Source: a virus. From it: a stretch of DNA of 64,000 nucleotides. Below the pieces are notes generated by a model. It was given only the letters and a program-made list of their open reading frames with translations, made no database searches and was not told where the DNA came from. The stretch lies in UHGV virus genome UHGV-0072281. One strand, written 5' to 3'. Made by a program: the position numbers and the translations under genes. Shown in pieces: positions 1-64,000 of the stretch. Each line of letters begins with the position of its first letter. Position 1 is the stretch's first letter.

Positions 1-103
1 GGCAGCGGCTGCGCCTACCAATAGCTTCGGTTCTTTCGGTAGCTTTGGTGCTCCTGACAATATTTCCACCACAGGCGGTGTATTCGGCGCTTTCGGCGAG
101 TAA
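1..103 (+). CDS. 3' end of an upstream gene (partial) with an FG-repeat C-terminal tail
   Basis: Frame 2 is open from the window edge to TAA at 101-103. It reads AAAAPTNSFGSFGSFGAPDNISTTGGVFGAFGE, with 5 FG dipeptides in 33 aa. Confidence 0.6.
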   Translation, partial: AAAAPTNSFGSFGSFGAPDNISTTGGVFGAFGE

Positions 104-122
104 AAATATCAAGGATTAATAA

Positions 123-1502
123 ATGAAAATTATTGAATTCTATAAATCGTTTCTTAAATCACAAGGATTCGATTTCGAGAACGATTTGCTTACCCGTGAT
201 GACGGTGAGCCAGCAGAATTTACCTACAACAAAGTGAAGCGCCGCCTGGCGCTTCCAACGTCGGCAATGATTAAGAAAGGAATGGAAGATGACGACGGGC
301 GTGAATGTCAGGCATTCCATCCTCTCTGTGAATCTGTGCTGGCCGGTGAATCGGGCACTATCCGTTTCTTGAAGAAATCCATCAATGCGAATTTGTTCAT
401 TCGTTCCTTTGCGTTGATTGACGCTATTCTGGAAACGGCTGCCAGCGGTAAAGCAATTCGTTCTGCGGCGTACAAGAAGTTCTTAACGGAACAGATTTGT
501 GAAGGGATGAAAGATCCGACGTTTGACGATCGTTTGGTAAAATCCTGGGAAGCAGTTAAACAATACGTTTATGGCTTATTGGAGCGCGATAAAAAGCACA
601 AAGTTACCCAGCTCTTTATTGCATCTGATTTAGTTATCGACGGTGTGAAGTTTAACCGTGTGGCTAATTATCGCCATATGTTCGAAGAAGAATCCTTAGA
701 CGGTACAGCAATGTACTTCTCGGTGAAGCTTCAACGTAAACAGGATAAGGTGATTATTCATCGCCTGCTGACCACTGTGTTCGGTTGGTATCCAAGCGTC
801 ACCGGTTCTAACGATTCCCGTCCGTACTTCGGGTCGTTAGCACGCGGTTGGGCACAGTACGTGGTAAACTACAATAACGTAGTGAAAGGGCTACGTGACC
901 ACACGCCACTGCGTCCGTTAGACGATGAATGGATTTCACAGCTGGACAACATGGAGATTTACGATAATGTCATTCAGACCTTGCCGTATAACACCGGTCC
1001 ACGTTCAGACAATCCTGAGCGTGATACCAGTGCCCGTGAGTTCAGAATTGACAGATCGTCGGCAACGGAACAGATCCCGACGAAGAAGGCGTCTGATGCG
1101 GATAAACCGAACCTGGACGATCCGGTAGAGTTCTTCCGTGCGCGTAAACAACGGATGGCTCCAACGAACAGCTTCGGTAATCTTTCTCCAGCAATGCAGC
1201 GTTTTGTGGAAGAACACAACACGACTAACCTGGCTGGTACAGGAATGGTAGGACGGATTTCTGTAGTAGATGCTTTCGGTGGCGAGCGTAAGAACAGCGG
1301 TTTTGGTGACGTAGGTGGATTCGGTCAACCGAACTCGTTGTCGAATACGTTTGGTGGTGGGCACTCTTTTGGCGGGGGTTCATCATTCGGAGGCAGCTCT
1401 TTCGGCAGCCAGCCTCAGTTTGGTTCGTCTAGCGGATTTGGTAGTAGTACAGGCAACCCATTTACCAGTGCTTCTACGAGTCCGTTTAAGAGCTCGTACT
1501 AA
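123..1502 (+). CDS. hypothetical protein: N-terminal region of about 345 aa plus an FG-repeat, Gly/Ser-rich tail of about 115 aa
   Basis: 459-aa ORF with AAGGA upstream of the ATG. The tail carries 10 FG dipeptides and is followed by a strong hairpin terminator. Confidence 0.85.
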   Translation: MKIIEFYKSFLKSQGFDFENDLLTRDDGEPAEFTYNKVKRRLALPTSAMIKKGMEDDDGRECQAFHPLCESVLAGESGTIRFLKKSINANLFIRSFALIDAILETAASGKAIRSAAYKKFLTEQICEGMKDPTFDDRLVKSWEAVKQYVYGLLERDKKHKVTQLFIASDLVIDGVKFNRVANYRHMFEEESLDGTAMYFSVKLQRKQDKVIIHRLLTTVFGWYPSVTGSNDSRPYFGSLARGWAQYVVNYNNVVKGLRDHTPLRPLDDEWISQLDNMEIYDNVIQTLPYNTGPRSDNPERDTSAREFRIDRSSATEQIPTKKASDADKPNLDDPVEFFRARKQRMAPTNSFGNLSPAMQRFVEEHNTTNLAGTGMVGRISVVDAFGGERKNSGFGDVGGFGQPNSLSNTFGGGHSFGGGSSFGGSSFGSQPQFGSSSGFGSSTGNPFTSASTSPFKSSY

Positions 1503-1511
1503 GGTAGTAAA

Positions 1512-1539
1512 AAGAAGGGACACTGTCCCTTCTTTTTTT
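1512..1539. terminator. bidirectional intrinsic terminator between convergent genes
   Basis: Near-perfect palindrome aagaagggacactgtcccttctt followed by a T-run. It sits between the stop of 123-1502 (+) and the stop of 1538-1861 (-). Confidence 0.8.
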
Positions 1540-1861
1540 AATCGTCTACGATGGTGCTAAGAATACTGGCGACGACCCCGGCATCTGGAACTATCAGCTC
1601 TGTAATCTCAGGGGTGAAGTTCATAGGGTCTTCCAAGTTATTGAGTAGCATCATTGGGTAGATGATGTTTTCGGCATAACCTTTCAGTTTGCAATAAGCG
1701 TAGAAATTGTGAATCTCAGGATAACTGAATCGTGGGTCTACAGTTTCTACTTTAGTTTGTGGGTGTTTACGCAGAAAATCTGTGTAATCGTGCAGCACTT
1801 TCCAGGTGCTGGTATAGGGCGCAGGTATGATTTCTTTTAGGGTAATAAAATCTTCAAGCAT
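1538..1861 (-). CDS. hypothetical protein (107 aa)
   Basis: ORF on the minus strand, convergent with the upstream gene and divergent from 1925-4165. No recognisable motif. Confidence 0.6.
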   Translation of the reverse strand: MLEDFITLKEIIPAPYTSTWKVLHDYTDFLRKHPQTKVETVDPRFSYPEIHNFYAYCKLKGYAENIIYPMMLLNNLEDPMNFTPEITELIVPDAGVVASILSTIVDD

Positions 1862-1874
1862 AGTTGTTCCTAAA

Positions 1875-1894
1875 TTAAGTGAGATAGATATTAT
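1875..1894 (+). promoter_or_regulatory. candidate phage promoter elements upstream of the RNAP beta-like gene
   Basis: ttaagtgagat (1875-1885) is identical to 29144-29154. gatagatattat (1883-1894) is identical to 43890-43901. Both lie in a 63-nt divergent intergenic region. Confidence 0.4.
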
Positions 1895-1924
1895 CCTACC
1901 GAATCAACCTAAAGGAGCATTAAA

Positions 1925-4165
1925 ATGAAAACGCCAGTTGAGCTATTGAGCAGCGTCGCTGACCGTGAAGTCAATATCGCACAGGTATCAGGTGCAAGGG
2001 CATCGATGGTAGGTAACCATATGAAGTCCTCGGTCCCGATTGACCATCCTGAGCCGTCACCTCACTTTACGGGCGCAGATACCAATTACCACGATTTTCT
2101 GTTTAACGATATTGTGGAAGACAGTGGGAGCATCTGTCATTACACAACTAAGGAAGGTAGACAACGTCGTGCAACGTTTACCCGTTATGGTCGTCGTGGG
2201 GATTCCCGTGCGCTGGAACACGCGATATTCTTCCGTCGTGCAGAATGCCGTATTCCGGGCAAAACAATGATAGACGTTATCGAGATTAACTTTTATACTA
2301 ACCACGATAACGTGTTCTCTTCTGAGAAATGGGAATCACCAAAACTGCGTAGTTTGTTACGTGGTGAAACCGACCAGTTAGAAAAGGATGAAATCCTGAC
2401 GACGATGCCGTGCATGGTGGATGGTGAATTCGCAGACAGTGTGGTGCTGCCGACGGTTACCATCTCACACCCAGACATTATCGAGGATTCCTACACGATT
2501 TCCGAAGAAGCGGCACAGAAGCTTCACGGGTATGGGTTGAAGGTTATCGAGAAAACGTTGCGTGAAGACGAATTCTTACTGGATACCTACGGCTATAACG
2601 ATCCCGAGGGGAATCGTGTACCGCGCTATTTCCCAGACGTGGGTGAAGCGATTCGTGATGACGGGTTAGTTATCGCTTCTCGTCGTTTCGATGACCTGTA
2701 CGCAGCGATTGATGCAACCTTAGGGGAAACTCAACACGTTTCTCCGTTCTTCGATAGCTGTGATTACGTGGATGCCGATCCGATACACTATAAAGCACGT
2801 TTGGAAAACAACCACGAACTGATGGAACGTAGCGGAACGCGCATTGTTGATATTCAGGTTTGGCGTGATGAAACGTCGTGCGGTAATGGAACGAATAACA
2901 TTAACTGTACTGAAGAGAACAAACGTGAGCTTGACAAATACGCATTGGCGTTAAAGGACTACTACAATGCGATTGTTCGCTTCTATTTCTCCGTGTCGAG
3001 AGATAAAAACGTTATCTGGTCTCCCAAAGCGTGTGTGTTGCTGGAGAAAGCTTTTGCATCCGAAACGTACGAAGTCTACGCAGAGTTTCGTGAAGAAATT
3101 CGCGGGGTGATTGAAGATGCAATTCGTCGTGGCGAATACGGTAAAGAGAACGTAAGTCAACAGATTATCTCCAAATTGACTTCACCTGTTCAGCGTGGAT
3201 TAAGCGATCCCATCAATACGTACACAATTCGTATCGCGGTACGTTATCCGATCCCGGTGACGGTGTCTTCTAAGATTACCGACCGTTCGGGTACGAAAGG
3301 GATTGTGGGTCGTGTACTGCCAGTTGAACAGATGCCAATTAACGAGTTCGGCGAACGTGTTCACGTACTACGTTCAATGAACGCCGTAATTCGTCGTTCT
3401 ACCTACGCCGCGCTGTTCCACATGTATTGGTCAGCAGCATCTGAACAGCTGAAGATGCGTCTTAAACCGATGCTGGATGAAGGACGCATTGGTGAGTGTT
3501 GGGAAATCCTGATGGACTACCTTTCACGCTATAATCCAGAATGGGCGAACACGTTACAGGCTACGCATCCTACGGAGGATTTGCAGCGAGAACTCTTTAA
3601 AGAGATTTACGATTTCACCATCCGCATTTACCTACCTCACGAACTTGATGACACTCCGGTGGAAATCAGTGAACGTTTAGGTGAGTTTAAACCCCGTAAG
3701 TCGAAACTGCTTATTACCAATTACGATGGTAAACAGGAATGGACAAAAGACGAGTTTTACGTGGGTGGTGTAGAAACATTACGGCTTGATAAAACGGGAC
3801 GTGAATTCTCAAGTATTTCGTCGATGTACCTGAACTACCTGGGCACGATCGATGCGTCTAACCAAGGACGTGGTTCGTATCCGGTAAACTATAAAACGCT
3901 AAAATGGGCTGGTCCTTCGGAAGAACGACTATTAGCGGGTTATGGTCCAGGTAACTACGAAGAGGTTCACGATAGGGCAAATAACCCTGCTGTGCATCGA
4001 GAGATTTTAGTAGGGCTGTACCGATCTCAAACTCCTTCCAATCCGGGCGTACTGGTAGACCGGAATAAGCTCCCATTAGGAGATTCGCAGATTGACAGAA
4101 TGATGAAAAACATTCACAGCTGCGAAGGGTTTGAATTGGTGAAAATGAAAAGGGGCGAAGAATAA
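1925..4165 (+). CDS. RNA polymerase beta-subunit-like protein, C-terminal portion (split phage RNAP)
   Basis: By eye, IIEDSYTISEEAAQK resembles the bacterial beta N-x-EDS motif. KITDRSGTKGIVGRVLPVEQMP...VHVLRSMNAVIRRST aligns with GDKxAGRHGNKGVxSxxxPxEDMP...DIVLNPLGVPSRMN. Confidence 0.8.
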   Translation: MKTPVELLSSVADREVNIAQVSGARASMVGNHMKSSVPIDHPEPSPHFTGADTNYHDFLFNDIVEDSGSICHYTTKEGRQRRATFTRYGRRGDSRALEHAIFFRRAECRIPGKTMIDVIEINFYTNHDNVFSSEKWESPKLRSLLRGETDQLEKDEILTTMPCMVDGEFADSVVLPTVTISHPDIIEDSYTISEEAAQKLHGYGLKVIEKTLREDEFLLDTYGYNDPEGNRVPRYFPDVGEAIRDDGLVIASRRFDDLYAAIDATLGETQHVSPFFDSCDYVDADPIHYKARLENNHELMERSGTRIVDIQVWRDETSCGNGTNNINCTEENKRELDKYALALKDYYNAIVRFYFSVSRDKNVIWSPKACVLLEKAFASETYEVYAEFREEIRGVIEDAIRRGEYGKENVSQQIISKLTSPVQRGLSDPINTYTIRIAVRYPIPVTVSSKITDRSGTKGIVGRVLPVEQMPINEFGERVHVLRSMNAVIRRSTYAALFHMYWSAASEQLKMRLKPMLDEGRIGECWEILMDYLSRYNPEWANTLQATHPTEDLQRELFKEIYDFTIRIYLPHELDDTPVEISERLGEFKPRKSKLLITNYDGKQEWTKDEFYVGGVETLRLDKTGREFSSISSMYLNYLGTIDASNQGRGSYPVNYKTLKWAGPSEERLLAGYGPGNYEEVHDRANNPAVHREILVGLYRSQTPSNPGVLVDRNKLPLGDSQIDRMMKNIHSCEGFELVKMKRGEE

Positions 4166-6264
4166 TGAAGGCGACTCCGGTTCACGTAAGAGACTTGTGC
4201 AAGTTGAATTCGGATCAGGTGTGGCTACTTCGGGGCGTTTACGACGTGTCCTTCGACGATGGGGTCACGTTGAGAATGTCTGGTCGACACATTAAGTTGA
4301 GCTGGCCGTATTGGGGATTAACCCAGTTTTATCCCCAAGTGCCAATCTCGTCGAACATGGCGTATAAGCATGGCGACACGGCAACTGACGATGCGCATCT
4401 GCGCTTTATGTCGTTGGCAGCTGTAGCAGCACGTAAGGCCGGAGTGGATCTGGCCGATACCCGTTACCTGTTATCACAGCACGTTTATGCGAATGCGTTT
4501 AACCTGACGGTGAAAAACCTGTTGTCGTATTGTGTTACCATTGACTACGATACGATGATGGAGATTTATCAGCATGAAAACTTCAAGCTGATTATCGAAT
4601 GGTCTAAACTCTATCCGACGGGTTACGATGAGGAGGGTAACGATAAGGTAGAAGAAGCCTATCAGCTCATTGAGAAAATCTTCAAAGATCCGAGACTCTC
4701 AAACAACCCAGTCGTCATGTCTGTGTTAGACCGCACACTGAAAATGGATCAGATTCTCCAGGCTTACATTCGTGGTAAGACTTCAGAGATTGACTCCCGT
4801 GTGTACTCTAACCAGGTATGGGAAGGTTTCTTCACCGGCTTGCATTCTGTTATCAGTCGACTGAAAGAAGCAGGTGCGACATCGCGTTCTCACCTGTATA
4901 ACACCGACAAGATTGCAGACGCAGAGTACGCATCGCGTAAGTTGCAGTTAGCGGCTAACGTGCTGATGTTCTTCGATTACGAAGACTGTGGTACACATCA
5001 CGTACACAGACACACCTTTACGAATTCGCCGTTGGAAGAAGCGAAATTCAAAGCGATGAAAGGAATGCGTTATCGCTTCGAAGGTACTGGTGGTCCGTGG
5101 TTACGATTCGAAGATGGTGAGTTTGAGAAAGTCTTGAACAAACCTATCGAGTTCCGTACCGCGATGTGTTGCAAAGGAATGTCACGACAGACTATCTGTG
5201 CAACGTGTATGGGTGACTTGATTTATAACCTGTCACCTGGCACATCGCCGGGTCACCTTGCGTCAACCGCAATCTCGGAAAAGGGTACTCAAGGTATTCT
5301 GTCGACGAAACACCTTGACTTCCTGCGTTATCTGCTGAACTTGGTCTTGTCGCCAAGAATGCGTGATTATCTCACGGAGTATAAGCACAACTCCGTTAAA
5401 GGGATTAGTTTACTGGAGAAGCCGCAATACGGTACCTGGGATGAATACCAACTAGTAATTTCGGATGAAGTGTATTCAGAGATTAGCCAGATTGCGTATC
5501 ATGAAGACCTGGACGATATTGATGAAACGGCACTCCCGGAAATTAATGACCTTACGTTTGTTCGTTTAGATGCAGAAGGGAATATACTGGCAGAAGATCC
5601 GATTGACGTTCGAATGGGCGTGTGCGGTAACTTCTCTAAGTCGTTCCTTCGCTTCTTCTTGAAGAATCGTGATAAGCTCGTATTCCCCAGCAAGAAAACG
5701 GTGCGTGTTCCGCTAAAAGGATGGAAACCGTCCTGGCCGATCCTAATTTATACGAATCGGTCTGAATCTATGGCGGAGTTTGTAGCAGGGTTGGAATTGA
5801 TTTTACGTTCGGTAGCATCGGACAAGTCAGATAACTTCGAACAGTTCTCGGACGAGTCAATGCGTTTGAGCAAGAAGAGTGGTAAGGTTAAACCGATTAC
5901 CCTCGTTCAGATGCGTGGTGCCACGGAGAAACAATGTACTCATGCGTTGTTCTACGTGTTCAAATATATCCAACGTAAGCTCAAAGGGATTCCGATGACG
6001 CACATCGCGATTATGTTGGCAATCTCTCGTGTTGAGTCACCTACTAACCCATTCCCGGCAGTAGGGTTTGACAGTGAGGATGCTGATGCCGCAGAAGGAA
6101 AACGTTTCGAAGATCACAATACGCTGATTGCGATGCGTTCTGCAATTCCGATGTTGTTGTTTGAGGGACAACAGAAGAACTTGGACAACGTACGTTTCTA
6201 TACGTCACGTAAACGTCCTGCTTCGTTGTACGACAATTCTGTCGCGGCAACGATTATTGAGTAA
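4165..6264 (+). CDS. RNA polymerase beta-prime-like protein, C-terminal portion (bridge helix to trigger loop and beyond)
   Basis: YEDCGTHH, CATCMGD and ISEKGTQGILSTKHLDF align by eye with beta-prime EDDCGT, CxxCYG and GEPGTQLTMRTFH. The ATG overlaps the stop of the beta-like gene (ATAATG). Confidence 0.75.
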   Translation: MKATPVHVRDLCKLNSDQVWLLRGVYDVSFDDGVTLRMSGRHIKLSWPYWGLTQFYPQVPISSNMAYKHGDTATDDAHLRFMSLAAVAARKAGVDLADTRYLLSQHVYANAFNLTVKNLLSYCVTIDYDTMMEIYQHENFKLIIEWSKLYPTGYDEEGNDKVEEAYQLIEKIFKDPRLSNNPVVMSVLDRTLKMDQILQAYIRGKTSEIDSRVYSNQVWEGFFTGLHSVISRLKEAGATSRSHLYNTDKIADAEYASRKLQLAANVLMFFDYEDCGTHHVHRHTFTNSPLEEAKFKAMKGMRYRFEGTGGPWLRFEDGEFEKVLNKPIEFRTAMCCKGMSRQTICATCMGDLIYNLSPGTSPGHLASTAISEKGTQGILSTKHLDFLRYLLNLVLSPRMRDYLTEYKHNSVKGISLLEKPQYGTWDEYQLVISDEVYSEISQIAYHEDLDDIDETALPEINDLTFVRLDAEGNILAEDPIDVRMGVCGNFSKSFLRFFLKNRDKLVFPSKKTVRVPLKGWKPSWPILIYTNRSESMAEFVAGLELILRSVASDKSDNFEQFSDESMRLSKKSGKVKPITLVQMRGATEKQCTHALFYVFKYIQRKLKGIPMTHIAIMLAISRVESPTNPFPAVGFDSEDADAAEGKRFEDHNTLIAMRSAIPMLLFEGQQKNLDNVRFYTSRKRPASLYDNSVAATIIE

Positions 6265-6267
6265 ACG

Positions 6268-6293
6268 AGAGGGGCCTGCGCCCCTCTTTTTTT
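6268..6293 (+). terminator. intrinsic terminator
   Basis: agaggggc-ctgc-gcccctct hairpin followed by a run of 7 T. Confidence 0.8.
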
Positions 6294-6306
6294 GTAAGAG
6301 GGGAGC

Positions 6307-8016
6307 ATGTACGAATTCCACATGACCTTTACCAGCATGGGGGTAAGGGTTGAAGTCCCGTGCCGACAGATAGAGTCGGCGATACTTAAGTGGGCAGAAG
6401 AACATATGCACGCTCCTAAGATGGGCAAGCAATACGGTCGTATATTCACTGAACGTGGCGATCCGTATTACGCGCATATACCTTCTCTCCGCTCGTTTAT
6501 CTTCCACAGGAACTTTTCTGAGCGTTTACGCATTATTATTAATCGTACGGCCACCGAATTTGGCATTGAGTATAAGCTTTACGAGCATTACTTAACGCAG
6601 GGAACACCTTATCGGTGTAAGTTTGAAAACTACGGCTTTAAGATGGTGGAGGACGATGAGAATTCACGTTTCTTTTACCAGAATGCTGTGGTTGAAACGG
6701 CTTGCGAACCAAATCGTTTTCAAACCATCTTTGAAATTGGTACAGGGATGGGTAAGTCGAAAACGAACATGAAAGTAATGGTACGTAAGGGTGTCAGGAC
6801 GCTACTGATTCACCGTCCGACGTACATCTCAAAATGGTTGTTTGATTTAACTGAAGACCCAACGGGTTTACGTGAGTCGAAAGATGATGTTTTGGTTATC
6901 CAAGGCGTTCAGGCTATCTACGAAGCGTTAGAGATGGGGGAATCAGGCGAATTAGACAAACGTGGGATTAAGGTTATCATTATCTCGACGGTAACGTTGC
7001 AACGATTCCTTAAAGAGTACATTAACACTGCCGCAACTAACCCAGTGAACATTGATGATTTCTACAACACCTTAGGCGTTGGGTTCTTGTCAATGGATGA
7101 AGTGCATGAGCATTTTCATCTGGTGTACATGGCAGGAATAATGCTCAACCCACCACCGTCTGTTGAGATGTCTGCGACGTTACAGCCAGGTGAATCAAAA
7201 GCGTTTTTAGCCGAACGGTATCGAGAGCGTTTTCCACAAGAGTCACGTATATTCATTCCGATTATTCCTGCTGTACACGTTAAAGCGTTGTACTACAGCA
7301 TTGAGAATAAACGGTTTGCGTGGTGGGCGAATAAGATGACGCCGTATAACCACAAGCTATTCGAAGGTAAGTTAATAAGTGAGAACATGCACTTATCTTA
7401 CGCGGATATGGTGTGGGACGTCATCGAGCGAACGTATCTGGCGAGTTACCAGCCTGGTCAGAAAGTGCTGGTGTTGTTTGCAACCGTTGCGATGTGTGAG
7501 TTCTTTACAGAGTACGTGCGAGAGAAACTGGCACAGTCTGATAAGTTCCACGCGCTGATGGTTGCGAAATACAACGCGGGGGATTCGTATGACGACTTTA
7601 TTCAAGCGGATTTCTCGATTTCAACACCAGGGAAAGCAGGCACTGCGGTTGACAAACCGGGGTTGGTCCACATGTACATCACAACGCCTGTGGAAGACCA
7701 GCAGTTAAACCGTCAGATGGCCGGTCGCCCGCGTAAGATACTTCACAACGATTGGGGTGAACTCGATCCCGTTGTGTGGTTATTCCATTCACTCTCGATA
7801 GGGAAACACTGCAATTACTTGAATGCGCGTCAAAAGTCGCTTAGTGATTCTGTGTTGTCGTTTAAGATAGCTTCTTCACCGTATGTTGTAAGGAAAACCA
7901 ATGTTACTACCGCCGCAGCCGACCGAGCCAACAGCACCGTATGCCGGGCTGAACTTAGCAAGTTTTCTCGAAAAGGTTTTAAAGGCATACCCAGACGTCG
8001 AAAACGTCGTCGATAA
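6307..8016 (+). CDS. superfamily-2 (DExH-type) helicase
   Basis: Walker A GTGMGKS and Walker B/DExH MDEVHEH. The C-terminus is polybasic (PRRRKRRR) and overlaps the next gene by 116 nt. Confidence 0.75.
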   Translation: MYEFHMTFTSMGVRVEVPCRQIESAILKWAEEHMHAPKMGKQYGRIFTERGDPYYAHIPSLRSFIFHRNFSERLRIIINRTATEFGIEYKLYEHYLTQGTPYRCKFENYGFKMVEDDENSRFFYQNAVVETACEPNRFQTIFEIGTGMGKSKTNMKVMVRKGVRTLLIHRPTYISKWLFDLTEDPTGLRESKDDVLVIQGVQAIYEALEMGESGELDKRGIKVIIISTVTLQRFLKEYINTAATNPVNIDDFYNTLGVGFLSMDEVHEHFHLVYMAGIMLNPPPSVEMSATLQPGESKAFLAERYRERFPQESRIFIPIIPAVHVKALYYSIENKRFAWWANKMTPYNHKLFEGKLISENMHLSYADMVWDVIERTYLASYQPGQKVLVLFATVAMCEFFTEYVREKLAQSDKFHALMVAKYNAGDSYDDFIQADFSISTPGKAGTAVDKPGLVHMYITTPVEDQQLNRQMAGRPRKILHNDWGELDPVVWLFHSLSIGKHCNYLNARQKSLSDSVLSFKIASSPYVVRKTNVTTAAADRANSTVCRAELSKFSRKGFKGIPRRRKRRR

Positions 8017-8284
8017 ACTGTGTACCGATCCAACATTGTCCGTAGCGTTCCACTACTATATGGTAACGGAACACTTCGCCGGTATGCAGATTTTCCAACG
8101 TGGTAAATGTTATTACATTACGCGTAACTCCAGTATCCGCAATACCTCGGCCTACGAGCTTTACAGCTGGGTGCTGTGGTCTGAAAACCCTGCGGGCAAT
8201 ATCGATGAAAACCCGAAGGTGGCTTATCGACTATACTCTGAGAAATGGCACAGTTGGGTAGCCGTTCCTCACGATAGCAATTAA
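7901..8284 (+). CDS. hypothetical protein (127 aa)
   Basis: ATG preceded by AAGGAAA at good spacing. The ORF ends just before a hairpin terminator. Confidence 0.6.
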   Translation: MLLPPQPTEPTAPYAGLNLASFLEKVLKAYPDVENVVDKLCTDPTLSVAFHYYMVTEHFAGMQIFQRGKCYYITRNSSIRNTSAYELYSWVLWSENPAGNIDENPKVAYRLYSEKWHSWVAVPHDSN

Positions 8285-8296
8285 AAAGTACAGAAC

Positions 8297-8329
8297 GGGT
8301 GTATATTGTGTACACCCTTTCTTTTTTTG
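8297..8329 (+). terminator. intrinsic terminator
   Basis: gggtgta-loop-tacaccc hairpin followed by tttcttttttt. Confidence 0.7.
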
Positions 8330-8345
8330 TTAAAGGAATATTAAA

Positions 8346-8918
8346 ATGTCACGTCGTAAGAAGAAACCCGCTTATAACCCACGTACTCTGGCGAAAAAAG
8401 AACTTCGCGAAAGCGTGAAATCAGTGTATAAACTACTGGTTATCTTTGAAGAACAGATGAAGATTCTGGCGGAGCGTATCGACAAAGAACGTGAAGTCTT
8501 GGAAGCTCTGGAGGAGCCAGAATACAAAGCCTTTGCTATTAAAGCGTTGGACGAAGCCAAAGCTGCGTTCGTTGGTCTGATGGCAGAAGGTAAAGAAAAA
8601 CTGGGTGCAAAACTTATTGAGATCGATAAGGTTGCGACCAATGCAAAAACCATGCTGGAAAACAACAGCTGGGCGTCTGTGAAAGACGAGTTTAGCGTGG
8701 AAAGCATGAACGTGACCACGTTAGAGACCGAAGCTGTGTGGCTGGGCAAAGATATCCAGGGCGCTGCCATTGAAATCCTGTCGCTGTATAACGGCCGCGC
8801 TGATTTTGTAAAACGCGCTATGCACCAGGGCCACACCTTTGCAGAAGCCTACGAACTGCTTCAACAAGCTGAAGCCGCAGTAAAACAACCCGACACTGAA
8901 GTCGTTACCGAGGTATAA
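8346..8918 (+). CDS. hypothetical protein (190 aa), Lys/Glu/Ala-rich, probably helical
   Basis: ORF with strong codon bias, shown by a long stop-free antisense frame. It is tightly coupled to the next gene. Confidence 0.75.
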   Translation: MSRRKKKPAYNPRTLAKKELRESVKSVYKLLVIFEEQMKILAERIDKEREVLEALEEPEYKAFAIKALDEAKAAFVGLMAEGKEKLGAKLIEIDKVATNAKTMLENNSWASVKDEFSVESMNVTTLETEAVWLGKDIQGAAIEILSLYNGRADFVKRAMHQGHTFAEAYELLQQAEAAVKQPDTEVVTEV

Positions 8919-8920
8919 AG

Positions 8921-17738: not shown

Positions 17739-19408
17739 GTATGGAAATGACAGCAAACATTGCACAACCGCAATGGAAACTCGACGAACTTCCAACTATT
17801 ATCGAACAGCGAATGGAAGAACGTATCGATTCTGTCAGCCAGCTCAACCTCTACATGCAGCGTAACGAAGCCGATTTGATTTACGGTTCACGTATTATCG
17901 CGCAGATTGAAGCGATTCTTCGTGAAGTTCGTAAAGCGGGTCTAAACCGCGACGTTGCCGTAGCGACGGAATCTTTGCGTCCGGGCACTATCCCGAAAGC
18001 GGTGCAGAGCATCCTGACGTCGAACTACAGCCGTACTCATCAGAAAGAAACCGTCATCGCGCTAGAGTCTTACGCGAACTTCGGTAAGATCAGTCTTATC
18101 GTGATGGTAATGATGGGGATTATGAAAATCCTGAACTGGATTATCAGTAACGCTGTACCGTTTGCAGGGGCTGCTGACGTAGATGGGGACGAGTATCGTG
18201 ACAAACTCTTAGAGAAGATCGATGCGGTTCCTTTCATTGAACGTCTGAAAATCACCGCGCTGAAAGAAGCGTATATGGACGCGTCGAAGGGACTGAAAGA
18301 CGGTGAACTGAATAACCTGGAATTGGCTATTCTGATGGCCGATGAAGTCCTGACGAACATGAACGCAGAAGACCTGTTGAATAAGCTTAGCGCAGCTCTG
18401 GGACGTTCTCCGTTCGTAGGGATGTTTAAAGACTACACGAAACGTCGTCAGAATGAACAGCAGGTTATCCACGATATCCTCGATACGTTGCTGCGTACTA
18501 ATATCGGTTGTGCGGTATTCAGTCAGCAGGTTTGTGACGAAGTGTACAAAGCTTTACCGGCGGACGTTCGTAAAGCAGGTATCAACATTCCTAACGAAGC
18601 GTTCTACCGCCAGATGGGAAGAAACCTGGAGAGCTTCTCCGCAGGGTTAAAACGTTTAGATCAGTCGTTAAAAGACCTCAAGTCGTATTACTTCTCGGGT
18701 GACCGCACGCTGGGTACGGATCAAGAAAACCGCATTAGTGCAACGGGGATCGTTCAAGCACTGGCGTTGCTTAACGGCGAAATTGAAATAGCGTTAACCG
18801 ATTTTGCATCGTGTCGTGGTGCACCGCTACCAACGATAATGGTGAAATCCGATCGTGACTTAATCGGTTATTCGTCTCGAGAGTTCGGTAATGGATTCAT
18901 CATCGCTTCTGCGGGGGTTAACTCGTATTTCGGTTCTGCGGCTAACATGGAAATTATGCGCCAGGAACTGAGCTTTACCAGCGGTGATTCTCGTGAATTG
19001 TTAGCGTGTCTGATTACGTTAGCTCGCAGCGGGATTACTAAAGGGCCAGCCGATACGTCTATTGACCGCTTCAAAGTGGTGGAGAAACAGATCGAGAAAG
19101 TGGTTAGCCAGTTGAAAGACATGTCACGCCAATCTCGTTCTGGTATGAACAGCAAAGCTTGGCAGATGATGGAACAAGCGTTCCGTGACGAAGCACAACG
19201 TTCAGATCTGTACGAATTGGGCTTTGGTCGTGAATTGACGACGATGACCGTGATGGACCCAGAACGAAACGTGTGGGATTCTGTTGCGTTTACGACGGAA
19301 CTGATTAAGTCCTGGACAACTGCCGCCGGTGCTCTGGCGACGATTCTGAAACGGGCTAAGAACAACCCGCTGGTAAAAGGTGGGAAGTTTAATAAACTCG
19401 TCGATTAA
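17735..19408 (+). CDS. hypothetical protein (557 aa) with one hydrophobic segment
   Basis: ORF translationally coupled to the previous gene. Contains ISLIVMVMMGIMKILNWIISNAVPFAG. Confidence 0.75.
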   Translation: MSMEMTANIAQPQWKLDELPTIIEQRMEERIDSVSQLNLYMQRNEADLIYGSRIIAQIEAILREVRKAGLNRDVAVATESLRPGTIPKAVQSILTSNYSRTHQKETVIALESYANFGKISLIVMVMMGIMKILNWIISNAVPFAGAADVDGDEYRDKLLEKIDAVPFIERLKITALKEAYMDASKGLKDGELNNLELAILMADEVLTNMNAEDLLNKLSAALGRSPFVGMFKDYTKRRQNEQQVIHDILDTLLRTNIGCAVFSQQVCDEVYKALPADVRKAGINIPNEAFYRQMGRNLESFSAGLKRLDQSLKDLKSYYFSGDRTLGTDQENRISATGIVQALALLNGEIEIALTDFASCRGAPLPTIMVKSDRDLIGYSSREFGNGFIIASAGVNSYFGSAANMEIMRQELSFTSGDSRELLACLITLARSGITKGPADTSIDRFKVVEKQIEKVVSQLKDMSRQSRSGMNSKAWQMMEQAFRDEAQRSDLYELGFGRELTTMTVMDPERNVWDSVAFTTELIKSWTTAAGALATILKRAKNNPLVKGGKFNKLVD

Positions 19409-19416
19409 AAAAGAAG

Positions 19417-19457
19417 TACCCTACTCCTTATCGGGAGTAGGGTAGCTTTTATTTTTT
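19417..19457. terminator. bidirectional intrinsic terminator (copy B of the duplicated cassette)
   Basis: taccctactcc-ttatcg-ggagtagggta hairpin followed by gcttttatttttt, between convergent genes. Confidence 0.85.
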
Positions 19458-19458
19458 C

Positions 19459-22413
19459 TTAGTCTGCGCTGGTATCGTGACGGTTGTAAGCGATAACAAT
19501 ATCGTCTTTCAGACCGATGTCACCACTGGCTTCAATATCCAGTTTCTTACCAATCGTTGCACGTGCAGCTTCGGATACTACAGTAAACAGACGCATGTCT
19601 TTGTCTGGCCCCATCGCATCCAACTCAACGCCGATAATCGACGTGTCAAGCGTTTCGCTGAGCTTATTACCAATCTCTGTTGCCGAGATAGTAAGATGTG
19701 AACCCAAGTAGTCGTTGATAACTTGAGACGTTTTCTTACGGATCTGCGTTAACAGATCGCTGTTGCTACGGTTAGCCGCAGTCAGGTAATAACGAACGGT
19801 AAACTGGTTTTCAGCTGGTATCGGCGTAACCACCCCGTCTTCGGTACGTGCATCGATATAACCCATCGTGGTGATAGGAACGAAATACCCTTCCGTACGC
19901 TCTAACAACATCGGTTTTAACGTCGGTAGAACCACGGTCACGTAGTTAACGATATTCTCAATAACTGCGTTCAGATAGGATTTCGCAGACGCTGTGGTAG
20001 CGAATTTATAACGTGCGTCGAAGACCGCCATTTCACTACGGAACTTAATAGAACGAGATTTCGCAATCTTAGGATTACCGTACTCGTCTTTTACTAAGTC
20101 CCCTTCGTGGTGTAGGATAATCTGCTGGCCGGTTTCGTCAAGCTTAGGATCGCCTTTACGGTGTTCGTAAGTGATTTGTAGCGGTGGTGTACGGCCTGCG
20201 TCGTACGTGTAAACCGGAACCCCATTCTCATCACGTTTCACCACGTCAATTTCCCACGTCGCTAACACGTCTTTGTCGTAATACTCGTAGTTGATGCTGT
20301 CAGTAACAGCACGAGCTTTACGCCAATAGTACGTCATCGCTTTACCCAGTTCGATTTTGAATATCTCGTGAGTAATACCGATAGCGTCGCGAGAAGGCGG
20401 TATGATTAACGCATCCATCTCTACACGTTCGTAGTTCCCAGGGTAATAACCTGTACAACCGTAGAACAGGTTAAAATCTGTCAGCAGTGCGACAGGGGTT
20501 TCCGTTGGGTTACTTCCGTTAATACGGGTGTTGGTCAGTACCAGTTCGTCGTTACGGTCAACGTCCAGGTTAGTTTCCAGCAAGAACTCCCAAACACGTT
20601 CACTGCCCTGCTTACCGACTAACGTACCGTTAATGTACGCCAAGGTGTTATCGGAATTACGAGGACGGAAAGACAGTTGTGCAAAGACTTGGTCATCAGC
20701 CAGTGCCTGGTAAGGTGCTTCTGATTTCGTAACCGTACGCAGCACATAACCCGCTTCCGTTTTCTCGATAGTGTAGTCAGCAGTAACGACACTGAGCTCC
20801 GTCGAGACGTTGGTCGCAATAAAGCGTTTGGAGTTTAATACCGGTTTATCCAACTGGTAAATACGTACGTCAATCGCTTTGTTGTTAATGTCAACAACGT
20901 AATGGAACGGTGTAAACAAATAACGGTTAGTGTTTGCTGCGTTAATCAGGTCTTCCTTACGCATGGTCTTCGCTAACACCGTCATTTCGGCATCTACAGT
21001 TAGACTGGTATCCGTAAAGCGATACAGCGTGTCAGGAAGAATGGTCAGGCGATTACCGTTGACTTTCACCGTCGGGAGATTAACCAGCTCGTTCCAGGAG
21101 AAATAGAACGGGGCAGTAATCGTTCCTATCGGTGAACTGACGTTAGCAATCGTCGATTCCAACATCGGTGCGGTCATGAAGTACGTACGACTGGTCACGT
21201 AGTCGTTAGGTTTAGACAACATGAGACCGTAATCAGAAACCGTAGCCTCAAGCTGCTTTTCTGTCACGGGCAGTTTACGTGCACCTACGGCGTTGTTAAC
21301 AACGCGAGTACGTAAATCACTGAACGAAAGCTGACTACGACCACCCGATAGCATCTTCCCAGCTTTTGCTGCAAGCTGTTTAATAGAGAACGCTTTAATC
21401 GGGTTGATATAGTTCGCGTCGTATTCTTCGTTTAAATCGCGTAGGCTGAAACTATACTCGTCGGACGGATACGCAGAGATGTCCAATTCCAACGGCCCTA
21501 AGGTCGTAAAGACGTCCATCCTGATAGTCCCACTGACGAGATTCTTCGCCATGTAAATAGATGGAATCGTACAACGGATGTTGCCGTTACCCACCTGAAT
21601 CAATGCTGTTGGTGTGTTCGGGTCGTAAACATCACGACTGTGGGTGTGTTGAATCTCTACCCACTTGTTGCTGCCCGTTGCCTTCATCCAAACACGAACA
21701 TAGAAGAACTTGTTAGTGTAACTACGCGTCATGACAAACGTGTTGCTACCTTCGACGGTGTTACTTTCTTCTTTTACCGCATACTGCATCACCGGAATAT
21801 GGATAGCCAGTAGCTGTGAAGATGTTGTGTTAGCGGACGTTAGTTCCCATTCCAGTGCGTTCGTGGAAACTGGTGAAATCGGTGATTGTGTTTCAGTAAT
21901 CCACAGTACCTGGAAAGCCGGGTTCTCGTTCGTTCCGTACGGGAGTACACGGATTTCGATTGGATATTGAATAGCAAACGTGTAACCAGAAACCGTAAAG
22001 ACCGTGTCACGTGGGATAACGACTTTACGAACCCCCGCGATTTGCAACGGATACGCTTTCGAGATTAAGCTGTCAACGTCAATTAACAGTAACAGTTCTG
22101 TAGTAGCAGGCTGCGCAAAGACGTCAACGTAATCCACGTCTGACATGTGTCGGAACAGGTCATCGTAAGTCTGCGCCATTGACGGGAACGTTTTAGGAAT
22201 AGATTCCTGGAGTCCCATCAATGTAGCGTGCCCCATCATTGTTCCCATTTCTGCCAAATAAACGACAGGGTCGGTAGGGTCACGGAGATAAATCTGACCA
22301 TCGGCATCTTCAACATCTTGAAGCTGGTTTAGCAGCATTGTCTGCATCGCCGCAGGGTTGTGTGCGAACAGCAGAAGTTTCTTTGCCAAAGTATCGTAAG
22401 TTGTTGAACTCAT
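19459..22413 (-). CDS. large hypothetical protein (984 aa), possibly a virion structural protein
   Basis: Long uninterrupted ORF. The structural guess rests only on its size and neighbourhood. Confidence 0.75.
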   Translation of the reverse strand: MSSTTYDTLAKKLLLFAHNPAAMQTMLLNQLQDVEDADGQIYLRDPTDPVVYLAEMGTMMGHATLMGLQESIPKTFPSMAQTYDDLFRHMSDVDYVDVFAQPATTELLLLIDVDSLISKAYPLQIAGVRKVVIPRDTVFTVSGYTFAIQYPIEIRVLPYGTNENPAFQVLWITETQSPISPVSTNALEWELTSANTTSSQLLAIHIPVMQYAVKEESNTVEGSNTFVMTRSYTNKFFYVRVWMKATGSNKWVEIQHTHSRDVYDPNTPTALIQVGNGNIRCTIPSIYMAKNLVSGTIRMDVFTTLGPLELDISAYPSDEYSFSLRDLNEEYDANYINPIKAFSIKQLAAKAGKMLSGGRSQLSFSDLRTRVVNNAVGARKLPVTEKQLEATVSDYGLMLSKPNDYVTSRTYFMTAPMLESTIANVSSPIGTITAPFYFSWNELVNLPTVKVNGNRLTILPDTLYRFTDTSLTVDAEMTVLAKTMRKEDLINAANTNRYLFTPFHYVVDINNKAIDVRIYQLDKPVLNSKRFIATNVSTELSVVTADYTIEKTEAGYVLRTVTKSEAPYQALADDQVFAQLSFRPRNSDNTLAYINGTLVGKQGSERVWEFLLETNLDVDRNDELVLTNTRINGSNPTETPVALLTDFNLFYGCTGYYPGNYERVEMDALIIPPSRDAIGITHEIFKIELGKAMTYYWRKARAVTDSINYEYYDKDVLATWEIDVVKRDENGVPVYTYDAGRTPPLQITYEHRKGDPKLDETGQQIILHHEGDLVKDEYGNPKIAKSRSIKFRSEMAVFDARYKFATTASAKSYLNAVIENIVNYVTVVLPTLKPMLLERTEGYFVPITTMGYIDARTEDGVVTPIPAENQFTVRYYLTAANRSNSDLLTQIRKKTSQVINDYLGSHLTISATEIGNKLSETLDTSIIGVELDAMGPDKDMRLFTVVSEAARATIGKKLDIEASGDIGLKDDIVIAYNRHDTSAD

Positions 22414-23717
22414 CAGTTAGTACCTGCCTCTGTAACAAGACCATTGACACTGTCAAGTAATCCTGCTTTCTTGAGAATATATTGATAGTCTGCTTGGTAG
22501 ACATACCAGGTAAGCTTGCGCCGTACGGAATCGATATGTGGATAACCGTAATAGTTAAATAAAGGCAATAACTGTGGCGCGATAGGAACAAGTTGGTTGC
22601 TGGCCATCGGGATAAAATTCCCCGAAGCGACTGAGCCGGGCTGCGGGAGCATATCTGGGTTAAACATCCCAACGGTTTTATTGAACATCTCCATGTAAAG
22701 CGGATCGTTAAACCGTGCCCCGATTGCTTGCCAGTTGATGTTAATCGTCACGTCGTCGTTTAACTGCGGTTTTGAGTTATCGACGTTCGCCATTTGACCC
22801 GCGTTATCGTTCATCGGCCAGGCTACACAAATTGTCCAGAAACGGGTAATGTTCCCTAACGCATCGTAACGTAGACCGTAGATACGTGACTGGTAATCAA
22901 TGCGTCGTTGGATGGAGTTGCGCATCTTCGGACGGAACTTACCCATCTTAACACCCGCCATATACTCCAACCACACGCCCATCATTCTCATTAATGGGTC
23001 ACCGTAGGGGTTGTTTAGGGACATTGACACAGAGAACGCGTTGTTGATTTCGTGCGTAGAATCAACCATACCCCATTGTTCACGCATCAAACCTTCACTG
23101 GCCATCCAGTTATCGACGGACTGATCGGGTGTTCCGCTTAAACTGATCAGCTGCGTACTGAGTATTGGTATGAACGCTTGTAGATTATCGAATCTTACCT
23201 GCGGCATAAACGGAGTACCTAAGCGGTTTCTTCGTATCCCCGTTTTGCTCTCAACAGGTGAGTCCGAAAACCCTAATTCGAAATCAGGGTCGAGAGCAGC
23301 AAGTATCGAATAATCTAAAGAGTCCTTCGGCTGCAATGCCATGTTTGACATTTTACGCGACTTGGCAATGTTGTCGTAGCACAGGTTGAAATCGGGCCGG
23401 GTAATAAATGTTAGACCACCGTATTCTCGGTTGATTGGCGTGGGGTTAGACGCCATCATATGGTTGAACCCCATGTAGGGGTTGGTCAAACGCTGCGCAG
23501 CAAGACCCAAACCTACAGTAAGGCGGATACGATCGTTCCATGCCGTAAGTTCGGTGTTTGCATCGTAAGGTGTTGCCGGATTGTTGTTGCTGAGTCGGTT
23601 ATTAAAATACCCGGCAACAGAAGGCACCGCATCTGCGTTATTCGGATTGTGGAGAGAATCGTCGTAATCAGTATTCGGGTCATACCCCGGATCGTTCTTA
23701 TCTGTCTCGTCACTCAT
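22413..23717 (-). CDS. hypothetical protein (434 aa), possibly structural
   Basis: ORF whose stop overlaps the start of the downstream 984-aa gene (translational coupling). Confidence 0.75.
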   Translation of the reverse strand: MSDETDKNDPGYDPNTDYDDSLHNPNNADAVPSVAGYFNNRLSNNNPATPYDANTELTAWNDRIRLTVGLGLAAQRLTNPYMGFNHMMASNPTPINREYGGLTFITRPDFNLCYDNIAKSRKMSNMALQPKDSLDYSILAALDPDFELGFSDSPVESKTGIRRNRLGTPFMPQVRFDNLQAFIPILSTQLISLSGTPDQSVDNWMASEGLMREQWGMVDSTHEINNAFSVSMSLNNPYGDPLMRMMGVWLEYMAGVKMGKFRPKMRNSIQRRIDYQSRIYGLRYDALGNITRFWTICVAWPMNDNAGQMANVDNSKPQLNDDVTININWQAIGARFNDPLYMEMFNKTVGMFNPDMLPQPGSVASGNFIPMASNQLVPIAPQLLPLFNYYGYPHIDSVRRKLTWYVYQADYQYILKKAGLLDSVNGLVTEAGTN

Positions 23718-23743
23718 CTTTAACTCCGGAGTTCATTAGGAAA

Positions 23744-24850
23744 ATGTTAGAAAAAACGTTTGAGACAAGCGTTGTCTCTTTCCTCTCCAGACTTCCCATG
23801 CTGTTTCGTTCGCGTGCGGAGTCGACGGAGGAATTTAACTCAGTGCTCTATAACGAGCACATTACCTTAGTCGAACAAAGCCTGCTGGGTTTAGATTACC
23901 TTCCGGGAATTCTGGAGAAAATCCAAGTTTTGCTGGCAGGAAACCAACTTACTGCAATCTCCCTGTTAACGGGTGTGCCTGATGTTGATATTATCGGTAC
24001 GCTGGATCAAGTAAGTACCCGTCGTAGCGCACTCGATAACGCAGTGCGTAGCGGCTCACGCTTAGCAGCACTGGCAGTCGGCGAATCTTCCCGCCTAGGA
24101 TTACCATCATACGATAAAATCGGCATTGCTGTGGGTGAATCCACCCGCCGTGTCGCACAGGAATCCAAAGGTTCCGTTACTGGTGGTAAAGCAGACCCGA
24201 TTAAACAACTGTTCGATCAGGAAGGACTGTCTAACGGGAAAATGTTCTCTGTAACGTTTGAACGTGACGGTAATAAAGTCGAACTTCCAATGCGTTTACG
24301 TTTGGACGTTAAGTCTCTTCCGACCGACCAGATTGAAACACTGATTGCATTCAGCGACCAGACGAAAACGTTCTGGGAACGTTGGCTACGAGCGCGTGTA
24401 GGTGCACTGAGCTATGTTAAAGACATTGCGTTCTGCAACGACCTGGTAGAAGAATACCGTAAGAACCGTTATCGCGATAAGTCAGGTTACTATCGTAAGA
24501 TGATGGAGAAGAAAAACGGCAACTGGCTGTCTGGCTTGCTGACGCTGGCACCGTCTATTAATAACGCTTCTTCTGTTATGGTGGTTTCTCAAGACACTAT
24601 CGACGGTCTGACCGCCCAGCTAGGCGGTGAGTTTGACGATTTCAATATTCGTCAGCGTGTCTTTAAAGACACCTTAACCGTCTATTACGTGGTAGTGGAC
24701 ACTGCGTGGAACCGCGTTACTATTTATACTCGCGGTCAGAACGGTTCTCAGGAACTTGATAAATCCGATTTCAGCAAAGCGAAGTCCGGTAGCGCCGATG
24801 TGAACAAAATCATTGAAGCGTATCGCTCTGGCGCACAGCCAGTTCTTTAA
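23744..24850 (+). CDS. hypothetical protein (368 aa)
   Basis: ORF with GGAG 12 nt upstream of the ATG. It is divergent from 22413-23717. Confidence 0.75.
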   Translation: MLEKTFETSVVSFLSRLPMLFRSRAESTEEFNSVLYNEHITLVEQSLLGLDYLPGILEKIQVLLAGNQLTAISLLTGVPDVDIIGTLDQVSTRRSALDNAVRSGSRLAALAVGESSRLGLPSYDKIGIAVGESTRRVAQESKGSVTGGKADPIKQLFDQEGLSNGKMFSVTFERDGNKVELPMRLRLDVKSLPTDQIETLIAFSDQTKTFWERWLRARVGALSYVKDIAFCNDLVEEYRKNRYRDKSGYYRKMMEKKNGNWLSGLLTLAPSINNASSVMVVSQDTIDGLTAQLGGEFDDFNIRQRVFKDTLTVYYVVVDTAWNRVTIYTRGQNGSQELDKSDFSKAKSGSADVNKIIEAYRSGAQPVL

Positions 24851-24860
24851 GGGGTAAGGC

Positions 24861-25796
24861 ATGGCATTCCCGAATATGCTCGCTATGTTGTTGCCGAGCT
24901 TTGAAGCAACAAACTTGAAAAATCAGCTTTCGTCCAACTGCGATGCAATTGGCGAACAACTTTTACCACGTTTCCAGTCTTTACAAGAACTGGTAGCGTC
25001 GAAAGAAGGCAAACCGTTTAAATCGAAAACGGTACAAGAAATATCCGATGAGGTGGTTAACTACCTGCGGACTTCCGGTCTGGAAGCCAAAGGTCTCCGC
25101 AATCCATCGATGTTAGAGTACATCGTTTCCTCGATGGAAAACGTGTTGCAGTTGCGTTCTTTCTTAGACCAATGTATTGCGCGTGACATTGGTAAATCGT
25201 TAGTCACGTCTTCAATGACGTTTAATAAATTAACGGTGCTCAGACTGCTTGACCTGATTGATTTCTTCACAGGTTACAGCGCTACTTTACTTAACTACGT
25301 TACCGCAGAAGAGATTGCCGCTGTCGAAGGCTCGAATATTGAAGTGAAGGGCATCGGTCCGAATGACCTTCAATACCTCAATACTCGTTCGGTCTCTTAC
25401 TGCATCGCCATCCGTGTTTTGGCAACGCCGGTAAATAAACTGAAAGCGGATTATGCCGAAATCCCAGAAGCGATTTTCAATGACGAAACTTACGGTGAGT
25501 TGGTTCAGCAGTTCGGTTCGGGCTCGACTGACCCGCTGGGAATGAGCAGTGTACCGTTCCCGATCTCACTGGTACTTCGCGTTCGTTTGAATATTGCTGA
25601 AAGGCAGATGGATAAATACGACGAGTGCGTAGAAGCAGCGAAAGCTGCGGAGTTGCGTATCCTGCTTTACAAAAAGCAAGTAGCGGAAGGTAAGGGAGAT
25701 GCGCACATCGAAAAACTCATCGAGCTAAGTGAAAAGCATCTGTTGGAACTCAAGCATAAGCGTGAGCGTCTTGAGAAGAAATACGGTTTAGTGTAA
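24861..25796 (+). CDS. hypothetical protein (311 aa)
   Basis: ORF with AGGGGTAAGG upstream. The C-terminus looks like a coiled coil. Confidence 0.75.
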   Translation: MAFPNMLAMLLPSFEATNLKNQLSSNCDAIGEQLLPRFQSLQELVASKEGKPFKSKTVQEISDEVVNYLRTSGLEAKGLRNPSMLEYIVSSMENVLQLRSFLDQCIARDIGKSLVTSSMTFNKLTVLRLLDLIDFFTGYSATLLNYVTAEEIAAVEGSNIEVKGIGPNDLQYLNTRSVSYCIAIRVLATPVNKLKADYAEIPEAIFNDETYGELVQQFGSGSTDPLGMSSVPFPISLVLRVRLNIAERQMDKYDECVEAAKAAELRILLYKKQVAEGKGDAHIEKLIELSEKHLLELKHKRERLEKKYGLV

Positions 25797-25813
25797 ACCG
25801 TTAGGAGAGCCTC

Positions 25814-26374
25814 ATGTTTGAGCACGATAGTCCCGATTTTAATGTGGCTGTAGAGCGCATTAAAACCTATATGTCGATTTTATCAAAAAACCCAATCGAC
25901 ACACACGATGACGAGCTTATTCACAAAACGCTGGAAGCGTGTGCGGTTGTATTACCGTACTTTCGTCTGTTAGCTGCTGACTCTGTGCAGCAGGTATTAT
26001 ATGACGAATATCCGCAGGTCGGATTTACCTTTAATACGTTTTATAACGAAAGCGTAGCCTTCCTGCTTGATGGTAAACGACGCACCGTGACGTTAGGACA
26101 GTGGTCCGTATTGCTGTCGTCGTACATGAATGATGTTCGCAATACGAAGAACGTTGAACAGACGGGCTCATTGGGTGGACGTCTTCTTGCTGCTGCGTTT
26201 GGTCGCCGGGGTACTGTACGTAATATGGGTTCCGCTCACCAGTCTGTTGAGTGTAGCAAACGTCTTTTATCTTATGCAGACCATGAACTGCTGGCACGCT
26301 GGATGACACGCCCGAACGGGTTGTCCGACATGATCTCGTCGTTAGCAGTGTTTTTGAAAATCGCACGTCCCTAA
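25814..26374 (+). CDS. hypothetical protein (186 aa)
   Basis: ORF with TAGGAGAG upstream of the ATG. Confidence 0.7.
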   Translation: MFEHDSPDFNVAVERIKTYMSILSKNPIDTHDDELIHKTLEACAVVLPYFRLLAADSVQQVLYDEYPQVGFTFNTFYNESVAFLLDGKRRTVTLGQWSVLLSSYMNDVRNTKNVEQTGSLGGRLLAAAFGRRGTVRNMGSAHQSVECSKRLLSYADHELLARWMTRPNGLSDMISSLAVFLKIARP

Positions 26375-26433
26375 GGGGGCCCCTCATTCTAGGGGCGTGT
26401 AATTGGGTTATATAACCAAAGGAAATAAACGAA

Positions 26434-27705
26434 ATGGCAAATTTCGCAAAAACTCGCGCCGCTCGTGAATCGATGGAAGCGGCCGATGAAGTAATCGACG
26501 GTATCAGCAACGTTGAACCGGCAGAAGAGAACCTGGACGTCCAGCTTGCAGACGTAGCCTCTATCGACGGTCAGCTCGAACAGCTGGAAACCGACGGTGA
26601 AACCCTGGCTGCCGATACTGAGCGTACTGAAGACGCTATCGATCAGGCGGAAGAAGCCGTTGCTAACGGTGAAGAAATGCCGGAAGAAGCGGTTGCCCTG
26701 CAAGAAGTGGCTCAGGAATCCATCTCACGTCGTTGGAACCTGGAACGCACCAAACTGGCTCGCGAATCCTATCGCCGTGGCCGTGGCATGACTGCTGCTG
26801 CGCAGGAAGGCTGGAAAGAAACCCTGAAAGGTCTTTACGAGCGTTTCATTCAGTTCTGTAAAGAAGTGATTGCGAAGATCAAAGACCTGAAACTGAAATA
26901 TTTCAACGTCGGTAAGACCGCACAGAAACGTGCGAAGAAATATCAGGAAATGCTGCGCAAGCTGGGCAAACAGAAAAATGATACCATCTCCGGTGGCTTC
27001 ATTACTAAGCTGTCCATTGAAGGTAAATTCGATGCAGCTGGTTCTATCGCTATCGCGAAAGAAGTAACCTCTGGTAAAGCTAAAGGTGCTATTAGCGCAC
27101 TGGAAAAACAAGCTGGTGAAGCTGTTACTGCTGTAACCAAAGGTGACGATGAAGCATTCAAAGCAATGCGTGGCGATCAGCCGGTAGAACTGTTCGGTAA
27201 AGCAGCGTCTAAACTGCATAACCTGCCGAACTTTGAAAACGGCGATGCGTCTAAACTGCTGGCTCTGCCGGGTAACGCATACGTTCAGTCCGGTACTAAA
27301 GAACTGGCTGGCGGTCACAAATTTACCGCTGTTGCATTCATGAGCACTGGCGATGCCTCTGACGATAAAGACGTGAAAACTCCGTCTGTTTCTGAAATGG
27401 CTGGCGCTGCTTCTTCTCTGGAATCTATCGGTAAAGGCTTCGAAGCTGTACTGAAAGACTTCCGTGCTTACGATGCAGAGATTGCAAAACTGCAACAGGC
27501 CGCTGAGAAAGCTGCTAACGCGCTGAACAGCGAAAAAGACGAAAGCAAGTGGGATGGCCTGCGTAATGCTCGCCAAGCTGCTGACCAGTCTGTTAAGAAC
27601 TACCAGACCCTGAACCGTGCCGTTAGTTATGTTGCTAACACCGTAATTAGCGGTTTGAACGGTTACCTGGGCGCTGGTATCGGTGCTTACGAAAAATCTA
27701 AGTAA
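26434..27705 (+). CDS. abundant paralogous protein 1, putative processed head/internal protein
   Basis: Very strong codon bias (283-codon stop-free antisense frame). It has an acidic N-terminal region with repeated A-x-E-S motifs and is clearly paralogous to 27786-29048. Confidence 0.85.
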   Translation: MANFAKTRAARESMEAADEVIDGISNVEPAEENLDVQLADVASIDGQLEQLETDGETLAADTERTEDAIDQAEEAVANGEEMPEEAVALQEVAQESISRRWNLERTKLARESYRRGRGMTAAAQEGWKETLKGLYERFIQFCKEVIAKIKDLKLKYFNVGKTAQKRAKKYQEMLRKLGKQKNDTISGGFITKLSIEGKFDAAGSIAIAKEVTSGKAKGAISALEKQAGEAVTAVTKGDDEAFKAMRGDQPVELFGKAASKLHNLPNFENGDASKLLALPGNAYVQSGTKELAGGHKFTAVAFMSTGDASDDKDVKTPSVSEMAGAASSLESIGKGFEAVLKDFRAYDAEIAKLQQAAEKAANALNSEKDESKWDGLRNARQAADQSVKNYQTLNRAVSYVANTVISGLNGYLGAGIGAYEKSK

Positions 27706-27748
27706 TACTTAGGTTTACGGTTCCGAACAGTTCTTGAAATAAATCATC

Positions 27749-27769
27749 AGGGGAGCGAAACGCTCCCCT
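27749..27769 (+). other. RNA hairpin between the two paralogs, without a T-run
   Basis: aggggagcg-aaa-cgctcccct forms a 9-bp stem and is followed by tagaggaaagc rather than a U-tract. Confidence 0.5.
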
Positions 27770-27785
27770 TAGAGGAAAGCTTAAA

Positions 27786-29048
27786 ATGGCGAATTTCTAC
27801 AAAAACAAAATTGCTCGTGAGTCAATGGAAGCGAACTCTACTGTCGTTCCAGATGGTATTGAGCTGCCAGCAGAGTCTATCGAAGGTACTCTGGCTGATA
27901 TCGAGCACGACACTAAACCGATCGAAGCGCTGGACGCTGACGCAGAGCTGCTGGCGGAAGACGGCGACGAAACCGATGCGCAGCTGGACGTTCTGGACGA
28001 AGCTCAGGCTTCCGCTGACGGCGAAGGTGGTGAAGATGGCGACGATCAGATGGACGCTGAAGAAGACATGCCGGACGACGCTGCTAAAGCGCTGGATGTT
28101 GCTCAGGAATCCATCCGTTCTCGCTGGAACTTCGAACACCGTTCTTCCGTTGCTCACGAATCTTACGGCGCTCGTAACCGTCGTCAGGTTGCTCGTGAAT
28201 CCCTGTGGGACGACATTAAAGCCTTCCTGAAACGTTTCTGGGAATGGCTGAAAGAGCAAGGCCGCAAACTGAAAGATCGTTGGCTGAAATTCCACAACCA
28301 GGGTAAATCTATCCAGGCTCGTGCGAAGAAATACGACGAAGCTATTCGTAAACTGGGCAAACAGAAGAAAGATGAAATCTCCGGTGGTTTCATCAAGTGC
28401 CTGTCTGTTGACGGTAAGTTCGTTGGTAACGATGTACCACGTCTGAAAGACGCGATGAGCCGTGTTTCTTCTTTCTACAGCAAACACGTTCCAACTCTGC
28501 TGGCTTCTGGTACCGCTCTGGTTGCAGACGTATCCAAAGCTAACGGTGCTCAGGCTGAGCAACTGCGTGCTGAATTTGCTGCGCTTTCTAAAGAAGATGG
28601 CGACAAAGAATTCCGCCTGGGCAACATGGTTATGCAGACCAACTTCGATGAAGATGGTGGCTTTAGCTTCACTCACGTTGAAGCAGAAAATGCTGTTGAA
28701 ACCAGCGTGAAAACTCCGTCTGTAAGCGAACTGGCTAAACTGAACGGTTTCTTCACCGATCTGGGTAAACAGATTGAGAAGAACGTTCTCGAATACCGTA
28801 AGACCGAGCAGGCTCGTGAGAAGTTCGCTCAGTCTATCGAGAAACTGCTGAAAGAAATCGATAACGTCAAGATCGATGAAAAACCAGAACTGACTGAAGG
28901 CGTACGTGTTGCACGTCGCTATGTTAACAGCATTCGCAGCGCAGTATCCCTGTGCGAGAAAGTTGTTGCTTCTGCTCAGAAAAACCTGGTTAGCGGCGTT
29001 AGCGGTTATATCAGCGCCGGTATCGCAGCGTACGAAAAGTCTAAGTAA
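27786..29048 (+). CDS. abundant paralogous protein 2, putative processed head/internal protein
   Basis: Shares MANF..ARESMEA, VAQESI..RWN, RAKKY..RKLGKQK.D.ISGGFI, VKTPSVSE and AYEKSK with 26434-27705. Codon bias is strong. Confidence 0.85.
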   Translation: MANFYKNKIARESMEANSTVVPDGIELPAESIEGTLADIEHDTKPIEALDADAELLAEDGDETDAQLDVLDEAQASADGEGGEDGDDQMDAEEDMPDDAAKALDVAQESIRSRWNFEHRSSVAHESYGARNRRQVARESLWDDIKAFLKRFWEWLKEQGRKLKDRWLKFHNQGKSIQARAKKYDEAIRKLGKQKKDEISGGFIKCLSVDGKFVGNDVPRLKDAMSRVSSFYSKHVPTLLASGTALVADVSKANGAQAEQLRAEFAALSKEDGDKEFRLGNMVMQTNFDEDGGFSFTHVEAENAVETSVKTPSVSELAKLNGFFTDLGKQIEKNVLEYRKTEQAREKFAQSIEKLLKEIDNVKIDEKPELTEGVRVARRYVNSIRSAVSLCEKVVASAQKNLVSGVSGYISAGIAAYEKSK

Positions 29049-29068
29049 TCGTTGATTATTTAGCGTAG

Positions 29069-29113
29069 AATCACCCCGCGATGCGGGGTGATTTCTTTTT
29101 TCTTTTTTTTTTT
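29069..29113 (+). terminator. intrinsic terminator
   Basis: aatcaccccgc-gat-gcggggtgatt hairpin followed by a long T-run. Confidence 0.9.
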
Positions 29114-29126
29114 CGATTAAAAATAA

Positions 29127-29153
29127 TTTCAGATATATATTACTTAAGTGAGA
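29127..29153 (+). promoter_or_regulatory. candidate phage promoter (AT-rich, TATATTAC-containing)
   Basis: tttcagatatatattacttaagtgaga matches 37382-37408 at 26 of 27 positions. It lies just after a terminator and upstream of a gene, and is followed by the inverted repeat gagattac-aca-gtaatctc. Confidence 0.6.
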
Positions 29154-29203
29154 TTACACAGTAATCTCTTTACGACTTGTTTATTACGTTTAGGAGAAAT
29201 ATC

Positions 29204-29845
29204 ATGAGCCGCATTAATTTAACTGATTTTGTTGATGGTGTTGTAACTTTAGAAAGCAAAGGCGCGACCTTAGTTGCTCCGAATGCCAAAGTGCTGGATT
29301 TAAATCCTGTAGAAGTGATTGCTATTTCTACTTGGTTACGTTTGTCTTACGACAAGAAATTCGAAGGGTTAGAGAAAGAATCTCTAACTGTCAATACTCG
29401 TGAGTTTGTCTTTAAAGAAATCGACAGCGAAAAATTGGAAGCTTTCTCAAAACAGATGGTTAATCCACGTACAGACGGTGATGTCGGTATGCGCGAATAC
29501 AGTGGTGAAAAATACCATGCGTTTACTGATGCCCATGTTGCGTTGTGTGAGAAAGGTGAAGGGAGATTCGTTGCTGTTTGTTTCTTCCATTTAATCGCGC
29601 CGAAACAGAAAGATTTGCTGTTTGAAATCGCGAAGGATTCGGCAGAAGCGGTTATGGATACGATTGTTGAACTTTTCGAAGCGATGCGTGATATTCCGCG
29701 TGTGTTAGAAGTAAGTGAGGGACCTATGGATAGCTTTAAAATTCTACCATTGATTTATAGTAAGGACCATGAAGAGGAATGTACATTCGTCCTGTTCAAT
29801 GGTTCGATGGCTGCGTCTGTAAAACAGTTCGCTGCATCCATTTAA
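29204..29845 (+). CDS. hypothetical protein (about 213 aa)
   Basis: ATG 29204 is preceded by TAGGAGAA. The track start TTG 29177 has no SD. Confidence 0.75.
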   Translation: MSRINLTDFVDGVVTLESKGATLVAPNAKVLDLNPVEVIAISTWLRLSYDKKFEGLEKESLTVNTREFVFKEIDSEKLEAFSKQMVNPRTDGDVGMREYSGEKYHAFTDAHVALCEKGEGRFVAVCFFHLIAPKQKDLLFEIAKDSAEAVMDTIVELFEAMRDIPRVLEVSEGPMDSFKILPLIYSKDHEEECTFVLFNGSMAASVKQFAASI

Positions 29846-29850
29846 ATACA

Positions 29851-29879
29851 AAGCCCTCCGTAGAGGGCTTTTATTTTTT
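29851..29879 (+). terminator. intrinsic terminator
   Basis: aagccctc-cgta-gagggctt hairpin followed by ttattttttc. Confidence 0.8.
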
Positions 29880-29899
29880 CGACCTTTAGGAGAATAGAA

Positions 29900-30451
29900 A
29901 TGAACAAATTTAATATCTTAGACGCTAAAATCGTATCCGAGTCTTCTATTCAGCAAGAAATCTTTCGTGTTCAGTTCGGCGAGAAAGTTCTGAATATCCC
30001 ACGTCCCGTTATGATTGGCTTAGCGATATTCGTTAACAACAGCCATTGCAACGGTTCGGCGTTGTCAGTTCTTGAGTACGGTGACTATCAGTTTTATATT
30101 CCAGAGCATCTCGAGTATAACCGTTTTATTGAACTTAAACCGTTCTATAAATTCATGCTTGATGCAGGGTATTCGATTCTAACCAAAACGTATATTCGTG
30201 ACTACTCGAAGTTAGAATCTTTCTATCGTGCCCGTGGTCTTCGTGTCCCGCAACCGTTTGACGGATACCAGACCCGCGTTGTGTTAACTGCGCCGTTAAC
30301 GAAAGAACTGGCTTCCTATAAACTGGATATCGAGCAGAAACTACTGCGTGACGACTTACTGAAAATCTATAACCAGTTGTCCGTGGTACCTTCTTCAACT
30401 GTCTCGAACATTGAACCAGAGTACGGAATAAGACAATACAAGGAAGGTTAA
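29900..30451 (+). CDS. hypothetical protein (183 aa)
   Basis: ORF with TAGGAGAA upstream of the ATG. Confidence 0.75.
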   Translation: MNKFNILDAKIVSESSIQQEIFRVQFGEKVLNIPRPVMIGLAIFVNNSHCNGSALSVLEYGDYQFYIPEHLEYNRFIELKPFYKFMLDAGYSILTKTYIRDYSKLESFYRARGLRVPQPFDGYQTRVVLTAPLTKELASYKLDIEQKLLRDDLLKIYNQLSVVPSSTVSNIEPEYGIRQYKEG

Positions 30452-30452
30452 G

Positions 30453-30758
30453 ATGAAACCGAGAGCCGACCGAGTAGACGTAATACATTTTGAAGAGTGT
30501 GAAACCGAGTATCAGGTTAAACGCACTGATTTACGTTTAGTTATTCCTAAGCTAAACGAACCTGAGTGGAACGGCGAGCTGATGGTACCGCTTGCCGAAC
30601 CAATTAAAACGGGGACAGGCGAGATTAATTATCTCCATTTAGAAGCCGCCGGACGCAAAGTAACCGTTTGGCATCTTGCTGACGGTTACAAAACCAGTCA
30701 GCTTACACGTAAAGCATTTATTCGGAAATTAAGAAAGTCGACGGGAGTTGTGAAATGA
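30453..30758 (+). CDS. hypothetical protein (101 aa)
   Basis: ORF with AAGGAAGG upstream. It is coupled to the DHFR gene (ATGA overlap). Confidence 0.7.
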   Translation: MKPRADRVDVIHFEECETEYQVKRTDLRLVIPKLNEPEWNGELMVPLAEPIKTGTGEINYLHLEAAGRKVTVWHLADGYKTSQLTRKAFIRKLRKSTGVVK

Positions 30759-31291
30759 CAGTTACTGTATCTTTGATTGCGGCAGCGGGACTTAATAATG
30801 AAATAGGGAAAGACAATAAACTCCCTTGGCATATTCCCGATGACTTGAAGAACTTCAAAGCACTTACGTCAGGTAAGGTTATTGTGATGGGACGTAAGAC
30901 GTGGGAGTCTTTGGGATGTAAACCTTTACCAAACCGACATCATTTTGTGCTAACAAGAAAGCCTGATGATTTGCCCACAATGAAAGGGGTAATTTATTCT
31001 AAAGGTAAAATGGAAGCGTTTATTGAATTTCTCAAAATAACGATCAAGGAAAAAGATTTTCCCAAGGAAATTTTTATCATCGGGGGCGCAGAAATTTACC
31101 GCCAGGCGTTGCCATATGCGGATAAGATCTATCTGTCGCGCGTAGAAGCTAAAGTTGACGGTGCGGATGCGTTCTTTCCTGAAATCGATCGCGATGAGTT
31201 TAAATTGGTTTATAACTTAACGCACTGCTCGAAACCAGAAAGTGGTATTCCGCGTTGGCATTATCAGATTTGGAAAAGAGATGGGCACTGA
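30755..31291 (+). CDS. folA: dihydrofolate reductase
   Basis: SLIAAAGLNNEIGKDNKLPWHIPDDLKNFKALTSGKVIVMGRKTWESLG..PLPNRHHFVLTR closely follows the FolA N-terminal pattern (ISLIAAL...MPW.LP.DL..FK..T....VIMGR.TWESIG.PLPGR.NI.L). Confidence 0.95.
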   Translation: MTVTVSLIAAAGLNNEIGKDNKLPWHIPDDLKNFKALTSGKVIVMGRKTWESLGCKPLPNRHHFVLTRKPDDLPTMKGVIYSKGKMEAFIEFLKITIKEKDFPKEIFIIGGAEIYRQALPYADKIYLSRVEAKVDGADAFFPEIDRDEFKLVYNLTHCSKPESGIPRWHYQIWKRDGH

Positions 31292-31577
31292 GTTTGTAAC
31301 CTTAGAAAAACTCTTTTTAGGCAGCGTCGCGAAAGGGAAGATAGCCAGTTTCACTTGGAACCGCACTCCCGTAAAATACGCGTTTCTACGTCGTTTACAC
31401 TACGAGAAAAGCATCAAGCTGGTCTTGGTCGTGTTGTTCGAAAACAAGCGTGGATTGTTGATTAATAATCATCGTTTTGCGGCGGAGATCTGGGCGACCA
31501 CATCTGGCGGCGAGGAAGCATCTGTTGGCTTTGCTAACGATGAGGTTATCTTTGAGGGTATACCTTATCTGTTATAG
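31281..31577 (+). CDS. hypothetical protein (about 98 aa)
   Basis: ATG 31281 overlaps the DHFR stop (ATGGGCACTGA). The track start GTG 31242 is less likely. Confidence 0.6.
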   Translation: MGTEFVTLEKLFLGSVAKGKIASFTWNRTPVKYAFLRRLHYEKSIKLVLVVLFENKRGLLINNHRFAAEIWATTSGGEEASVGFANDEVIFEGIPYLL

Positions 31578-31590
31578 CACAGATAAACGT

Positions 31591-31625
31591 AAAAGGGGAC
31601 TTCGGTTCCCTTTTATTTTTTTTTC
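31591..31625 (+). terminator. intrinsic terminator
   Basis: aaaaggggac-ttcg-gttccctttt hairpin with a UUCG loop, followed by a T-run. Confidence 0.8.
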
Positions 31626-31666
31626 ATTTCGCGCCTGTGATATGACTATAACGAAGGAACAAGCCA

Positions 31667-33175
31667 ATGCAACAGTATTTTGAAATTCCGTCGTTAGACG
31701 CGACCATTCGCAAACCGATAATCGATGGCGTTATACAACGTGTACTTAATGAATCAGGTATTGATAAAGCAGCGGTTGTTTTCCTTGATGAATTCAATAG
31801 CGCTCATCAACCCGATTCCACGTTAGGCGACGGTACAGAAGTTGAGTACAGCTCGCCTGAAAAGGTGTATGTTGAAGTAGAAGAAGAACGCGATGAGTGG
31901 GCCAGAATCAATCGTCAGGTTGGTCAGCAAGCCGAACCGTACTTCTTTGAAAACTCCGTCGATCAGGTGCGTGCCTGGCCCGTTAGAACGATGTATAACG
32001 TAACGGTGACGTTACGACGTACCAGTGCTTCTCGCGATGAGTTATTGCGCTGGACAAACCGTTTAGACTCGTTAGTGGACATGGGTCGCTATTCGACAAT
32101 GACCGAGTCAGAAGCGTTTTATTATATTCCGAAGCCAGCACTGAAATTGTTGAATGCCTGTTATGTCGCCGCAGGGACTCGTGTACCGACGTTTGACGAT
32201 TTTAAAGCCTATCTCAAGGCGTACTTTACACCCGACGTGTTTCGCGCTGCTAACGTTGCCGGTGGACAGGAATCTATTGCGGTTCGCTATGCACCTACTC
32301 GCTTAGAGACTGTATACGACGTTCAGACACCTGCCTGGGATAAAGACGAGAACCACTGGGAAGCTACATTCGTCGTGCGTTTCTCTTATCAACGTCCTGA
32401 AGAGATTGTGGTTTCGTATCCGTATATCATCAACCAGACACCGCTTCCTGATGAATATTGGCCAGAGATAGATCCACCGTGGGTGTCTAACGAAGAACTG
32501 GTGTATCGTCATCCGCAACAAAAGAATCTCGATTCAACGTGGTGGATTAACGAAACCCGTCAGTATATTCGTTTACCGTATCTACTGTCACCGACAGAAC
32601 AGTTCCACCGTACACATTCCCCGTTAAAAGATAAACTCTTACACGTTTTCGGAACAGACGTTGTATTTGATGAAGACAACATGAGCTCACCGAAAGTGTT
32701 ATCTGTGGAGGATTTACCGTACGAGTGGAATCCAGATTTGTTGCCGTATATCGAACACTGTCGAGCAATAGACCCTACCGGGCAGACAGGTGTCTTCCGT
32801 GTGGAGCTGTTCGAAGAAGGACAAATCATCGAACCGCGTTTCTATCATTGGGAAGACAATACCTTCTTTTTGAAAGGACGTGATTTAAAAGTTAACAAGA
32901 GTTACTACCTAACCGAATCGGTGATGTTCGACTGGCGAGGGATGAACCTGTGGCCACTCCAGCTCTATCCTAAAGCTGCGAAGGTGTTGATAGAATGGTT
33001 ATTTCCGAAATGGGATGTACCGGACTGGTGGTGGGATAAACCCGTATTACCGCCTAGTGTTGTCGACGACATTAATAAACTGATTCCTAACGTAGAAGCC
33101 CGCGTCTTGCTGACGGTGCTGAACTCGACTGTGATTACCATGCGAGGGACAGAGAATGCTCAAAGCGAAGCGTGA
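31667..33175 (+). CDS. hypothetical protein (502 aa)
   Basis: ORF with GAAGGAAC upstream of the ATG. Confidence 0.75.
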   Translation: MQQYFEIPSLDATIRKPIIDGVIQRVLNESGIDKAAVVFLDEFNSAHQPDSTLGDGTEVEYSSPEKVYVEVEEERDEWARINRQVGQQAEPYFFENSVDQVRAWPVRTMYNVTVTLRRTSASRDELLRWTNRLDSLVDMGRYSTMTESEAFYYIPKPALKLLNACYVAAGTRVPTFDDFKAYLKAYFTPDVFRAANVAGGQESIAVRYAPTRLETVYDVQTPAWDKDENHWEATFVVRFSYQRPEEIVVSYPYIINQTPLPDEYWPEIDPPWVSNEELVYRHPQQKNLDSTWWINETRQYIRLPYLLSPTEQFHRTHSPLKDKLLHVFGTDVVFDEDNMSSPKVLSVEDLPYEWNPDLLPYIEHCRAIDPTGQTGVFRVELFEEGQIIEPRFYHWEDNTFFLKGRDLKVNKSYYLTESVMFDWRGMNLWPLQLYPKAAKVLIEWLFPKWDVPDWWWDKPVLPPSVVDDINKLIPNVEARVLLTVLNSTVITMRGTENAQSEA

Positions 33176-34526
33176 TAAGCCGTCAACATTTGAACCCGTA
33201 GACCGGCCTATCCCCGAATTAAATAAACCACAGGACGGTGTAAAAGAAACCACCAATATCGTTACGCAACCCACACGTACAACCGTTACTGATTTAGACC
33301 GTATTCCAAAGCAATACCTAATGAAGTATCTGGAGGGGTCAGCGTGGACGGTGGACTTCTTTAACTTCCTGAAAGGAAGAAACGACGCCAAGAAGTTTTT
33401 CGATTCGAAAGTGCTTACACCTGACCAACAGGTGGAGAAAATCATCGGGTTGGAGCTGCGTGTAACGTCACCTCTCGACCGAAGCCAAGACACCACGAAC
33501 AAAACGTTCAGCATGTCAGGCGCTGCAACAATTGCAAACTCGATTATCCCTAACGAAGGTTGCTTTTTCATCGCCCCTATCGGTGACGGTCGTTTCGCGT
33601 TGTTTAACGTTACCAACGTTGTGCGTATGTCGAATAACAAAGTCGCGACGTACAACATTGAATACACGTTACTTTTCGAAGTTGACCCAGAAACCGCAGA
33701 AACGATTCGTCGTTGTACCGTACGTGAATACTACTACGTTGCAGAGCGTGCCTGGACAGGTGGTGATACACTTCTCACACCGAAAGAGTACCGTGCGTTC
33801 CTGGAAGTCGTTGACGCGATTGAAGACATTGAACAGACATATGTGAAACGTTTCTACGACGGTGAAACGGCCACGTTGTTGTTCCCACACGATCGTCACA
33901 GCGACGGTTTGCGTAGCCGTGCTTACTACGACGTGTTCTTAGCGCTGTTTGTGCGTGCGGTGGGGTTACGTACCGTAGGTAAGGATATTCAGATTTATCC
34001 GCATCCACCGATGAACGTGGAAGACATTGAAACGGTGTGGACAGCGCTGCTGCAACAGTCGCCAACGTTCTTAGCAGATTACAAACGTGACAGCACGGTG
34101 TGGCAAACGAAAACTTTCCGTACGATGCAACATCGTAACTCGGTAACGTGGTCGTTGATCTCTGATACCCGGTTCTTTACGGAAGAGTTAAAGCCAGGTT
34201 ACGGGATGGCGCAACGTTTCCCCGGTCAGTGGCCAGAATGGAAACCATTTGAACCGGTTGAAGTTGAAAACTATCGTGGGAACGAAGGGGAGTCTATTCC
34301 GGCCTTCCTACCACTGTCCTTTAAACCGTATTTGCTGAGCGAGACGTTCTACGACGGTTCTTACAGTTCGTTGTTGGAATACGGCTTGTACTTGTATCTG
34401 CATAAACGTCCGCTACCGTCGGTAATTGCGTTAAAACTGTTTGAGGAAGTTTATAAGCTCCCGAAAGACGCACAGTTCTATTACATTCCGATGGTGTATC
34501 TGCTTTTAAGATATTCGAGGGATTAA
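33156..34526 (+). CDS. hypothetical protein (456 aa)
   Basis: ORF overlapping the previous gene by 20 nt. Confidence 0.75.
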   Translation: MLKAKRDKPSTFEPVDRPIPELNKPQDGVKETTNIVTQPTRTTVTDLDRIPKQYLMKYLEGSAWTVDFFNFLKGRNDAKKFFDSKVLTPDQQVEKIIGLELRVTSPLDRSQDTTNKTFSMSGAATIANSIIPNEGCFFIAPIGDGRFALFNVTNVVRMSNNKVATYNIEYTLLFEVDPETAETIRRCTVREYYYVAERAWTGGDTLLTPKEYRAFLEVVDAIEDIEQTYVKRFYDGETATLLFPHDRHSDGLRSRAYYDVFLALFVRAVGLRTVGKDIQIYPHPPMNVEDIETVWTALLQQSPTFLADYKRDSTVWQTKTFRTMQHRNSVTWSLISDTRFFTEELKPGYGMAQRFPGQWPEWKPFEPVEVENYRGNEGESIPAFLPLSFKPYLLSETFYDGSYSSLLEYGLYLYLHKRPLPSVIALKLFEEVYKLPKDAQFYYIPMVYLLLRYSRD

Positions 34527-34527
34527 T

Positions 34528-35067
34528 GTGTCAGTGAAACGTAGTGCGGCATTTATGCTGTTCCATAAGTGGGTAGCATGGCGGGTTCCTGAATGGACAA
34601 CCATTACCCAGTATATGTCGCAAGAACACGGATTGTTCTTGCCGAATGACGAAAAGAAAGCACGAGCGATTTTGTTGAATAAGAAAACGGTGTATATGCG
34701 GCCATTTGAAGTGGCGGTGTATGCAGAGACCGGTGCTGCGTTAGATGTTCACGATCCGAATGATGGTATTATCGTTTACGGGTATATCATGGAACACCTA
34801 GCAGATTGGTTACATTACATGCAAGAGCCTCATCTGACGACGCGTAAAGTGCCGATAGAAGGACTCCGCCAGTTCAACGCCTTAGCATGTAAACTTTTTC
34901 CCGTTGCTAACCGATACGGTTATTTTAAGAAACCGGAAGTGACGATGGCGACGTCGGTACAAGCGTTATTTGGAGAGGTGCGTTTAGAAACGCAGCAACA
35001 CCGTTTTAACGATACGATAATGCGTCGCATAGAAGCGATTTATCGTAAAAGGGGAGGTATACTGTAA
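34528..35067 (+). CDS. hypothetical protein (179 aa)
   Basis: GTG start immediately after the previous stop, with GAGGGA upstream. Confidence 0.65.
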   Translation: MSVKRSAAFMLFHKWVAWRVPEWTTITQYMSQEHGLFLPNDEKKARAILLNKKTVYMRPFEVAVYAETGAALDVHDPNDGIIVYGYIMEHLADWLHYMQEPHLTTRKVPIEGLRQFNALACKLFPVANRYGYFKKPEVTMATSVQALFGEVRLETQQHRFNDTIMRRIEAIYRKRGGIL

Positions 35068-36386
35068 TGTCGTTTGGTCGGTTACAGAACATAGCAAACG
35101 TGCACATTGCACAAGCGGCGGGATTACCGGCCATCGAATACGTGCCTATCATTACGGTACGTGGCACAGTTATCAGCGTATTCAAAACGTTGTCGATAAT
35201 CCATGCCAGTAACTTCGCACAGGACTTAACGACTATCACCCATCTTACCGTGATGATACCGTTAAGCCAACAGCGTGTGTTAACGTCTTCCGCAGACGGG
35301 GATTTGTCCGTGAAAATTCTAATGCGGACAATGAACAAGAAAACCGTTGCGAAACTCGACTATCGGGGTATCGTCGTGAACAACCACGATCCCGATATGG
35401 AATCGCCCACGATGTTCTTAGGTGAGTCTGACCAGAAAGCGTTAGCGGTCGTCACCCTGGAGTTGATGGACGAGTCGATGTGGTTCTTACGTTGCCGTCA
35501 AGTCGGTGGGATTTATCACGAGACAGATGGTCTTAGTGTTGTTCGTGCACTGCTGGCAGATACGTTACCTACTGGTGATGCGCCAGAAGGCCAGTTGGTG
35601 GGTGTGGAGTACGAGGAAGAGGAGCAACAGCCCTATCGGGATATTTTGATTCCTGACTCGGAAAGTTTCCTGTCCGTGTTCGATTACCTTCAGAATCGTT
35701 ACGGGGTTTATAGTCAAGGTCTGGGGGTGTTCCTCTACAAACACCGTTGGTATATTTTCCAACCTTGGGACTCTAAGAAGTTTTCATCAGCGAAGAATAA
35801 GCTGGTGATTATAAACCTACCGAAAGAGAAAGCAGCGTATCTGAATAAGACCTGCCACATTGACGGTGACGTGATTTACCTGATATGTGGTGGTGATGTC
35901 CACACCTTCGAAGATAAAGACTCCTTAGCACTAAACCAAGGTACCGGTTATCGTGTGGGGTCTATCCGTGCGTTGGATGGCCGTGCGTCTTCTTTCTCGT
36001 CAGGCGATGTTTCTGCTACAACGTCAGATTCGTTCGTGTCAGCGGCTGATCCGACGCAATATCCAGGTGGGGTAGTTAACGCACCAATAGACCCGAACCA
36101 ACACTTCTCGGATACGGATAAACCGCAACGGTCTAAGTTGGCGGCGGCGAAAGGGACGCTAACAGCAACAACCTGGAACGCATCAACGTACGGCTTACTC
36201 CGTCCTGGGATGGCAGTAAAATACATTTATGCGAATAACTATGGTGTATACACGCGTTACGGAACATTAGTTGCAGAAGTTTTCCAAGGTGCAATTGATG
36301 GTGGTTCAGCGGCTTCACCACGGTTTAATACCATTAGTCAGTTGACGTTGTGGCTGACTAATGAAAATTTTACATCCACAACGTAA
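35067..36386 (+). CDS. hypothetical protein (439 aa)
   Basis: ATG overlaps the previous stop (TAATG), with GGGGAGG upstream. Confidence 0.75.
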   Translation: MSFGRLQNIANVHIAQAAGLPAIEYVPIITVRGTVISVFKTLSIIHASNFAQDLTTITHLTVMIPLSQQRVLTSSADGDLSVKILMRTMNKKTVAKLDYRGIVVNNHDPDMESPTMFLGESDQKALAVVTLELMDESMWFLRCRQVGGIYHETDGLSVVRALLADTLPTGDAPEGQLVGVEYEEEEQQPYRDILIPDSESFLSVFDYLQNRYGVYSQGLGVFLYKHRWYIFQPWDSKKFSSAKNKLVIINLPKEKAAYLNKTCHIDGDVIYLICGGDVHTFEDKDSLALNQGTGYRVGSIRALDGRASSFSSGDVSATTSDSFVSAADPTQYPGGVVNAPIDPNQHFSDTDKPQRSKLAAAKGTLTATTWNASTYGLLRPGMAVKYIYANNYGVYTRYGTLVAEVFQGAIDGGSAASPRFNTISQLTLWLTNENFTSTT

Positions 36387-36418
36387 GTTATGTCGACAGC
36401 AACCTAAAGGATTTGTTA

Positions 36419-37219
36419 ATGAGCAATTTACTTACTTTCCGCATGTCTGGTCAAACGTTAATGCAGATTGACGAGTACGAAAAAGAACATTTCGCTAAAC
36501 CGTCCAAACTGTTAGAACGTTGCTTAAAGGTTATTCCAGGCGGCGAGCACTGTCAGCTAGATTTCGTCATGGCGTCTTCTGCTGACAAAACGGTCTCTGT
36601 TATCTACACGGTTGACGGAGTACAGGGCCATCGCTTATTACCGATTGAAGAAAAAGGTTCTTTGGGTAATTTGTTGTTCTTGCACGCAATCACGACTGCG
36701 GTAGTGACGGGAGCACTGGGAGCGCAGTACGGTTTCGCCTATTGTTATTTCTACGCACAGAAGTTGGCGAATGCGGTAGTTCCAGGAGAACCAGAAACGT
36801 ATCCGAAGTATATCGAACGTTTGCTTCCGACGCATTTTGCTGAGTCTGACGACTATGAGTTCAATGCTTTCCGTTTCACGATGATTGGCGAAGCACGCGA
36901 TCCTGAAAACACCATTGCGTTACGTGCTGTTGTTCGTTACGCAGTAATTTCGTCTGACAGCGGAATGGCAAGCAACTTCAACGAAGTGTTCCCGGTTATG
37001 CAACTAGGTCCGTATATCACGTTTAACGCGTATGTACCGTTTACTTGTCAGTTAATCGGCCCGCAGGATAATGATTCTATCCTCCCGATTACTGAAGAGA
37101 AAGGTCTACATATTCGTGATGCCGTAGAAGTCATCAACGATAAACGTTTTACGATCTCATCGAAAAGCGGCATCGCCGATGAAGAACTTGCGGTTGTGAA
37201 CAAAATGCAAGTGATGTAA
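36419..37219 (+). CDS. hypothetical protein (about 266 aa)
   Basis: ATG 36419 is preceded by AAAGGA. The track start TTG 36413 is less likely. Confidence 0.7.
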   Translation: MSNLLTFRMSGQTLMQIDEYEKEHFAKPSKLLERCLKVIPGGEHCQLDFVMASSADKTVSVIYTVDGVQGHRLLPIEEKGSLGNLLFLHAITTAVVTGALGAQYGFAYCYFYAQKLANAVVPGEPETYPKYIERLLPTHFAESDDYEFNAFRFTMIGEARDPENTIALRAVVRYAVISSDSGMASNFNEVFPVMQLGPYITFNAYVPFTCQLIGPQDNDSILPITEEKGLHIRDAVEVINDKRFTISSKSGIADEELAVVNKMQVM

Positions 37220-37223
37220 AATT

Positions 37224-37263
37224 ATCCCGTTACCCACAAAGGTAACGGGATGTCCTTTTATTT
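37224..37263 (+). terminator. intrinsic terminator
   Basis: atcccgttacc-cacaaa-ggtaacgggat hairpin followed by gtccttttattt. Confidence 0.8.
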
Positions 37264-37381
37264 ACTCGTAAACGCGTCTTAGACGCTGTTTTACACCTTA
37301 AGACGATTAATGGTGTTTAAAAAATAAAAGGTCGTCAGAATGCGATACAGCGCGTTTTAGAGGGTGTTTTAATTAAAATAT

Positions 37382-37408
37382 TTTCAGATATATATTACTT
37401 AGGTGAGA
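37382..37408 (+). promoter_or_regulatory. candidate phage promoter (second copy of the TATATTAC element)
   Basis: tttcagatatatattacttaggtgaga matches 29127-29153 at 26 of 27 positions. The A/T-rich upstream flank is similar, and the palindrome attacgtaat follows downstream. Confidence 0.6.
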
Positions 37409-37455
37409 GAATTACGTAATACTCATTTATCGTATACCTAATTAGGAGCTATATC

Positions 37456-37599
37456 ATGATTTCTGTAAAACACAAAAAAGCTATCTTCGCTGTTGTTATC
37501 GCTGTTGTTCTGGGTTGCCTGTACCTGGATATCGACAAAGGCTACGACACTTGCATCGACAACGGTAATTCCGTTGCGCAGTGCACTGGTCGTGGTTAA
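37456..37599 (+). CDS. small membrane protein (47 aa), not in the ORF track
   Basis: MISVKHKKAIFAVVIAVVLGCLYLDIDKGYDTCIDNGNSVAQCTGRG. It has TAGGAG upstream, one hydrophobic helix and a UUCG-loop terminator immediately after. Confidence 0.6.
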   Translation: MISVKHKKAIFAVVIAVVLGCLYLDIDKGYDTCIDNGNSVAQCTGRG

Positions 37600-37604
37600 T
37601 GTAT

Positions 37605-37634
37605 AAGGCACCTTCGGGTGCCCTTAATTTTTTT
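37605..37634 (+). terminator. intrinsic terminator
   Basis: ggcacc-ttcg-ggtgcc hairpin followed by a run of 7 T. Confidence 0.8.
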
Positions 37635-37653
37635 ATTAATTGGAGCATAAACG

Positions 37654-38469
37654 ATGATTACTATTAAAGATTATTTTCCGCGTGGGTTGAGCAATGAAAA
37701 CTTCGTTCCAACTGAAGACATTGCCATCGTTGCAGAGTCCAGCGATAAGTCTTTTAAACTCTACTTGAGTACGGCAGCAGGAAAATCCACTCTTATCCTT
37801 CGTGAACCTGAAGTGATAAGCATCTGCTCGTTTGGGGGTGGTGTAGAAGGAACGATTAACTGGTTGAAATCCAGAATGCATCGTTTGCTTATCGTGAATA
37901 CCGATCCTGTGATTCGTTTACAGCAATTGAAATCGTTGAATGAAATTATCGTCGGATTATTGGAACATGAAACGTTTGGTAATGCTGAGATTGCGGAAGC
38001 GATTAAATCTGTAGAACTAATCGAGTGGAGCGATATCGAATACGAACGTGCTGGGTTATTCGCAATGTACGGTGATGATAATCCCGTTGCGTTTGCACAA
38101 ACGTTGGATAATGTTACCGTAACAGCGCGCGTATTGTTTGGTTTACAACGTGTTGAGTTTGAACTGAAACACGTCTACGTGAGCAATAAACCGGAGATGG
38201 TGGAGACATTGATTCGTGCTTTCGCATACCCGTTAGACGGTGAATGGGAACAGCAGATTAATGAAGCGTTAGAAGCCATGCATTTCCTGGCTGAAACGTT
38301 AAGGAAGGATGAGAAATTGAAAGGTCGTGTTTATCCAGAACACGATTTTGTTTGTGAAGAATGTGGAGCACAGTATCAAATCCGTGTTCCTTTAACCGGC
38401 CTAACATTCCCGCAAGCCAACGTGCAATGTAAGGAATGTGGTCATGTTCAATACGTAGCGATTAAATAA
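37654..38469 (+). CDS. hypothetical protein (271 aa) with a C-terminal zinc-ribbon-like CxxC...CxxC
   Basis: ORF with TGGAGC upstream. The C-terminus reads CEECGAQY...CKECGH. Confidence 0.75.
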   Translation: MITIKDYFPRGLSNENFVPTEDIAIVAESSDKSFKLYLSTAAGKSTLILREPEVISICSFGGGVEGTINWLKSRMHRLLIVNTDPVIRLQQLKSLNEIIVGLLEHETFGNAEIAEAIKSVELIEWSDIEYERAGLFAMYGDDNPVAFAQTLDNVTVTARVLFGLQRVEFELKHVYVSNKPEMVETLIRAFAYPLDGEWEQQINEALEAMHFLAETLRKDEKLKGRVYPEHDFVCEECGAQYQIRVPLTGLTFPQANVQCKECGHVQYVAIK

Positions 38470-38474
38470 AAGCA

Positions 38475-38518
38475 ACCCCTAATCCCGAAAAGGATTAGGG
38501 GTACACTTTATTTATTTT
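38475..38518 (+). terminator. intrinsic terminator
   Basis: acccctaatcc-cgaaaa-ggattaggggt hairpin followed by a T-rich tail. Confidence 0.8.
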
Positions 38519-38541
38519 CGCTCTTAAAAGGAAATTGTGTC

Positions 38542-38697
38542 ATGAGAAATGTTAATGCAATGCTTAACCAGGCATTTGTTAACCAACAGCGTTTTCAGGA
38601 ACGCTTAGCACAACTTAAAACACAACACAGACCACCACAACAAAGAGTGGTTAAGAGCAAGTTCGGCGAAATGGTTTTCGAAAGAAAATCTTTCTAA
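38542..38697 (+). CDS. small basic Gln/Asn-rich protein, paralog 1 of 3 (51 aa), not in the ORF track
   Basis: MRNVNAMLNQAFVNQQRFQERLAQLKTQHRPPQQRVVKSKFGEMVFERKSF. It has AAAGGA upstream and a terminator hairpin after it, and shares ERL...FERKS with its neighbours. Confidence 0.55.
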   Translation: MRNVNAMLNQAFVNQQRFQERLAQLKTQHRPPQQRVVKSKFGEMVFERKSF

Positions 38698-38705
38698 TAA
38701 CCGTT

Positions 38706-38730
38706 AGGGGTGTGACAGCACCCCTTTTTA
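38706..38730 (+). terminator. intrinsic terminator after small ORF 1
   Basis: aggggtg-tgacag-cacccct hairpin followed by ttttta. Confidence 0.7.
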
Positions 38731-38731
38731 C

Positions 38732-38818
38732 GCTTTAACTTTTCCAAAGAGAAGTTAAAGCAGTAAGGACTGTTGGCGCAGTCCTTACTTGTCATCGCTA
38801 TTACAGAAACGTGATAGC
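38732..38818 (+). other. three consecutive stable hairpins of unknown function (possible structured RNA)
   Basis: Three stems: 10 bp at 38732-38761 (gctttaactt/aagttaaagc), 11 bp at 38762-38789 (agtaaggactg/cagtccttact) and 8 bp at 38797-38818. No ORF covers them. Confidence 0.4.
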
Positions 38819-38847
38819 ACAATTCTAATTTTTAGAGGCGATCAGAA

Positions 38848-39015
38848 ATGTTCGACAGTATTACACAAATTTTTAACACTACCGTAAACAATCACGCTCA
38901 GCAAGCGAAGTTTAATGAACGATTAAGGGAAGTTCAACAATTAGGATTAAATAAAAGATTAAAATCTTCCAATAATCCTCGAGTACAGATCTTCACCGAA
39001 AGGAGAAGTAACTGA
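38848..39015 (+). CDS. small basic Gln/Asn-rich protein, paralog 2 of 3 (55 aa), not in the ORF track
   Basis: MFDSITQIFNTTVNNHAQQAKFNERLREVQQLGLNKRLKSSNNPRVQIFTERRSN. It has AGAGG upstream and shares QLG.NKRLK.S.N...QI.TE.RS with paralog 3. Confidence 0.6.
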   Translation: MFDSITQIFNTTVNNHAQQAKFNERLREVQQLGLNKRLKSSNNPRVQIFTERRSN

Positions 39016-39022
39016 TAAAAAC

Positions 39023-39053
39023 AAGGTGAGCTGTTGGAGCAGCTCACCTTTTA
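39023..39053 (+). terminator. hairpin/terminator after small ORF 2
   Basis: aaggtgagctg-ttggag-cagctcacctt hairpin with a short T tail. The ctg-ttgg.g-cag core resembles the hairpin at 38762-38789. Confidence 0.55.
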
Positions 39054-39111
39054 CAACGCCATTACGTTTCCGTAATGGATTTCTTTAATCACCCTACAAA
39101 GAGGGCTTACC

Positions 39112-39285
39112 ATGAACAATGGTTACTACTTTACTGACAAAATGCTTGCAGAACAATATGCAGCAAAAACCAATTTACAGCAACGTATCTACGAGTATAG
39201 TCAACTCGGTGCGAATAAACGATTAAAACCATCAACCAACCGTTTCACACAGATAATCACTGAAAAAAGGAGTGAACGCTACTAA
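39112..39285 (+). CDS. small basic Gln/Asn-rich protein, paralog 3 of 3 (57 aa), not in the ORF track
   Basis: MNNGYYFTDKMLAEQYAAKTNLQQRIYEYSQLGANKRLKPSTNRFTQIITEKRSERY. It has AGAGGG upstream and is followed by a hairpin at 39294-39315. Confidence 0.6.
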   Translation: MNNGYYFTDKMLAEQYAAKTNLQQRIYEYSQLGANKRLKPSTNRFTQIITEKRSERY

Positions 39286-39420
39286 CTAATAAAAGGGGGT
39301 GTGCTACCACCCCCTACTTAGTTCAGCAGTTGTCTTTCGTTCATAAATATTAGATGTCTTGTTTTTTTTTGCTTTTCGGGACGCATAAGGGGTCGTAGGG
39401 GGAGCCGAAGCTCCCCAGAC

Positions 39421-40983
39421 TCAAAAGAGTTCGTCACCCATACCGCCTGTAAAGACGTTAATCGACGATGCAGTCACTGTTTCTTCTTTATCGCAATCCC
39501 ATGGCAGAATGCCAACTTCACGGAAAGGTATTACTGTATAATGGTAAGCTTCTTTAGTATCGATAATTGTACGGTGTTTACCACGTTGTACTTCTAAGTA
39601 ACTATGCCCATTGACAACACGTTTGTTAAAATACATCTCACCGTCAGCTTCGTTATCCAAGCTGGAGCAGTTATCGTAAAGACCGCGACCTGGTAAGTTC
39701 TTACAGAAACTTGCTGGGTCTAACGCTTTTAATTTTTTGCCTTCTGGTGAGATTTGGTGTGGCGCTAACAAGAAACCACGGTTACGTACTACCTGGATGT
39801 TTCGAGCGATACGATAAATTTCTTTAATGTCGCTACCGGCAATCCCGTTACCGTGACCTGCTTTACTGATAGTCCCGAAATAGTCTCCGCGAATCCCAGC
39901 TACATGATAACCTCGACGCTTTAAGTCCAGTATTAAGTCGTTTAAGTAATGTATTTTAAAATCTGAGTTTGTGTGTTTCTGAAAGATGTACTCCCAACCG
40001 TTAGCCCGCATTTTACTACAGAGGTAGTCCGACATTTTTGTGTTGTGTAAAGCTTTCTCTTCGTCGGTAGCGTTTTCAGAAGCAACCATAACCGGTGCTT
40101 CACCTTCAAAATGACCGTAGAGCGCTTGGTACGCATACGCCAAATTAACGTCCAGTTCGTTCTCTAAACTTAAATCGAGAATAACCGGCTGTAAATCCCC
40201 TTTAACGTTTTCCATTACCTTTTCAGGCGTATTGAATACCGGAATACTGATAGACAACAACAGACTAAAAAGCGATTTACAGTTAAAGGGCAGTGCAGGC
40301 ATTAGCCAAAGTTCTTCAGTAATCCCTTTGTTACAACCCAACATCTGGTTAATGGCTTTCCATCCGGTACGTAAACCATTACCCGCTGCTTTCTTACTGA
40401 TTGAGTCGAACACATGTACGAACGGTGCACGGTTATCCGTAATAAGTTCACCTACGAGTGAGGGAATCTTATTATGAGAGCGTTCACTGAACGTAGAGAG
40501 ACTATCTCTGAGGTCGTTGAGCGCTGTTTGTAAATCAACGCGCGTTTCGGTTCCGTTCAGTGCGCCTAACGTACGACCTAATTTTTGTTTCAGTTGTACG
40601 CCTTGAATAGCTTGACGTAATTGGAAGTAGTATTGTGCTACTTGACGGTTAAGATGCTCGATGCGTGCTTCTGGTTCTTCTGGAATATCATCTTCCAGGA
40701 ATTTGGTAATCGTATCGTATAGAGGACGTATTTGCGTAGTGGCCAGTTTCAAACGTTTCATGACGTTTGTGTGGTCGTAAGGCATACCGCCGTCTATGAT
40801 GGATGTGATGATATCCTTGATTTCGACGAGGGCGGCACGTTCGTCACCTTCCTCTACGTAATCAGGAAGCTTAGCCTCTAACAGCACTTTTCTTATGACC
40901 TCGTGATCCTTCTCAGGGTCGGTCAGCAGACTTTCAGTGTATAGTGTGGCTAATGCGGTTATCAACATCATTTTGTTATTCAT
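39421..40983 (-). CDS. hypothetical protein (520 aa); C-terminal half loosely resembles a DnaB/RecA-type ATPase core with a degenerate P-loop
   Basis: FLLAPHQISPEGKK and LDNEADGEMYFNKR...LEVQRGKHR resemble the DnaB-family SQLNR and ADxVxxLxR...KxRxG motifs. The Walker A position reads PFNCKS, with no GKS/T. Confidence 0.7.
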   Translation of the reverse strand: MNNKMMLITALATLYTESLLTDPEKDHEVIRKVLLEAKLPDYVEEGDERAALVEIKDIITSIIDGGMPYDHTNVMKRLKLATTQIRPLYDTITKFLEDDIPEEPEARIEHLNRQVAQYYFQLRQAIQGVQLKQKLGRTLGALNGTETRVDLQTALNDLRDSLSTFSERSHNKIPSLVGELITDNRAPFVHVFDSISKKAAGNGLRTGWKAINQMLGCNKGITEELWLMPALPFNCKSLFSLLLSISIPVFNTPEKVMENVKGDLQPVILDLSLENELDVNLAYAYQALYGHFEGEAPVMVASENATDEEKALHNTKMSDYLCSKMRANGWEYIFQKHTNSDFKIHYLNDLILDLKRRGYHVAGIRGDYFGTISKAGHGNGIAGSDIKEIYRIARNIQVVRNRGFLLAPHQISPEGKKLKALDPASFCKNLPGRGLYDNCSSLDNEADGEMYFNKRVVNGHSYLEVQRGKHRTIIDTKEAYHYTVIPFREVGILPWDCDKEETVTASSINVFTGGMGDELF

Positions 40984-40996
40984 GGAGCATCCTTAA

Positions 40997-41521
40997 ATGC
41001 AAATTCGTTTTAGTCCACCGTGGGAAGTTCAGCCTAACATAGATAAAGGCGCTGCCGTTAAAAGTGTAGAATTGCTCCAGGCAGGGTTCTTTAACTGGTT
41101 ATATGACTGTCCGAATGGTTTCAGTTCTATCATCTTACCTGAAGTAAGTCGTTCTGCTATTTATAAAGCGTTAATGGCTCCGCCTGTACTTCCAGGTAAA
41201 TATTATGATCAGGTGTTACGTCTGGTCGAATCAGGCGAAAAGGTTTCCCTTGACGATTTATATGGGGAAACAATTCCTTGTCGCTTACGCTGGGTCTTTA
41301 CCCAACGTGGTGATACGATTGTGGCGTCATTTGCAGAAGCGAAGTCCGGTTCGGGTTTTTCTTCGGGTGAAGACCACGCTGCGAAAAAGATGTTCTGCGC
41401 AGAACTTTTTAAATATATGCGTACCAAGACTCGCGTCGTGGATGACTGCTTCAGTACCTCAACGCAGTTTGCCGCTAACGAAGTGCTGACGCAATTATAC
41501 GCATGTCATTTATCTCATTAA
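40997..41521 (+). CDS. hypothetical protein (174 aa)
   Basis: ORF separated by only 13 nt from the divergent gene 39421-40983. Confidence 0.7.
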   Translation: MQIRFSPPWEVQPNIDKGAAVKSVELLQAGFFNWLYDCPNGFSSIILPEVSRSAIYKALMAPPVLPGKYYDQVLRLVESGEKVSLDDLYGETIPCRLRWVFTQRGDTIVASFAEAKSGSGFSSGEDHAAKKMFCAELFKYMRTKTRVVDDCFSTSTQFAANEVLTQLYACHLSH

Positions 41522-41533
41522 GGTATTAAACAA

Positions 41534-43819
41534 ATGAAAGATACCCGAATCTCTAATTTAGAGAAACTCGTAGAAGCCGGTACTAGTCTGGCCCAAAACG
41601 TCATCGGCAACAACACCGCCAGCGAAATGTGGAAGACGATTGTTGCAGGCGAGTCCGTACGTAGCAACGCAAAAGTATTTGGCGCTCTGCGTGACGAAGC
41701 ATCACAGCACTATGCCAACGCTTTTGGCGGCAAGAAAATGTCTCATGCTGCGACCGTCGCTTCCGCAATGATTCTGGGCGTAGCTAACCACGGTAAAGAC
41801 CTGCAAGAACGTGTTGCCCAGGAATACGCTAAGCCGGAATTCCACACCAAGTATAACCTGGATATTGGTATCCCTGGTGCGCAAGGTGGTGATTGGGGTC
41901 GTGAGCGTATGGTTGTTGCTCAGGAATACTACAGCAACAAAGACTACGACAAAAACTTGGGCCTGACCTGGACCCTGAACGTACGTGCTCTGGAAACTCA
42001 GTCCAAGTTTGCTGAAACACTGTTCCCGACCATTACCGTTGACACCAACGATGTTGGTATTACCGTACGTACTAAAGTGACTACCGTTTCTCGCGGTATC
42101 ATGAACGCGCTGCTGAGCAAAGACGTCGTTGAAGATCATCGTCGTCCGCTGCACAACGCACTGACTGACCACACCGTTCTCCAGGACGAAGCGATCAACA
42201 TCGTTCCTTACGTAATGGAAACCGGTGAAAACCAGGAATACTTCGTAAGCGAAGATCTGGTTCCGAACGAAAAAGTTCGCCTGGGTCGTGTACCTCCGTA
42301 TCCGACTAACTACCTGAGCTTTGCAAACGACACGCTGAACCTGTTCCAGCTGTCTGCGCATCCGGGTATCGTTCAGGAAGGTTACGATGAAACTGATGAA
42401 ATCGCACCGGGTTGTGCTCTGGGCAGCCTGCTGATTTCTGTACGTAAACCGGCCGAAGAAGCGAAAGCGGGTAAATTCATCAAACTGCACGTTCGTGACA
42501 TGCAGTTCGCAACCTTCCAGCGTCCTGCTGAAGGTGACGGCCGTGAACTGGTTCTGCAATTCCGTCGTACCGCGTTCTCTCTGAATGCGAAAACCACTGA
42601 CTGGAAAGGCGACGCTATTCCGGCACTGCAAGCACTGGGCCAGAACTCCTACACCCTGCGCTACGTTATCACCATCACCATGTCCCTGTTCACCAGCGGC
42701 CAGTTCGGTGGTAAAGTAGACATTTCCGGCCACAAACTGGAAATCGAAGGTCTGTACGATGCAACTGGTAACAAAGTTGATACCAAGTCTGGTACCGGCA
42801 AAGTTATCCTGGATGGCCTGAAACTCGAACTGATGGGCTGGCGCTTCGATGGTACTCGTACCAACGAAAACCGTCGTACCCAGGGTCTGCTGCTTGACCC
42901 AATTTGGGAACAGGAAAACTACAAACTGCAATACGGTTCTCCGATTCTGACCAAGTCTCCGGTTGGTGTTGAATACGACGACACTGAACGTCTGGATGAC
43001 CTGATCTCTGCGGTGAACATCCGTAACGAACAGCTGGCTATTACTCAGACGCTGTCTTACACTGAAGCAGTACGTAACGCAGCCGCTGCGATGATCACTC
43101 CGTGGGACAAACCGGCTATCCGTGGTCTGGGCCGTCACTGGGTTGCTCCGTGGTTCAAAGAGTCTGACTACAAAGTCGATGAAGTTGTTCAGTCTCTGGA
43201 TACCAAAGAAGCGCTGATCAACGCTCGTCAGGGTCTGTTGCAGCGTATCGGTAGCCAGGTAACTCAGGCTATCCAGGATTCTCGTTTCATTCCTGCACTG
43301 CGCCTGCTGACCGCTGATCCGGACATTCTTCCGAAAGTTATTATCGCAACTGACGAACCGACTGCATCCATGCTGCTGCTGGTTCAGGGCGACCAACGTC
43401 TGCTGGGCGACCGTTATGAATACGAAGTCGTTACCACCAACGATGACCGCTGGCGTATCTACAACGCAGCTGACGATTCCTGGACTCGTCGTCTGCAATG
43501 GTTCCTGAAAGTTCCGACTGCGGACGATGGTTCCTACTGCGTACTGAACTGGGGTAACCACTTCTGGTCTCCGATCATGGTTACCAACATCAACATTCAG
43601 CGTAACGGTTCTACTTCTAAAGAACTGGCTGTACAGCCGCGTAACGCGCATATCTGCCACTGCCCGATCACTGGTCTGATTTGGGTTAAAGGCATCACCA
43701 AACTGGTTGAAGAAAAACTGGCTTACAACGTTTCTGTAGAACAGAACGGCCAGAAACAAACCGAAGGTGGTGTAGCAGGTAACCTTGCTGTCGAAGGCAA
43801 AGCTACCGCTGGTAAATAA
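41534..43819 (+). CDS. putative major capsid protein precursor
   Basis: 761-aa ORF with the strongest codon bias in the window (685-codon stop-free antisense frame) and a strong terminator after it. The N-terminal part contains AGE-S and two AQE-Y sites matching the S/A/G-x-E cleavage rule recalled for phiKZ-type prohead proteases. The size is similar to what I recall for phiKZ-type capsid proteins. Confidence 0.55.
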   Translation: MKDTRISNLEKLVEAGTSLAQNVIGNNTASEMWKTIVAGESVRSNAKVFGALRDEASQHYANAFGGKKMSHAATVASAMILGVANHGKDLQERVAQEYAKPEFHTKYNLDIGIPGAQGGDWGRERMVVAQEYYSNKDYDKNLGLTWTLNVRALETQSKFAETLFPTITVDTNDVGITVRTKVTTVSRGIMNALLSKDVVEDHRRPLHNALTDHTVLQDEAINIVPYVMETGENQEYFVSEDLVPNEKVRLGRVPPYPTNYLSFANDTLNLFQLSAHPGIVQEGYDETDEIAPGCALGSLLISVRKPAEEAKAGKFIKLHVRDMQFATFQRPAEGDGRELVLQFRRTAFSLNAKTTDWKGDAIPALQALGQNSYTLRYVITITMSLFTSGQFGGKVDISGHKLEIEGLYDATGNKVDTKSGTGKVILDGLKLELMGWRFDGTRTNENRRTQGLLLDPIWEQENYKLQYGSPILTKSPVGVEYDDTERLDDLISAVNIRNEQLAITQTLSYTEAVRNAAAAMITPWDKPAIRGLGRHWVAPWFKESDYKVDEVVQSLDTKEALINARQGLLQRIGSQVTQAIQDSRFIPALRLLTADPDILPKVIIATDEPTASMLLLVQGDQRLLGDRYEYEVVTTNDDRWRIYNAADDSWTRRLQWFLKVPTADDGSYCVLNWGNHFWSPIMVTNINIQRNGSTSKELAVQPRNAHICHCPITGLIWVKGITKLVEEKLAYNVSVEQNGQKQTEGGVAGNLAVEGKATAGK

Positions 43820-43834
43820 TATCGAATAAAAAGT

Positions 43835-43873
43835 GTCTAAGCCCCAAAAGGGCTTAGACCTTTTATTTTTTTC
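43835..43873 (+). terminator. intrinsic terminator
   Basis: gtctaagccc-caaaa-gggcttagac hairpin followed by cttttattttttt. Confidence 0.9.
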
Positions 43874-43883
43874 TTTCTATTAT

Positions 43884-43911
43884 TTTTCGGATAGATATTA
43901 TTAAAGAGAGA
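43884..43911 (+). promoter_or_regulatory. candidate phage promoter (weaker variant)
   Basis: tttttcggatagatattattaaagagaga. Its core gatagatattat is identical to 1883-1894 and similar to gatatatattac at 29132 and 37387. Confidence 0.4.
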
Positions 43912-43937
43912 CTGTCAGTTGGTTTAAAGGAGAGTTT

Positions 43938-43988
43938 ATGGAAAAATTACAGTTAAAACTAAAGATATGTACCATTATTAAAACTTAA
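43938..43988 (+). CDS. 16-codon upstream ORF with a strong SD (possible leader peptide)
   Basis: TAAAGGAGAG lies 4 nt upstream of the ATG, and the ORF encodes MEKLQLKLKICTIIKT. It stops 12 nt before ATG 44001, which has no SD of its own. Confidence 0.35.
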   Translation: MEKLQLKLKICTIIKT

Positions 43989-44000
43989 TCTGGCCCTTAC

Positions 44001-45011
44001 ATGAACCGTCTTGATATTGATGTGGTACCCAGTGTTACTGACCGCTCGTTGTATCAAAAGTCAGGACTACAAAAACTCATCACTTTTGAGAATAATACTG
44101 GTGTGCCAATTTACGTCACTGAAACCAGTGGCGGTAGCTTTATTTTAACTCCGTCCAAAAGCACGGCTGATGAGCATGGGGTTGTTGTTTATGTAACGTA
44201 TCAATCGTTCGGAAATCTGGCTAACCTGAACGGGTTTGCAGAAGTCTTACCAGAAAAACAATTCACTAAATTTTGTGCAGATTTAAAGGAGAAAGGAGAG
44301 GTCACACTCCGATACGTCGTCGACGATATCGGTGCTTTATTACGTGGGGACTTGGTTGTATTGAAGCAGTTAGGATTTGCATTTTCAATTACACCAGTTC
44401 GATTAGAAAGTACACCACCGAGTGTAAGGCCAGGAGGTGAGAGAACTGAATTTACATTGGGTGTTATTGTTGTGCAGCGTTACGACGATCCCGAATTATA
44501 TCGTTGGATTAGATTCTACGGAACGCGCATGGAAGTACAACCGATTCTATCGCGGTATTACGAACCGGGTGTGTACATGGTAATAGGAGGAGGAGACAAA
44601 GTAGAAGGGAGCAGGATGATTCACTTTGAGTTCGATGACTTATTGTCACCGTTCCGTGTTTTTAAAGATAAAGAAACAGCCACTGCGTTTCGATGGCAAG
44701 AAACGTTACCGGATATTCACGAGATAAAGGAAAAGCTGGAAAGTCAATACAGAGAAAAATTAGAAAGTTTGGATTCGGCAAAAGACAAACTGGAATTAGA
44801 ACACAAAAAACAACTACAGAATTTGGCTTTAGAAAAGGAGCGTTTGACTCTAGCGTATAAACAACAAGAACTAGAAGCAAAGTCTCGGGCAGAGGCACGA
44901 AAAGAATTCTACGAGACTCGTTCTTACATTCGTAAAGATGGGTCAGACCTATTTAAATCAGTCCCTGCGTATCTGGCGGCGGGTGTCGCATTTATAGGGA
45001 TGCTAAAGTAA
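44001..45011 (+). CDS. hypothetical protein (336 aa) with a C-terminal coiled coil and a terminal hydrophobic anchor
   Basis: Contains the heptad-like stretch KEKLESQYREKLESLDSAKDKLELEHKKQLQNLALEKERL and ends in VPAYLAAGVAFIGMLK. Confidence 0.7.
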   Translation: MNRLDIDVVPSVTDRSLYQKSGLQKLITFENNTGVPIYVTETSGGSFILTPSKSTADEHGVVVYVTYQSFGNLANLNGFAEVLPEKQFTKFCADLKEKGEVTLRYVVDDIGALLRGDLVVLKQLGFAFSITPVRLESTPPSVRPGGERTEFTLGVIVVQRYDDPELYRWIRFYGTRMEVQPILSRYYEPGVYMVIGGGDKVEGSRMIHFEFDDLLSPFRVFKDKETATAFRWQETLPDIHEIKEKLESQYREKLESLDSAKDKLELEHKKQLQNLALEKERLTLAYKQQELEAKSRAEARKEFYETRSYIRKDGSDLFKSVPAYLAAGVAFIGMLK

Positions 45012-45021
45012 GGAGCGTGGC

Positions 45022-46797
45022 GTGTTTAAAGATGCAATCAGAAAGCTTAAAGAGGATGGCAAAATAGTACCCTTTAACCGAGCGATTGCGGAAGGTGTCG
45101 GTTATACCCAGGCCAAAGATGGTATACACGAACGTGTTCAGATTATCTTGAAACGTGAGCTGGATTATCATCCTGTTGATAATCCGCGTGTTCCTGAAGG
45201 GCTGGCTGTATTAGGTGTACGGTTAATGTCGCCGTTTGAAACGTTCATCTATAAGCTGTCTCGTTCTGAGAGCAGCAGAATGGATAGACGCCGTGGTGTG
45301 ATGTCCATTGCGAACACCGATGCGTATATGGTCATGTCAACATTCCGTATTCCAGGAGATTCTCGACCGATCTCAAGACCGATTAACTTACCCTTTATCC
45401 GTCGTGGTGGTTTAATGAACTATTACGGTACGACGTATCACGTTGCGCCGGTTATTCACCAGCCAGGTATCTGTCGCGAACACGGTGGGGTATTTGTTAA
45501 CTTTGACTTTAAACGTAAAGCCTCGTTGAAATTCTGTAAGCAACCTGTCCGTGTGTTAGTCAACGGTAAAAAAGAGGAGCTATTCTTACCAGGAACCAAA
45601 AACCTGTTCAAAGCGAAGAACGCAACACATCCCGATACTGACGAGAAACCGTTAATGTATTGGTTGTTCGGACGTTACGGATTTAAAGAAGCGATTAAAC
45701 GCTATACTGGTGTTGACGTAGAAATTTATCCATCGTTTAAGATCCCAGAACTCGATCTCAACGAGAAAGTTGTAATCAGTTCCGGTGAATCGAAATATAA
45801 CCGTTCGATAATGTACGCGGTTGTCGTACCCGCAGAAGCATTGCCGAACGTGGATAAAGTCGGTTGGGATCAAAACGAGCATTTATTGCTGGCTGCAATT
45901 GCTGCGTTCTTCAAAGCTGCTCACTACTATTGCAGTAAACAATCTATTAAGAACGGTAACGTCACACCGCTGCCGCCGCTGTTTACCGCAATTAACGAGT
46001 TAGCGATGGAAGACGATATTGCTAATCTGAACTCTGCTCCGATTTGGCGTGAGATTCTGGGAAGAAGTATCGTAGGACTGAAACCTTCCGATATTGAGTT
46101 AGCGCACAGTATGGCGAAACACTATACTGAATGTGATCGCTATGTTAACTCAACGTTCCGTGCAGAACTGAAGATGACCGATCCCGACATTCCAGACGAT
46201 ATGGATATGTTTGATTTCTTCTGGTATGCAACGAAACTGATGGTACGTACCCGTTTGACCAAACAGGGCGACATTCCGTCGATGTACGGAAAACGTTTAA
46301 CCGTAACTGACTACTTACTGTTAGGTGACCGTGGGTTTACACCAACGGTAGCGGCTATTCGTTTCCAGCTGGGACAAACGGAGAACCGTTCGCCGGAATC
46401 CTGCGCGAATATGATTCGTAGCGCACTCAATAAAGAAATTGTCACGAGTCTGGTACTGCGTAATATCACCGGTAATGGCGGTGTAAGTTATTTTAACGCA
46501 TCAACAGAATCCATGGTGTTAGGAGTATCCACACACGCGATCAGTCAAACTGAAACGGAATCTAAACGCAACAGCAAGGGCGGTAAAACGGTTAACCTTA
46601 ACGACCGTACGAAACACGCTTCTGCATCGCATCTGGAGTGTGGTAACGTTTATTATATTCCGAAATCATCCCCGTTCAAATGGGGTGTCCTTAACCCGTA
46701 TATGAAAACTAACCGTCAGTTAGTGATGGTTCGTAATCCAAAACTTGACGAGTTAATTCAAGCAACTGAAGAAGACATTGCGAAGATTGGCCGTTAA
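45022..46797 (+). CDS. RNA polymerase beta-subunit-like protein, N-terminal portion
   Basis: By eye, PFIRRGGLMNYYGTTYHVAPVIHQPGICREHGGVFVNFDFKRK...LMYWLFGRYGF aligns with E. coli beta [23 protein letters not shown]...GSWLDFEFDPKD...IILRALNY. The GTG start is preceded by TAAGGAG. Confidence 0.55.
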   Translation: MFKDAIRKLKEDGKIVPFNRAIAEGVGYTQAKDGIHERVQIILKRELDYHPVDNPRVPEGLAVLGVRLMSPFETFIYKLSRSESSRMDRRRGVMSIANTDAYMVMSTFRIPGDSRPISRPINLPFIRRGGLMNYYGTTYHVAPVIHQPGICREHGGVFVNFDFKRKASLKFCKQPVRVLVNGKKEELFLPGTKNLFKAKNATHPDTDEKPLMYWLFGRYGFKEAIKRYTGVDVEIYPSFKIPELDLNEKVVISSGESKYNRSIMYAVVVPAEALPNVDKVGWDQNEHLLLAAIAAFFKAAHYYCSKQSIKNGNVTPLPPLFTAINELAMEDDIANLNSAPIWREILGRSIVGLKPSDIELAHSMAKHYTECDRYVNSTFRAELKMTDPDIPDDMDMFDFFWYATKLMVRTRLTKQGDIPSMYGKRLTVTDYLLLGDRGFTPTVAAIRFQLGQTENRSPESCANMIRSALNKEIVTSLVLRNITGNGGVSYFNASTESMVLGVSTHAISQTETESKRNSKGGKTVNLNDRTKHASASHLECGNVYYIPKSSPFKWGVLNPYMKTNRQLVMVRNPKLDELIQATEEDIAKIGR

Positions 46798-46836
46798 CCA
46801 CGAAAGACGTATTAAGACCTATTAGGAGAATTAAGA

Positions 46837-48447
46837 ATGGCAAGCTACAGCGAAACTCGTGAATTTATCTTGAAAGTTGTAATGGCTAAACAGGATCAGC
46901 TGTTGAACTATCTCGTCGATGCGATGAATGCGAAAGGGATAAAAGAAGATCCGTTTGTTAATGCAGCGTGCATTGTAGGTAACTGGTATCTGCAAAACCG
47001 TCGTCCTAACGACCAGACTAACGTTGCGGTTATCGAAACCTTTAAGGCAACGCTGTATAGCCGTCTGTTAGGTTTAGGCCTGACGCCGTTGCAGCCGGAC
47101 ATTCATAGCGCGTTAGAGAAAGCGTTTGTGCTGGCGAATCAACTTGCAGAAGAAGCTCGTCGTGCCGGGCAGGGTGGATTCGGTGTACGTACTGAACCAG
47201 TTAACTTCGGTATTCAGAATTCACAGAATGCGCAACCAACCGCACCGATTCAGGGTTCTTCTGTACCAATGGCCAGCTATACTCCGGCAGGTGTAACAGT
47301 GCAACCTGTACAACCCGCTCCGGTATTCGGCGGTACTCCGCAACCTCAACCTCAGCCGCAATCGCAGCCTGCTATTATTCAGCCGGCTGTTCCGCAGGAA
47401 GTGATGAACAAAAGCAAGCCTGTGGATATGAATAAGGAAACGATGGATGATATCATTCAACGTGCTAACCGTCCTCACCATGACATTTTGCGGGTAGAAA
47501 TTGTGGAAGACTATTTAGATCACGAGCTGAAAGAAAAGATTCAGCAAAACGTTGTTTCGCCGAAAGAAGCTAACACACGCGTCAAGAATTCTGTGTATGC
47601 AGAACATCGTGACTGGGGTGATAAGGTTAGTGAACTGGTTGAAGATAACGACAAACAATATTGCTCGTATGACGATGCGGGTATCATGGTGAAAGTCGAA
47701 AGCGAATATCGTCTGTATCCGATGGCACAGACTGAAACTTCTGCGGTGTATCTCCAGGAGTTTTATAGTTCGGTTCGCCAGATTATCGACGATCTCGATA
47801 CCGTACGTGATATTGACGATATTGAAAAGCTGATGGAGCGTGTTTCTAATGACGTCTTCAGACTGCGTGACCTTGCACAACGTTTGTTAATGTACTTCCT
47901 CACCAAATCTGATGAGAATGAAACGTATCGTAGCGAATGTTCAATGTTTACTCGTCGTTTCGTTGCAACATTAACCGTGCTGGTTCACAACGCTATCTCC
48001 GTGGCATCTGCTTACGGTAAAGACGTTCCGGGTACGAAATTCGTACAATTGGAATGCTGCCTGGATGACATGACCTACTTTAAAGAGACAGTGTATGGTC
48101 GTACCATCGGTGAAAACGGCGTGAGCAAGTCTGCGGATTATTTCCGTGAAATGTTCCTGCTAATCGCACGTTCTCTGCGTAAGCTGCACATTCGTCTGAC
48201 CTGCGATAATAAAGCCATTGAACTGTCTCAGGTAACGTACACGATTTCTCTGCAAGCAGATTATCAATCCGCTAACGATCGTCATATCGTGGAAATCTCT
48301 TCGTTTGGTAATAGCTTCGAACCGATTGTTTCAATCTACGAAGTCATTAACCAGAAAGCACCAGAAGCGTTCATTAAACTTAAGACCCCGTCTCACGTTT
48401 ATTCGCTACTGAGCACAGGTGACGTTACTGCACCGGTTCGTTATTAA
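46837..48447 (+). CDS. hypothetical protein (536 aa) with a Pro/Gln-rich linker
   Basis: ORF with TAGGAGAA upstream. It contains a PQPQPQPQSQP low-complexity segment. Confidence 0.75.
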   Translation: MASYSETREFILKVVMAKQDQLLNYLVDAMNAKGIKEDPFVNAACIVGNWYLQNRRPNDQTNVAVIETFKATLYSRLLGLGLTPLQPDIHSALEKAFVLANQLAEEARRAGQGGFGVRTEPVNFGIQNSQNAQPTAPIQGSSVPMASYTPAGVTVQPVQPAPVFGGTPQPQPQPQSQPAIIQPAVPQEVMNKSKPVDMNKETMDDIIQRANRPHHDILRVEIVEDYLDHELKEKIQQNVVSPKEANTRVKNSVYAEHRDWGDKVSELVEDNDKQYCSYDDAGIMVKVESEYRLYPMAQTETSAVYLQEFYSSVRQIIDDLDTVRDIDDIEKLMERVSNDVFRLRDLAQRLLMYFLTKSDENETYRSECSMFTRRFVATLTVLVHNAISVASAYGKDVPGTKFVQLECCLDDMTYFKETVYGRTIGENGVSKSADYFREMFLLIARSLRKLHIRLTCDNKAIELSQVTYTISLQADYQSANDRHIVEISSFGNSFEPIVSIYEVINQKAPEAFIKLKTPSHVYSLLSTGDVTAPVRY

Positions 48448-48455
48448 GTTTGGAT

Positions 48456-48480
48456 TGGGGGTGGAAACATCCCCATTTTT
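48456..48480 (+). terminator. intrinsic terminator
   Basis: tgggggtg-gaaa-catcccca hairpin followed by ttttt. Confidence 0.65.
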
Positions 48481-48491
48481 AAGGAGTGCGT

Positions 48492-48740
48492 ATGGCCGCT
48501 TATGTTGATTACAGTAAAGCCAAGATAGAGCTAAACGTAATTGATACCGTAGAGCGTTTAAAGCAACAACTTTCTTTGGAGTTATATCAACTTCGCGTCC
48601 GTATTCACGAGCGTGAACAACTTATTGAGAAACATCCATTATTTATCGACGAGAAGCAGGTAAAACTTATCACTGCGGAGTTAGAAGTTATGGCCGCAGA
48701 GAAACTGTTACTCGAAGAACGCATCGCTGCTATTGGTTAA
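48492..48740 (+). CDS. small coiled-coil protein (about 82 aa)
   Basis: ATG 48492 is preceded by AAGGAG at 5 nt. The track start GTG 48486 overlaps the SD. Confidence 0.65.
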   Translation: MAAYVDYSKAKIELNVIDTVERLKQQLSLELYQLRVRIHEREQLIEKHPLFIDEKQVKLITAELEVMAAEKLLLEERIAAIG

Positions 48741-48750
48741 TCATCACACA

Positions 48751-48785
48751 AGGAGAGCCGAAGCTCTCCTCCTTTATTTTTATTC
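48751..48785 (+). terminator. intrinsic terminator
   Basis: aggagagc-cgaa-gctctcct hairpin followed by cctttattttt. Confidence 0.75.
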
Positions 48786-48828
48786 CCCAATTTATTATAG
48801 CCGCCCACTATAGTGAGGGAATGAGGAA

Positions 48829-49134
48829 ATGATTAAATATGTTGTTATTAATGTAAACTACGAACGTAGTCCACGTTTTCGCTTCGAATTACCTGAAACC
48901 AATGCAACCATGGAGTTTAATCGCTACTTTTTAGAGCATTCAAACACCAAAGTCAATCGCGGTAGATACTAGCTTATCTACTATAATGCACGTAATGAGT
49001 TACTGAAAGCCGTCAAGAAATCAGGTCAGCAAGAATTGTTAGCGAAACTGATGGCGTTTGATAACGATCCTTTAGCAATAGGAATTATGTTAGACCTTGT
49101 TATCAATAAAGACGAAATAGCGTGGTCCGAATAA
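48829..49134 (+). pseudogene. 101-codon gene interrupted by a single in-frame TAG at 48970-48972
   Basis: An ATG with GAGGG 9 nt upstream opens 47 codons, then TAG, then 54 further open codons in the same frame ending in TAA. Terminators flank both sides. Neither half is in the ORF track. Confidence 0.5.
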
Positions 49135-49139
49135 AAAAG

Positions 49140-49188
49140 CTACTCCGACCCCAGAAGGGTCGGAGTAGGCTCGAATTATTTTTTTTTT
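49140..49188. terminator. bidirectional intrinsic terminator
   Basis: ctactccgaccc-cagaa-gggtcggagtag hairpin followed by a run of 10 T, between convergent genes. Confidence 0.85.
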
Positions 49189-49193
49189 GCTAT

Positions 49194-51911
49194 TTAGAGA
49201 GTTTCATCGCTGTTGTCATCTGCACCGGTATCCGTCTCGTCCGTGCCTTCAGTTGAAACGTCTTCTTCCGTTGCCGTATCGGTTTCCGTCGTTTCATCGT
49301 CAGTCATGTCCAAGTCTTCATCACCGCCCAGATCGTCACCACCTAAGTCCTCATCGCCTCCTAAGCCGCCGTCATCTTCAGTGCCGCCGCCAAAGTCGCT
49401 GCTACCGCCGAAGTTATTGGCGTCTTCAGGATTCAGATCAGCCGCTTTTGCTAACGTTTCAACTTTCCCTGTTACACGTTTTGCCAACTGAATCAGTGTC
49501 TTAGATGCAGACGCAATTTCGTCAGAGATCATCTTAACGTTTTCACCGCGTTTCTCTTCATCGTAAATCAGGTCGAACATATCGTTCTCAATACCCTGAC
49601 TACGTAACCAGTGGCGCGCGTAGAAGGTCTTAACCATCGTCTTGAGGTCATCAGGTGACATTTCAATACCTTCGTTCTGAAGCATATTAGCAATGTCATC
49701 CGTGACCACCAGATCTGCAAGTTTCTCGATAAATTCATAGCGTTTATCGAAGAGATCAGCTTGAGATGCTGTTGCAGAAGTATCAGGTGGTGGCAAGGTG
49801 ACCTTCATACCGTTGATAAACTTCGCCATATACTCTGACGTTTGTTTTGTCATCTCTTCGCTAGATACATTCGGATTCTGCTCACGGATATACTCAACGA
49901 TAATACGGATGAGTTCTGCTTGCAGTTTCGGTGAAGCTTGCAGACTGTTTGTAACGTAGCGCGTAAGCGGGGTTGAGAGGATTTCCTGTTTCTTCACAAT
50001 CTGTTGAGTAACCAACAGCGATTTAGAATAAATCTGAGAAGCAAACTCCAGGTTCTCCGGGGTAAGTACAAGGTCAGGATCAACACACGCGATGTGACAT
50101 GTACGGCGTAACAGGTTCTCGTCAATTTGTTGATCAGGAACTTTATACTCCGGCGTGGTATCAGACACAGACACTTTGTGGCTGGCGTAGTAATCGTTAC
50201 CCGTTACGTTAAAGGCAATCCCCGCGTTAGCTCCCATTGCCCAAGCATCGTTAATATCCCCCCACATCGGTAAACGACGGTTGTAGGAGTTAAGGATATC
50301 TGATTTGGCTTGGTCGACAGTTTTTTGACCGTTTGCATCGTCCGGTGACAGCTCAATGTCGTACTGCATGTGACGTGCCGAGTTTAGTACAGATGAGTTC
50401 ATTGTCGCAAACAGCAGTGCCATCCTGACGGTGGAGATGATAAAAGAGCGTTCAGTGATAGAAACCCCGATACCATCTTCGTTAAAATCCGTTGCAAAAT
50501 AGCATAGGTTATTAACCGGAATGTAAACCACTTGAGTATGACGTTTTGCGAGATGACGCGCTAACAGAATACGGCCGAATGTTTCGGTAATATTCATGCT
50601 GATTTCTGCGCCACCTAGTGCCTGACTTAATGCGCGAGCAAATTCGTTTTCAGCGATTTCACCGCAACGTGTACTTAAACGGTTGGCGATTTCCGGGGTA
50701 ATGCGAGAAGTGTTCCCTAAGCCCAGATTAGAACGGTTAATGATGCTGTCCGTCATCCCGTCGTTATTCAGGTAGTTCATAAAGTTCGCATCGCCGTACA
50801 GCGAGGAGCGAGCATTGATGAAGTTACCCATGTCATCTACGATGGTCAGATAACCAATAGGGTTACGAACGTCATCGCCAATTACCAGTGGCAGCGTTGA
50901 CTCTGCGGGCAGTAAACGTTCGATGTATTCGATTTTGTTATTCTCATCCATTGAGATAATAGGAATATCACCGTACGTTTGTGTTTTCGGTGTTGACTTA
51001 TACGCCTCGTTTAAATCACCCAAGTTAATGAACCCTTTTTCAGCAGCGTCACGCTGACGGTCATCGAAAGATTGGTTAGGGTCGAACGGACTGCCACCGT
51101 TTGGTGTAGACGGCTTTTCATATGCGGCTTGCTCTAATTGCCCGTACAAACCCGTACGTGCGTTCTCATGCGCGATACGACGATACAAATCCGGCAGCAT
51201 GGTAATGCGCGGGTTATCGGTAATCGTGATTTCCATCTGGAATTTATCCGAGAACATCGAATCGTGCTTACCGAAATCGATTTTCAACGTCTGAGGACCA
51301 GTAACGGCTCCGTGTAAACGGTTGAGAATTGATTCCACACCAACTCGCTGCCCTTCTTTCGGCGCATTAATAGGCCCGAGAATACCAAGCTGTTGTTCGA
51401 AGAACGCCGTTTGGGAACGACGAATAGATTCAGTAGCGACCTTTGTATTCAGACCGAATAATTGGTCGAAGCCGGTATCCGAGATTATCATCACTGGACT
51501 TGCGCCTTTGGTTTTTAACGCATCGTAAATCCACTGATATAATTTCTTAGGTAGCTGACGAATGTTATCGTGATAATCACGGGTCGGTGTCAGTAGCGCG
51601 TTACGCAGATCAATGGGGATGTCCGCGAAGTTGTCGTAAATCAACGTCGTGTTGATTAAGTCTTTTGTTGATAACAGGCTCGAAGTTGCAATAGTAACGA
51701 TTGTTTCGAGTTCAGGTAACGCATCAAAGATACGTTCCGCATTTTTGATAGTACGAATACGTGAACTCGCAATTGCCGTGAGTTCTTGACGTGTTGGCGT
51801 AGAACCACCCTCGCTACGCGTACCGCGTTGTTGCTGAGGTGCTGGGCCCGTAGTTTTACGAAGAATTGCAGCTACGGCGGGGTCGCCCGTTAATTTACTA
51901 ATATCGTCCAT
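49194..51911 (-). CDS. large protein (905 aa) with a highly acidic repetitive C-terminal tail; possibly the portal protein
   Basis: Long ORF a few genes from the putative capsid gene, of a size plausible for a jumbo-phage portal. The tail reads GGDEDLGGDDLGGDEDLDMTDDETTETDTATEEDVSTEGTDETDTGADDNSDETL. The portal call is positional only. Confidence 0.75.
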   Translation of the reverse strand: MDDISKLTGDPAVAAILRKTTGPAPQQQRGTRSEGGSTPTRQELTAIASSRIRTIKNAERIFDALPELETIVTIATSSLLSTKDLINTTLIYDNFADIPIDLRNALLTPTRDYHDNIRQLPKKLYQWIYDALKTKGASPVMIISDTGFDQLFGLNTKVATESIRRSQTAFFEQQLGILGPINAPKEGQRVGVESILNRLHGAVTGPQTLKIDFGKHDSMFSDKFQMEITITDNPRITMLPDLYRRIAHENARTGLYGQLEQAAYEKPSTPNGGSPFDPNQSFDDRQRDAAEKGFINLGDLNEAYKSTPKTQTYGDIPIISMDENNKIEYIERLLPAESTLPLVIGDDVRNPIGYLTIVDDMGNFINARSSLYGDANFMNYLNNDGMTDSIINRSNLGLGNTSRITPEIANRLSTRCGEIAENEFARALSQALGGAEISMNITETFGRILLARHLAKRHTQVVYIPVNNLCYFATDFNEDGIGVSITERSFIISTVRMALLFATMNSSVLNSARHMQYDIELSPDDANGQKTVDQAKSDILNSYNRRLPMWGDINDAWAMGANAGIAFNVTGNDYYASHKVSVSDTTPEYKVPDQQIDENLLRRTCHIACVDPDLVLTPENLEFASQIYSKSLLVTQQIVKKQEILSTPLTRYVTNSLQASPKLQAELIRIIVEYIREQNPNVSSEEMTKQTSEYMAKFINGMKVTLPPPDTSATASQADLFDKRYEFIEKLADLVVTDDIANMLQNEGIEMSPDDLKTMVKTFYARHWLRSQGIENDMFDLIYDEEKRGENVKMISDEIASASKTLIQLAKRVTGKVETLAKAADLNPEDANNFGGSSDFGGGTEDDGGLGGDEDLGGDDLGGDEDLDMTDDETTETDTATEEDVSTEGTDETDTGADDNSDETL

Positions 51912-51922
51912 TGGGGTCTCCG

Positions 51923-54106
51923 ATGCAGAGATTTAACATATTTCGTGAACAGAACATCGCGTTGGCGAAATCACTGATTATTAAATCAGAATCAATCGCA
52001 CAACAGATGAATCTGGCAATAACCGAGAACGGCGGTTTCGTTTCCGATAACCGAAGTACGTGGCGATACTACCTGCATTTAGCAGGACAACGTCACGAAT
52101 GGGATAAGCCCATTTACATAACGTCGCTCGACACGCAAGAGCAGATAGAATTAACGACAGCCAACCTGTCCCGTCATAAAAAGACCTCAAACGTATTTCG
52201 TTCGAACGGTGAGTACATTGAGGAGCTGATCAGAACGTATCCTGACTACGCGATTTATATCCGAGGTGTGTTTAATCCGGTGGATATAAACTACGCCATC
52301 CGTGTGGCTGATTGTTCTATTCTCTATTACGACAGTTCATTAGTGGAGTCGCAAGAGACGTCACTGATGTCGAGATTGGAAGACAGAATAAGGGCAGCTC
52401 ACGTTCGCTATATGTCAGAAGGGTGGAAAGTTCACAACGATGCGTTCGTGTTAGCATTCTACTGTATTCTGTATCCGCAGCTACCCGGCATTATCGGCTA
52501 TATCCGTTCTTCTTTACAGCATACCACGGAAACACACTCGTTTTACGTGACAGAGTTCTTAGCATCACACCAAGAACTTCACGAGTTTATGCCGTATCTG
52601 ACCCAGAAACAGAAATTCATTCTTTATCGGAACATTCGTTACTGGGAACGTAACTCGGGGAAAGAGGAGATTTTCGACTGGCAGATTGATGCATTGCTGA
52701 CAGGTTGGGGGATGCCTGCGGTTGGGTATAATGTTGCACAACAGATACACGAACCGAAGGATGATGATGACTCCACGTTAACACCGTTACCGATCGGTTA
52801 TCAGCAATCGCTTAACTATACGGAAAAGGATTCTGGTCGAGACCTTGACATTGTAACGACGACAGACATTATCCAGAAGGAAGTCGCGTTAGCGTACAAT
52901 AACCCGGCGTACGAACCGGAGTATCAGGAAGACTTAGATACCCGTTTAAGTTTAACGCAATACCCTAACCTGAAAACCAAACTCATTGAAGTTACAGCAG
53001 TCGACCCAGAAGCGATTGAGCGCTTCGAGTATCTGCATAACCTCTTTAACGAATGGGTACATCTCGTCGCGAAAGGGAAATACAACATTTACCACGAGAT
53101 TCTTAACCCAACAAACGGGGATACCTTAAAGCTTAGCTCAAAAGAGTTATTGGCGCTGTTCTTATACGCGGCGTATAAAGGGTATTCTGACGTTGCGTTA
53201 GAAGAGATTCCTGCGTTCAACGTATTCGGGGTGTTAATCAAACGTTGGGTTTCGTTCGACGAAATGGAACAACATTTAATCCCGAGCTGGGAAAACCGTT
53301 TCGAAGCGTTGATTAACTATTATACCGATACACACACAGAAGTCGTCGGAACGATTCTTAGTGCTGATGAACTCTACGACACGGTTAATGAAATCATTAC
53401 CCAGAAACGTCGTCGTTGGCGTTATAGTCAAAACCGTCGGAAGATTCCTGACCGTGCTGCGGGCTTGATGCTGTTTAACTACCATTACCGTGATTATCGC
53501 TGCGATTTAAAACTGAACTACCGTAACTACGATGAGTTCTTTAAAACGTTCGGGTTAGATTATACATTGGTTTCGGCGGAGACGTGGCAAGACATTGCTA
53601 TTGATGCGTTTAACACCGCGACTAACCTGGAAACCCGTGCAACGATTTCACAGTCTGAGATTCAGCGTGCAATGGTACGATTGATGACGAAGTTGTCATC
53701 CTACACCGTACATTTTGCTGCGCGAATGGGGTCAGATTCTTACGACGTTATGGACCCGCTCTGTCCCATCTTAGGGGATATCCCTATGAGTGGGGAGGGG
53801 ACAATTACAATTATTGAACCCCTCTTAGGCGTACAGCAAGTTACGCGTCACCAGTATATATCCACCGACACTGTGTTACCGGCAGCGCCTGTTATTAAAG
53901 AACTGTCGATGCCGCAGCACATCAAACTCAGGATGAACATTTACATGGGCATCCGAGTGAAAGTAACACAGCAGGTTGTGGTGGATATTAACGAGCCGAC
54001 TACCGGGGTTGTTAAAGTGAAATCTTCGCTTGACGATTGGACGTTAAACGAACAGGTGAAAATTAACGATCTTGACGGCTTCACGCTTGACCAGCTACCT
54101 AAGTGA
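51923..54106 (+). CDS. hypothetical protein (about 727 aa)
   Basis: ATG 51923 (MQRFNIF) is preferred over the track start TTG 51911, which abuts the divergent gene start. Confidence 0.75.
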   Translation: MQRFNIFREQNIALAKSLIIKSESIAQQMNLAITENGGFVSDNRSTWRYYLHLAGQRHEWDKPIYITSLDTQEQIELTTANLSRHKKTSNVFRSNGEYIEELIRTYPDYAIYIRGVFNPVDINYAIRVADCSILYYDSSLVESQETSLMSRLEDRIRAAHVRYMSEGWKVHNDAFVLAFYCILYPQLPGIIGYIRSSLQHTTETHSFYVTEFLASHQELHEFMPYLTQKQKFILYRNIRYWERNSGKEEIFDWQIDALLTGWGMPAVGYNVAQQIHEPKDDDDSTLTPLPIGYQQSLNYTEKDSGRDLDIVTTTDIIQKEVALAYNNPAYEPEYQEDLDTRLSLTQYPNLKTKLIEVTAVDPEAIERFEYLHNLFNEWVHLVAKGKYNIYHEILNPTNGDTLKLSSKELLALFLYAAYKGYSDVALEEIPAFNVFGVLIKRWVSFDEMEQHLIPSWENRFEALINYYTDTHTEVVGTILSADELYDTVNEIITQKRRRWRYSQNRRKIPDRAAGLMLFNYHYRDYRCDLKLNYRNYDEFFKTFGLDYTLVSAETWQDIAIDAFNTATNLETRATISQSEIQRAMVRLMTKLSSYTVHFAARMGSDSYDVMDPLCPILGDIPMSGEGTITIIEPLLGVQQVTRHQYISTDTVLPAAPVIKELSMPQHIKLRMNIYMGIRVKVTQQVVVDINEPTTGVVKVKSSLDDWTLNEQVKINDLDGFTLDQLPK

Positions 54107-54113
54107 GAAAACC

Positions 54114-54641
54114 ATGGCATATCGCGTCGACTTAACGAAAACTCCGAAACAAATTCTGGTAGATCGTATTAACTACGTTTTCGGGGTATCCTATACCACT
54201 GACAACATCGATTTTAACGATAAAGGTGTGCAACCACTGACGAAAGACGAAGCCCGTCGTTATGGACTGGAATCGAAAGTGGCCGCTGACTTTAAAAACG
54301 GTGTTGCGGGGAACCAGGAATTCATCTTAACCCGTGTTGACCTGGCAGCGTTCTTAGCTGACGAACCGGTTACGGTACCGAAAGGCGAAGTAACCAGCAG
54401 CCAAGAACTGGCAGACTATATCGTTGCTCAGACCGGTATTGATTTGACCAAAGACGACATTATGATCGAGCCTATCAGTGAGGAACTCGATTCTTATGAT
54501 GTTCGCTTAGTCCCGAATCACTTATCTTTTAAAGGAACGATTCCGGTCGTATTTACTGACCCCACACCACGTACGTTGGCGTCTCTCGTGACGAAACTTG
54601 CGCTGGACGGGTTCCGCCCTGGAGAATTAATCAATGTCTAA
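54114..54641 (+). CDS. hypothetical protein (about 175 aa)
   Basis: ATG 54114 (MAYRVDL) lies just after the previous stop. The track start at 54072 would overlap the upstream gene. Confidence 0.7.
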   Translation: MAYRVDLTKTPKQILVDRINYVFGVSYTTDNIDFNDKGVQPLTKDEARRYGLESKVAADFKNGVAGNQEFILTRVDLAAFLADEPVTVPKGEVTSSQELADYIVAQTGIDLTKDDIMIEPISEELDSYDVRLVPNHLSFKGTIPVVFTDPTPRTLASLVTKLALDGFRPGELINV

Positions 54642-55521
54642 TGTCAAAGTTTACGACGGTAAACTCTCGACGGTAACACTTAATGCGATGCGTCTGGCTA
54701 CCGCATTAATTACCGGTGCCGATGTGCAATACCCACAGAAGTCCACACTGAATGAGTTTTATAAGCTCATGCAAACCCCAGTGCCGGACGGTAAAGCACG
54801 TCCCCATTTGCAGTACATGGCGATTGGTAACCGTGGCCACATGGTCGACACATCAGATGTTGTTGCTGATGTTGTTCCTGTAGCTAAAGAACCTATCGCG
54901 TCCGGGATGTTTTCACGCGTTCCGTTTGTCCTGCGTACTAAAGACAACGATTTGTCTGATGAACAGCGTAAGAACTACGCTTTCCGTACTCTGGAAACCA
55001 TCAACAAACGTGAGTATTGGGCGTACTATTTAAAACGCATTGACATGCGTGCAGTAAAAACTACCGACTACGACATTAAGCGTGAGAACGGTGTTGAAAC
55101 TGTAGAAGACTTTGTTTATACGGACACTGAACTGAACCCAGTACCGAAAGTGTTGCCGGATTACGATTACGATGATGACGGTACTGTTGCAATTCCAGAT
55201 GGCCGTTATGTGGAATCAGGTGCAGACCTGGTTATCCCGTGGACGGACTTTGATGTTCAGGAGTACATGAACGTGACCAGCATTATGCGCGGCAGCCCTC
55301 GTAGTTCGATTATCTCTGAACTGGCACTGTGCTCCGGTTTAGACCAGGTAACGTCTGGTGACTCTGCGACTGGTTCGAAGTTCAGTTACACTGAAGCTAT
55401 TGGTGTACAAGCCCTGTATTACATTTCGATGTTTACTAACCTGGCGCAGACGAACGATAAATTGTCACTGACAATCCGTATCGGTCAACCTGCGCCGTTC
55501 TTCTTAGGGACAGCGAATTAA
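54634..55521 (+). CDS. hypothetical protein (295 aa)
   Basis: ORF overlapping the previous gene by 8 nt. Confidence 0.75.
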   Translation: MSNVKVYDGKLSTVTLNAMRLATALITGADVQYPQKSTLNEFYKLMQTPVPDGKARPHLQYMAIGNRGHMVDTSDVVADVVPVAKEPIASGMFSRVPFVLRTKDNDLSDEQRKNYAFRTLETINKREYWAYYLKRIDMRAVKTTDYDIKRENGVETVEDFVYTDTELNPVPKVLPDYDYDDDGTVAIPDGRYVESGADLVIPWTDFDVQEYMNVTSIMRGSPRSSIISELALCSGLDQVTSGDSATGSKFSYTEAIGVQALYYISMFTNLAQTNDKLSLTIRIGQPAPFFLGTAN

Positions 55522-56165
55522 TGTTGATTCCTGAGCCGAGACTTCCCGATAAGATGGTCAGGATCGCGGCGATAGACCCCGGTACGAGCCATCTCGGGAT
55601 GGCGGTGTTGGATTGGGAATATGGCAGCGACCAAGCCGAAGTGGTGTGGGCTGATACTATGCATGTATTAGACCCAACACATCCAAGTGCGTTTGCAGAA
55701 TGTGTTGGTAAACGCGACGATCGCTTAGTAAAACTCGAAGCGTGCTACCGTGAGTTTCTTCGGATTGCGCGTCCGACGTTCGTTGCAACAGAAACGCCGT
55801 TCATGCGGCGGGCAAAACTCTCCGCGTATGAATCTGGCGTAGAGTTACAGCTGATGCTGAGACGGGCGTTATGGGACGTGTTTCCAGAGAAGGTGCTACA
55901 CGGGTTCAATCCGATTATTGTAAAATCATTCGTCGGTGTGGAAGCGAAAGGAACGGACAAAACAGATATGTTTCGTGCCGTAACGAAGTTGTATCGCGAC
56001 CACGCGTTGATTGACATTACGACTTTGGACGAGCACAGTATCGATGCCGTGGCGGTGGGGAATATCTTTGTCAGGGTAAACCTGTTAAACTTGAATAGTC
56101 TCCTACCGCCAAAACAAAAGTCTATTAAGACAGCAAAACGGCGGAGAAGACGTCGGAGGAAATAG
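55521..56165 (+). CDS. ruvC: RuvC-like Holliday junction resolvase with a polybasic C-terminal tail
   Basis: IAAIDPGTSHLGMAV, FVATETPFM and DEHSIDAVAVG match the RuvC catalytic motifs (GIDPG, AIEQVF, DAADALAIA). The protein ends in KTAKRRRRRRRK. Confidence 0.8.
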   Translation: MLIPEPRLPDKMVRIAAIDPGTSHLGMAVLDWEYGSDQAEVVWADTMHVLDPTHPSAFAECVGKRDDRLVKLEACYREFLRIARPTFVATETPFMRRAKLSAYESGVELQLMLRRALWDVFPEKVLHGFNPIIVKSFVGVEAKGTDKTDMFRAVTKLYRDHALIDITTLDEHSIDAVAVGNIFVRVNLLNLNSLLPPKQKSIKTAKRRRRRRRK

Positions 56166-56167
56166 CG

Positions 56168-56746
56168 ATGTCGCAACCAACACAAGACGTGTCGGCCGCA
56201 ATTCTTGACATTCTTATCCAAGCGGGGAACAGAAAGTTAAGTAAAGAGCAGTCCGAAGAACTGTCTAAGATTCTCAAAGACAACTTCGGTGACGAAATCT
56301 CTGTAGACGTAACACGGTCGGGTACAAAGATTCTGTCGGAGTTACGTCCAACGCTTCTTGAGAACCTCGGAAAGATGGCGGAAAACTTTCAGCAGCAAGC
56401 CACAAACGCTGTAGAGAGTTTAGGTGACGAAGTAAGCAAAGAAACGATGTTGACACTGTGGCCGAAACTTGCTGGCGCACAGAAGTTCATTATTGTTCTG
56501 CTTGCATTCGCCACTGTTGTCGTGACAGGCTTCTTAGCGTACGACACTCATCAGAACTTTCCAAAAGACAGCATGGAAGTGTTGTTTGTATCCTTACTTC
56601 CGCTGTTCGGATTGGTAGTGTTCTCAACGTGGCCAATTAAAACATTGGCTTACAAGTCGTTGGAGATTGCTACCAAAGTCGTCGAGAAGAAACTTGAGAA
56701 ATCAGGTCAGGTCATCGCGAAGCCAGAAACAAAGACAACGAAATAA
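56168..56746 (+). CDS. membrane protein (192 aa, two predicted transmembrane helices)
   Basis: Hydrophobic stretches FIIVLLAFATVVVTGFLAY and LFVSLLPLFGLVVFSTWPI. Confidence 0.7.
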   Translation: MSQPTQDVSAAILDILIQAGNRKLSKEQSEELSKILKDNFGDEISVDVTRSGTKILSELRPTLLENLGKMAENFQQQATNAVESLGDEVSKETMLTLWPKLAGAQKFIIVLLAFATVVVTGFLAYDTHQNFPKDSMEVLFVSLLPLFGLVVFSTWPIKTLAYKSLEIATKVVEKKLEKSGQVIAKPETKTTK

Positions 56747-56750
56747 AACC

Positions 56751-56790
56751 AACCTCTACCTTCGGGTAGAGGTTTTCTTCTTTTTATTTT
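56751..56790 (+). terminator. intrinsic terminator
   Basis: aacctctacc-ttcg-ggtagaggtt hairpin followed by a T-rich tail. Confidence 0.9.
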
Positions 56791-56834
56791 ACAATTTTTG
56801 ATCATACTGTGAGACTTCTAGCGAGGAGATTTAG

Positions 56835-57521
56835 ATGAAGGAATTGCAATTAAGAAAGCGTACTACTCTTATCCCCCTTAAGGAACTAAAACAGTGTCCC
56901 GTTTTCTACTCACCGAAAGATCACCTAGATTTATCTAAAGAGAAAAAGATTATTATTTCTGCCTTCCGAGAAGTAATCAATCTTCGTTATTTCGCGGCAC
57001 CAATGGATTGTGCTATCGAACATGCTATGTTGGATGGAAGAACGTCGCTTACAGTTTACGATTTGTTAGAAGAAAAGAATATCGGTATTGAAACTGGTAT
57101 ACTGAGAGTAAACAAAAATGAGTTATTAGAAAGTCAAAAACAACTAATGACAGGTGTTCAATTACTCTTAGAGCAATATGGCTTCTATTCGGAAAAACCA
57201 ACTTCTGCGGTATCTACACAACCCATCATCTGTGACCATGGGTTTGAGGTAGAATGGAAAACAATTCGAGGGCAAGATTTTATTTTAATACATTGGTTCG
57301 TTCCCTATCTTTGGAAAGAGCGTACCACAGTTTATGCTTTACTTGAATTCGCTGTCTACTGGAGCATTTATAAAAAAGAACGTGCTACTGCAATGAAAAC
57401 GGTAATGACCACACCGTTAAATCAACTTTTTACCTCTGGGTTAGAAACAGATTTTAACGAACTATGTACAACTATTTTCAAGATGGAGTATGGCTATGCA
57501 CCAGTTGGATATAACCGCTGA
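56835..57521 (+). CDS. hypothetical protein (228 aa)
   Basis: ORF with GAGGAG upstream of the ATG. Confidence 0.7.
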   Translation: MKELQLRKRTTLIPLKELKQCPVFYSPKDHLDLSKEKKIIISAFREVINLRYFAAPMDCAIEHAMLDGRTSLTVYDLLEEKNIGIETGILRVNKNELLESQKQLMTGVQLLLEQYGFYSEKPTSAVSTQPIICDHGFEVEWKTIRGQDFILIHWFVPYLWKERTTVYALLEFAVYWSIYKKERATAMKTVMTTPLNQLFTSGLETDFNELCTTIFKMEYGYAPVGYNR

Positions 57522-57972
57522 TAAAATCTCCGCTAAATTTCCACAATTACGTGAATACATCAACGACTTAAATTCAATTCGGGAAACACCGGTTAGAATT
57601 ACGTTAGCAGTTGAAGATGATATTACTCACGGTATTGCGATCTGGGAGCCGGGGAATCTTATTTATCTGGTGGTGGCGGAAGGTTCTCGACGTTTCGGTG
57701 TTGGTTCGTTTTTATTGCAATATGTTCAATTGAATTCCGATCGTCAAATGGTGACGTGCCGTGTCCACCCTTCGAACATTGACGGCCTGTGTTTCTTTTC
57801 GAAAAAGGGCTACCAGATTGACCGTTGGTATATCGCCAGCGACTCTCGTCGGTATTTTCGTATGACGAACGGTAACGTTGTTTCGTCATACGCCCCGCCG
57901 GAAGAAGGATATTTGGTGGATTTTATCGAAAACACGCCCATCTTTCTCTCTGTTGCGGATAAAATTTATTAA
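57496..57972 (+). CDS. GNAT-family N-acetyltransferase
   Basis: LVVAEGSRRFGVGSFLLQY fits GNAT motif A (R/Q-x-x-G-x-G/A). ATG 57496 has GGAG at 7 nt, whereas ATG 57490 is only 1 nt from the SD. Confidence 0.6.
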   Translation: MHQLDITADKISAKFPQLREYINDLNSIRETPVRITLAVEDDITHGIAIWEPGNLIYLVVAEGSRRFGVGSFLLQYVQLNSDRQMVTCRVHPSNIDGLCFFSKKGYQIDRWYIASDSRRYFRMTNGNVVSSYAPPEEGYLVDFIENTPIFLSVADKIY

Positions 57973-57988
57973 CCGTTGAGAGTCTAAA

Positions 57989-58465
57989 ATGATACGTGTC
58001 GAATATGAGACGCGGTGCTTAGAAGACAATCGAGCAAAAGCATTACGTTGTGTTGAAATCGTCCCCGCACACGAACTGGATATTCAAGCTGGTAAGGTTC
58101 GGGGCGTTCCGGTTAAGATCGTACAACACAGCCATTGTTCGCAATATAAAGAGAAAGCTGTCCCAGTAGTACGTTCCAGTAAACGAGAAGACTTTTCAGA
58201 ACTCCGTAAGTGTTTTCAACGACACTACCGCCGGAGTAAATGGAAGGTGTTGGTATTAATGTTAGTCGACGATTTCATTAAAGACCTGGTTTGGGAAGAA
58301 GTGCTTAAAGAGCGTGGTTTTCAACCCAAACCGTTCTCGTATCACTGGGAACGTTTCAAAAAGAAATACCACGAGTCATTGCGTTGGTCTCCGAACACAC
58401 GGAATATGATGCCACGTTTGGAATCAATGCCTTGGCTTCGTGTTTATCTCGATGAGGTAAACTGA
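57989..58465 (+). CDS. hypothetical basic protein (158 aa)
   Basis: ORF with GAGAG upstream. Its stop overlaps the next start (TGATG). Confidence 0.65.
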   Translation: MIRVEYETRCLEDNRAKALRCVEIVPAHELDIQAGKVRGVPVKIVQHSHCSQYKEKAVPVVRSSKREDFSELRKCFQRHYRRSKWKVLVLMLVDDFIKDLVWEEVLKERGFQPKPFSYHWERFKKKYHESLRWSPNTRNMMPRLESMPWLRVYLDEVN

Positions 58466-58854
58466 TGAAACGTTTTATTACCCCCTTTCTAATGTTACTT
58501 TCGTTTTCTGTATTAGCGGATTTTAAACCTTGTGATATCAGTCGTTACGAACCCGCTGTTCCTGGTGATAAACCAGTCGTGTTTAAAGCAGGTGACCAAC
58601 CCGTAACTGCGGTTCAAAACGAAGAGTTTGCAGTGGTGAACTACGGCAAAACGGAGTTATGCCCTGCGGGTGGATTTTATCTGGTGAACATCAAACGTCG
58701 GACTTACCAGTTTGTTGATCCGGGTAGCTGCTCTGCAACGGTTAAGGTAACGTTAGAAACCGTACCTTACACGAATAAAAACATTAATATACAACGTTTA
58801 ACCTTTTATGCGGGTGATGAAATCACAGCACGTTATCCGTTATACGGGTATTAG
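58465..58854 (+). CDS. secreted/periplasmic protein (129 aa) with an N-terminal signal peptide
   Basis: MKRFITPFLMLLSFSVLA-DF has a typical Sec signal layout (basic n-region, hydrophobic core, A-x-A-like site). Confidence 0.65.
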   Translation: MKRFITPFLMLLSFSVLADFKPCDISRYEPAVPGDKPVVFKAGDQPVTAVQNEEFAVVNYGKTELCPAGGFYLVNIKRRTYQFVDPGSCSATVKVTLETVPYTNKNINIQRLTFYAGDEITARYPLYGY

Positions 58855-58877
58855 TGATTACCCCCCACGGAGTTCGT

Positions 58878-59516
58878 ATGTCTTTTGTAATTGATTTCGA
58901 CGTTGGCCACAGACAGAACTTACTTAATCTCGTTAGTTATTGTAACAGCGACAGTGTACGGAAAAAGCTTTCGGCTGAAAAGGTGGATGTTACGCTCGTC
59001 GGTGCCCCAACACCGGAAGGGCGTTATAAGGTAAAGTTAACGAATCGTAATGATATTAACGATGCGGTAATGATTACCTACACAAAACTTCAACTGAACG
59101 ACTTCCTTGAGATTCCTGCCAAGTATCTTGATTGGTTTGATTTCGAAAACGGACAACCTAAGAACTACGATACGTGGGCAGCTTCCGCTAAAGTCGCCGT
59201 AGAGAAAATGTGCCAAGACCGAGGTATGGTGTTATCGCGAGCATGGGATACCGGTTCGCAATGCCATATCGACTACGATGAATCAATCGAACGGTACGTG
59301 GTCATTTACGAGTGCGACTCTTTTATTTATAGTGCGAGAAACCGATTCATCTTACCTCTACACTTAGGGCAGGTGATTAAAGACACGACATTAGACGGTC
59401 TTGATTACAATAACGAACTGAACAAGAAACCTTTGGCGGATTTGGACGGCGAGTTAGAAGTGTGGATGGGTCAGGCGCTGGTTGAGACAGTAGTCTTAAG
59501 CGGCCTGGAAGTGTAA
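58878..59516 (+). CDS. hypothetical protein (about 212 aa)
   Basis: ATG 58878 is preceded by CGGAG. The track start GTG 58854 overlaps the previous stop. Confidence 0.65.
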   Translation: MSFVIDFDVGHRQNLLNLVSYCNSDSVRKKLSAEKVDVTLVGAPTPEGRYKVKLTNRNDINDAVMITYTKLQLNDFLEIPAKYLDWFDFENGQPKNYDTWAASAKVAVEKMCQDRGMVLSRAWDTGSQCHIDYDESIERYVVIYECDSFIYSARNRFILPLHLGQVIKDTTLDGLDYNNELNKKPLADLDGELEVWMGQALVETVVLSGLEV

Positions 59517-59528
59517 TAGTAACGGTGG

Positions 59529-59568
59529 GTAGAGAGAGCTTTCGGGCTCTCTCTACTTTTCTTTTTTT
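59529..59568 (+). terminator. intrinsic terminator
   Basis: gtagagagagc-loop-gctctctctac hairpin followed by ttttcttttttt. Confidence 0.9.
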
Positions 59569-59597
59569 CATTATCGACGGTCTTTATGGAGGTGACT

Positions 59598-60152
59598 ATG
59601 AAAGAATATAGAATTGCGATCATCGGGTCTCGAGAAACGCCAGAAGACGTTATGCAGGAAATGTTAGAAACGTTACGGGAAGGGTTTCGAATCTTACGAA
59701 AGAAAGGCTATACGATTACCACCCGTTCTGGCGGGTGTTATAAAGGACCAGACCAACTTCAGTTTATGTTAGCACGCACAGAGGACGTTAAGAGCGTTTG
59801 TTACCTGCCGGATGAAAAGAAAATGTGGTTAGGGAAAATACACCCTAAGGTAGAGTTCCGTTATATCGCACAAGACGTTCAGTACCGCGCAATCGTTGCT
59901 TCACTTCACCCAAACCCAGATAAGCTCTCGCCGATTGCCTGGGCGTTACACGGGCGTAATCTGAATATCATCGCAGGGGATTGTTTAGACGAGCCGGTAG
60001 ACACAGTATATTACTTTAGCGACCACGACAAACACGGGAACGCAAAAGGTGGCACCGCAATGGGTGTGAAATACGCGAAGTCAATCGACGTTCCTTGTTA
60101 TTATCATACCACCGATCGGGATAAGTGGTTGGAAAGCCTTCGTTTATTATGA
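59598..60152 (+). CDS. DprA/SLOG-like Rossmann-fold protein (about 184 aa)
   Basis: RIAIIGSRETP...TTRSGGCYKGPDQ...GGTAMGV resembles the DprA/Smf-LOG pattern (vaVVGSR...SG.A.GID...GGT). ATG 59598 is preceded by GGAGGTG. Confidence 0.4.
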   Translation: MKEYRIAIIGSRETPEDVMQEMLETLREGFRILRKKGYTITTRSGGCYKGPDQLQFMLARTEDVKSVCYLPDEKKMWLGKIHPKVEFRYIAQDVQYRAIVASLHPNPDKLSPIAWALHGRNLNIIAGDCLDEPVDTVYYFSDHDKHGNAKGGTAMGVKYAKSIDVPCYYHTTDRDKWLESLRLL

Positions 60153-60323
60153 ACTTGACTTTAACCGCTTTACAAAGGAAACCTCGATAAGCGTCGTAGT
60201 TGAGTTCAGCGATTCACCGTGCGATGGGGTATATCCCCAATCTGATGGGAACAGAAGTTACTGCGTATCCGTTAGCAGGGTGAACTGGGTAAAAGTAAGA
60301 TCAAAGCAAACGAGTAAATTATC

Positions 60324-61457
60324 ATGTCAACGTTAGATAGCGACTTAGAAGTGCTTTGTGACGATTACGACCGACTCGTAGCGTTAGAATCCATTGGAGT
60401 AAAAGACAATTATCCGGCTATCGTTGCTATCCGTAAACGTTGGCTTTTGGATGATGTGGTTGTTGCGTCAGAGTCTGCGGCCATGATGCACCGTGCGCAG
60501 TTTTTGTCAGATACGGAACCTGATAAAGGGATTGGCAAAGCGGCGGCGCGACTCACCGGACGTGCGGTTCGTGGCGTAAGTCGGGTTGCAGGGCGTGCTG
60601 CTAGTGCAGGCGCAAAAGCATCAGCGAGTTTCGCAGGTAAACATTCCAAACAACTTGCTTTACGTTTTGTGGACTTTGCTGAAGCTGCGGGTAAAGAAGT
60701 CATTAAGGAATTAAAAGAAGCGACGTCTAAAGCAACGACCTTAGAACGCAAACTGCAAAGGTTAAATGCACGTCTAAGTTTAATCGATGACAAAGACACC
60801 TTAAAACCGGTTGACTGCGACACGGGAAGCTGGACGACTAAAGTTTGTTTAGAAGACAAACCTAACGTAAAAGCGTGTATTGAGTTCAGTAAGAACCTGA
60901 GCGCATTGGATGCGATGGTCAACGAGTACACCGTTAAAACGCGCACCATTATCGGTAAGAGCAAGAAAGTTACCGAGAGTGGTTTGGAGAAAGTAGGCCG
61001 GTCAACGAACTGGGCGATTAAACGTAGCGCAGGGTTGTTCGGTATTATTGATCCGTTTAAAACGGTGAAAGCGTATCCGTGGCCAGGTAACGTGGTGGTC
61101 GTTGAACACAACGGCGGTAAGATTGAGTGGGCGATTGCTCGTGATGGCGATTTTGGCCACACAATCAAATCGCTGAACTTACACGAAATCGGTTCGGCGC
61201 TCGAAGCCGTTGAAAACATTATCCGTGCTTTACGTCATCGTGGTACGAAGCGACGTAGCGTTGGTTATACCGGTATTTACGATGAAATTCAGCGAATGAA
61301 AAAAGAACTGAAATCGTTAGACGGTCGTGAGTTACGCGATGCTACCGTTCGGTATAAAAACGCACTGCGTTTAGAAGATGCGTTTACTACCTCGTTAGTG
61401 CGTGTTGCGGAGGGCTTACTGGAATGGTGCAGGTTATCGCTGATTGAGGTTAAATAA
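60324..61457 (+). CDS. hypothetical protein (377 aa) with an Ala/Gly/Arg-rich segment
   Basis: Longest ORF at this locus. Its stop overlaps the next start (TAATG). Confidence 0.7.
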   Translation: MSTLDSDLEVLCDDYDRLVALESIGVKDNYPAIVAIRKRWLLDDVVVASESAAMMHRAQFLSDTEPDKGIGKAAARLTGRAVRGVSRVAGRAASAGAKASASFAGKHSKQLALRFVDFAEAAGKEVIKELKEATSKATTLERKLQRLNARLSLIDDKDTLKPVDCDTGSWTTKVCLEDKPNVKACIEFSKNLSALDAMVNEYTVKTRTIIGKSKKVTESGLEKVGRSTNWAIKRSAGLFGIIDPFKTVKAYPWPGNVVVVEHNGGKIEWAIARDGDFGHTIKSLNLHEIGSALEAVENIIRALRHRGTKRRSVGYTGIYDEIQRMKKELKSLDGRELRDATVRYKNALRLEDAFTTSLVRVAEGLLEWCRLSLIEVK

Positions 61458-61924
61458 TGCGTATCACTATTATTCTCAAACCCGACAGTAAATACGGAAG
61501 GTTATACGGCGACCAGGTACTCAAACTGCACAACATGTTGTTCGCAGAAGAGAAACTGCGTATTAGTCAGTTAACCGGTCGTGACACGTTCAACCCAATT
61601 GAACACCTAGAAGAGATTTGGCCTCAAGATTATCTCTGTGCGTGTGCGGTGGATGACAACGAACAGCTTCTGGGATTTATGACGTTCTCATTGGGTTCTT
61701 GCTCAAAAGACACGTTTGTTTACATCGGGAATTACTATGTGATTCCTGAAGCACGTTCTCAAGGGGTAGGGCGTGCGCTTATGGACAAAGTCCGTGAATA
61801 CGGAAAGTCCAAAGGTTGTGGTTGGATGAGTCTGGATGTGTTAGACAACAACGTTAAAGCTATCTCCTTGTATGAGAAAATGGGATTCCGTACCGAATGC
61901 AGGGAAATGATAAAGGAAATCTAA
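61457..61924 (+). CDS. GNAT-family N-acetyltransferase
   Basis: YYVIPEARSQGVGRALMDKV...LDVLDNNVKAISLYEKMGF contains the canonical GNAT motifs A and B. Confidence 0.8.
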   Translation: MRITIILKPDSKYGRLYGDQVLKLHNMLFAEEKLRISQLTGRDTFNPIEHLEEIWPQDYLCACAVDDNEQLLGFMTFSLGSCSKDTFVYIGNYYVIPEARSQGVGRALMDKVREYGKSKGCGWMSLDVLDNNVKAISLYEKMGFRTECREMIKEI

Positions 61925-61925
61925 A

Positions 61926-62558
61926 ATGGCTGTAAGATTCGTACCGTTTCACGACGGGTCTAGATATACTTTTGGTGTAGAGCGTTACGCTGTGGGTTTT
62001 CGTCCTGGTTGGAGAGTGGTACGAATCGATAAAACGTGTTGGTGTTTACCGACCAGCATTTTTGATTACTTTACACCTGAAGCTTTAACGCGGTTTGTTT
62101 CTCTGGGTTCACCCACGCAACGTGCTGCGTGGGAAAAGAAAATTCGTTGCCGTTATTTGGGTAAAACACGAAACGCGACGGTACGTGGTGTTTATCACGT
62201 AGGGAGTCGTTGGTTACACGTTGAATCAACACATCCCCGTTGTGCAGTTACACCCTTTAACGGTGAATATCACGGTCAGGTGTATACCGGAATACATTTT
62301 GCGTTCCCGGATAACCCTGACCTTAATTATTTTCTGGCTACCCCGAAAGACGTTACATTAGCCACGTTCTATAAATACCTTTTGTTCTATCCTGCGTACG
62401 TCGTTGCAGAATACGAACACAAAGCATTTCCTCTGCCTTACGGTAGAGACAGGAGATTAGCAGGATGTTCTATCGAGAACTTCAGCAATACACCGACGCT
62501 CTCCGAAAAGCGACCATCGATGCTCACAACAACCTCAGAGATGTCGTTAGCGTTATAG
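61926..62558 (+). CDS. hypothetical protein (210 aa)
   Basis: ORF whose last 94 nt overlap the next gene. Confidence 0.65.
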   Translation: MAVRFVPFHDGSRYTFGVERYAVGFRPGWRVVRIDKTCWCLPTSIFDYFTPEALTRFVSLGSPTQRAAWEKKIRCRYLGKTRNATVRGVYHVGSRWLHVESTHPRCAVTPFNGEYHGQVYTGIHFAFPDNPDLNYFLATPKDVTLATFYKYLLFYPAYVVAEYEHKAFPLPYGRDRRLAGCSIENFSNTPTLSEKRPSMLTTTSEMSLAL

Positions 62559-62836
62559 AACAGTGTTCGGATGTATTGTATGCGGAAACGATTGAAACGC
62601 CAACCCACGACGGTGTGAAATCGCTCCAGCTACACGTTTGTAGTAAACACGGCAGTCTGTCGTTAAACTTCCGTGTAGGTTTAGATTATTACATGGTTCG
62701 CAAGAGCTATTTAAGTTGTGACGGTGACCTCTATCCGGTTGTCTGGAACAACGACTATTCTAAGTTTGTTTATCCACTTGAAGAACACCGACGCACGGTT
62801 TATGAATTTGTGAAAGCTGTTCTCGAGGGGTTCTAA
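62465..62836 (+). CDS. hypothetical protein (123 aa)
   Basis: ATG preceded by CAGGAG. Confidence 0.65.
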   Translation: MFYRELQQYTDALRKATIDAHNNLRDVVSVIEQCSDVLYAETIETPTHDGVKSLQLHVCSKHGSLSLNFRVGLDYYMVRKSYLSCDGDLYPVVWNNDYSKFVYPLEEHRRTVYEFVKAVLEGF

Positions 62837-62849
62837 AGAGGGTATTGTG

Positions 62850-63455
62850 ATGTCAGAGATGATTCTCGACTCATTACTGCTGATTACGGTGGCGTATATC
62901 AACAAAACCGGTAAGCTACCAAAGCGTGGGGTGACGATTGAGCGGGAGGGATTTAAGCACCGCTACCCGTTAACGAAAGTTCTCGATTTGGCAGCGCGGT
63001 TAGCGAAGATGCGTAGACCGACGTCAGACGCAGCACCGAAGTACGTATTAGTGGTACTTCAACGTGCGATTTCTGAAGTTCGTCGTGCGCGTCGTCGTGC
63101 CTCGTTTCGCTTTTATCCAAACTCTACGCAACAGGTTGTGGGGGTCTATAACGAAATGGTTGTTGATTTACGTGCCGAACACTGTAACGTTACGGGACTT
63201 GCGTATAACCGCCTCAAACGCATTCTGGACAACTCAGACGCGTTTACCACACCGCAAGAAGGTCAAGCGGCTTTAGCGCTTCTACGTGGCGCTGAGCTCG
63301 TTATTGTGGACACCGCAGTACAGGCCGCAAGAATGCAGCACTATCTTGCTAAGCAAGGGTTAGTTTTACTGTGTGTAGCGTCTGCACAGGCTGCTAATCT
63401 TACCGGACCGGAAAAGTCAGAAGTGTGGAGTGGTCCGATTGTTGACCATCAATAA
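62850..63455 (+). CDS. hypothetical protein (about 201 aa)
   Basis: ATG 62850 lies one codon after the track start GTG 62847, with AGAGGG upstream. Confidence 0.65.
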   Translation: MSEMILDSLLLITVAYINKTGKLPKRGVTIEREGFKHRYPLTKVLDLAARLAKMRRPTSDAAPKYVLVVLQRAISEVRRARRRASFRFYPNSTQQVVGVYNEMVVDLRAEHCNVTGLAYNRLKRILDNSDAFTTPQEGQAALALLRGAELVIVDTAVQAARMQHYLAKQGLVLLCVASAQAANLTGPEKSEVWSGPIVDHQ

Positions 63456-63462
63456 AACCTTA

Positions 63463-63496
63463 CCCCTACCTAACGGTAGGGGCGGGTTTCTTTTTT
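63463..63496 (+). terminator. intrinsic terminator
   Basis: cccctacc-taac-ggtagggg hairpin followed by cgggtttctttttt. Confidence 0.8.
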
Positions 63497-63593
63497 ATCC
63501 TAAAATTTATTACAACCAATAGCTATTATGTGAACGCCGGTATGGAATAAAGAAGTATCGGTTTAAATTTTTGTGCGTAAAGGTAAAACAATA

Positions 63594-64000
63594 ATGCTTA
63601 AGACAGTGTCTATTGATGGCCCTGACTTTTCTGGGAAATCGACGTTGTGCAAAATAGTAAAAGGTATGCTGGAATCTGCGGGGTTAAAGGTCTGCATCCG
63701 TAATCACCCTACGACGGAGACCGAAGCGGGTATCCGCGCGCGCAGTTTAGTCGTTCAGTCCGCAGCAAAAGCAAAAATTGCCGAAGCGATGTGCGACGAT
63801 TTCCTCCACACGCTAGACCATGTTGTTGACGATTACGATGTTGTTATTTTCGACAGGTTCTGTCCCTCTACAGTCGTTTACCAGGGCGTCGACGGTAAAG
63901 ACGAAGTTTTCCGACGTAAGCTAACGCGTCATTTCCACGCACCAGATTTGTACGTTTGGACAGATGTGGATTACGACGGCGCAGTAGCACGCTTTAAGAA
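63594..64000 (+). CDS. tmk: thymidylate (dTMP) kinase, 5' partial (runs off the window)
   Basis: MLKTVSIDGPDFSGKSTL carries the P-loop G.D.SGKST. ...HPT.ETEAGIRARSL... and FDRFCPSTVVYQG match the Tmk pattern (REPGGT..G..IR, DRY..S..AYQG). The frame is open to the window end and is not in the ORF track. Confidence 0.8.
   Translation, partial: MLKTVSIDGPDFSGKSTLCKIVKGMLESAGLKVCIRNHPTTETEAGIRARSLVVQSAAKAKIAEAMCDDFLHTLDHVVDDYDVVIFDRFCPSTVVYQGVDGKDEVFRRKLTRHFHAPDLYVWTDVDYDGAVARFK

Follow-up and report, generated by a model that had tools for sequence, protein, structure and literature searches.

Two near-identical 27-base elements in the genome of a jumbo bacteriophage are quite probably early promoters of the phiKZ type, read by the virion RNA polymerase (RNAP) and followed by a 5′ leader stem-loop that would most likely shield the mRNA. 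They lie in a stretch of viral DNA of 64,000 nucleotides (UHGV-0072281), which is called the window throughout. The promoter class is already well described and was to be expected in an SPN3US-like phage; the leader hairpin tied to the strongest promoters is modestly the more interesting part and offers a modest lead. The result amounts to an early-promoter model for the clade of Salmonella, Erwinia and Escherichia coli jumbo phages, with a position-specific consensus, predicted starts and a list of copies for the window and phage phiEaH2, and it can be used for annotating early host-takeover genes and as a source of parts for engineering these phages.

The phage and its polymerases

Judging from its sequence, the window belongs to a new SPN3US/Erskinevirus-like enterobacterial jumbo phage. 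The 4-kb stretch around the first element (copy 1) is about 74% identical to Erwinia phages phiEaH2, Asesino and Stratton and to SPN3US-like Salmonella phages, the identity of the capsid gene to any sequenced phage is 83% at most, and a close relative is found in IMG/VR (contig IMGVR_UViG_3300045988_078609, 96.6% over 944 nt). The window, phiEaH2 and phiKZ have a common gene order, in which genes for internal head proteins are followed by small genes with DHFR, then by the DnaB helicase gene on the opposite strand and by the gene for the major head protein. Homologues of both the virion and the non-virion RNAP (nvRNAP), which are of the multisubunit type, are encoded in the window (Table 1), and the product of the virion RNAP subunit gene would belong to the polymerase that is the proposed reader of the element.

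Table 1. Promoter copies, putative leader structures and associated genes in the window (positions counted from its first nucleotide; PWM, position weight matrix score).
Feature	Position	Strand	Remarks
Promoter copy 4, weakest (AGTGAGATAGATATTATCCTACC then G1901)	1878..1901	+	PWM 24.1, shuffled maximum 15.7
Non-virion RNAP genes	1925..6264	+	homologues of PHIKZ071-073 (gp71-73; E=1.1e-30) and PHIKZ074 (gp74; E=7e-33)
Virion RNAP subunit gene	12221..13522	+	PHIKZ080 (gp80) homologue, 27% identity, E=8e-48
Intrinsic terminator	29068..29114	+	12-bp stem 29068-29094 and T-run; ends internal-head-protein gene 27786-29048
Promoter copy 1, -35 to -1	29115..29149	+	PWM 52.4, shuffled maximum 15.7
Predicted start G29150 and 5′-terminal stem-loop GAGATTAC-ACA-GTAATCTC	29150..29168	+	8 bp, -8.2 kcal/mol, p=0.005 vs shuffles
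Transcription unit behind copy 1	29192..31577	+	from RBS to last ORF
Bidirectional terminator-like hairpin	37223..37252	.	after gene 36413-37219
Promoter copy 2, -35 to -1	37370..37404	+	PWM 50.0
Predicted start G37405 and imperfect inverted repeat GAGAGAATTACGTAATACTC	37405..37424	+	holds palindrome ATTACGTAAT
One-gene cassette behind copy 2	37444..37622	+	RBS, 47-aa ORF, terminator
Major capsid gene	41534-43819		761-aa PhiKZ-type MCP (PhiKZ_MCP, PF25620), E=5e-207
Promoter copy 3, degenerate (TTTCGGATAGATATTATTAAAGA then G43908)	43885..43908	+	PWM 39.0

The two elements and their setting

The element, TTTCAGATATATATTACTTA(A/G)GTGAGA, occurs in two copies on the plus strand, at 29127-29153 and 37382-37408, and the sole difference between them is the A/G at 29147/37402. 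These coordinates and the single mismatch had been given correctly in a first-pass annotation made from the letters alone. A third match is absent from the 64-kb window at up to three mismatches, and none of 100 dinucleotide-preserving shuffles contained any match to the 27-mer. The A/T-rich flank common to both copies, which had also been pointed out, is real: in fixed register 8 of 12 bases are identical, and ATTAAAA precedes the 27-mer by 11 nt in copy 1 and by 10 nt in copy 2. The signal is carried by the full element, not by its 8-mer TATATTAC (29136-29143 in copy 1 and 37391-37398 in copy 2). By itself this 8-mer is not significant in the window (three found vs 1.75 expected), and the third of these, at 60007, lies within a gene and has no flanking blocks.

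When numbered from the predicted start, the 27-mer spans -23 to +4. Copy 1 consists of an AT-rich block, GATTAAAAATAA (A-34, T-32, AAA at -30 to -28), followed by TTTCAG (-23 to -18), TATATTAC (-14 to -7) and TTAAGT (-6 to -1), and the corresponding blocks of copy 2 are TAATTAAAATAT, TTTCAG, TATATTAC and TTAGGT. Both copies follow terminators and both precede plus-strand genes with a good ribosome-binding site (RBS; ATG at 29204 and 37456), just as the annotation had described. The gap is 130 nt for copy 2 and only about 12 nt, counted from the end of the stem and T-run, for copy 1, which is insulated from upstream transcription by this terminator.

Behind copy 1, an RBS (AGGAG, 29192-29196) precedes a gene of 213 aa belonging to no known family (29204-29845). 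A leaky-looking terminator (29850-29871) lies inside the unit, which continues with genes 29900-30451 and 30453-30758, DHFR (30755-31291) and an ORF (31242-31577) before it is closed by a terminator at 31589-31616. In a comparison with PHIKZ001-004, homology of this operon was limited to DHFR. The shorter cassette behind copy 2 comprises an RBS (AGGAG, 37444-37448), a predicted membrane protein of 47 aa (37456-37599) and a terminator (37607-37622); among the small ORFs at 38.5-39.3 kb, no DNA repeats were found. The surroundings of both copies are late structural genes and the genes downstream have no known early function, and this late-gene setting counts against the early-promoter reading.

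Relation to early promoters of phiKZ-like phages

The first-pass annotation named TATATTAC as the early promoter of phiKZ. This is correct: the same sequence is given for phiKZ in Table 2 of PMC7058600, and a scan of the phiKZ genome found 17 strict sites, all on the plus strand, one of them before gp68 (an nvRNAP subunit) and another being the nearest upstream of gp54 (nuclear shell protein). The extended consensus is ...TTTRARR_BTATATTACDWHDGTG in 201phi2-1 and ...TTTCARRYAKATATTATYWAAGTGWA in N1M2/OBP, with 31 sites in N1M2 (PMC7058600), and the window sequence TTTCAGATATATATTACTTAAGTGA fits both of them almost base for base. The early consensus of AR9 is AAATATATATTAT-(6N)-G+1, and in phiKZ and phiR1-37 transcription also starts 6 nt 3′ of the element (PMC5312081). 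Early promoters of phiKZ and 201phi2-1 show conservation at -10, -20 and -30 (PMC11512511), and according to a review each RNAP-encoding jumbo phage has such a motif near -10, 5′ of early operons (PMC7598289).

Both window copies contain the -10 AT-rich block (about 8-10 nt) of phiKZ-family promoters, and the extra -20 and -30 blocks are present in the same register as in phiKZ. Logos built from clade sites (n=70) and from phiKZ sites (n=7), compared in a single register, agree at T-32, AAA (-30 to -28), TTT (-23 to -21), A-19, -14 to -7, T-1 and G+1. A G is found 6 nt after the -10 block in 70/70 clade sites and 17/17 phiKZ sites, the G column being part of the search models. Transcription is thus predicted to start at G29150 in copy 1 and at G37405 in copy 2, the 6-nt spacing being taken from the statement in PMC5312081 and from the invariant G in the phiKZ genome. 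Homology supports the assignment of both 27-mers to the virion-RNAP early promoters of the phiKZ family, and from it we infer promoter function, together with the exact start site, early timing and dependence on the virion RNAP. Our search of the literature on SPN3US-like phages found no mapped start, timing or polymerase dependence.

Further copies and conservation in relatives

The first-pass annotation proposed a search with the 27-mer or a position weight matrix. Over the window, the search returned the two 27-mers, and a degenerate consensus followed by a weight matrix added two weaker copies (copies 3 and 4 in Table 1). Copy 3 lies directly after the terminator of the capsid gene and has positional equivalents at 241268 in phiEaH2 and at 120657 in phiKZ, the latter between the capsid gene and gp121. 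Copy 4 is located 24 nt 5′ of the nvRNAP genes, and the orthologous site in phiEaH2 is at 195754. This position agrees with the accepted model of early transcription in phiKZ, according to which early genes, those for the nvRNAP subunits among them, are transcribed by the injected polymerase of the virion (PMC13282480).

In the complete genome of phiEaH2, 19 sites were found at up to five mismatches and 22 by the matrix, of which 223771, 233323 and 241268 are syntenic with window copies 1-3. Without exception the sites (4/4 in the window and 22/22 in phiEaH2) lie on the coding strand, and in nearly all cases an RBS and start codon follow; phiEaH2 site 116300 is inside an annotated CDS. Two tandem promoter copies precede phiEaH2 gp204. 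As a candidate chimallin (nuclear shell), gp204 gave nothing by PDB phmmer, PHROGs, Pfam or BLASTP vs PHIKZ054.

The exact 20-mer TTTCAGATATATATTACTTA is present at 20 loci in about 12 jumbo-phage contigs, including those of phiEaH2 and SPN3US. For most of these contigs, alignment to the window is restricted to a promoter island of 40-95 nt, which indicates selection on the element itself rather than recent duplication.

The inverted repeat at the predicted start

Immediately downstream of each element, the first-pass annotation had described an inverted repeat. Both repeats exist, and their coordinates have to be corrected: that of copy 1 occupies 29150-29168 rather than 29149-29167, and that of copy 2, which had been placed at about 37403-37420, is GAGAATTACGTAATACTC at 37407-37424, with the palindrome ATTACGTAAT at 37411-37420. 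The annotation also regarded the sequence ATTAC...GTAAT as common to the two repeats. This sequence is not conserved, for relatives have unrelated stem sequences, and by comparison with them the pentamer common to the two window repeats looks coincidental. Rfam, applied to the whole window at the gathering threshold, gave no match.

Does the repeat form a hairpin in the 5′ leader, as the annotation offered as one option? Comparison across the clade supports this, in that structure tends to start at the predicted +1, is in excess and has covarying arms. With the predicted +1, the repeat of copy 1 would form the leading 19 nt of the transcript and fold into the 8-bp hairpin listed in Table 1. 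Across 70 non-redundant sites, many of which are orthologous so that nominal p-values overstate independence, the mean minimum free energy (MFE) of +1 to +30 was -3.95 kcal/mol vs -1.97 for dinucleotide shuffles (Wilcoxon p=2e-5; orthologues included) and vs -1.77 for +21 to +50 (p=5e-6; orthologues included), and 37% of the 70 leaders were individually significant. The excess is tied to promoter strength: promoters scoring at least 39 had -5.17 vs -1.80 (p=4e-7, 62% individually significant), whereas those with weaker scores had no significant excess structure (-2.79 vs -2.13, p=0.56). Leaders after C at -7 are more structured than those after T at -7. Among leaders of -3 kcal/mol or below, 29/40 pair from the predicted +1 when the fold is begun at +1.

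Pairing is retained while sequence changes. The +1 to +9 segment pairs with its own downstream arm over 6.1 consecutive bp on average, compared with 4.6 ± 0.2 when arms of other sites are used; in this arm-swap test, which is independent of folding, 0/5000 permutations reached the observed value, and 13 different 5′-arm heptamers are represented. Among the orthologues of copy 2, GAGAGA...TCTCTC is replaced by GAACGA...TCGTTC around the same loop, giving two compensatory pairs (G-C to A-U and A-U to C-G). Pairing in these orthologues is 88.9% vs 47-61% in slid controls, and all four unpaired cells come from window copy 2. Whereas the orthologues have a clean 6-bp helix, window copy 2 is out of the ancestral register. 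Its palindrome has no loop with which to fold, and the best RNA hairpin reaches only -1.5 kcal/mol (p=0.6), a weak fold compared with the leader hairpin expected in the first reading. Folding is more stable for the sense than for the antisense strand (p=0.012), and G-U accounts for 20/182 stem pairs. Both properties speak for a structure in RNA rather than a symmetric site in DNA. Thus, by covariation, tolerance of G-U and strand specificity, pairing is retained as would be needed for a stabilising stem-loop.

A fold begun at +1 could itself force the apparent anchoring at +1, and the sites were therefore refolded from -20 and -12. The 5′ arm still peaks at +1 to +5, with a pairing probability of about 0.73 at -2/-1. 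In 17/31 strong sites with a defined helix, the helix can extend 1-6 nt into the promoter; six strong sites have it reaching -3 and four have it reaching -6, which is above chance extension. Because of this upstream helix, we claim no sharp boundary at +1. The straddling repeat may mean that the true start is slightly different, that the repeat has a role in DNA, or that it arose by inverted duplication of promoter-proximal sequence; if the predicted +1 is right, the upstream part of the repeat would stay untranscribed.

The hairpin is not a property of the whole family. Leaders of phiKZ are unstructured overall (-1.86 vs -1.49, p=0.89), with a hairpin at +1 in 3/17 sites, which rules out a family-wide feature and indicates that the hairpin is a clade-enriched addition, not a part of the promoter class. 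In the open-access text of jumbo-phage transcription papers and reviews, excluding reference 18 of PMC7598289, a 5′ leader hairpin on early transcripts is not mentioned; that reference is the key bioinformatic prediction of early promoters across phiKZ-related phages.

Alternative explanations

The repeat might instead be a DNA operator, at which a dimeric phage regulator shuts off or times the strongest early promoters by binding across the start. Early transcription needs some switch-off, at many sites the repeat lies across the predicted +1 and runs up to -3 to -6, copy 2 holds a perfect 10-bp DNA palindrome that is unable to fold as RNA without a loop, and a gene for a helix-turn-helix DNA-binding protein lies directly behind one phiEaH2 promoter copy. 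However, such an operator is unlikely, because the arms differ widely in sequence (the 13 heptamers mentioned above) and both stem (4-9 bp) and loop (3-15 nt) vary between copies, as half-sites of fixed sequence and distance would not allow. The compensatory changes keep pairing and not sequence, and the G-U pairs and the more stable sense strand point to RNA. A role of the repeat in DNA for promoter recognition or escape, for example as an extruded non-template hairpin loosely like those of phage N4, has the least probability of all the readings considered here. Complementarity does run into -6 to -1 at several sites, and the hairpin is found specifically at the promoters with the strongest consensus and at those having C at -7. 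Yet in N4 the hairpins precede the start and the enzyme reading them is an unrelated polymerase with a single subunit, phiKZ promoters have the same core mostly without a repeat, from which it follows that recognition does not need one, and G-U pairs correspond to A-C mismatches on the other DNA strand.

Other explanations concern the element rather than the repeat. The near-identity of the copies could have come from gene shuffling or conversion, rather than from selection on promoter strength, if units of promoter plus terminator were mainly portable recombination cassettes resembling the promoter-early stem-loop (PeSL) units of T4-type phages. Each copy does belong to a module of terminator, promoter, small gene and terminator, the promoter is often the sole alignable island between genomes, and phiEaH2, in which the promoter of copy 1 and the later genes of the unit are conserved, has no homologue of its first gene at that position. 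Identity, however, is confined to the positions defining phiKZ/AR9 promoters and decays directly outside them, which indicates functional constraint. The 20-mer is invariant across genomes that are about 74-83% identical in coding DNA, recombination leaves the position-specific conservation unexplained, and it is quite unlikely to be the explanation; in any case it is compatible with promoter function, being an addition to it rather than a replacement. A host sigma-70 promoter read by the bacterial RNAP, with TATATT as -10, is highly improbable. TATATT matches TATAAT in 5/6 positions and is 17 nt after TCGATT or TTTAAT, TTGATT is found there in some relatives, and the region 5′ of the genes is AT-rich. 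Nevertheless, the best score of both window copies is 8/12, with 3/6 for the -35 hexamer, a consensus scan reports neither copy, and the sigma-70 promoter was rejected on this weak match by both the scan and explicit scoring. In addition, the most conserved positions (TTTCAG at -23 to -18, A-29, T-1 and G+1) would fall in the spacer and discriminator, which are unconserved in sigma-70 promoters, and phiKZ-like phages develop independently of the host RNAP (PMC13282480, PMC7598289).

Proposed mechanism and possible role of the leader hairpin

An outline of early transcription under the preferred reading, a virion-RNAP promoter with a leader stem-loop, would be as follows. The injected, virion-packaged multisubunit RNAP would read AAA at about -30, TTT(C)A at about -20 and TATATTAC at -14 to -7, and would start at the invariant G, six bases past the last block (G29150 and G37405). 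Each copy would, after a terminator, head a short cassette of accessory genes, namely the operon with the 213-aa gene and DHFR in copy 1 and the 47-aa gene in copy 2. The inverted repeat would be transcribed as the first 20 nt or so, the mRNA would therefore begin with a stem-loop, and this stem-loop would shield the strongest early messages from 5′-end-dependent decay (RppH, RNase E) in the enterobacterial host.

As for the function of the hairpin, 5′-end protection is most plausibly our best guess, and it is drawn by analogy: 5′-terminal stem-loops are known in mRNAs of E. coli and other enterobacteria and form the basis of the comparison with stabilisation. A homologue of Dip (PHIKZ037), the degradosome inhibitor of phiKZ, was not detected by tblastn, a negative that is weak as evidence; its absence would fit 5′-end protection and is weakly suggestive. 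It is also conceivable, though rather doubtful, that the strongest promoters of the clade form a sub-class, in which TATATTAC, C at -7 and an obligatory stem-loop would together make up an immediate-early mRNA module, phiKZ having a different solution. In such a sub-class the hairpin might shield 5′ ends from RppH/RNase E or from defences that target RNA at a time when the phage has no countermeasures yet, or alternatively it might mark newly made mRNAs for their further handling within the early infection vesicle. If the leader hairpin is real, early messages from the injected polymerase carry a built-in 5′ structure, and mutations that disrupt and restore the stem would be a simple genetic handle on the protection or routing of the first mRNAs.

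Comparison with known systems

Promoters of the N4 virion RNAP are similar in that early promoters are associated with an inverted repeat and the polymerase is injected from the virion. They differ in that the DNA hairpin of N4 is an upstream recognition element, while linear AT-rich blocks and a multisubunit enzyme are involved here, with the repeat located at the start or beyond it. A hairpin promoter of the N4 type was rejected for the window on the position of the repeat relative to +1 and on the multisubunit type of the polymerase genes. The PeSL of T4-type phages are, like the present units, repeated intergenic combinations of a terminator-like stem-loop and an early promoter that flank small variable genes; there the promoters are host sigma-70 promoters with the stem-loop upstream, whereas here the promoter belongs to a phage polymerase and an extra hairpin is predicted downstream in the leader.

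The closest parallels to the hairpin itself are leaders of the ompA type and the leader of T7 gene 10, in which a 5′ hairpin lies within about 2 nt of the end and pairing, but not sequence, is kept. Unlike in these leaders, the hairpin predicted here appears in some sites to extend 5′ of the predicted start, and it is linked to one class of virion-polymerase promoter, a link for which we found no described counterpart.

Early promoters of phiKZ-like phages (Chimalliviridae) share with those of the window the three blocks (-30, -20 and -10), the distance from these to the predicted G start, and T-1. As in that family, there are tens of copies per genome, which are co-oriented with genes and located at operon starts after terminators, copies are found before the nvRNAP genes and after the major capsid gene, and both polymerases are encoded. 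The clade differs from the family in its specific extended consensus, TTTCAGATATATATTACTTA(A/G)GTGA, and in a second flavour, GATAGATATTAT, with T at -7. It further differs from phiKZ in that its strongest copies have a covarying stem-loop at the predicted +1, which in phiKZ is seen at only 3/17 sites.

Two promoter flavours

The predicted virion-RNAP early promoters occur in two flavours: within the weaker one, GATAGATATTATC, lies a short inverted repeat, GATA-N5-TATC, that is missing from the strong one, ATATATATTAC. Taken together with the difference in the leader hairpin, this is a hint that the promoters fall into two sub-classes. The metagenomic viral contig IMGVR_UViG_3300045988_078609, 224,831 bp long, matches the window at 96.6% identity over 944 nt around promoter copy 2; public data thus include a close relative's near-complete genome, which can be used for promoter counts across the whole genome.

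Features of the two promoter flavours and of short ORFs
Feature	Genome	Position	Remarks
Weaker flavour, GATA-N5-TATC	window	1883-1895
Weaker flavour, GATA-N5-TATC (examples)	phiEaH2	32854, 241268, 242220
16-codon ORF MEKLQLKLKICTIIKT	window	43938-43988	behind promoter copy 3, ahead of the gene at 44001; strong RBS
Small ORF, 51 aa	window	38542-38697	paralogue of the other two
Small ORF, 55 aa	window	38848-39015	paralogue of the other two
Small ORF, 57 aa	window	39112-39285	paralogue of the other two

Genes and hairpins near the promoter copies

Promoter copy 1 is conserved, as are the three genes, including that for DHFR, that come after the gene at 29204-29845. For the latter, the first behind this promoter, no homologue was detected in phiEaH2, a related Erwinia jumbo phage, or in phiKZ. 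Judged from sequence, this gene looks like a replacement immediately downstream of a conserved promoter. Behind the degenerate promoter copy 3, phiEaH2 has the complete gene gp262 where the window has the 16-codon ORF, and a second copy of the promoter comes after gp262. The ORF could be what is left of such a gene, or it may encode a leader peptide.

The three small paralogous ORFs have the motif ...ERL..QLG.NKRLK...TE(R/K)RS in common, and terminator-like hairpins lie between them. Their likeness is confined to the protein level; a search of their DNA for direct repeats gave none. Hairpins at 37223-37252 and 38475-38502 score as intrinsic terminators on either strand and are candidate bidirectional terminators.

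Comparison with phiEaH2 and phiKZ

A good promoter match in phiEaH2 at 116300 (score 37.3), with a short hairpin at the predicted transcript start, falls within gp142, an annotated CDS. It is either an internal promoter or a sign that gp142 should be re-annotated. Tandem promoter copies in the same genome, at 182309 and 182400, 91 nt apart, precede gp204, which encodes a 618-aa protein and adjoins an RNAP subunit gene. Identification of gp204 as the nuclear-shell protein chimallin found no support from PDB phmmer, PHROGs, Pfam or BLASTP against PHIKZ054, the phiKZ chimallin; the arrangement with tandem promoters resembles that of the phiKZ nuclear-shell gene.

Follow-up and report, generated by a model that had tools for sequence, protein, structure and literature searches.

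In the 64-kb window analysed here (64,000 nucleotides of the virus genome UHGV-0072281), a 951-nt gap between a gene for a Zn-ribbon protein and a convergent gene for a DnaB-like replicative helicase carries three small genes for basic proteins. The source is a nucleus-forming jumbo phage of the Bapsvirus/Seoulvirus type (Chimalliviridae), and the region is a hyperplastic cassette locus. The reading that we favour, and consider somewhat probable as a whole, is that of a cassette locus in which three translated basic-protein genes are bounded by hairpins, recombined among related phages, and used for the production of accessory binding factors.

The three genes had been proposed from the sequence alone as ATG-initiated ORFs on the plus strand, each equipped with a Shine-Dalgarno sequence (SD) and followed by a GC-rich hairpin after the stop codon, and all three were recovered in full with these signals (Table 1). 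When the 951-nt gap was shuffled with its dinucleotides preserved, three ATG ORFs with a length of 50 aa or more on the same strand were obtained in only 4 of 2000 cases. The genes are indeed absent from the ORF track, as had been stated, and this absence is due only to its length threshold. The AT-richness noticed beforehand is present and modest, with a GC content of 0.37-0.39 in the array compared with 0.42-0.46 in the flanking genes, while the C-terminal strings quoted for the products had to be reassigned, their listing order actually being ORF2, ORF3 and ORF1.

Table 1. Features of the cassette array and its flanks (positions in the window; T, terminator; H2 and H3, spacer hairpins).
Feature	Position	Strand	Remarks
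Candidate phage early promoter CAGATATATATTACTTA	37385..37401	+	within longer conserved block
Conserved 47-aa membrane mini-protein gene	37456..37599	+	first gene of unit
271-aa gene, C-terminal Zn ribbon	37654..38469	+	upstream neighbour of array
Bidirectional terminator hairpin of Zn-ribbon gene, then TTTATTTATTTTC	38475..38502	both	
SD of ORF1, AAGGA	38528-38532	+	9 nt ahead of ATG
Cassette type A gene (ORF1)	38542..38697	+	51 aa, net charge +7
Terminator (T) of cassette A, GGGGTG-TGACAG-CACCCC + TTTTT	38707..38729	+	predicted intrinsic
Spacer hairpin H2, GCTTTAACTTTTC-CAAA-GAGAAGTTAAAGC	38732..38761	+	conserved sequence, shared inter-cassette repeat
Spacer hairpin H3, 11-bp stem, 6-nt loop	38762..38789	+	directly abuts H2
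Leader hairpin of cassette B, GCTATTAC-AGAAAC-GTGATAGC	38797..38818	+	~29 nt before start codon
SD of ORF2, AGAGG	38834-38838	+	9 nt ahead of ATG
Cassette type B gene (ORF2)	38848..39015	+	55 aa, net charge +5
H3-type hairpin after cassette B, AAGGTGAGCTG-TTGGAG-CAGCTCACCTT	39023..39050	both	terminator-like
Leader hairpin of cassette C, CCATTACG-TTTC-CGTAATGG	39059..39078	+	
SD of ORF3, AGAGGG	39100-39105	+	6 nt ahead of ATG
Cassette type C gene (ORF3)	39112..39285	+	57 aa, net charge +5
Array-end hairpin GGGGGTG-TGCTAC-CACCCCC	39294..39315		ends array on +; T-run on -
Convergent DnaB-like replicative helicase gene	39421..40983	-	downstream boundary of slot

All three ORFs are coding and under purifying selection. 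Type B was found as 10 DNA alleles among 23 genomes, and its variable sites are distributed over the three codon positions as 7/7/21 with a pN/pS of 0.19 (seven 168-nt alleles). The corresponding distributions are 7/4/16 for type C (pN/pS 0.17, 23 closely related genomes) and 1/1/14 for type F, a further occupant of the slot (23 genomes). Across the 23 genomes pN/pS ranges from 0.10 to 0.19, pairwise values lie between 0.12 and 0.19, and the amino-acid pattern is retained between phages whose DNA is no longer alignable. The proposal that these are genuine, selected small protein genes and not noise is thus borne out by the third-position variation and the low pN/pS. Frame-disrupting indels, which had been named beforehand as evidence against the genes, do occur: type D is frameshifted in the relatives L021-L029, and type B is 5′-truncated in L006 and L036. 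At least one intact slot gene is nevertheless present in 25 of the 25 genomes of the lineage (in L036 and L037 only type F, whose relatedness is unproven), so that the decay of single cassettes is therefore attributed to redundancy and not to a non-coding region.

The relatedness of the products was assessed by pairwise and profile comparisons. ORF2 and ORF3 share 49% identity across a 39-aa stretch (BLASTP, E = 4e-11), and pairwise relatedness of ORF1 was undetected by BLASTP (E = 1.5). Leave-one-type-out profiles yielded 21.5 bits for ORF1, 39.6 bits for ORF2 and 41.8 bits for ORF3, compared with a shuffle maximum of 9-12 bits, and 0 of 1000 shuffles attained the real scores. Over types A-E and the SPN3US type, leave-one-type-out HMM scores span 19-42 bits, the SPN3US type reaching 19.0 bits against the rest. 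Type F scored 0.4 bits against the family profile; it has the slot and the charge in common with the other types, and homology is not demonstrable. On the evidence of these profiles, the A, B and C genes and the SPN3US genes gp71 and gp72 (phrog_18219) belong to one clade-restricted family, the direct hmmscan against phrog_18219 giving a weak match for ORF1 (E = 0.086, the best PHROGs value of any window type and not significant) and no match for ORF2 and ORF3. A search with the family profile returned 66 clusters, all of 40-87 aa and mostly located on phage contigs of 215-245 kb, and in an exhaustive search of 1.84 billion proteins the family was found in this SPN3US-like jumbo-phage clade only. 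The novelty of the genes had been overstated in the sequence-only reading, because same-slot homologues are already annotated as hypothetical in SPN3US (SPN3US_0071/0072, YP_009153365/6; phrog_18219, 'unknown function'), with orthologues in the Erwinia phages Machina, Parshik and pEa_SNUABM_6 and in Salmonella phage pSal-SNUABM-04.

In every genome carrying the family, its members occupy the same slot on the same strand, between a gp70-like gene and the convergent helicase gene. This applies to SPN3US, to Parshik/Machina-type phages and to the relatives L011 and L013, while the slot is without a family gene in phiEaH2, in the related metagenomic contig L008 and in more distant chimalliviruses in which the helicase and capsid module is the same. 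Due to the fact that the ORF queries are short, the flanking helicase was taken as search anchor. With the array itself, no match was obtained by blastn in distant mode against 50,697 phage records, and tblastn gave no match for ORF2 and chance-level matches only for ORF1. Pfam, PHROGs (beyond phrog_18219) and NCBIfam returned nothing for the small proteins, and neither did a sequence profile search of PDB or Foldseek against PDB and BFVD. The literature searched on SPN3US gp71/gp72, on transcriptomics and on chimallivirus hypervariable loci contains no statement on these genes; their not being mentioned in the SPN3US virion and essential-gene papers neither supports nor excludes a role.

Both hairpin types described in the sequence-only reading were confirmed as real by repeat analysis. 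Each cassette is a self-contained unit that comprises a leader hairpin, a stretch of approximately 30 nt in which a strong SD is located, then the ORF and a GC-rich terminator, and the units are parted by the conserved double hairpin of H2 and H3. Runs of T accompany the hairpins at 38707-38729 (T5 on the plus strand), at 39023-39050 (TTTT on the plus strand, T-run on the minus strand) and at 39294-39315 (minus strand only), so that the last of these is predicted to serve additionally as terminator of the convergent helicase gene; H2, H3 and the leader hairpins are without T-runs. H2 is confined to a single locus, since it is unique both in the window and in a complete relative of 222,441 bp, where the small-gene family is likewise found at this locus only. 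In relatives H2 occurs 1-2 times per array, and the T+H2+H3 block is present once or twice per array at differing positions. The U·G pair of H2 is invariant in 14 of 14 copies, and in H3 6 of the 11 pairs are changed on both sides in a compensatory manner, with 99.4% of cells paired. As the U·G pair fits only the plus strand as RNA, the spacer appears to act as plus-strand RNA, and a plus-strand RNA structure of the spacers is shown by these sequence comparisons. Loops are less constant in orientation: those of H3 flip between relatives, and that of the cassette A terminator is inverted (CTGTCA) in L004. Cassette B is accompanied by its leader hairpin in L004 and L021 as well, and in the cassette C leader of L006 (CCACCACG/CGTAGTGG) the stem is kept by changes on both arms. 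In L021-type arrays a T+H2 unit, missing in the window and in L004, is located ahead of the hairpin that follows cassette B.

A search of the spacers for promoter motifs, whether σ70-like or of phage type, found none. The conserved TCAGATATATATTAC motif occurs just once in the unit, upstream of all of it, and a promoter of an unrecognised type is possible in the spacers. The hairpins might function as terminators, 3′-end stabilisers or processing sites and would thereby give rise to short, stable mono-cistronic mRNAs. Rfam searches at E up to 10 gave sub-threshold noise only, no tRNA was found, and a 15-mer scan of IMG/VR with the H2 arm was uninformative, its at least 120 matches being unrelated and due to chance.

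At least five related, ancient cassette types (A-E) and the sixth slot occupant F were distinguished. Besides the A-B-C order of the window, the architectures D-B-E, F-E, ΔB-C-(F remnant)-E and D*-B-C were found, as well as B-F, ΔB-F, F-C, D-E and A-E. The flanks are 93-100% identical between genomes with differing array content, and the arrays contain truncated and frameshifted remnants and stubs as well as a D/F fusion protein (P0018). The earlier characterisation as a fast-turnover accessory family is in agreement with these data, the copy number ranging from 0 to 3 across relatives, and the comparison shows the locus to be the most plastic spot of an otherwise conserved replication/capsid module. 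Arrays would arise with the shared T/H2 repeat and microhomologies serving as sites of recombination and deletion, leaving 1-3 intact genes and remnants. The junctions between the window and L161 and between the window and L004 are located at H2/H3 and at the terminator, and other junctions lie inside ORFs at microhomologies. Most architectures can be explained by simple differential deletion if the ancestral array was [A|D]-B-C-F-E, in which case the 'shuffling' may mainly be loss and not exchange; the F-C array of L038 and the alternation of A and D speak for a degree of genuine exchange. We rejected a DGR or shufflon mechanism because neither a reverse transcriptase nor a recombinase is present and the cassettes all have the same orientation.

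Two other accounts of the region itself were weighed against these observations. The dense hairpins, with 14 terminator-like sites in the 4-kb surroundings compared with 3.3 expected, and the covariation of the hairpins would also suit a boundary between convergent transcripts that is occupied by clustered non-coding elements, namely terminators and structured RNAs, with the ORFs being accidental; cassettes A and D are moreover without PGAP annotation in RefSeq, and weak Rfam antitoxin sRNA matches were obtained (E of at least 3, far under the gathering scores). This account is effectively refuted by the codon-position test in the called frames and is regarded as extremely unlikely, given also the peptide pattern conserved where DNA is unalignable, profile scores that shuffles never matched, the rarity of an ORF trio of such size in shuffled sequence and the conserved SD at proper spacing ahead of each ORF. 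Hardly better placed, and very unlikely, is the recent local triplication of a single tiny gene with its terminator that the sequence-only reading had put forward on the strength of three same-strand copies with similar hairpins, to which the identity of ORF2 and ORF3 could be added. In the family alignment, however, ORF1 shares just 14-16% identity with ORF2 and ORF3, it has no significant BLASTP match to ORF2, and no DNA repeat of more than 18 nt joins the copies. Each copy has an orthologue of 75-100% identity elsewhere, in different company, and two diverged copies are already present in SPN3US. Copies arisen in place should cluster apart from the A, B and C copies of other genomes, and the data show the opposite. 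The copies are 14-49% identical to one another and each has near-identical orthologues in other genomes, from which it follows that old types have been combined in the array and that no recent in-place amplification took place.

The array may be the tail of an early transcription unit with its head at the conserved TCAGATATATATTAC motif at 37385. An identical second copy of the 17-mer CAGATATATATTACTTA is located at 29130, and SPN3US has the same motif in the same syntenic position. In the complete 222-kb relative approximately 9 good copies were found, each lying on the plus strand ahead of a gene cluster, and a tenth match, at 169097, is degenerate. Chimalliviruses use their own RNA polymerases for transcription (PMC7598289), and a promoter role of this motif is inferred from that study. 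The early unit would read through a leaky terminator at 38475-38502 into the array, both the timing and the read-through being guesses. The 47-aa mini-protein encoded at its start has orthologues in all relatives, including SPN3US and phiEaH2, and is PGAP-annotated in 'plasmid' records. For the 271-aa protein only weak Pfam Zn-ribbon matches were obtained, and because tblastn against SPN3US loci found no match, its equivalence to gp70 rests on position and on the shared Cys-rich C-terminus; SPN3US gp70 is essential and non-virion (PMC5105663). The gap sequence is identical in all relatives through position 52. TTTATTTATTTTC was rejected as a promoter motif, since it is not enriched (6 matches compared with 3.6 expected) and its context identifies it as the kind of terminator tail that is customary in this phage, in which TTTATTTTTT comes after a GC stem. 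The helicase matches Pfam divDNAB with E = 4.9e-126 and is 84% identical to the helicases of SPN3US and phiEaH2.

The products are strongly basic, as had been noted beforehand: all types have a net charge of +4 to +7 and a pI of 9.8-11.7, carry the charge in their C-terminal half, and contain no Cys. They are polar and basic throughout and are without a hydrophobic or transmembrane segment. The AlphaFold2 model of the 51-aa monomer predicts an amphipathic N-terminal helix (residues 2-28, block-mean pLDDT 70-85) and a weakly supported C-terminal β-hairpin (residues 35-46, pLDDT ~55); a monomer model of this length is of limited information. A β-clamp-binding motif (QLxLF) in the C-terminal strand was rejected because the residues depart from the consensus, and homology to the ribosomal proteins bS21 or Sra was rejected for want of Pfam matches.

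Our best guess is that the proteins constitute a set of partly redundant accessory binding factors. They would be abundant, the helix with its near-invariant F-x-x-R core docking on, or oligomerising with, a partner, and the basic C-terminal tail or hairpin contacting an acidic surface or nucleic acid. Rather unlikely, and still the foremost of the other functional readings, is that they are core nucleic-acid-binding factors, acting as replication, transcription or DNA-compaction accessories together with the helicase or the gp70-like protein, and that isoform variation is neutral drift. The very basic, Q/N-rich composition, the constant position between an essential gene and the replicative helicase gene, the intact slot gene throughout the lineage (only type F in L036 and L037), the fixation of both copies across hundreds of Seoulvirus contigs as judged from cluster sizes, and the strong purifying selection would all be expected of a core factor. 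Against this reading, the slot is without such a gene in phiEaH2, L008 and more distant chimalliviruses that have the same helicase and capsid module; single cassettes decay freely, no homologue exists elsewhere in the protein universe searched, and the family goes unmentioned in the SPN3US virion and essential-gene papers searched.

Control of the phage's own operon is less plausible again. Proteins that are small, basic and probably disordered until bound, a structurally conserved leader hairpin and terminators in every cassette, and several terminators in series behind a single candidate promoter would fit arginine-rich RNA-hairpin binders that, with a logic like that of λ N, bind the leader or spacer hairpins specific to each cassette and regulate termination, read-through or mRNA stability. 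We regard this as quite improbable, since no sequence similarity to any N/ARM family was found, the linkage of protein type and hairpin is trivial at a distance of 30 nt, and no downstream genes need antitermination because the array ends at a convergent gene. Toxic mini-peptides of a type I toxin-antitoxin-like or lysis type agree in size and with the weak Rfam similarity to the antitoxin RNAs RatA and ohsC; the absence of a hydrophobic membrane segment and scores of 19-23 bits compared with gathering scores of 49-50 leave them next to no credibility. Membership in the anti-defence class, suggested in the sequence-only reading along with host takeover and nucleic-acid binding, is compatible with the data only through the hypervariable, accessory character of the family; no function was indicated by any family, structure or paper searched. 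A bolder and doubtful reading would be a dedicated cassette-exchange locus, in which H2 and H3 form a recombination and expression module and co-infecting phages swap basic effectors of ~50 aa, each type neutralising a different host target. If true, the targets could be, e.g., defence or takeover targets reached before the phage nucleus is built, and the locus would be a phage counterpart of integrons or PeSLs that is devoted to a single family of mini-proteins.

The closest known system is the gp71/gp72 pair of SPN3US, which the window genes resemble in slot, strand, size (47-57 aa) and multi-copy state. Common to both are an amphipathic helix with the pattern [FYL]-x-[QE]-R-[LIVM]-x-[EQ]-[LVIY], a subsequent polar linker containing Pro/Gly, and a hydrophobic strand with a basic end, and a GGGGTG-N6-CACCCC terminator follows gp71 as it follows ORF1 and ORF3. 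Differences concern the C-terminus, which is KGLGGEI(I/L)FNK in gp71/gp72 and Q(I/L)xxE(K/R)RS or GEMVFERKSF in the window types, and the organisation: Seoulvirus has a fixed pair, whereas the lineage of the window has five related types and F in variable order and number, its cassettes being parted by the H2/H3 double hairpin that SPN3US lacks.

In T4-type phages, PeSL (promoter-early stem-loop) cassettes mediate modular shuffling in hyperplastic regions, for which host adaptation has been proposed as role (Arbiol 2010, PMC2839356; Comeau 2014, PMC4122927). The locus resembles them in that small ORFs of unknown function are located between blocks of core genes and bounded by a repeated stem-loop motif, and in that indels or replacements between close relatives end in the repeats, although some junctions here lie inside ORFs instead. 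A PeSL combines a σ70 early promoter with a terminator, whereas the spacers of the window have no σ70-like or phage promoter motif; PeSLs are scattered over many hyperplastic regions, H2 is present at one locus; and PeSL ORFs are unrelated, while the cassettes of the window lineage, F excepted, are paralogues of one family.

An integron gene cassette consists of an ORF and an attC imperfect palindrome. By analogy only, the array is similar as a one-directional series of short ORFs in which a palindromic element, conserved at its ends, comes after each ORF, with a single (here candidate) promoter at its head and variable cassette content. Unlike in integrons, no integrase or recombinase gene is found near the array, the U·G pairs point to an RNA-level structure and not to a single-stranded DNA recombination site, and array junctions are also located at microhomologies within ORFs.

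Nothing known is overturned by the findings on this locus, which illustrates with a clean, naturally occurring case how genes are turned over as modules in chimalliviruses. New are the population-genetic proof that the ORFs are real and selected, and the link to SPN3US gp71/gp72. It has become known that the Bapsvirus/Seoulvirus lineage persists in hundreds of Enterobacteriaceae isolates of clinical origin, and because peptides of ~50 aa can be synthesised, the family is a compact testable set of candidate host-interaction factors. Moreover, small proteins are systematically under-annotated in jumbo phages, the NCBI pipeline missing two cassette types even in complete records: types A and D are left unannotated by RefSeq PGAP. 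An identical copy of the type A gene is present, without annotation, in NZ_CP134650.1, and a 96%-identical variant (P0029) was also found.

The gap between two stops, at 38469 for a 271-aa Zn-ribbon gene and at 39421 for the convergent helicase gene, holds three ATG ORFs exactly where the sequence-only reading had placed them. They are real, selected and clade-restricted genes for small basic proteins, organised as self-contained cassettes that come, go and recombine at a structured repeat specific to this locus. The source of the window is a jumbo phage of the SPN3US/phiEaH2 group, and its helicase is 84% identical to those of SPN3US and phiEaH2. Its lineage matches the recently proposed genus 'Bapsvirus', chimalliviruses of ~220-226 kb from E. 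coli, Shigella and Salmonella assemblies (PMC12768965). Two database records described as complete circular 'plasmids', from clinical and wild-bird isolates, belong to the same lineage: E. coli 98232 (NZ_CP173450.1, 221,873 bp) and Enterobacter ludwigii (NZ_CP134650.1, 222,441 bp). These records fit the 'bacterial assembly-associated phage sequences' and Bapsvirus of PMC12768965 and are consistent with the assignment.

Positions of the features in the window unless another record is named
Feature	Position	Strand	Remark
ORF1	38542-38697	+	cassette type A
ORF2	38848-39015	+	cassette type B
ORF3	39112-39285	+	cassette type C
Terminator, H2 and H3 block	38707-38789		spacer hairpins
Flipped loop	38713-38718		TGACAG/CTGTCA, window vs L004
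Flipped loop	38773-38778		TTGGCG/CGCCAA, window vs L004
Small membrane protein gene	37456-37599	+	47 aa, one transmembrane helix, Cys-containing tail (…DTCIDNGNSVAQCTGRG)
Divergent DnaB-like helicase	39421-40983	-	Pfam divDNAB, E = 4.9e-126
phiKZ-type major capsid protein gene	41534-43819
17-mer CAGATATATATTACTTA	29130-29146, 37385-37401	+	within longer conserved block
~30-nt motif, SPN3US locus (L001)	9126-9142	-	same syntenic place
~30-nt motif, NZ_CP134650.1	9783, 13370, 40215, 70469, 141457, 149248, 175838, 196005, 199574	+
Standard terminators	14082, 19448, 29870, 31612, 37257, 38507, 43862, 48773, 56783	+
Block TTTTTTTTTGCTTTTCGGGACGCATAAGGGGTCGTAGGGGGAGCCGAAGCTCCCC	39360-39417		SPN3US L001 ~6600-6650

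Each ORF is preceded by a Shine-Dalgarno sequence 6-9 nt ahead of its start and followed by a GC-rich hairpin 7-9 nt past its stop, and the array is AT-richer than its flanks (GC 0.37-0.39 versus 0.42-0.46), all as had been proposed. The hairpin after ORF3 is not that gene's alone: its T-run lies on the minus strand and terminates the helicase gene. The order in which the three C-termini had been quoted was also wrong. Of 2000 dinucleotide shuffles of the gap, only 4 yielded three ORFs of 50 aa or more on one strand. Hairpins are far denser than by chance, with 14 terminator-like sites in 4 kb where 3.3 were expected.

For comparison, 17 IMG/VR loci with the helicase as anchor, 19 contigs from exact-protein look-ups and the two complete RefSeq 'plasmid' records were used (L-numbers denote such loci and contigs). 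A population test was possible because several of them share 93-100% protein identity with the window in the flanks. In the called frames, pairwise pN/pS was 0.12 (ORF2 versus L004), 0.19 (ORF3 versus L006) and 0.17 (type E). Across 23 genomes, the variable sites fell on the three codon positions as 7/7/21 in type B, 7/4/16 in type C and 1/1/14 in type F, with mean pN/pS of 0.10-0.19 for these types. In distant phages the peptide pattern is retained where the DNA is past alignment. Low pN/pS, third-position variation and a peptide pattern that outlasts DNA similarity argue, from comparative sequence evidence, that the ORFs are translated and under purifying selection. The same three observations exclude a reading as RNA elements only.

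By profile, synteny and properties, the window ORFs belong to the family of SPN3US_0071 and SPN3US_0072 (gp71/gp72). These two genes fill the same slot in SPN3US, are annotated as hypothetical, at 48 aa each, make up phrog_18219 ('unknown function') and go unmentioned in the SPN3US proteome and essential-gene papers. One family gene occupies the slot in Parshik/Machina-type Erwinia phages and in two metagenomic relatives, and none was found in the slot of phiEaH2 and more distant chimalliviruses. Of the proposed kinship, that of ORF2 and ORF3 is plain homology (E = 4e-11); ORF1 was not detectable pairwise and was joined to them by leave-one-type-out HMMs, in which all types except F scored 19-42 bits against the others, a level reached by 0 of 1000 shuffles. 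A profile search of 5.8 billion proteins returned 66 clusters, all of 40-87 aa and most on phage contigs of ~215-245 kb. A filter-free search of 1.84 billion representatives added nothing but one spurious match to a 287-aa protein, a six-frame scan of NZ_CP134650.1 gave no members outside the array, and Pfam, NCBIfam, PDB and BFVD held no relative.

The family alignment is collinear and nearly free of gaps. At the N-terminus it shows an amphipathic helix whose centre carries a [FYL]-x-[QE]-R-[LIVM]-x-[EQ]-[LVIY] motif; next comes a polar linker with Pro or Gly, and after it a short hydrophobic strand and a basic end. All types are basic (net charge +4 to +7, pI 9.8-11.7), with the charge mostly in the C-terminal half, and all lack Cys. 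Gln plus Asn make up 18-27% of types A-E and SPN3US-type members, and only 8% of F. AlphaFold2 with the family alignment predicted a helix at 2-28 (block-mean pLDDT 70-85) and, at low confidence, a β-hairpin at 35-46, with a mean pLDDT of 67.5 for the model as a whole. For so small a domain, oligomerisation or folding upon contact with a partner is most likely.

The 'local triplication' proposed earlier gave way to a combinatorial cassette array, with arrangements of types A-F that differ among genomes with near-identical flanks. Six types occur in the window's own lineage: A-C in the window, the related types D and E in relatives only, and F, likewise in relatives only, for which homology to the others was not demonstrable (0.4 bits). 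The window carries A-B-C. Relatives carry D-B-E (L004), (C remnant)-F-E (L005), ΔB-C-(F remnant)-E (L006), D(frameshifted)-B-C (L021-L029), B-F (L030-35 and L039, in most with an 8-codon stub ahead, read directly in L030 and L031), ΔB-F (L036/37), F-C (L038), D-E (the E. coli 98232 'plasmid') and A-E (the E. ludwigii 'plasmid'). In the last two, PGAP annotated E alone and missed the intact D and A, respectively. Most of the arrays could have arisen by deletion from an order [A|D]-B-C-F-E; the F-C order, the alternation of A and D and a D/F fusion protein (P0018) show that other joints occur too. Single cassettes decay, yet 25 of 25 genomes hold at least one intact slot gene, in L036/L037 type F only. 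Among the database variants of types C, D and E, several (P0004, P0005, P0009, P0055) are frameshifted towards the 3′ end, one such site being the GAAAAAAGGAG run of type C; they may be real slippage variants or assembly errors.

The terminator, H2 and H3 block is present in 1-2 copies per array at varying positions. H2 (GCTTTAACTTTTC-N4-GAGAAGTTAAAGC) is conserved in sequence and was found nowhere else in the 64-kb window or the whole genome of NZ_CP134650.1. In the directly adjoining H3 an 11-bp stem is kept although 6 of its 11 pairs have changed on both sides; 99.4% of cells are paired, with every shuffle and slide control far below. H2 has a U·G pair in 14 of 14 copies, and additional U·G variants exist. 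Since these would be C·A mismatches on the opposite strand, the structure is selected as plus-strand RNA, which is independent evidence for transcription of the array in the same direction as the ORFs. Cassette-specific leader hairpins ~30 nt ahead of each start likewise keep their stems through compensatory changes. Loops of perfect hairpins are often reverse-complemented between close relatives with unchanged stems, as in the window and L004 and in other H3 copies (TATAGG/CCTATA, TTGTAG/CTACAA, CGGTAA/TTACCG, TAGCAC/GTGCTA; L005, L021-L029, L030, L038). Such reverse-complementation of loops is known to mark inversion across palindromic stems, and the flipped loops are recurrent small inversions of this kind across perfect palindromes.

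A strongly conserved ~30-nt motif, AAAAATAAnnTCAGATATATATTAC(T/C)T(A/T)GGTGAGA, spans the 17-mer sites. It recurs ~9 times in NZ_CP134650.1, always on the plus strand, just past a terminator or T-run and 45-70 nt ahead of a gene cluster; the spacers themselves yielded no promoter-like motif. AT-rich early-promoter motifs have been described for RNAP-encoding jumbo phages (PMC7598289). The 17-mer fits these, and the ~30-nt motif probably serves this phage group as its early (virion RNA polymerase) promoter, so that the array would be the tail of an early unit running from promoter through the 47-aa membrane protein, gp70-like gene and terminator to the cassettes. The 47-aa ORF is clearly another tiny real gene, present in each relative looked at, from SPN3US and phiEaH2 to the most distant loci (L015-L018). 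SPN3US gp70, the upstream neighbour of gp71/gp72, is essential and non-virion (PMC5105663).

The cassettes would be expressed early, with hairpins acting as terminators, stabilisers or processing sites. Their proteins would be binding factors with partial redundancy that probably act where phage and host meet. The main rival, a core nucleic-acid-binding role, draws support from the strong purifying selection and the fixed retention in Seoulvirus; it sits poorly with the free decay of single copies and with a slot that holds no family member in phiEaH2-type and more distant relatives. In its architecture the locus behaves like the PeSL cassettes known from T4-type phages (PMC2839356, PMC4122927). 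Two features that define PeSLs are missing, however, namely a recognisable promoter within the repeat and dispersal of the repeat over the genome, and the array is therefore an analogue rather than a member. Resemblance to integron cassettes is formal only, given the lack of a recombinase and structure at the RNA level. The earlier observation of genuine, under-annotated mini-genes was correct; its novelty is modest because homologues were already deposited as hypothetical proteins, and more interest attaches to what was added to it, the turnover of the cassettes and the structured spacer.

In the standard terminator of the phage, TTTATTTTTT(C) follows a GC-rich stem-loop; the copies at 14082 and 19448 have stem and tail in common (…AGTAGGGTAGCTTTTATTTTTTCTTAG). 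Just beyond the helicase stop, the block TTTTTTTTTGCTTTTCGGGACGCATAAGGGGTCGTAGGGGGAGCCGAAGCTCCCC is nearly identical between the window and SPN3US, the remaining intergenic DNA being unalignable, and its sole Rfam match was a chance-level one to 18 nt of CrcZ. Between L004 and the window the helicase is 100% identical and the Zn-ribbon protein only 72%, although its final ~40 residues shown do not differ and neither does the terminator; this difference is a recombination mosaic directly upstream of the array.

Follow-up and report, generated by a model that had tools for sequence, protein, structure and literature searches.

A probable recent natural nonsense allele of a conserved small gene in a gut jumbo phage related to SPN3US

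We analyzed a locus within a 64,000-nucleotide stretch of the virus genome UHGV-0072281, called the window below, where a small gene on the plus strand has a gp79-like gene on one side and the convergent gene for the portal protein on the other. An ATG at 48829-48831, preceded by the SD-like sequences GAGGG (48815-48819) and GAGG (48823-48826), opens 47 sense codons that end in the amber codon TAG at 48970-48972; in the same frame, a further 53 sense codons follow and end in TAA at 49135-49137, giving a gene of 47 + 1 + 53 = 101 codons plus the stop. The start, the first 47 codons and the TAG are as described in the original prediction; the frame does stay open to a TAA, as it also said, and its count of 54 codons for that part comes down to 53. 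Both terminators that it had placed around the gene were recovered by a terminator scan, the upstream hairpin itself covering 48751-48770, with the T-run directly after, and the downstream bidirectional hairpin covering 49140-49168, with T10 after it. The features of the locus are:

48751..48784, plus strand: intrinsic terminator of the gp79-like gene (82 aa), hairpin AGGAGAGC-CGAA-GCTCTCCT followed by a T-rich tail, from the terminator scan
48785..48828, plus strand: intergenic leader with a CCCCAATTTATTATAG motif and the SD-like GAGGG/GAGG, nearly invariant in nine relatives
48829..48969, plus strand: codons 1-47 of the gp80-like gene, with predicted strand 1, strand 2 and helix 1; matches the family profile alone (E 8.7e-19)
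48970..48972, plus strand: amber codon replacing the TGG (Trp48) of the family through a single G-to-A at 48971
48973..49137, plus strand: codons 49-101 and TAA, with predicted strand 3, helices 2 and 3, and strand 4; YYNAR and DPLAIGIM motifs
49140..49189, both strands: bidirectional terminator with a 13-bp stem CTACTCCGACCC...GGGTCGGAGTAG, flanked by T10 (plus side) and T6 (minus side); kept in relatives
49194-51911, minus strand: convergent portal gene, 905 aa, which has the bidirectional terminator in common with the gp80-like gene

The CCCCAATTTATTATAG motif of the leader may be a phage promoter; a sigma-70 promoter scan of the plus strand of this region gave no match. The stems of the two terminators were invariant across relatives and their loops variable (alignments A4 and A5). 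The upstream loop was CGAA, TTCG or CTAG among nine relatives, with an invariant stem and T-run, and the downstream loop CAGAA was present in one relative (L021) as its reverse complement TTCTG, that is, as a loop inversion.

Two open stretches separated by a stop are not unusual as a pattern, as the six frames of the window contain about 90 such pairs, counting those with 40 codons or more on either side, and the case for a single gene therefore rests on homology. The joined product matched the PHROG family phrog_10389 (profile length 101, function unknown) over residues 1-95 of 101 with an E-value of 1.4e-28, and each half did so alone, the C-terminal half with an E-value of 4.8e-20. With tblastn, 48 cultured jumbo phage records from Salmonella, Erwinia, Escherichia and Proteus matched in a single piece with 86-100% query coverage, whereas megablast and blastn of the locus against the cultured-phage collection gave no match, the orthologs being found by protein-level search only. 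The orthologs were single intact ORFs of 98-102 aa in these 48 records, nine of which were fetched and aligned, and in more than 22 database clusters; none of them showed the two separate genes that, according to the original prediction, would speak against one interrupted gene. Eight fetched cultured-phage orthologs were annotated as hypothetical proteins of 100-102 aa. The groups containing the gene include Seoulvirus, Erskinevirus (phiEaH2, Asesino) and Machinavirus (Huxley, ChrisDB), and the identity within the family was 34-54% to the cultured-phage orthologs and 89-99% to uncultured relatives. The 22 database relatives of the joined product ranged from 99% down to 51% identity, and for one of them (P0001) residues 1-47 were identical in protein to the product of codons 1-47.

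The ortholog in SPN3US is gp80 (SPN3US_0080, AEP83913.1, a hypothetical protein of 100 aa), and gp81 of that phage is the portal (PMC5105663). The order gp78-gp79-gp80 followed by the convergent portal gene was the same in SPN3US, phiEaH2, Asesino, Huxley, ChrisDB, STsAS, JN03 and SNUABM_29, and the position of gp80 was also kept in all uncultured relatives fetched. The gene in the window is like the SPN3US gp80 family in its length (98-102 aa in the family) and in the motifs RFRFELP, GRRW, YYNAR and DPLAIGIM, and unlike it in having TAG in place of the family's TGG or TTC. Judged by homology, the two halves are one gene, an ortholog of SPN3US gp80, and the proposal of one gene split by one amber codon is upheld. 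Sequence searches of the window and of a relative's complete genome found no paralog. We also noted that the NCBI records of the Salmonella phages SPFM1, SPFM8, SPFM9, SPFM12 and SPFM20 (P0042-P0046) hold the gp80 ortholog as "proteins" of 70-110 aa built from blocks of ~20 aa (60 nt) in reversed order, which were absent among the tblastn matches; this looks like a sequence-record artefact of reordered or reversed lines rather than biology.

We then aligned the codons of the orthologs, a check that the original prediction had called for, and found an aromatic codon at the site of the TAG throughout. Among the cultured-phage orthologs, this was TGG (Trp) in eight of nine and TTC (Phe) in ChrisDB; nearly all intact relatives examined had TGG, and TTC was found in one Machinavirus subclade. 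Position 48 was tryptophan in 22 of 22 database relatives and tryptophan or phenylalanine in a diverse 20-member alignment. Exact look-ups of neighbouring proteins gave 14 close relatives, representing 8 distinct intact DNA alleles, and all 14 had TGG. In comparison with these, the sole nucleotide private to the window in codons 1-99 was the G-to-A of codon 48, a change from the ancestral TGG to TAG through a G:C-to-A:T transition at 48971, and over the first 153 nt a contig from another sequencing run (L025, Logan SRR24737384) had its TGG as the only difference. The region after the stop differed from the nearest intact alleles by 3-4 synonymous differences and by L90, which is the ancestral state, and contained no frameshift or private nonsynonymous change relative to the 14 close relatives. 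With the TAG as its only private change, the copy in the window is too young to have decayed. Of the explanations first offered, a recent nonsense mutation is thus borne out, and a decaying gene does not fit the single lesion.

Both halves of the gene are under purifying selection in the relatives, the pooled pairwise pN/pS being 0.19 in the first half (codons 1-47) and 0.14 in the second (codons 49-99); the latter value shows the downstream coding conservation whose lack would have told against a single gene. An exact-pattern scan with TRG at the site gave 0 matches in IMG/VR, JGI metagenome contigs and GTDB genomes. We considered a Dcm-type mutation hotspot at 48971 and rejected it, as the sequence there is, by inspection, ACTGGC and not CCWGG. 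As a separate observation, the gp80-like gene (48829-49137) showed 98% DNA identity to P0001-type genomes (L010-L015), whereas the flanking 20 kb showed only 81-86%, which suggests that a small gp80 cassette may recently have been exchanged by recombination between sublineages.

TAG functions as a stop codon in this genome. The 54 ordinary genes of the window end in TAA (38), TGA (11) and TAG (5), and the five ordinary TAG-ended ORFs listed in the original prediction were all confirmed, with gene ends at 10879, 31577, 56165, 58854 and 62558. We compared all ORFs of a complete circular relative, NZ_CP173450.1 (97% identical), with the window, and among the real genes only the gp80-like one carried an in-frame stop or frameshift; the remaining flagged ORFs ran antisense or in another frame inside genes, or were cut by the window edge. 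The judgment that genome-wide reassignment of TAG is unlikely holds on both counts.

The window was 100% identical over 20 kb to a JGI metagenome contig from human gut (3300045988 Ga0495776_071432). The exact 47-aa product was present on seven public contigs, two from JGI, one from Logan (ERR525924_2110) and four from ENA, the last including k127_31599 of the ERR525924.PRJEB6456 human gut metagenome, NODE_29_length_200848_cov_23.7 and the 226,156-bp scaffold_25 of BAEC15-1_SAMEA2580141. All seven were identical over the 264 nt around the amber site, and their lengths and offsets coincided; the exact portal protein was likewise found on seven contigs, whose lengths were distributed in the same way, and on none besides. 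At least four of the seven are labelled as re-assemblies of run ERR525924 (PRJEB6456, SAMEA2580141), a sample of the Backhed gut cohort. The shared portal, site sequence, lengths and run labels indicate that the seven contigs are re-assemblies of one human-gut sample, and we dismissed the idea of seven independent sightings on the evidence of the record names. As the sightings appear to come from one dataset, neither spread, persistence nor transmission of the amber allele follows from them. The truncated product is also deposited in NCBI nr as DAY64696.1, a 47-aa entry named "MAG TPA: hypothetical protein [Caudoviricetes sp.]".

The portal protein encoded in the window was 72-75% identical to those of cultured relatives, and the capsid gene showed 78-82% DNA identity to that of any cultured phage. 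On these grounds the window is placed in a separate uncultured lineage of SPN3US/phiEaH2-like jumbo phages; megablast and blastn searches of the cultured-phage collection found no member of it. The genome of the phage, assembled from one human-gut metagenome, is about 225 kb long. Complete circular relatives of this phiKZ/SPN3US-like phage, of ~222 kb, are filed as "plasmids" of cultured isolates: NZ_CP173450.1 (221,873 bp; L034, L036-L040) from Escherichia coli 98232, isolated from human urine, and NZ_CP134650.1 (L035) from Enterobacter ludwigii 51A:C, isolated from a gull. These showed 97% nucleotide identity to the window over 5.2 kb, and isolate assemblies bearing the names of Shigella flexneri and of several Salmonella serovars also contained proteins of the lineage. 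Persistence of a supposedly lytic chimallivirus-type phage in pure cultures, through a carrier state or pseudolysogeny, is a candidate explanation for these records. The tRNA-Ile of NZ_CP173450.1 (150822-150896; L039 1421-1497) was read by ARAGORN with the unusual anticodon AAT, and PGAP also called it tRNA-Ile.

An AlphaFold2 model built from a 20-sequence alignment was confident (pLDDT 85, pTM 0.77). The model has strands at residues 2-8 and 15-21, a helix at 25-37, a strand at 48-50, helices at 51-65 and 68-75 and a strand at 84-88, with W48 opening strand 3 and helices 2-3 and strand 4 lying downstream of it. Of the seven predicted secondary-structure elements, four are missing from the basic 47-aa fragment (5.8 kDa, pI 9.7), together with 13 of the 28 alignment columns that are invariant or nearly so, among them YYNAR and DPLAIGIM, and the amber allele would be effectively null apart from trace near-cognate readthrough. 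Reinitiation at the in-frame TTG at 49036 or at the ATGs at 49051 and 49087 was considered and rejected: none has a convincing Shine-Dalgarno sequence and each would give 33 codons or fewer.

Searches for a function gave no usable lead. The gp80-like product had nothing above noise in Pfam and nothing in a PDB sequence profile search; the best Foldseek match of the model in the PDB had an E-value of 0.8, and a fold search of BFVD gave only uncharacterised phage proteins. An exhaustive profile search of 1.84 billion representatives recovered the family itself and, besides it, nothing but scrambled-record artefacts and a single spurious repeat protein (P0047). We found no mention of SPN3US gp80 in the literature searched, which included SPN3US papers, and this argues weakly that it is not among the tabulated virion proteins. 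A literature match to "gp80" turned out to be phiKZ gp80, a subunit of the virion RNA polymerase, which is unrelated to SPN3US gp80.

The readings of the stop other than a plain nonsense allele differ in what they make of the intact frame behind it. Programmed or suppressor-dependent readthrough, as first suggested, would give both a 47-aa and a 101-aa product by way of a host suppressor, a phage tRNA outside the window or a near-cognate context. It would fit the downstream frame with all its conserved motifs, the selection on the gene in relatives, and the weak, AU-rich hairpin of 8 bp whose hexaloop contains the TAG (GGUAGAUA-CUAGCU-UAUCUACU), and it would draw on the C at the +4 position, which is not the strongest termination context in E. 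coli. However, the intact frame is fully explained by recency, the same TAG-C terminates two of the five ordinary TAG-ended genes, and the hairpin is shared by the TGG alleles, the fold of the region being not unusually stable (z -1.1) and matching nothing in Rfam. Further, a stop at position 48 was absent in the 48 phage records, the more than 22 clusters and the 2 complete "plasmid" records. The search for a suppressor tRNA, also among the checks proposed at the outset, covered the 64-kb window, out of about 226 kb of the amber genome, and the whole genome of NZ_CP173450.1: ARAGORN found 0 tRNAs in the former and one only, the tRNA-Ile, in the latter, and neither sequence had a tRNA with the CUA anticodon. 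The likeness to TAG-recoded phages, which carry suppressor tRNAs, and to readthrough genes such as Q-beta A1 is superficial and consists in an in-frame stop with an open and homologous frame behind it. In the window, by contrast, a single TAG interrupts a single gene of 54 or more, five ordinary genes end in TAG, no suppressor tRNA was found and the stop is missing from all relatives. Taken together, functional readthrough or suppression seems to us quite unlikely. Still less probable is that the base itself is wrong, with G (TGG) as the true state of the population and the A as a sequencing or assembly artefact or a minority variant. In its favour, all seven amber contigs apparently derive from run ERR525924 / SAMEA2580141 and are hence not independent confirmations. 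Nevertheless, the same base was called in at least five assemblies (MEGAHIT k119 and k127, SPAdes with k-mer coverage of ~24, Logan and JGI), which rules out an assembler-specific error, site 48971 lies outside any homopolymer or repeat, and the other genes of the 64 kb show no error-like lesion.

Two further readings have next to nothing left to them. A pair of independent small genes, 47 aa and about 32 aa long, with their own starts and in the same frame, could be drawn from the TTG-initiated 32-aa ORF at 49036-49134, which has a weak AGG 10 nt upstream. Every ortholog is nevertheless a single ORF of 98-102 aa across the junction, the conservation runs unbroken over it (GRRW-x-IYYNAR), and the predicted fold is one domain whose strand 3 begins exactly at residue 48, leaving this reading a minute probability. 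The same negligible weight falls to a laboratory conditional-lethal amber mutant, for instance one induced with hydroxylamine like those of the SPN3US amber collection. Hydroxylamine is expected to produce two changes, one of them TGG to TAG, and amber mutants of SPN3US do exist (PMC5105663); the lesion is also that of the classical amber alleles (TGG or CAG to TAG) in the T4 and SPN3US collections, a transition of a Trp codon to UAG with truncation of the product, and such alleles are in principle suppressible by supD/E/F hosts (PMC5105663). The window, however, is identical to human-gut metagenome contigs of PRJEB6456, and its lineage is not in the cultured-phage collection, its capsid gene being as distant from those of cultured phages as given above. 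In contrast to the mutants of the T4 and SPN3US collections, the allele arose naturally in a gut population and without selection in a suppressor host.

The locus thus very probably carries an ordinary nonsense allele, natural and very recent, in which the TGG of a small conserved jumbo-phage gene has become TAG; the allele is seen in a single gut sample. A spontaneous change of the Trp48 codon would have occurred in the single-copy gp80-like accessory gene of an uncultured gut jumbo phage; ribosomes would terminate at codon 48 and release the 47-aa fragment, and codons 49-101 would now go untranslated. The stop would have no polar effect on other genes, because the gp80-like gene is directly followed by the bidirectional terminator. 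The assembly coverage of the amber phage contig was about 24x (SPAdes k-mer coverage, NODE_29_length_200848_cov_23.7), and that the phage reached such coverage suggests that the gene may have been dispensable or only mildly beneficial in that gut.

That a null allele should be the consensus base is mildly surprising given the purifying selection in all relatives, and it leaves room for suppression, for complementation by co-infecting wild type or for positive selection for loss. The last of these would make the knockout adaptive and not neutral: the gp80-like protein would be sensed by a host abortive-infection or defence system in that gut, or be needed to trigger it, and the nonsense allele would have swept as an escape variant through the local phage population. 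We regard this as unlikely; if true, the gp80-like gene would be a candidate defence trigger, and the null consensus of an otherwise constrained gene would be explained.

Under the preferred reading, a recent nonsense allele, the amber codon on its own matters little, single nonsense alleles being routine in metagenome-assembled phage genomes, and the truncated protein has already been deposited as DAY64696.1. Of more consequence to annotators is the warning that an apparently empty 400-bp gap beside the portal gene contains a conserved gene. The SPN3US gp80 family is uncharacterised though conserved across four jumbo-phage lineages, and the natural knockout suggests that it is not strictly required for propagation in vivo and could guide work on gene essentiality in chimallivirus-type phages.

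Elsewhere in the window, the C-terminus of the portal protein (49194-49420, minus strand) is a low-complexity tail of about 70-80 residues rich in Gly, Asp, Glu and Thr. Alignments to the SPN3US and phiEaH2 portals end at residue ~826-839 of 905, and the acidic tail is therefore variable between lineages. We also observed an antisense ORF of 685 aa (41702-43759, minus strand) running almost the full length of the phiKZ-type major capsid gene opposite it (41534-43819), and another of 283 aa opposite 26434-27705 that reaches 368 aa in the E. coli relative. Though strikingly long, these antisense ORFs are probably an effect of codon bias.
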